Virus record (IMG/VR): IMGVR_UViG_3300029256_000055
Location: 1-6,149 of that record
Length of the DNA stretch: 6,149 nt
Strand: one strand, 5' to 3'
Origin: a virus
A program made the translations under genes and the position numbers. The notes under the pieces are model-generated. The model was not told where the DNA came from, made no database searches, and saw nothing but the letters and a program-made list of their open reading frames with translations. How positions within the stretch are numbered: the stretch's first letter is position 1; each line of letters opens with the position of its first letter. This document shows positions 1 through 6,149 of the stretch, piece after piece.

Positions 1-77
1 GCTCTTCTAGTTTTCCTTTTCGCAGCATGATTACTCCGTGCAAGGCTTCTGTATATTCCTGTTCTTCTTCTGCCTTT
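1..77. repeat. Terminal direct repeat, copy 1 (identical to 6073-6149); overlap from linearising a circular molecule
   Basis: Base-by-base comparison shows 1-77 (gctcttctag...tgccttt) equals 6073-6149 with no mismatch. The repeat is bounded by the window ends. 77 is a k-mer size commonly used by de Bruijn assemblers. Confidence 0.97.
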
Positions 78-136
78 TCACCCATTTTTCCTAGTTTTTC
101 CGTCGTCTTGCATAGTTCTTTTTCACATTCTTCCAT
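1..136 (-). CDS. N-terminal part (ATG at 136..134) of a junction-spanning 100-aa hypothetical protein; continues at 6072..5906
   Basis: The - strand reads ATG GAA GAA TGT GAA AAA ..., giving MEECEKELCKTTEKLGKMGEKAEEEQEYTEA, followed by LHGVIMLRKGKLEEQ. The TTG at 43..41 equals the TTG 'start' at 6115 in the ORF track and is in frame with ATG 136 (93 nt = 31 codons). An in-frame TGA at 145..143 closes the frame upstream. Confidence 0.6.
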   Translation of the reverse strand, partial: MEECEKELCKTTEKLGKMGEKAEEEQEYTEALHGVIMLRKGKLEE

Positions 137-142
137 TTTATT

Positions 143-337
143 TCATTTTAAGTTAAAATTAGTACTGTCATTCTCTTGATTGGCGCTGGCATTCTGGTCT
201 ACTTTCTGCTCGCTGTTGCTGTTGTTCTTCTGGATATTCAAGCTTATCACACACCCTCCTAGCGTTGCCGCGACTATCCATGCTAATACTAACAGTTTTA
301 TCAGTTTTTCTTCCTTTTGACGCTTAACATTCTCCAT
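143..337 (-). CDS. Small putative lipoprotein (64 aa), function unknown
   Basis: The N-terminus has a basic n-region (MENVKRQKEEKLIK) and a hydrophobic h-region (LLVLAWIVAATLGG). A lipobox-like L-G-G-C follows, with Cys29 encoded at 253..251. The predicted mature part is about 35 aa and rich in N/Q/S. The ORF is on the same strand as all phage genes and within the gene-dense block. Confidence 0.6.
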   Translation of the reverse strand: MENVKRQKEEKLIKLLVLAWIVAATLGGCVISLNIQKNNSNSEQKVDQNASANQENDSTNFNLK

Positions 338-507
338 GATTTTTTACCCATTTCTGTTAAATACTTCCCTAACTCCTTGTAGCCTCCGCAGGTGGTAGTC
401 AGAGTTACTATATCTCCTGTACCTTCGTTAACGAATTCGATGTCGAATATAACGAATAATTCTGTTTTTTGACTTGTTTCTTCCATTTTTTTTGATATAT
501 TAATCAT
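301..507 (-). CDS. Hypothetical protein (68 aa)
   Basis: The ORF is on the coding strand. Its ATG (507..505) overlaps the stop of the upstream ORF in the sequence ATGATTAA, and its 3' end overlaps the next ORF by 37 nt, which is typical microvirus packing. I recognise no motif. Confidence 0.45.
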   Translation of the reverse strand: MINISKKMEETSQKTELFVIFDIEFVNEGTGDIVTLTTTCGGYKELGKYLTEMGKKSWRMLSVKRKKN

Positions 508-772
508 TACCTAGTGTCCATATAACCTTCCAGCTTTTGCACTTTTCTTCGAGCGCACCGCCAATAAACAGATTGGGAAATAACTCTTTCATCTTTCTGA
601 TTGTTTCCTTGGCTATGCGTTCTTCATAGAACTTCTCGACCGTTATCTCGTCCTTGAATATGATTGTAAGTCTGTAATGCCTTTTGTCTTCGGTTTTGGC
701 TTTTTTTTCCATAATTGATAGTTTTAATTTTTCTTTCTGTATTGCAAATATAGGCATTTTTTTTGAAAACAC
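500..772 (-). CDS. Hypothetical protein; the track start at 772 is GTG, and the more likely start is ATG 712..710 (70 aa, MEKKAKTEDKRHYRL...)
   Basis: The ORF is on the coding strand and is the first gene after the long intergenic region. A Bacteroides-type promoter motif lies inside the first 20 codons of the long form, which favours the internal ATG. I recognise no motif. Confidence 0.5.
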   Translation of the reverse strand: MFSKKMPIFAIQKEKLKLSIMEKKAKTEDKRHYRLTIIFKDEITVEKFYEERIAKETIRKMKELFPNLFIGGALEEKCKSWKVIWTLGND

Positions 773-775
773 AAA
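745..775 (-). promoter_or_regulatory. Candidate Bacteroidota sigma-AB-type promoter (-33 TTTG / -7 TAnnTTTG) driving the small-ORF/capsid operon
   Basis: The - strand reads TTTG (775..772), then 19 nt, then TATATTTG (752..745). This matches the published Bacteroides consensus of -33 TTTG and -7 TAnnTTTG at roughly 19-21 nt spacing. It lies about 33 nt upstream of ATG 712. Confidence 0.4.
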
Positions 776-860
776 ATTTTTTGAACATTTCCTATTATAA
801 TCATATAATATTTTTCTATTAAAAAATAAATCTATATGTATATGATAGCCTGTTGAAACT

Positions 861-958
861 GTTCATAACTTTGTTAATTCATTTATTTTCAATCATTTAC
901 CTTGTTTATAACTTTGTTTATAACTTTTCATTTATTTATTTGTATTGTTCATAACTTT
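861..958 (+). repeat. Iteron array A: four copies of GTTYATAACTTT (861-872, 904-915, 916-927, 947-958), with interspersed CATTTATTT motifs
   Basis: Read directly: gttcataacttt, gtttataacttt, gtttataacttt (the last two in tandem), gttcataacttt. catttatttt/catttattta occurs at 880-889, 929-938 and 998-1007. The block is very AT-rich (about 14 G+C in 861-940 by hand count). Confidence 0.8.
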
Positions 959-1002
959 TTTCGTATAGTAAAACATTTCATTATTCCAAATTTTAAGCAT
1001 TT

Positions 1003-1068
1003 ATTTTATCAACAAGTTATTAACAGGTTTATCAACCGATTTTTATAGGTTATCAACAGGTTATTAAC
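1003..1068 (-). repeat. Iteron array B: five 11-12 nt units GTTRATAAC(Y)T on the - strand, as three tandem units plus two tandem units
   Basis: The - strand units are GTTAATAACCT (1068..1058), GTTGATAACCT (1057..1047), GTTGATAAACCT (1036..1025), GTTAATAACTT (1024..1014) and GTTGATAAAAT (1013..1003). They sit in an 11-12 nt register with a 10-nt gap at 1037-1046. The core GTTNATAAC is the same as in array A but in the opposite orientation. Confidence 0.85.
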
Positions 1069-1073
1069 ACCCA

Positions 1074-1209
1074 CAAGCCGAATACTTGGAGGCTTGCATA
1101 TAGTTGGCAGCATGACCACCCGCGAGTGCTGTCGCGGGTAGCGAGCTAGCCTCGCGTAGTCATGTTAATAAGCGCGGCCTCTGGCCGCCTACCTTCGAGT
1201 CACTCAAGG
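1074..1209. other. GC-rich hairpin cluster (island A) immediately downstream of rep; candidate ssDNA origin/primosome site and/or terminator complex
   Basis: Hairpins read from the sequence are listed here. caagcc/ggcttg pairs at 1074-1079/1091-1096. A three-way junction at 1111-1164 has outer stem catgac/gtcatg and encloses acccgcga/tcgcgggt (1118-1125/1132-1139) and gcgag/ctcgc (1141-1145/1151-1155). gcggcc/ggccgc pairs at 1174-1179/1183-1188. ccttcgag/ctcaagg pairs with one bulge at 1192-1199/1203-1209. About 51 of 80 nt are G+C in 1111-1190 by hand count. Confidence 0.6.
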
Positions 1210-1211
1210 AT

Positions 1212-1229
1212 GGCGAAGCTGGCGAAGCT
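1212..1229. repeat. Perfect tandem duplication GGCGAAGCT x2, abutting and overlapping the rep stop codon
   Basis: ggcgaagct at 1212-1220 is repeated at 1221-1229 and followed by agcgag. The rep stop TAG is at 1230..1228. Confidence 0.9.
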
Positions 1230-2178
1230 AGCGAGACTTCCGGTACCTTAGCCTTGCCTGACGCATCTTCTCCAGTCTTGCCTTGGTTTTTTCGCGCTCC
1301 CAGTCTTCTGGATTGTCACCGTACAGTTGCTCGGCTCTTTTTTGATAATACTTTGTCAGGTTATCCCATTCTTCCAGATTATCCGTGCTTACCTTTTCCC
1401 CTGCTATGTACCTGTAGCCTCTTTCCTGTTTTGTTATCCATAGTTTTTCGCGTTCTTCTTCGGTGTATATCTTGTCATGGTAATACTTTGGCAACGGCAG
1501 TTCACTTCCGTTTTCCAGCTTGTAGGTCTCTTTTGTTTCCTTGCCTCTGTATGCGTTTCTTTTGGCATTATAGCTTGTTTCGTAGTTGCACCCTATTCCT
1601 GCACTGCACATTACTTTTCCCCTGAAATCAGGCCATTTTTCGCATATCTTTAGCATGTACTTAGTTACGTATGCAATTGTTGTTTGGTTAACGTAATCTC
1701 CTGTATAGGTATATCCGTATCCCCACTGGTCCACCTTTTCTCTCGTACACCATACTATTCCATGCAGGTGTATTCTCCCGTAGTCTTCTCCTTTTTCGGT
1801 CACCATCCAGTGTCTGATGGACTTCCCTGTTTTCTTTCGGATTCTTTCCAGCCATCTTCTTACGGCTACCTTGCACATCTCGTTCTGCTCGGTATAGTTC
1901 AGGTTTTCCTTGCTTTTTTTAAACAGTTCCCATGACAGTTTCTGGTAATTATCCTCGTTGAATGTCAGTGTAATGAACAGTGCGTTCGGATTGTTTTTCA
2001 GCTCTTCCGCCAGTCTTATCCTCCAGTTCCTTGCTTTTTCCTTTCTGCATTCGATGCACTTTCCGCACTTTGTCGGCACATATCTTAGTCTTTCATCCTT
2101 GCATTCTGGTACATTTCCTTGATTTTTCTTTGTGTACATGTACTTTCTGTTTAATATGTATTTGGTATATAGACACAT
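1228..2178 (-). CDS. VP4: Replication initiation protein VP4 (HUH rolling-circle endonuclease, phiX174 gpA-like)
   Basis: The 316-aa product carries RCR motif 1 FITLTF and motif 2 HLHGIVW (HLH encoded at 1770..1762). Motif 3 is a double tyrosine, YVTKYMLK (1671..1657), like YxxKY of phiX174 gpA. The N-terminus has MC... and a CGKCIECR cysteine cluster common in microvirus Reps. Confidence 0.93.
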   Translation of the reverse strand: MCLYTKYILNRKYMYTKKNQGNVPECKDERLRYVPTKCGKCIECRKEKARNWRIRLAEELKNNPNALFITLTFNEDNYQKLSWELFKKSKENLNYTEQNEMCKVAVRRWLERIRKKTGKSIRHWMVTEKGEDYGRIHLHGIVWCTREKVDQWGYGYTYTGDYVNQTTIAYVTKYMLKICEKWPDFRGKVMCSAGIGCNYETSYNAKRNAYRGKETKETYKLENGSELPLPKYYHDKIYTEEEREKLWITKQERGYRYIAGEKVSTDNLEEWDNLTKYYQKRAEQLYGDNPEDWEREKTKARLEKMRQARLRYRKSR

Positions 2179-2223
2179 AATAAAATTGTTTCACGTGGAA
2201 CATAAATAAAAAATTAGAACAGC

Positions 2224-2285
2224 ACAATGTATGTAGCATTATGGTCTGGCGCGCTTGCGTGCCTGACCTCTGGTGCATACATTGT
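2224..2285. other. Nested hairpin: 10-bp outer stem enclosing an imperfect GC-rich hairpin (start of GC island B)
   Basis: acaatgtatg (2224-2233) is the exact reverse complement of catacattgt (2276-2285). Inside it, ggtc-t-ggcgcg cttg cgtgcc-t-gacc (2243-2268) folds with one G:T pair and one T/T mismatch. Confidence 0.6.
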
Positions 2286-2295
2286 ACTGTTCTTA

Positions 2296-2361
2296 GGCGA
2301 GCGCCGACTGAGCTCCACCAACTGGCGAGTTCCGCATGGCGCGTTAGGGATAGTAGGCGAG
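2296..2361 (+). repeat. Three spaced copies of GGCGAG (2296-2301, 2324-2329, 2356-2361), two of them in the context TAGGCGAG
   Basis: Read directly: ttaggcgagcg, ctggcgagtt, gtaggcgagta, with spacings of 28 and 32 nt. The related motifs GCGAG and GGCGAAG recur in island A (1122-1126, 1141-1145, 1212-1235) and at 3521-3525. Confidence 0.5.
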
Positions 2362-2362
2362 T

Positions 2363-2422
2363 ATGGCCTTTAGGCCATTTGTCTGAGCCGGATAGCCCGA
2401 CCCCCTTGCGGGGTAACGCCCC
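2363..2422 (-). other. Hairpins directly downstream of the VP2 stop: a CCCC-GCAA-GGGG hairpin (GNRA loop in - sense) with an alternative GGGG/CCCC pairing, and ATGGCCT/AGGCCAT
   Basis: Plus-strand cccc ttgc gggg at 2402-2413 reads CCCC GCAA GGGG in - sense, and gggg 2410-2413 can alternatively pair with cccc 2419-2422. atggcct tt aggccat lies at 2363-2378. No U-tract follows either hairpin, so they are not canonical intrinsic terminators. Confidence 0.5.
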
Positions 2423-3490
2423 CTATAATTTTCCTACAATCATCTTGATGATGCTTCCAAGCATCTTTGCGTATTCTCCTTGACCTGTCATCTCGTCCAG
2501 CATCTTGCTGAATGCCTGGTCTTGTTCCAGCTCCCAGTCTTCTCTTTCGTATTTTTTCAGCATTAGCTGTAGTTCCTGTGTCGGCTTGGTCATCTCGTCC
2601 AGCTTCCCTTTTGCGATTAGTCCTATATCATTGCTTAGCTTGTCGAGAATCTTCTTGTCGAATAGCATCTTCTTTTCGTCGTGAGACAGTGTTGCCATGT
2701 CTTTCTTGAAGTTTTTGTAGTACCTTTCTATCACGGTTTCCTCCCATCCCTGAGACTTTCCATTTTCGTACCATACGCTCGACTTGATAACGTTGTTCAT
2801 GTCGTCCTGGAACTGTGCGATTCTGGTCTGTACTTCCTTGTTTTCGATGTTTGCCTTGATAAGCTTGATTGATTCTTCGGTCGCTTCTGCTGTTTTTTTC
2901 AGGTTCTCGATTTTCTGTTCTACTTCCTCGGTATCTTTCTTGTTCTTCCTTACTTCGGCTACTTTCTTTGCCAGGTCTATTCCTATACCTACCAGATTTT
3001 CAACCTTTTGAGCTGTTGTTTCGCTTCTTGTCTTTTCGGCTTGTGCATTTATCAGAGCTGTCTGTGCAGCTGTCTGTTGTGCCTGTAATGCTACTTGTAG
3101 TCCCATTGGTTGCATTGCCGTTGCCGGACTGACCGTTGCACCGTGTGCCTGACCCGGACTTCCCGACCCTCCGTTTAGCAGTGCCGGATTCAGTCCTGCA
3201 GCTTTCATCTGCTTTACCTGGTTTTCGTAACCGGTATAGTCAAACATTTCCTTGGCATATTCCTGACTCTTTGCCGCGGCTTCCTTGTTCCATTGGTTCT
3301 GTAGTTCCATCCTTCGGTTTTCGTCTCTGTTTTGCAACGCATACATCTCTCGCCCGTATTCCATCTGTTTTTGCTGGAGCTCTCTTTGCATGTCCCTGTC
3401 CTTTGCGCTGCTTACTGCTCCTGCTATGGTTCCTGCGAGCCCGGTAATTAAGCCACTTCCTCCTCCTCCTAAAAAATCTAAAAATCCCAT
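2423..3490 (-). CDS. VP2: DNA pilot / minor capsid protein VP2 (phiX174 gpH analogue)
   Basis: The 355-aa product has a Gly-rich hydrophobic N-terminus (MGFLDFLGGGGSGLITGLAGTIAGAV). It also has the conserved-looking MKAAGLNPALL motif and a long charged, coiled-coil-like C-terminal half. Its position and size are typical of microvirus VP2. Confidence 0.85.
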   Translation of the reverse strand: MGFLDFLGGGGSGLITGLAGTIAGAVSSAKDRDMQRELQQKQMEYGREMYALQNRDENRRMELQNQWNKEAAAKSQEYAKEMFDYTGYENQVKQMKAAGLNPALLNGGSGSPGQAHGATVSPATAMQPMGLQVALQAQQTAAQTALINAQAEKTRSETTAQKVENLVGIGIDLAKKVAEVRKNKKDTEEVEQKIENLKKTAEATEESIKLIKANIENKEVQTRIAQFQDDMNNVIKSSVWYENGKSQGWEETVIERYYKNFKKDMATLSHDEKKMLFDKKILDKLSNDIGLIAKGKLDEMTKPTQELQLMLKKYEREDWELEQDQAFSKMLDEMTGQGEYAKMLGSIIKMIVGKL

Positions 3491-3506
3491 AACTTGATTG
3501 TTTTCG

Positions 3507-3523
3507 CGCTTTTTTGAAAAGCG
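3507..3523 (-). other. 7-bp hairpin 17 nt upstream of the VP2 start codon
   Basis: cgctttt (3507-3513), ttg, aaaagcg (3517-3523) form a perfect inverted repeat. It is immediately adjacent to a degenerate iteron copy, aggttattacac, at 3524-3535. Confidence 0.6.
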
Positions 3524-3551
3524 AGGTTATTACACTAGATTATAATGGCTA

Positions 3552-3575
3552 CATGCGTACCCGAAGGTACGCATG
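3552..3575 (-). other. Perfect 10-bp hairpin capped by a UUCG tetraloop in mRNA/viral sense, 20 nt downstream of the VP3 stop
   Basis: catgcgtacc (3552-3561), cgaa, ggtacgcatg (3566-3575). In - sense this reads CAUGCGUACC-UUCG-GGUACGCAUG, with a C(UUCG)G closing pair. No U-tract follows. Confidence 0.7.
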
Positions 3576-3594
3576 ACTTGTTGAAGTCCTACTG

Positions 3595-3921
3595 TCATGT
3601 AGGTTGCCCAGCATCTGTTGATGCGCCGCCTTGAGCGGTATCTTTCTTTTCTGTTTCTCCGCTTGGAGGTTGTTGACCTTTTGCAATGCGCTCCCTGTTT
3701 ACTCGATCCATCGCGTCTTGCGCAATTTCCCACTTGTCTGCTCTCACGTCGTATTGTGGCATTACTCCCTTTTCTTTCGGCGTATAGATTAATGGTGAAG
3801 TATCCTTGATAGGCTCTCCTGTTTCCACTAATTTCTTGCATCTGTCCTCAATGGACTGTCCTTCGTATGATTCCACCCCGAATTGGGTAAAACTTCTTGT
3901 AATGATTCTTGGCTTTCCCAT
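3595..3921 (-). CDS. VP3: Internal scaffolding protein VP3 (probable)
   Basis: The 108-aa ORF starts 5 nt after the VP1 stop. The segment GVMPQYDVRADKWEIAQDAMD resembles the Y-(D/N)-(I/V)-R-x-D-(R/K)-(F/W)-x-I-A core I recall from gokusho/alpavirus VP3 proteins. The C-terminal tail is low-complexity and polar. Confidence 0.72.
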   Translation of the reverse strand: MGKPRIITRSFTQFGVESYEGQSIEDRCKKLVETGEPIKDTSPLIYTPKEKGVMPQYDVRADKWEIAQDAMDRVNRERIAKGQQPPSGETEKKDTAQGGASTDAGQPT

Positions 3922-3926
3922 ATTGC

Positions 3927-5909
3927 TTACATTAAAGGTATCTGTGCTGCGCTCATAACGCGTCTTGCTATAATTCTCTTTCCTATCTGTACCCAGAAGT
4001 CCCTGTTTGTCTCCGTGTTGGTTGCGAAGATGTACGTATAGTCTTTTGGTGAGATATATGTACTTGGATTGGTAATCGCTCCCGCTTCATTAACGTTATA
4101 CACTCTGTTCAGCACCATGTAGCTCTCGGCTTCTCCTGCTGCGAAATCTGCATACGTCTTGTTTACGTCCGTCATGTAGTTCAGCCATGCAGGCTGCTTT
4201 CCTATCGCTTCTTTTAACAAAGCCTCGCCGTGCATCTGATTGCTTAATAAGTCCTGGTATCCGACTCCGTCCAGCTGTGGTTTGTGCAGGTCGTCCATGG
4301 TTTTCAGTTGCATCATATCCCAGTCGTTACCCTGTGAGTAGTCTACATTCGGCGTGATGCTTGCAATACCGATGATATAGCACGGTTCGTTGCACTTGAT
4401 TTTGATTCTGCCGCCTTTTTTCCCCTGGTTAAATCCACGTCCCGCCATGCTTCCTAATGGTTCTTCCACTCCGCTTGCCGTTGATGCCGAGTTTGATACC
4501 ACCGCTTCAAAGTCGATTGTTGTTGACATACCTCCCTCGTATACTGGAGTTTCGGCTCTGAAGTAATAGTCTGTTGTGTATACGGTTTCAATCCAGTCCT
4601 TGTAACTTCCGCCGCTGATTGCAATGCGGTTCAGCATGTTGTACACTTTTTGTGCCAGGTTCAGCGCGTCCAGGTTAAGTTTTCCTCCGCTTACGTCTAC
4701 GTCTGTTACCGCGTTGATTCCATTATCACCGTCTACCCACTCTTTGTTCACCCAGTTGTTGAACAGGTCTGACTGGTGTGTTTTCAGACATAGTCCTCCC
4801 ATCTCAGAAGTTACGATTGGCGGAATATTCTGCGTTGTTCCTGCGGTTTCAGGATTCGGACTGAACAGTACATTGTAAATGAATAGTGACTTAAGTTTTT
4901 CGTCGCTTCCTTCTCCGATTCGGATTTGTTCACGTCCCTTACTCAGGATATATTCTCTTAAGTCATCGATTTCTGATAGTGGGAACGAGCTTGTGTATGA
5001 GTCTGTTACTGTTCCTTGTGCGATATTTTCGGTTGTTCCTTTAAGGGTTATGCTGGTTCCGTTGTTTGCTTCTATTTTTCGTGATGTTCTGTAATAAACT
5101 CCTTCTCTTGATTTGATTACTATTTTGTTTTTTTCGATAGATACTTTTTCCCATGAAGTTTCGATTGCAATTATATCTATGTATATAGGCTGTGAATCTA
5201 ATGTGAATTTTATTTTTTTTATGTCTTCCAGCTTTAAATCTGTCCCTGTAATTGTTACCGTAGCCGGGGATGTACAGATTAAGTAATGACTTGGATTTGT
5301 AAATTCATTATTACTTACGGTTCCCGTAAAATCTCCGGACACTATCGCCGACGCATTCTGAATCGAACTGCCGCCCATTATATAGAACCATTCTTCCTGC
5401 TTGTTGGCATAATAGTTTTTGAACACGTCATAATATGCCAGGAACGGTACAATCTGATAGTCACCTTTATAGAGCTTGCTGTCTGCGTCATGTGGTCCTT
5501 TCCTTACTCCCAGATATTCAGCCAGGCTTCCTTTCCCCATCTTGTAGTTCTTTGTCCACATACCTGCCGTTGGCAGTTTTACCTTGCTCATATCCAGTCC
5601 GATATTGAGTGTGTTGTTATGCAGCATTGCGTTGTACAGTCTTATAGGACACGTAAATACGTCTGCCTGGAACTTGAAGTTCCCGAACAGTGGCCCGATA
5701 GTCGGATGTGTCATGATTCGTGTGTCCAGGTCGATATCAAATGTATCGCCAGGCAATCCTACCAGCTTCATGAATGGTACCAGTGTACCTACTCCCATAG
5801 GACTGCGCCATGCACTTGACAGGTTGTGTGTGCTTCTTCCATACTCTCTAAGGGAGACCGACATCTTGCCGGAATCCCCTAGTGTGTTTTTTCCGATGTT
5901 TACTTTCAT
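3927..5909 (-). CDS. VP1: Major capsid protein VP1 (phiX174 gpF family)
   Basis: The 660-aa product has the N-terminal motifs RSTHNLS...GTLVPF...LPGDTF...THPTIGPLFGNFKFQADVFTCPIRLYN, which are characteristic of microvirus and Alpavirinae VP1. It is the largest ORF. Its ATG overlaps the upstream ORF stop as ATGA. Confidence 0.95.
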   Translation of the reverse strand: MKVNIGKNTLGDSGKMSVSLREYGRSTHNLSSAWRSPMGVGTLVPFMKLVGLPGDTFDIDLDTRIMTHPTIGPLFGNFKFQADVFTCPIRLYNAMLHNNTLNIGLDMSKVKLPTAGMWTKNYKMGKGSLAEYLGVRKGPHDADSKLYKGDYQIVPFLAYYDVFKNYYANKQEEWFYIMGGSSIQNASAIVSGDFTGTVSNNEFTNPSHYLICTSPATVTITGTDLKLEDIKKIKFTLDSQPIYIDIIAIETSWEKVSIEKNKIVIKSREGVYYRTSRKIEANNGTSITLKGTTENIAQGTVTDSYTSSFPLSEIDDLREYILSKGREQIRIGEGSDEKLKSLFIYNVLFSPNPETAGTTQNIPPIVTSEMGGLCLKTHQSDLFNNWVNKEWVDGDNGINAVTDVDVSGGKLNLDALNLAQKVYNMLNRIAISGGSYKDWIETVYTTDYYFRAETPVYEGGMSTTIDFEAVVSNSASTASGVEEPLGSMAGRGFNQGKKGGRIKIKCNEPCYIIGIASITPNVDYSQGNDWDMMQLKTMDDLHKPQLDGVGYQDLLSNQMHGEALLKEAIGKQPAWLNYMTDVNKTYADFAAGEAESYMVLNRVYNVNEAGAITNPSTYISPKDYTYIFATNTETNRDFWVQIGKRIIARRVMSAAQIPLM

Positions 5910-6149
5910 TCCTTTTCCTCCTTATAAGTTATCGCTCTTTCAAACGCTCCTGCTACTATCTTGCAGATTCTTTCAAGTGTAATTTGTTCCAGACTCTTGA
6001 TAAGTTCTTTTTTCGTGTTGTAGACTCCGTCTGATACCAGTTGGTTTCCTACTGTTCCGAACCATACGTCCTGCTCTTCTAGTTTTCCTTTTCGCAGCAT
6101 GATTACTCCGTGCAAGGCTTCTGTATATTCCTGTTCTTCTTCTGCCTTT
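5906..6149 (-). CDS. C-terminal part of the junction-spanning 100-aa hypothetical protein (true coordinates on the circle: 136..1 joined to 6072..5906)
   Basis: The track ORF 5906..6115 begins at a TTG, but the frame stays open to the window end. It continues through the repeat to ATG 136. The stop TGA (5908..5906) overlaps the VP1 ATG. Confidence 0.6.
   Translation of the reverse strand, partial: KAEEEQEYTEALHGVIMLRKGKLEEQDVWFGTVGNQLVSDGVYNTKKELIKSLEQITLERICKIVAGAFERAITYKEEKE
6073..6149. repeat. Terminal direct repeat, copy 2 (identical to 1-77)
   Basis: See copy 1; the 77/77 identity was verified by eye. Confidence 0.97.

Follow-up and report, generated by a model that had tools for sequence, protein, structure and literature searches.

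The window analysed here, a stretch of 6,149 nt, holds a circular microvirus genome of 6,072 nt in which the minus strand carries every gene. The gene for the replication initiator VP4 (316 aa) occupies positions 1228..2178 on that strand; its product matches PF23343 (REP_ORF2-G2P) as the sole Rep-type family in Pfam and also PHROG 942, with no gpA model among the profile matches. The promoter of the operon of small ORFs and VP1 lies at 745..775, again on the minus strand, and comprises a -33 element TTTG (772-775), a 19-nt spacer and a -7 element TATATTTG (745-752). The ATG at 712 is probably the start of the first ORF. Judged by the Bacteroides promoter consensus, this promoter is presumably of the Bacteroidota type, and promoter type, the sole basis for a host assignment, suggests a Bacteroidota-type host. 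Microviruses rank among the most abundant human gut phages, and we know of almost nothing on their cis-acting DNA signals beyond the phiX group.

Two oppositely oriented arrays of a 9-nt box lie between VP4 and this promoter. Array A, downstream of VP4, comprises five boxes on the plus strand. Box A1, TTATTAACA (1061..1069; TGTTAATAA in the viral sense), is closest to the VP4 end and forms part of a conserved block, and A2, TTATCAACA (1050..1058), follows at 11 nt. The slot at 1038-1049 is box-free, and A3 (1029..1037), a conserved near-copy TTATCAACC with a mismatch at position 9, stands 21 nt from A2; A4, TTATTAACA (1017..1025), and A5, TTATCAACA (1006..1014), follow at 12 and 11 nt, respectively. 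An AT-rich spacer of 51 nt (955..1005), which holds the invariant viral-sense string AAAATTTGGAA, separates array A from the four minus-strand boxes of array B: B1, TTATGAACA (946..954; TGTTCATAACTTT on the plus strand); B2, TTATAAACA (915..923), at a distance of 31 nt that is identical in relatives; B3, TTATAAACA (903..911), 12 nt farther; and B4, TTATGAACA (860..868), after another 43 nt, with the -33 element of the promoter 85 nt downstream. B4 adjoins an invariant minus-strand 13-mer, TTCAACAGGCTAT in the viral sense (845..857), and a tract from array B to the promoter (776..844) has 18-19% G+C in 100-nt windows, making it a candidate for an easily melted region. Across 775-1075 the G+C content is 21%, and AT-rich tracts flank both arrays. 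An isolated tenth box, TTATTAACA, lies on the minus strand at 1163..1171 within a GC-rich insert; in relatives without this insert, array A begins 10-20 nt past the VP4 stop codon.

The initial annotation had placed nine copies of a core in this region. Its coordinates hold, with a lower count of exact copies: GTTNATAAC occurs exactly seven times, at 861, 904, 916 and 947 on the plus strand and at 1016, 1049 and 1060 on the minus strand, all within 861-1068, where shuffles of the whole window lead one to expect 0.17. The four plus copies indeed read GTTYATAACTTT; three of the five minus copies are exact, and the other two (~1005-1013 and ~1028-1036) read GTTGATAAA, with one mismatch. The 9-mer TTATNAACA describes the unit better, with nine exact copies in the genome, eight of them within 860-1069 beside the near-copy TTATCAACC at 1029, and the ninth at 1163-1171. 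Enrichment over shuffled sequence, proposed earlier as a check, is far above chance: dinucleotide-preserving shuffles of the AT-rich segment 780-1080 alone gave a mean of 0.12 TTATNAACA copies, and eight or more appeared in 0/5000. Tandem Repeats Finder detected a period of 11 nt at 1006-1069 (5.8 copies with 67% matches, one of the slots being degenerate) and, at 902-927, a doublet of 12 nt. The spacings of 11, 12, 21 and 11 nt in array A and of 43, 12 and 31 nt in array B correspond to 1.05-1.14, 2.0, 2.95 and 4.1 helical turns, in keeping with the proposal that the 11-12 nt register is close to one turn. No second repeat family was found here.

Comparison with related microviruses revealed strong constraint on this architecture. 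At least 22 related contigs, whose VP4 proteins are 49-94% identical, keep the two opposed arrays and their spacings of about 1, 2, 3 or 4 helical turns; in 14 relatives both arrays are present, the 31/12/43 spacings are exactly the same and neighbouring array-A boxes still lie 11 nt apart, and further array-bearing contigs extend down to a VP4 identity of 49%. Over 126 copies of the box, departures from the window sequence stay at or below 2.4% at positions 1-4 and 6-9 and reach 42% at position 5; 125 copies carry A at position 6. Conservation is 97% for columns within boxes and 88% for those between them (p = 9e-8), so that motif and phasing persist while the flanks drift, as the initial annotation had proposed to examine. 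Its general reading, that of phased and oppositely oriented sites for a cooperatively binding protein, resembling an origin or operator, holds. The element is limited to one clade: L252 and L255 lack the arrays although their VP4 proteins are 52% identical, the same distance as those of the array-bearing L249 and L250. Since related microviruses can do without the arrays, the element is accessory, and no small ORF or other phage gene co-distributes with it. The AACAGGNTA part of the 13-mer is confined to array-bearing microviruses and hence belongs to the array unit.

The boxes equal the DnaA-box consensus TTATNCACA except at position 6, where A replaces C, and their freely varying position 5 coincides with the N of that consensus. 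Every box is exactly one mismatch (C6 to A) from TTATNCACA, which the customary limit of one mismatch allows, and strict matches number zero; no consensus DnaA box is present in the microvirus arrays. This one-mismatch resemblance of the repeat unit had gone unremarked in the initial annotation. The boxes are also clustered, with five and four in the same orientation, separated by gaps of 2-3 bp or by helically phased distances. DnaA-box-like arrays are undescribed so far in this ssDNA phage family. Literature on Microviridae iterons, the Alpavirinae replication origin and microvirus DnaA boxes yielded nothing relevant; neither Megablast against GenBank phages nor a search of the entire window for Rfam families (E-values up to 1) gave a match, and the GenBank records with the nearest VP1 (49% identical to that of the window) annotate genes only.

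Bacterial genomes were scanned with the pattern TGTTNATAAC-N1-2-TGTTNATAAC, which yielded 120 loci. At 36/120 of these doublets dnaA, dnaN or recF adjoins, mostly less than 500 nt away, and the same box type is thereby found in bona fide chromosomal origins, of which Thermoanaerobacter tengcongensis is a published case. When the triggering doublets were masked, the other 9-mers of the form TTATN?ACA at the dnaA/dnaN/recF loci carried A at position 6 in 69 cases, C in 67, T in 5 and G in 5, and in three loci (L240, L179 and L139) array-type units are interleaved with consensus DnaA boxes. The T. tengcongensis oriC has the box consensus TTATCNACA, and its DnaA, at 8 nM, bound an oligonucleotide in which TGTTGATAA is paired with TGTGGATAA, the variant box having been assayed only alongside a consensus box (PMC1888806). 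In T5-like phages, TTATCAACA and TTATTAACA are the commonest variant DnaA boxes (preprint 10.1101/866236). A degenerate pattern scan of viral contigs returned mostly unrelated matches and was filtered by box density. Arrays of these units occur in unrelated siphovirus-type contigs, some of which also carry TGTGGATAA or TGTGTATAA. Integrated phage copies were rejected as a source of the bacterial matches, since none of the 120 loci encodes microvirus proteins, and a captured fragment of a host origin was rejected because the likeness to bacterial loci ends 20-27 nt from the boxes. No run of DnaA-trio-like triplets was seen by eye beside the arrays.

Bacteroidota loci have A at position 6 in 13 boxes versus C in 1, and these sites precede dnaB, nrdD, mutL, parA, mraZ and HU-like genes. 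The upstream regions of dnaA, covered for five Bacteroidales only, are box-free in three, and two Porphyromonas carry one TGTTGATAAC each, ~230 nt upstream. A near-invariant A6 is something that a C-tolerant protein would not obviously impose, so recognition by DnaA would require a putative host-specific preference for A6. All 120 Bacteroidales DnaA proteins compared conserve R399 and H434, but 116 have Ala in place of T435 and 118 have Ser, Ala or Asn in place of P423, with Pro in 0/120; 13 DnaAs of other phyla retain Thr or Ser at 435. These residues contact bases specifically, and it is the helix 434-451 that recognises TnCACA, one half of the box (PMC7561715, PMC5742627). T435A and P423S lie in the module with which DnaA recognises the box's 3' half.

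Taken together, the region is best explained as an oriC-like platform for host DnaA, a reading to which we assign a probability of about 0.5. The motif, its layout, its conservation, the constraint at each position and the match to box variants of real chromosomal origins are observed, whereas DnaA binding in this host and the effect of such binding are proposed. That the binding protein is DnaA, whatever its role here, seems somewhat more probable than not; that the main function would be that of a cis-acting enhancer or regulator is put forward tentatively, at rather less than even odds. Nine to ten DnaA-box-type 9-mers form two opposed arrays that face one side of the helix and enclose the 51-nt AT-rich spacer; the invariant 13-mer, the AT-rich tract and the late promoter follow. 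In the proposed mechanism, host DnaA, which in Bacteroidota would have an altered box-reading module, may bind the boxes cooperatively on the double-stranded replicative form, as it does on chromosomal DnaA-oligomerisation regions. The resulting nucleoprotein complex could bend and destabilise the AT-rich DNA beside it. In an accessory role that depends on the host, it would then enhance or regulate both phage DNA synthesis and the nearby late promoter. Phage development would thereby be coupled to the DnaA status of the host, and the replicative form at high copy number would also soak up DnaA.

Two further roles share DnaA as the presumed ligand. A bolder version, which we regard as unlikely, is that this microvirus clade acquired a working mini-oriC, at which DnaA would open the AT-rich DNA and load the host helicase for plasmid-like replication or persistence without Rep. 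Such replication independent of the phage Rep could sustain a carrier or pseudolysogenic state, and sequestration of DnaA could shut down host initiation; as a corollary, Bacteroidales would use the shifted box TTATNAACA, read by an Ala435/Ser423 DnaA. The element might instead be a trans-acting sink in which hundreds of replicative-form copies with ten boxes each titrate the initiator and halt new rounds of host replication, as datA and the Bacillus subtilis DnaA-box clusters titrate DnaA on a smaller scale. All evidence for DnaA-box identity applies equally to a sink, the element is accessory and clade-specific, and the siphovirus arrays occupy unrelated genome positions, which suits a position-independent function; but the rigid spacings, the opposed orientation and the linked 13-mer and AT-rich tract suggest a defined cis-acting complex, and titration as the principal role is judged quite unlikely.

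Readings without DnaA were weighed against the same observations. The initial annotation named recognition by the VP4 Rep or a phiX-like ori(+) as one hypothesis, and this lead finds no support: the likeness to the origin is at chance level, and the arrays do not covary with VP4. The phiX174 origin sequence given there is correct, but the resemblance lacks significance, since the best ungapped match reaches 18/30, lies on the non-viral strand and falls in the range of shuffled genomes (16-21). No match to the 30-nt gpA origin exists within 3 mismatches, and the likeness was rejected as chance; VP4, for its part, has no gpA model among its profile matches. In a broader form, the boxes would be VP4-bound iterons, the "bind" locus of a rolling-circle origin with a nick nearby, comparable to the 11-bp repeats of pMV158 or to geminivirus iterons. 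A position right after the rep gene, within the main non-coding region, is what such a locus would show, as are the 11-nt phasing, typical of Rep binding loci, and a viral-strand TTGATA like that of the phiX and pC194 nick sites. The G of TTGATA nevertheless falls on the freely varying position 5, and the motif stays constant over VP4 identities of 49-94% yet is missing at 52% (L252, L255), so that it does not covary with Rep. Nor is it specific to the replicon, given that the units recur in siphovirus contigs and bacterial origins, all without VP4. The region has no significant structure (z = -0.71) and hence no adjacent nick site in a hairpin, and the 13-mer was rejected as a universal VP4 nick site because array-less microviruses lack it. 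Together with the chance-level phiX likeness, these points make Rep iterons very unlikely.

Pairing of the two arrays in viral ssDNA, such that a hairpin rebuilds DnaA boxes as a complementary-strand origin in the manner of the R6K "A site" (ABC primosome), is less probable still. An incoming ssDNA genome requires a priming signal served by the host alone, a need that such a hairpin would answer; the two arrays also form imperfect inverted repeats, their arms measuring 12-23 nt with a complementarity of 73-92%, and the minimum-free-energy fold pairs array A with array B. However, that fold reaches only -15.4 kcal/mol (z = -0.71), and 47/200 shuffles are equally good; with its stability in the shuffle range, the hairpin between the arrays finds no support. 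A viral-strand purine at position 5 in both arrays places a purine-purine mismatch at the centre of every box pair, and the spacings of A and B differ, which prevents the boxes from pairing in register. The viral strand thus offers no stable hairpin containing a double-stranded DnaA box here, and a far better candidate for a ssDNA signal, with 10 covarying pairs, lies at 2337-2423. A transcriptional operator upstream of the promoter, the alternative named in the initial annotation, fares better though it too is unlikely: the boxes would serve the late promoter as its operator or upstream element, and their ligand, distinct from DnaA, would be either a small protein of the phage or a global regulator of Bacteroidota with a site that resembles a DnaA box by chance. 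The arrays do lie near the promoter, ~100-200 nt away in the window, L247, L248 and L249, an extended -10 promoter abuts the siphovirus arrays, the genomic doublets of Bacteroidota precede promoters, and the strictness of A6 would suit a separate protein. Proximity breaks down in L250, where ~450 nt and two copies of an inserted element separate arrays and promoter. No small ORF is common to all array-bearing genomes, and the small ORFs lack a recognisable DNA-binding domain; a phage-encoded regulator was rejected because the small ORFs do not co-distribute with the arrays. Moreover, in other phyla the units cluster 1:1 with consensus DnaA boxes by dnaA/dnaN, and the free position is exactly the N of the DnaA box.

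Several other candidates were discarded. A plasmid parC-type centromere, in which 11-bp iterons flank a promoter in two sets, was rejected because no ORF has a ParR/ParM-type domain and because the arrays are mutually inverted rather than direct. An IHF site, WATCAANNNNTTR, is matched automatically by the 11-nt tandem and was taken as a by-product of the repeat. A palindromic segment at ~831-849 bears a weak likeness to a XerCD dif-like site and is unconserved in L010, L011 and L013.

If the platform for host DnaA is real, the replication, late expression or host shut-off of a rolling-circle ssDNA phage would be wired to host DnaA, a dependency so far not known in the microvirus family. It would also predict TTATNAACA as the DnaA box of Bacteroidales, with T435A and P423S in the recognition module as the corresponding changes in the protein. 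Such a box could help to find origins, which are poorly defined in Bacteroidota, and might help to predict the hosts of uncultured phages.

Among known systems, the chromosomal DnaA-oligomerisation regions, namely the E. coli oriC arrays and the dnaA-dnaN origins of Firmicutes and others, resemble the element in several respects. They contain 9-mers within one mismatch of TTATNCACA, same-orientation boxes 2-3 bp apart with a period of 11-12 nt, and two opposed arrays plus adjoining AT-rich DNA, for which the left and right arrays of E. coli oriC served as the layout compared; units identical to those of the phage, such as TGTTAATAACttTGTTGATAACc, occur in real dnaA-proximal clusters. The phage differs in being a 6-kb rolling-circle ssDNA replicon with its own HUH-type Rep, in having A6 in all boxes and no consensus box, and in lacking dnaA, dnaN or helicase-loader genes near the arrays. 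The T. tengcongensis oriC is similar in that position 6 varies, TGTTGATAA is counted as a box and two or more boxes side by side are required for efficient binding, but it is a Firmicute chromosomal origin that mixes consensus and variant boxes. DnaA boxes also occur in the phage and plasmid control regions of P1 oriR, lambda, pSC101 and R6K. In plasmid origins and P1 oriR they accompany separate Rep iterons, whereas no second repeat family was found here. T5-like phages likewise carry conserved, precisely arranged host boxes on a mobile element, with eight DnaA/DnaA* boxes in the injection-stop region, the variant ones in pairs 3 bp apart inside inverted repeats (10.1101/866236); about half of the T5 boxes are consensus, however, and the function suggested for them, a halt of injection at the membrane, is itself hypothetical.

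Rolling-circle replicons provide a second set of comparisons. The 30-nt gpA origin of phiX174 shares TTGATA and TTAATAAC, short AT-rich strings, with the region but is located inside gene A. Rep iterons, as in the pMV158 bind locus, geminiviruses and CRESS viruses, and the gpII repeats of f1, are likewise short phased repeats near rep in a rolling-circle ssDNA replicon; the array motif departs from them in being neither Rep-covarying nor replicon-specific and in lacking an adjoining nick-site hairpin. The f1 origin also has an accessory AT-rich enhancer bound by the host protein IHF, and this pairing of enhancer and host protein is the closest functional analogy to the role proposed here for DnaA.

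The circular genome is 6,072 nt long and appears in the window with terminal redundancy, positions 1-77 being repeated at 6073-6149. All genes lie on the minus strand; reverse-complementing the window therefore gives the packaged, mRNA-sense strand. These genes comprise the major capsid protein VP1 (3927-5909), a 108-aa ORF (3595-3921), the pilot protein VP2 (2423-3490), the replication initiator VP4 (1228-2178; Pfam REP_ORF2-G2P, PHROG 942), and several further small ORFs without known domains. The nearest GenBank microviruses, in whose records only genes are annotated, share at most 49% VP1 identity. The sole large AT-rich non-coding stretch (775-1075, 21% G+C) contains both repeat arrays; in viral sense it connects the VP4 stop codon with the promoter of the operon that holds the small ORFs and VP1. 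This late promoter, read from the sequence on the minus strand, consists of TTTG (772-775), a 19-nt spacer and TATATTTG (745-752), which we take to be of the Bacteroides -33/-7 type; promoter type is the sole basis for suggesting a Bacteroidota host. Mechanical listing gives a 90-aa ORF (500-772) whose GTG start at 772 falls on the -33 element; a start at the conserved ATG (712; MEKKAKTED..., 70 aa), where relatives align, is more likely. Elsewhere, a hairpin read from the sequence at 3552-3575 (perfect 10-bp stem, 4-nt loop, CATGCGTACC-CGAA-GGTACGCATG) lies directly downstream, in viral sense, of the 108-aa ORF stop codon and inside overlapping ORFs of 103 aa (3530-3841) and 45 aa (3549-3686), the true intergenic gap before the VP2 start being 3491-3529.

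The string GTTNATAAC occurs exactly seven times in the window, always within 861-1068, against an expectation of 0.17. The initial annotation had counted nine copies, of which seven are exact and two carry one mismatch each; its four plus-strand copies do read GTTYATAACTTT, and the tandem arrangement of its minus-strand copies is borne out by an 11-nt period over 1006-1069. The repeats are real, and their count needs slight correction. Both arrays are built from the unit TTATNAACA, present as five boxes in array A (1006, 1017, 1029, 1050 and 1061 on the window's plus strand, that at 1029 being TTATCAACC) and four in array B (860, 903, 915 and 946, minus strand), with spacings near whole helical turns in both. 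Enrichment over shuffled sequence was confirmed: with the AT-rich region alone shuffled, TTATNAACA averaged 0.12 copies, and eight copies were reached in 0 of 5,000 shuffles. An isolated copy at 1163-1171 sits inside a GC-rich block (1080-1227, 58% G+C) that separates array A from the VP4 stop codon. As single-stranded DNA this block folds at -37.9 kcal/mol (z = -2.98), and a 9-nt tandem, TGGCGAAGC (2.7 copies, 1211-1234), runs from its end into the VP4 3' end. The block is kept in most close relatives and behaves like an insertion, since it is missing from four contigs (L007, L008, L009 and L014), in which array A begins 10-20 nt past VP4.

A VP4 query matched 16 IMG/VR loci, and both arrays occupy the same location in 14 contigs with 64-94% identical VP4. 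The array B spacings (31/12/43) are identical in relatives, and neighbouring array A boxes keep their 11-nt spacing. Boxes are conserved while their flanks drift (column conservation 0.97 inside boxes vs 0.88 between them, p = 9e-8). In the aligned columns of the 14 relatives, with the window's nine boxes as template, at most 2.4% of instances depart from the window at box positions 1-4 and 6-9, compared with 42% at position 5 and 7-23% at flanking positions. Additional array-bearing contigs were found by pattern scan, and more distant VP4 homologues (L247-L250, 49-59% identity) carry clusters of TTATNAACA in the corresponding intergenic region, including three tandem copies of TTATCAACAGG in L247. 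The arrays are absent from six GenBank microviruses and from the contig L251, and the existence of related phages without them marks the unit as accessory. One 8,618-nt contig, L092, contains both arrays twice, about 5.9 kb apart, and seems to be a circular microvirus genome assembled to more than unit length.

Several independent lines, drawn from published origins and phages, bacterial genomes and unrelated phages, appear to tie this unit to DnaA. TTATNAACA differs from the DnaA-box consensus TTATNCACA only in having A instead of C at position 6, and the one position free to vary in it coincides with the consensus N. The Thermoanaerobacter tengcongensis oriC has the box consensus TTATCNACA, and its DnaA bound, at 8 nM, an oligonucleotide pairing TGTTGATAA with an adjacent TGTGGATAA (PMC1888806). 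In a preprint on T5-like phages (10.1101/866236), eight DnaA boxes are described as conserved, with TTATCAACA and TTATTAACA the most frequent departures from consensus. The doublet TGTTNATAAC-N1-2-TGTTNATAAC was sought in 185,579 species genomes, yielding at least 120 loci. Among the 120 matches listed, 36 adjoin dnaA, dnaN or recF, mostly less than 500 nt away, which for a handful of genes is well above chance placement; none of the 120 bacterial loci encodes microvirus proteins. Examples include a doublet between dnaA and dnaN (L179), one adjoining recF (L139), and TGTTAATAACttTGTTGATAACcTGTTAATAAC beside six consensus boxes immediately upstream of dnaA (L240). In further TTATN?ACA 9-mers within 400 nt of the matches listed, with trigger doublets masked, position 6 was A in 69, C in 67, T in 5 and G in 5, making A and C equal partners in real DnaA-box clusters; AT-richness fails to account for this parity.

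On the host side, Bacteroidota-labelled loci among the matches listed resemble the phage arrays in being nearly pure for A6 (A 13, C 1). Their clusters are intergenic and lie upstream of dnaB (L129), nrdD (L138), mutL (L198), parA (L154), mraZ (L181, L153) and two HU-like genes (L186, L203), and five phased boxes adjoin a tRNA gene in L131. Two contigs of the Prevotellaceae MAG HAN089, L127 at its end and L190 at its start, terminate in one and the same stretch of TGTTGATAAC boxes with TCAACTTGCA after it; assembly apparently broke off inside a more extensive chromosomal array of such boxes.

Base-specific contacts of DnaA are reported for R399, P423, D433, H434, T435 and H439, with helix 434-451 reading the TnCACA half-site (PMC7561715, PMC5742627). 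The Porphyromonas gingivalis dnaA locus and DnaA were retrieved via a published dnaA-promoter primer beginning GGTGTTGATAAC (PMC4222909), followed by a sample of 120 Bacteroidales DnaAs (P0121-P0240). R399 and H434 are invariant across this sample; position 435 is Ala in 116 of 120, and position 423 is Ser, Ala or Asn in 118 and Pro in none. D433 is replaced by Asn, Thr or Ser in the Porphyromonas group. The DnaA comparison covered L287 (7792-9213) as well as the 120 proteins. Thirteen DnaAs of other phyla adjoining doublets have Thr or Ser at position 435. Through the changes at T435 and P423, the recognition module is altered for the same half-site that carries the motif's departure from consensus, a match that is suggestive, not proof. 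Among dnaA upstream regions of five Bacteroidales, three contain neither kind of box, and two, from Porphyromonas species, contain one TGTTGATAAC each about 230 nt upstream. The Bacteroidota oriC is reported as distant from dnaA (PMC4755523).

Comparable units recur in other viruses. Six siphovirus-type contigs (L079, L100, L107 and L072, of one phage type, plus L088 and L102) encode terminase, SPP1-type portal, minor capsid protein 2 and scaffold protein and carry 8-11 TTATNAACA-type units in opposed arrays, some including TGTGGATAA or TGTGTATAA boxes. These arrays lie between the minor-capsid-2 and scaffold genes and abut an extended -10 TATAAT promoter (TGTGTATAAT) downstream, an arrangement pointing to a structural-gene operon under DnaA-linked control in these dsDNA phages. 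At the end of a 54-kb IMG/VR contig (L080, 9300-9480), about ten consensus TGTGGATAA boxes form a dense cluster, alternating with six TTATCAACA or TTATTAACA boxes in opposite orientation; adjoining ORFs have no informative domains. The 413-kb jumbo-virus contig IMGVR_UViG_3300031994_000001 has at least 12 separate matches to GTTATNAACAAAGTTATNAAC (L027, L029, L033, L040, L051, L058, L074, L099, L101, L105, L108, L112), a dispersed two-box motif with at most three boxes per 300 nt and no dense arrays.

The conserved microvirus unit contains five boxes and a 51-nt AT-rich spacer that includes invariant AAAATTTGGAA, followed by four boxes in the opposite orientation, the invariant 13-mer TTCAACAGGCTAT and an AT-rich tract. 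Within this 13-mer (845-857), beside box B4, AACAGGNTA is confined to array-bearing genomes. The unit's usual distance from the late promoter downstream is 100-200 nt, with insertions between unit and VP4 in the window and L247 and between unit and promoter in L250. We regard DnaA as the probable ligand of the arrays (roughly 0.6). On the replicative form, host DnaA would oligomerise on both arrays, as in the DnaA-assembly regions of origins, bending and destabilising the adjacent AT-rich DNA, and phage DNA synthesis and late transcription could thereby be enhanced or gated. Such a cis-acting enhancer or regulator role is proposed tentatively. At high copy number the arrays would have to titrate DnaA too; that they are purely a DnaA sink seems distinctly unlikely. 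Their use as an operator for a protein other than DnaA is unlikely, and no small ORF co-distributed with the arrays was found.

The initial annotation had raised, as one hypothesis, recognition by VP4 at a phiX174-like origin. The phiX174 origin sequence it gave is correct, and the best ungapped match to that sequence in the genome is 18/30 on the non-viral strand, with shuffled genomes giving 16-21; a search of the window found nothing at three or fewer mismatches. The G of TTGATA falls on the freely varying box position 5. Nor does the motif covary with VP4: L252 and L255 (VP4 52% identical), two of the microviruses noted above as array-less, lack arrays though they are as near as the array-bearing L249 and L250. 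We consider Rep iterons very unlikely. A single-strand priming hairpin, with array A paired to array B on the viral strand, is more improbable still, folding no better than shuffled sequence (z = -0.71); since both arrays have a purine at position 5 in the viral strand, a central mismatch would fall in every paired box.

A GC-rich element of about 87 nt on the minus strand (2337-2423), in viral sense GGCGTTACCCC..GGGGTCGGGCTWTCCGGCTCARACA-[variable hairpin]-ATACTCGCCTNCWATCCCTAACGC, suits the role of a universal single-strand replication signal better, as a candidate, than the arrays do. It also occurs, at varying genome positions, in diverse microvirus contigs, array-less ones included (L001, L020, L085, L263, L277, L279, L283, L252, L256 and, in two copies, L250), and was found only in microvirus-sized contigs except for L279, which covers 5 kb of a 42-kb contig. 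It precedes VP4 in the window's clade and follows it in others. RNAalifold on 11 copies gave 22 consensus pairs, 10 with compensatory double changes, and unpaired CTCARACA and ATACTC are invariant; Rfam gave no match. The element may be a complementary-strand or Rep origin, or a non-coding RNA.

We found no report of DnaA-box clusters in Microviridae in the literature, and related records carry no such annotation. The arrays lead to two predictions, both cheap to test: that a very abundant group of gut phages depends on the host initiator, and that Bacteroidales use a shifted DnaA box. Clusters of DnaA boxes are already familiar from chromosomes, plasmids and certain dsDNA phages, and a loose analogy to the proposed DnaA-bound unit is offered by the f1 origin, whose AT-rich enhancer binds IHF.

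What the first reader, a model, noticed from the sequence alone, without database searches (positions are those of the whole stretch)
1074..1235. GC-rich, hairpin-dense island immediately after rep, including a compact three-way junction
Composition switches abruptly from about 17% G+C (861-940, hand count) to about 64% (1111-1190, hand count). The island folds into at least four hairpins plus a 54-nt three-way junction (1111-1164). It ends in a perfect tandem GGCGAAGCT duplication overlapping the rep stop codon. In ssDNA phages such structures mark complementary-strand origins, for example the phiX174 PriA/n' site, the G4 primase hairpins and M13 ori(-). In phiX174, hairpins in intergenic regions also coincide with leaky terminators. 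The island lies next to the iteron arrays, so together they look like a composite origin/termination region that nobody has defined for this clade.
Basis: partly seen in the sequence, partly recalled or inferred. Interest (0 to 1): 0.62.

Follow-up and report, generated by a model that had tools for sequence, protein, structure and literature searches.

The report
Accessory folded-DNA cassette after microvirus rep
A GC-rich, roughly 135-base non-coding block after the replication gene of a human-gut single-stranded-DNA phage folds into a hairpin, a three-way junction and a second hairpin; evolution has kept this fold, but some close relatives lack the block, so it is most likely an optional start site for second-strand DNA synthesis, a known kind of element whose function here is untested.

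Summary
G+C rises from about 0.19 to about 0.6, and the stretch folds better than shuffled controls on either strand (z about -3.3).

The conserved core is window 1067-1201, read on the gene-sense strand. It comprises hairpin 1, a tight 54-nt three-way junction (1111-1164), and hairpin 5 with an almost invariant 11-nt loop.

In 36 copies (27 distinct) from gut viromes and metagenomes, 13 base pairs show compensatory double changes and 99.3% of cells pair. With partners slid by 1-3 columns, about 35% pair.

The tandem GGCGAAGCT repeat and the 1192-1209 hairpin are not conserved.

The island always lies between the rep stop and the iteron array. It is missing from several close relatives. More distant relatives have a small hairpin plus a T-run at that position. 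It is therefore accessory and cassette-like.

I found no match in Rfam, tRNA/tmRNA scans, GenBank phages, plasmids or 185,579 species genomes. There is no dif-like site and no related prophage, so it is neither host-derived nor a chimera.

Best reading (about 0.45): an sso-like complementary-strand initiation signal, possibly doubling as an RNA 3'-end element, as the T_F/ori(-) hairpin does in phiX174. The functional strand and the function itself remain untested.

This scan has noted many similar microvirus islands before, including this same island in a relative.

The parts
1067..1201 (-). Conserved core of the island (135 columns of model R1), read on the gene-sense strand
   Evidence: Alignments A1 and A3. 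36 model matches at 153-168 bits. 13 covarying pairs.
1174..1188 (-). Hairpin 1: 6-bp GC stem with a variable 3-nt loop. Two alleles occur: GGCGGCC...GGCCGCC-type and GGGAGCC...GGCTCC.
   Evidence: Pairs 15:27 and 16:26 change on both sides in 13 of 27 sequences; 100% paired.
1188..1196 (-). Near-invariant unpaired 9-mer GAAGGTAGG at the 5' edge of the core
   Evidence: Invariant among the 13 sequences of A1. Columns 8 and 12 each vary in 2 of the 27 distinct sequences of A3.
1163..1171 (-). Inverted copy of the iteron 9-mer: TTATTAACA on the gene-sense strand, the complement of the TGTTAATAA units of the adjacent array. It lies in the linker between hairpin 1 and the junction.
   Evidence: Inverted repeats I12 and I13, 9/9 complementary. 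Kept in all copies as TTATYAACA or TTGTCAACA.
1111..1164 (-). Compact three-way junction. Outer helix is 6-7 bp, the inner hairpins 5 bp (loop GCTAG) and 8 bp (loop CAGCAC or CAACGC), and the junction linkers 0-2 nt.
   Evidence: Helices 2-4 are 97-100% paired, with 9 pairs changed on both sides.
1103..1110 (-). Unpaired linker CTGCCAAC. GCCAAC is invariant. The CTG is replaced by GG in one clade.
1068..1102 (-). Hairpin 5. The core stem is 1074-1079 with 1091-1096, and the near-invariant 11-nt loop TCCARGTATTC is 1080-1090. An optional G.T-rich extension of the stem reaches the first iteron.
   Evidence: Pairs 110:124 and 111:123 covary. The extension pairs only on the gene-sense strand.
1192..1209 (-). 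Weak hairpin present in this genome and its near kin but not conserved in the second Rep clade
1211..1228 (.). Tandem 9-mer (TGGCGAAGC x2 on +; AGCTTCGCC on the gene strand). It is a variable-number array, 1-5 copies in relatives, and is replaced by GAAGTTCCC-type units in the other clade.
   Evidence: D10.
1228..2178 (-). rep (316 aa, REP_ORF2-G2P domain). Its stop codon is at 1228-1230.
1005..1069 (.). Adjacent iteron array (TGTTRATAA units on the gene strand). It forms the 3' boundary of the island and is present in all relatives, with or without the island.

Best explanation
The island is an accessory, exchangeable folded-DNA module of the replication-control region. In the single-stranded genome, hairpin 1, the tight three-way junction and hairpin 5 would stay folded. 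They would present conserved unpaired stretches (GAAGGTAGG, TTATTAACA, GCTAG, GCCAAC, TCCARGTATTC) to host replication proteins. Complementary-strand synthesis would then start efficiently at a defined place.

This matches the role of single-strand origins (sso) in rolling-circle plasmids and of ori(-), the primosome assembly site, in phiX174, G4 and M13. As with the phiX174 T_F/ori(-) hairpin, the same fold may also act at the RNA level on the 3' end of the rep transcript.

Shown: the fold, its selective maintenance, its fixed position and orientation, its dispensability, and its lack of a host origin.

Inferred: that it acts as ssDNA, that it primes DNA synthesis, and which host factor (PriA-type fork recognition, primase or RNA polymerase) reads it.
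For: 1. Structure is under selection. 13 of 37 pairs changed on both sides, 99.3% of cells pair, and slid controls give 31-47%. At least a dozen separate compensatory events are spread over all five helices.

2. Helices 1, 3 and 4 are 100% Watson-Crick in all 27 distinct sequences. Helix 2 is too, apart from its innermost junction pair 44:85, which is U.G in 22 sequences and U.U in 5. Absence of wobble intermediates is expected if G.T is penalised (DNA), less so for an RNA.

3. Several unpaired stretches are invariant or nearly so while the stems turn over. This suggests sequence-specific recognition rather than a mere stability hairpin.

4. Position. The island is always between the rep stop and the iteron/AT-rich control region, and it carries an inverted copy of the iteron 9-mer. 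Plasmid sso elements typically lie just upstream of the dso, are orientation-specific, depend on structure, and can be deleted without loss of the replicon (PMC4595007).

5. It is cassette-like. Close relatives lack it, at least 6 gains or losses are needed on the Rep tree, and alleles of single helices are reshuffled between Rep clades.

6. Size, G+C and folding statistics resemble those of the experimentally defined G4 oric region folded the same way (136 nt, three GC hairpins, z -4.7).

7. Conserved hairpins with compensatory changes next to Rep have been proposed as negative-strand origins in other uncultivated microviruses (PMC9865509 section 3.8).
Against: - There are no functional data of any kind.
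- The island is absent from viable-looking relatives, so it is not required. The phage must have another way to prime, possibly the other GC-rich islands.
- The fold is nearly strand-symmetric, so the acting strand is not established. The few one-sided changes point both ways: C-G to U-G at 106:128 favours the gene strand, while C.A at 111:123 favours the other.
- Which strand this clade packages has never been measured.
- There is no similarity to any characterised ori(-)/sso.
- The CTG after the junction is not conserved.
- No promoter-like duplex is seen in the GC stems.
- The position, immediately 3' of a gene, is also what an RNA 3'-end element would show. In more distant relatives this position holds a terminator-like hairpin.
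Confidence: 0.45

Rival explanations
1. RNA-level element only. The fold forms in the 3' untranslated end of the rep transcript and acts as a non-canonical terminator, or as a barrier to 3' exonucleases that sets Rep mRNA stability. It would have no role on DNA.
For: - It begins at the rep stop codon, on the transcribed sense.
- In the outgroup the same position holds a GC hairpin followed by T7, a classic intrinsic terminator.
- Two other GC-rich structured islands follow the VP2 gene and the 108-aa ORF.
- No canonical terminator exists anywhere on the gene strand, so something else must define 3' ends.
- The extension of hairpin 5 pairs only with G.U pairs on the sense strand.
Against: - No U-run follows any helix.
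- Conserved loops and linkers, and a three-way junction, are more than a stability hairpin needs.
- The core helices show no G.U pairs at all, apart from junction pair 44:85.
- Relatives with neither island nor terminator exist.
- The RNA fold of the whole stretch has the weakest z-score of the three folds (-2.3).
Confidence: 0.2
2. Accessory part of the double-strand (viral-strand) origin. Alternatively it would present the conserved loop of hairpin 5 as an auxiliary nick or termination site, as in CRESS-virus and pMV158/pT181-type origins, where a stem-loop sits next to iterons.
For: - Hairpin 5 has a near-invariant 11-nt loop and lies directly beside five iterons.
- An inverted iteron copy sits in an unpaired linker (I12/I13).
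- The whole block lies in the replication-control region.
Against: - Relatives whose Rep is about 90% identical to the window's, with the same iterons, lack the island entirely. The nick site and Rep binding sites must therefore lie elsewhere.
- Stems of 5-8 bp and a three-way junction extrude poorly from duplex DNA.
- There is no covariation between the island's 9-mer and the first iteron.
Confidence: 0.15
3. Structured non-coding RNA with a trans function (for example a decoy or regulator), or a selfish GC-rich cassette that spreads by recombination among co-infecting microviruses and gives the phage little benefit.
For: - The distribution on the Rep tree is patchy and the alleles are mosaic.
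- A second island (2293-2422) occurs at a different genomic position in other lineages and in unrelated microviruses.
Against: - Island 1 is never found outside one locus and one orientation in 36 copies, nor outside this phage group.
- There are no terminal repeats or target duplications at the filled and empty sites.
- No promoter of its own was found.
- Strong purifying selection on the pairing argues for a benefit.
- There is no Rfam match.
Confidence: 0.1
4. Integration site (dif-like attP folded in ssDNA, as in CTX phage), a host-derived fragment, or an assembly chimera.
For: Bacteroidales microvirus proviruses flanked by dif-like sites are known (PMC3091885). One 12.6-kb metagenome contig (L150) joins this phage to bacterial genes.
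Against: - The best match to a dif consensus in the island is 17 of 27 positions. The genome-wide maximum is 20, equal to the mean maximum in shuffles.
- The island pattern is absent from 185,579 species genomes, and no Rep relative was found in them.
- There is no plasmid match.
- The L150 junctions lie at about window 170 and 879, not in the island, and they cut bacterial genes.
- The island is present in 36 separate assemblies.
Confidence: 0.02

Closest known systems
Single-strand origins (ssoA, ssoU, ssoT, ssoW types; sso1 of ICEBs1) of rolling-circle plasmids and ICEs
   Same: Both are non-coding blocks of 130-200 nt made of several stem-loops. Both lie next to the rep/dso region, depend on structure, can be lost, and are exchanged as cassettes between related replicons (PMC4595007; here).
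   Different: There is no sequence relation (no plasmid match). No conserved CS-6 or RS_B-type motif was seen: TAGCGA occurs on the + strand at 1138-1143, but it spans a covarying stem and is lost in the other clade. The host would be Bacteroidota, and this is a phage rather than a plasmid. Orientation dependence is untested.
phiX174 ori(-) / primosome assembly site (PriA site) overlapping terminator T_F in the F-G intergenic region
   Same: Both are folded elements in a microvirus intergenic region directly after a gene. The phiX174 site shows that one hairpin can act both as a terminator and as a complementary-strand origin. A branched fold such as a three-way junction is the kind of substrate PriA recognises (my own knowledge).
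   Different: There is no sequence or covariance-model similarity. The phiX174 element is AT-rich and has one long hairpin. The location differs: after rep here, after the capsid gene in phiX174. The element here is dispensable in nature.
G4 / St-1 / alpha3 primase-dependent oric
   Same: Both are about 135 nt and GC-rich, with three stable hairpins and a comparable folding z-score.
   Different: There is no homology. The CTG start triplet after the structure is not conserved here. Here two of the hairpins are joined in a three-way junction.
Conserved hairpins next to Rep in reekeekee- and roodoodooviruses (Olo Ndela et al. 2022, PMC9865509)
   Same: Both occur in uncultivated microviruses and are intergenic hairpins beside rep, with an identical loop, compensatory stem changes and the same tentative assignment to negative-strand initiation.
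   Different: Those are single hairpins of 13-64 nt in a different phage clade, and no presence/absence polymorphism was reported for them. Here there is a multi-helix module with a three-way junction and an inverted iteron.

Membership tests
Complementary-strand origin / sso (functional class) | Stable secondary structure in non-coding DNA of a rolling-circle replicon, maintained by selection | tested here: met
   z about -3.3 on either strand. 13 covarying pairs and 99.3% of cells paired.
Complementary-strand origin / sso (functional class) | Acts only in one orientation, on the displaced or packaged strand | not testable with these tools
   All 36 copies share one orientation but also one locus by descent. 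Wobble evidence for a strand is mixed. The packaged strand is unknown.
Complementary-strand origin / sso (functional class) | Promotes primer synthesis and ss-to-ds conversion | not testable with these tools
   Needs priming or ssDNA-accumulation assays.
Complementary-strand origin / sso (functional class) | Lies just upstream of the double-strand origin | tested here: inconclusive
   It is directly 5' (gene strand) of the conserved iteron/AT-rich region, but the Rep nick site of this clade is not mapped.
ssoA-type origins | Conserved CS-6 (TAGCGT/A) in a terminal loop, and an RS_B site | tested here: not met
   TAGCGA occurs only on the + strand across a junction and stem, and becomes CAGCGC in the other clade. 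No plasmid similarity. The motif definitions come from my own knowledge.
G4-type oric | Homology to G4, St-1 or alpha3 oric, and a conserved primase start triplet 3' of the hairpins | tested here: not met
   Model R1 finds nothing in G4 (best 3.2 bits). Local alignment is no better than shuffles (p 0.27-0.66). CTG is replaced by GG in one clade.
phiX174-type primosome assembly site | Sequence or structure relation to the F-G hairpin; PriA binding | tested here: not met
   No similarity was found. PriA binding is not testable here.
M13/ssoA-type RNA-polymerase origin | Promoter-like -35/-10 (or Bacteroides -33/-7) elements formed in a duplex stem | tested here: not met
   The sigma-70-type scan finds none in 1067-1235 on either strand. 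The Bacteroides -33/-7 motif was checked only by reading the sequence. Stems are GC-only. M13 gives no model match.
Intrinsic (rho-independent) terminator | GC hairpin followed within 0-2 nt by a T/U run on the transcribed strand | tested here: not met
   No such site lies on the - strand anywhere in the window. The outgroup does have one at this position.
Any Rfam RNA family, tRNA or tmRNA | Match to a curated covariance model | tested here: not met
   No match at E up to 1 in the whole window. ARAGORN finds nothing.
dif-like XerC/D attachment site | 28-bp imperfect palindrome matching the dif consensus; proviruses flanked by it | tested here: not met
   17/27 in the island, which is at the level of shuffles (the consensus was recalled from memory). 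No provirus or host copy was found.
CRESS/pMV158-type viral-strand origin stem-loop | Essential stem-loop carrying the Rep nick site next to iterons, present in all genomes with that Rep | tested here: not met
   Hairpin 5 resembles this architecture, but the island is absent from genomes whose Rep is about 90% identical to the window's.

The most novel reading that the evidence does not exclude
The island is a portable primosome-loading cassette. Its tight three-way junction would mimic a stalled fork for the host restart helicase. It also carries one inverted copy of the DnaA-box-like 9-mer found in the neighbouring arrays. In this reading, these gut microviruses recruit host initiation and restart machinery through swappable folded-DNA modules. 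Islands 1, 2a, 2b and 3 would each be such a module, exchanged by recombination much as sso cassettes are among plasmids, and would tune the phage to particular Bacteroidales hosts.
Probability: 0.15. Interest if true: 0.65.

Novelty: new member of a known kind. Interest (0 to 1): 0.4.

Why it matters
How microviruses outside the phiX174/G4 group start second-strand synthesis is unknown. These phages are among the most abundant viruses in the human gut, and almost none is cultivated.

This element is a well-delimited 135-nt candidate with unusually clean covariation. Nature also supplies with/without pairs: near-identical phages that differ by the cassette. That makes a direct test simple to design.

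The finding also shows that the rep-proximal control region of these phages is modular. Structured cassettes are gained, lost and reshuffled independently of the genes. This matters for genome annotation, for recombination analyses, and for building minimal synthetic microvirus backbones in laboratory hosts.

Tried and rejected
- **Rfam.** All 4227 families at E up to 1, both strands: nothing.
- **tRNA/tmRNA.** Nothing.
- **blastn of the island.** Against 50,697 phage records and 72,556 plasmids: nothing.
- **Loose pattern.** GAAGGTAGG..GNTTNTNAAC in IMG/VR gave 114 stretches. In the 72 new loci, model R1 found no match, so these were chance hits.
- **Species genomes.** The island pattern gave 0 hits in 185,579 genomes, and the Rep alignment found no relative, so there is no host copy and no provirus.
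- **Relation to the other islands.** Model R1 does not hit islands 2 or 3.
- **Long-range pairing.** I tested whether the island's TTATTAACA pairs with the first iteron to make a duplex box. It is not in the MFE or centroid fold, and there is no covariation. Rejected.
- **Hairpin 5 as the Rep nick site.** Rejected as the essential origin, because island-less relatives share the Rep.
- **Resemblance to G4.** CTATATGCAAGCC resembles the G4 primer-start context CTACTGCAAAGCC, but local alignment is no better than shuffles.
- **AACTTG next to the iterons.** It resembles the phiX174 nick context, but the C is variable in relatives, so it is only the spacer between two boxes.
- **dif scan.** At chance level.
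- **Crude scan for GC-rich non-coding islands in relatives.** It missed known islands because spurious ORFs overlap them, so I discarded it.
- **The look-up of sequencing runs.** Closed, so no transcript-end or strand information could be obtained.
Full report
**Context**

The window is a complete circular microvirus genome: 77-nt terminal redundancy, so a 6072-nt circle. All genes are on the - strand:
- rep at 1228-2178 (REP_ORF2-G2P domain)
- a 355-aa pilot-like ORF at 2423-3490
- the major capsid gene at 3927-5909 (Phage_F domain)

All related contigs come from gut metagenomes, several of them labelled human gut.

**Check of the observation**

G+C is 0.19-0.20 across 801-1000 and 0.53-0.61 across 1051-1250.

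Folding of 1074-1235:

| Molecule and strand | Energy (kcal/mol) | z-score |
|---|---|---|
| ssDNA, gene strand | -37.5 | -3.43 |
| ssDNA, other strand | -36.9 | -3.21 |
| RNA, gene strand | -63.3 | -2.31 |

**Relatives and covariation**

I collected copies of the island in three ways:
- The Rep protein retrieved 16 IMG/VR loci.
- Two island patterns retrieved the same 12 contigs.
- One pattern retrieved 23 ENA metagenome contigs, nearly all about 6 kb.

A covariance model built on 13 copies (R1) matches 36 copies at 153-168 bits. All lie at the same place and in the same orientation.

The RNAalifold consensus has three elements: hairpin 1, a three-way junction with linkers of 0-2 nt, and hairpin 5 with an 11-nt loop.

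On the 27 distinct sequences:
- 99.3% of cells pair.
- 13 of 37 pairs have changes on both sides (109 cells).
- No shuffle out of 500 reaches these values.
- Sliding the partners by 1-3 columns drops pairing to 31-47%, with at most one covarying pair.

Pair 68:79 shows all four Watson-Crick types. Alleles of single helices are reshuffled between genomes. For example, L005 and L006 combine the hairpin-1 allele of one clade with the junction type of the other. The counts therefore reflect roughly a dozen events plus recombination, not 109 independent events.

Several unpaired stretches are invariant or nearly so: GAAGGTAGG, TTATTAACA, GCTAG, GCCAAC and TCCARGTATTC. Overall, though, unpaired columns are not significantly less variable than paired ones (15/56 against 29/74, p 0.19).

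**Which strand**

Mirrored onto the antisense strand, the same structure pairs in 86.7% of cells. The whole difference comes from the G.T-rich extension at the base of hairpin 5 and from junction pair 44:85.

Helices 1, 3 and 4 and the core of helix 2 are 100% Watson-Crick on both strands.

One-sided changes point both ways:
- C-G to U-G at 106:128 (4 sequences) fits the gene strand.
- C.A at 111:123 (2 sequences) fits the other strand.

The acting strand is therefore not settled.

The complete lack of wobble pairs in the core helices, despite eight transition-type double changes, is more typical of a DNA fold than of an RNA. This is a soft argument only.

**What is not conserved**

The hairpin at 1192-1209 is missing in the second Rep clade.

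The 9-mer repeat is a variable-number array. AGCTTCGCC-type units occur in 1-5 copies, and GAAGTTCCC-type units in about 2-5 copies in the other clade.

The rep stop wanders from -53 to +48 relative to the start of the core. In several genomes of the second clade the Rep frame runs 48 nt into the core and stops at the TAG of the conserved GCTAG loop. Coding constraint therefore cannot explain the conservation.

**Presence and absence**

R1 finds nothing in L007, L008, L009 or L014. Their Rep is 92%, 89%, 64% and 68% identical to the window's. In these genomes, and in L161, L164 and L167, the rep stop lies in or right before the first iteron.

L158 (the contig behind L007) still keeps two 9-mer units, which suggests deletion of the island.

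A more distant group has a small hairpin at that spot: GGCGG-TTAATAA-CCGC followed by seven T. This group comprises L156, L159, L160, L162, L163, L165 and GenBank MT135366. The hairpin looks like an intrinsic terminator with an iteron and the rep stop in its loop.

On a Rep tree the island needs at least 6 changes of state. In that run L145 and L147 were mislabelled as lacking the island; one search shows they have it.

The island is thus accessory and cassette-like. I saw no terminal inverted repeats or target duplications at the filled and empty sites.

**Exclusions**

- No Rfam family at E up to 1.
- No tRNA or tmRNA.
- No blastn match in phage or plasmid collections.
- No copy of the island pattern, and no Rep relative, in one genome each of 185,579 species.
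- No dif-like site above chance.
- No canonical terminator on the gene strand.
- No similarity to phiX174, G4 or M13, by covariance model or by local alignment.
- Islands 2 and 3 are not related to island 1.

**Interpretation**

The evidence fits a folded-DNA replication accessory best.

The island is a multi-helix GC-rich module under selection for pairing, with conserved single-stranded stretches. It lies inside the replication-control region and carries an inverted copy of the neighbouring iteron (I12/I13). It is dispensable and exchangeable.

These are the properties of plasmid single-strand origins: orientation-specific, structure-dependent, usually just upstream of the dso, and deletable (PMC4595007). 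Its size and folding statistics match those of the G4 oric region.

A very similar inference was published for hairpins beside Rep in other uncultivated microviruses, with the same caveat that function cannot be certified (PMC9865509).

In phiX174 the T_F terminator hairpin overlaps ori(-) and the PriA site (bioRxiv 10.64898/2026.07.25.740675).

My estimated probabilities:

| Reading | Probability |
|---|---|
| sso-like reading, with or without an RNA role | about 0.45 |
| RNA-only 3'-end element | 0.2 |
| Accessory part of the viral-strand origin | 0.15 |
| Trans-acting RNA or selfish cassette | 0.1 |
| attP, host-derived or chimera | 0.02 |

The tight three-way junction as a fork mimic for PriA is my own inference from what PriA is known to bind. 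It is untested.

**Novelty**

This is a new, well-supported member of a known kind of element.

This scan has already logged more than a hundred GC-rich hairpin islands in microviruses. Follow-up reports mostly reached the same reading. The same island in a related genome had also been noted.

- the covariance evidence
- the exact limits of the conserved core
- the demonstration that the island is optional and reshuffled
- the exclusion of host origin, attP and known RNA families

**Limits**

The packaged strand is unknown, the Rep nick site is unmapped, and the host is not identified.

The searches for more distant copies used exact patterns, so diverged versions of the island may have been missed.

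Noticed in passing
window 2293-2422 (island 2b); L156:1302-1430(-), L162:3718-3850(+): A second GC-rich structured module lies between the pilot-like gene and rep. It is conserved in relatives, with some compensatory changes. In the L156/L162 genomes it sits at a different place, downstream of the iterons and AT-rich repeats. MT135366, which belongs to the same group on the Rep tree, shows a GC-rich stretch at that place that was not compared with island 2b. Island 2b also has 79-85% blastn matches in unannotated spacers of microviruses from rat, chicken, marmot and dog. It looks like a swappable cassette.
   Followed up: partly
window 1098-1105(-) and 2314-2321(-) region; alignments A1 and A6: Islands 1 and 2b share the 8-mer ACTAT(A/G)TG immediately 5' of a GC-rich hairpin (in the window's own island 2b the stretch reads CAGTTGGTG). 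This may be chance or a shared recognition or start motif.
   Followed up: no
L156, L159, L160, L162, L163, L165; L168 (MT135366) 1780-1800(-): In the outgroup, rep ends inside a hairpin, GGCGG-TTAATAA-CCGC followed by T7. This is a terminator-like stem-loop whose loop holds both the rep stop codon and an iteron copy.
   Followed up: partly
L150 (OGXA01002617.1, 12,617 nt) 1-5400: The contig joins a near-complete copy of this phage, lacking the equivalent of window 170-879, to bacterial genes. On one side is a truncated sodium:solute symporter, followed further along by EPSP synthase and other genes. On the other side are 55 nt that I read as a glycyl-tRNA-synthetase-like coding fragment (no search run). 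This is either an assembly chimera or an illegitimate insertion. The junctions are not in the island.
   Followed up: partly
L010, L013, L132, L133 (second Rep clade), island columns 1-56: The Rep reading frame continues 48 nt into the conserved core and stops at the TAG of the invariant GCTAG loop, adding about 30 residues to Rep. The stop position ranges from -53 to +48 among relatives.
   Followed up: partly
window 1211-1228 and homologous positions in relatives: The 9-mer array has a variable copy number (1-5), with two unrelated unit types in the two clades. On the + strand the window's unit contains GCGAAGC twice. I recall this heptamer as an unusually stable DNA mini-hairpin. The same heptamer occurs in the phiX174 F-G intergenic region.
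   Followed up: no
window 3491-3600 and 2215-2292: Islands 3 and 2a also fold better than shuffles (z -4.5 for island 3; z -3.35 for 2215-2425, which contains 2a). Each shows its own presence/absence pattern among relatives, independent of island 1.
   Followed up: partly
whole window, - strand: No hairpin-plus-T-run terminator is found on the gene strand anywhere in the genome, so transcript 3' ends must be set in some other way.
   Followed up: no
L164 (IMGVR_UViG_3300045988_089462, 8618 nt): The contig carries two diverged copies of the rep-iteron region (patterns at 2491 and 8394). It is probably a concatemer or a chimera of two related genomes.
   Followed up: no
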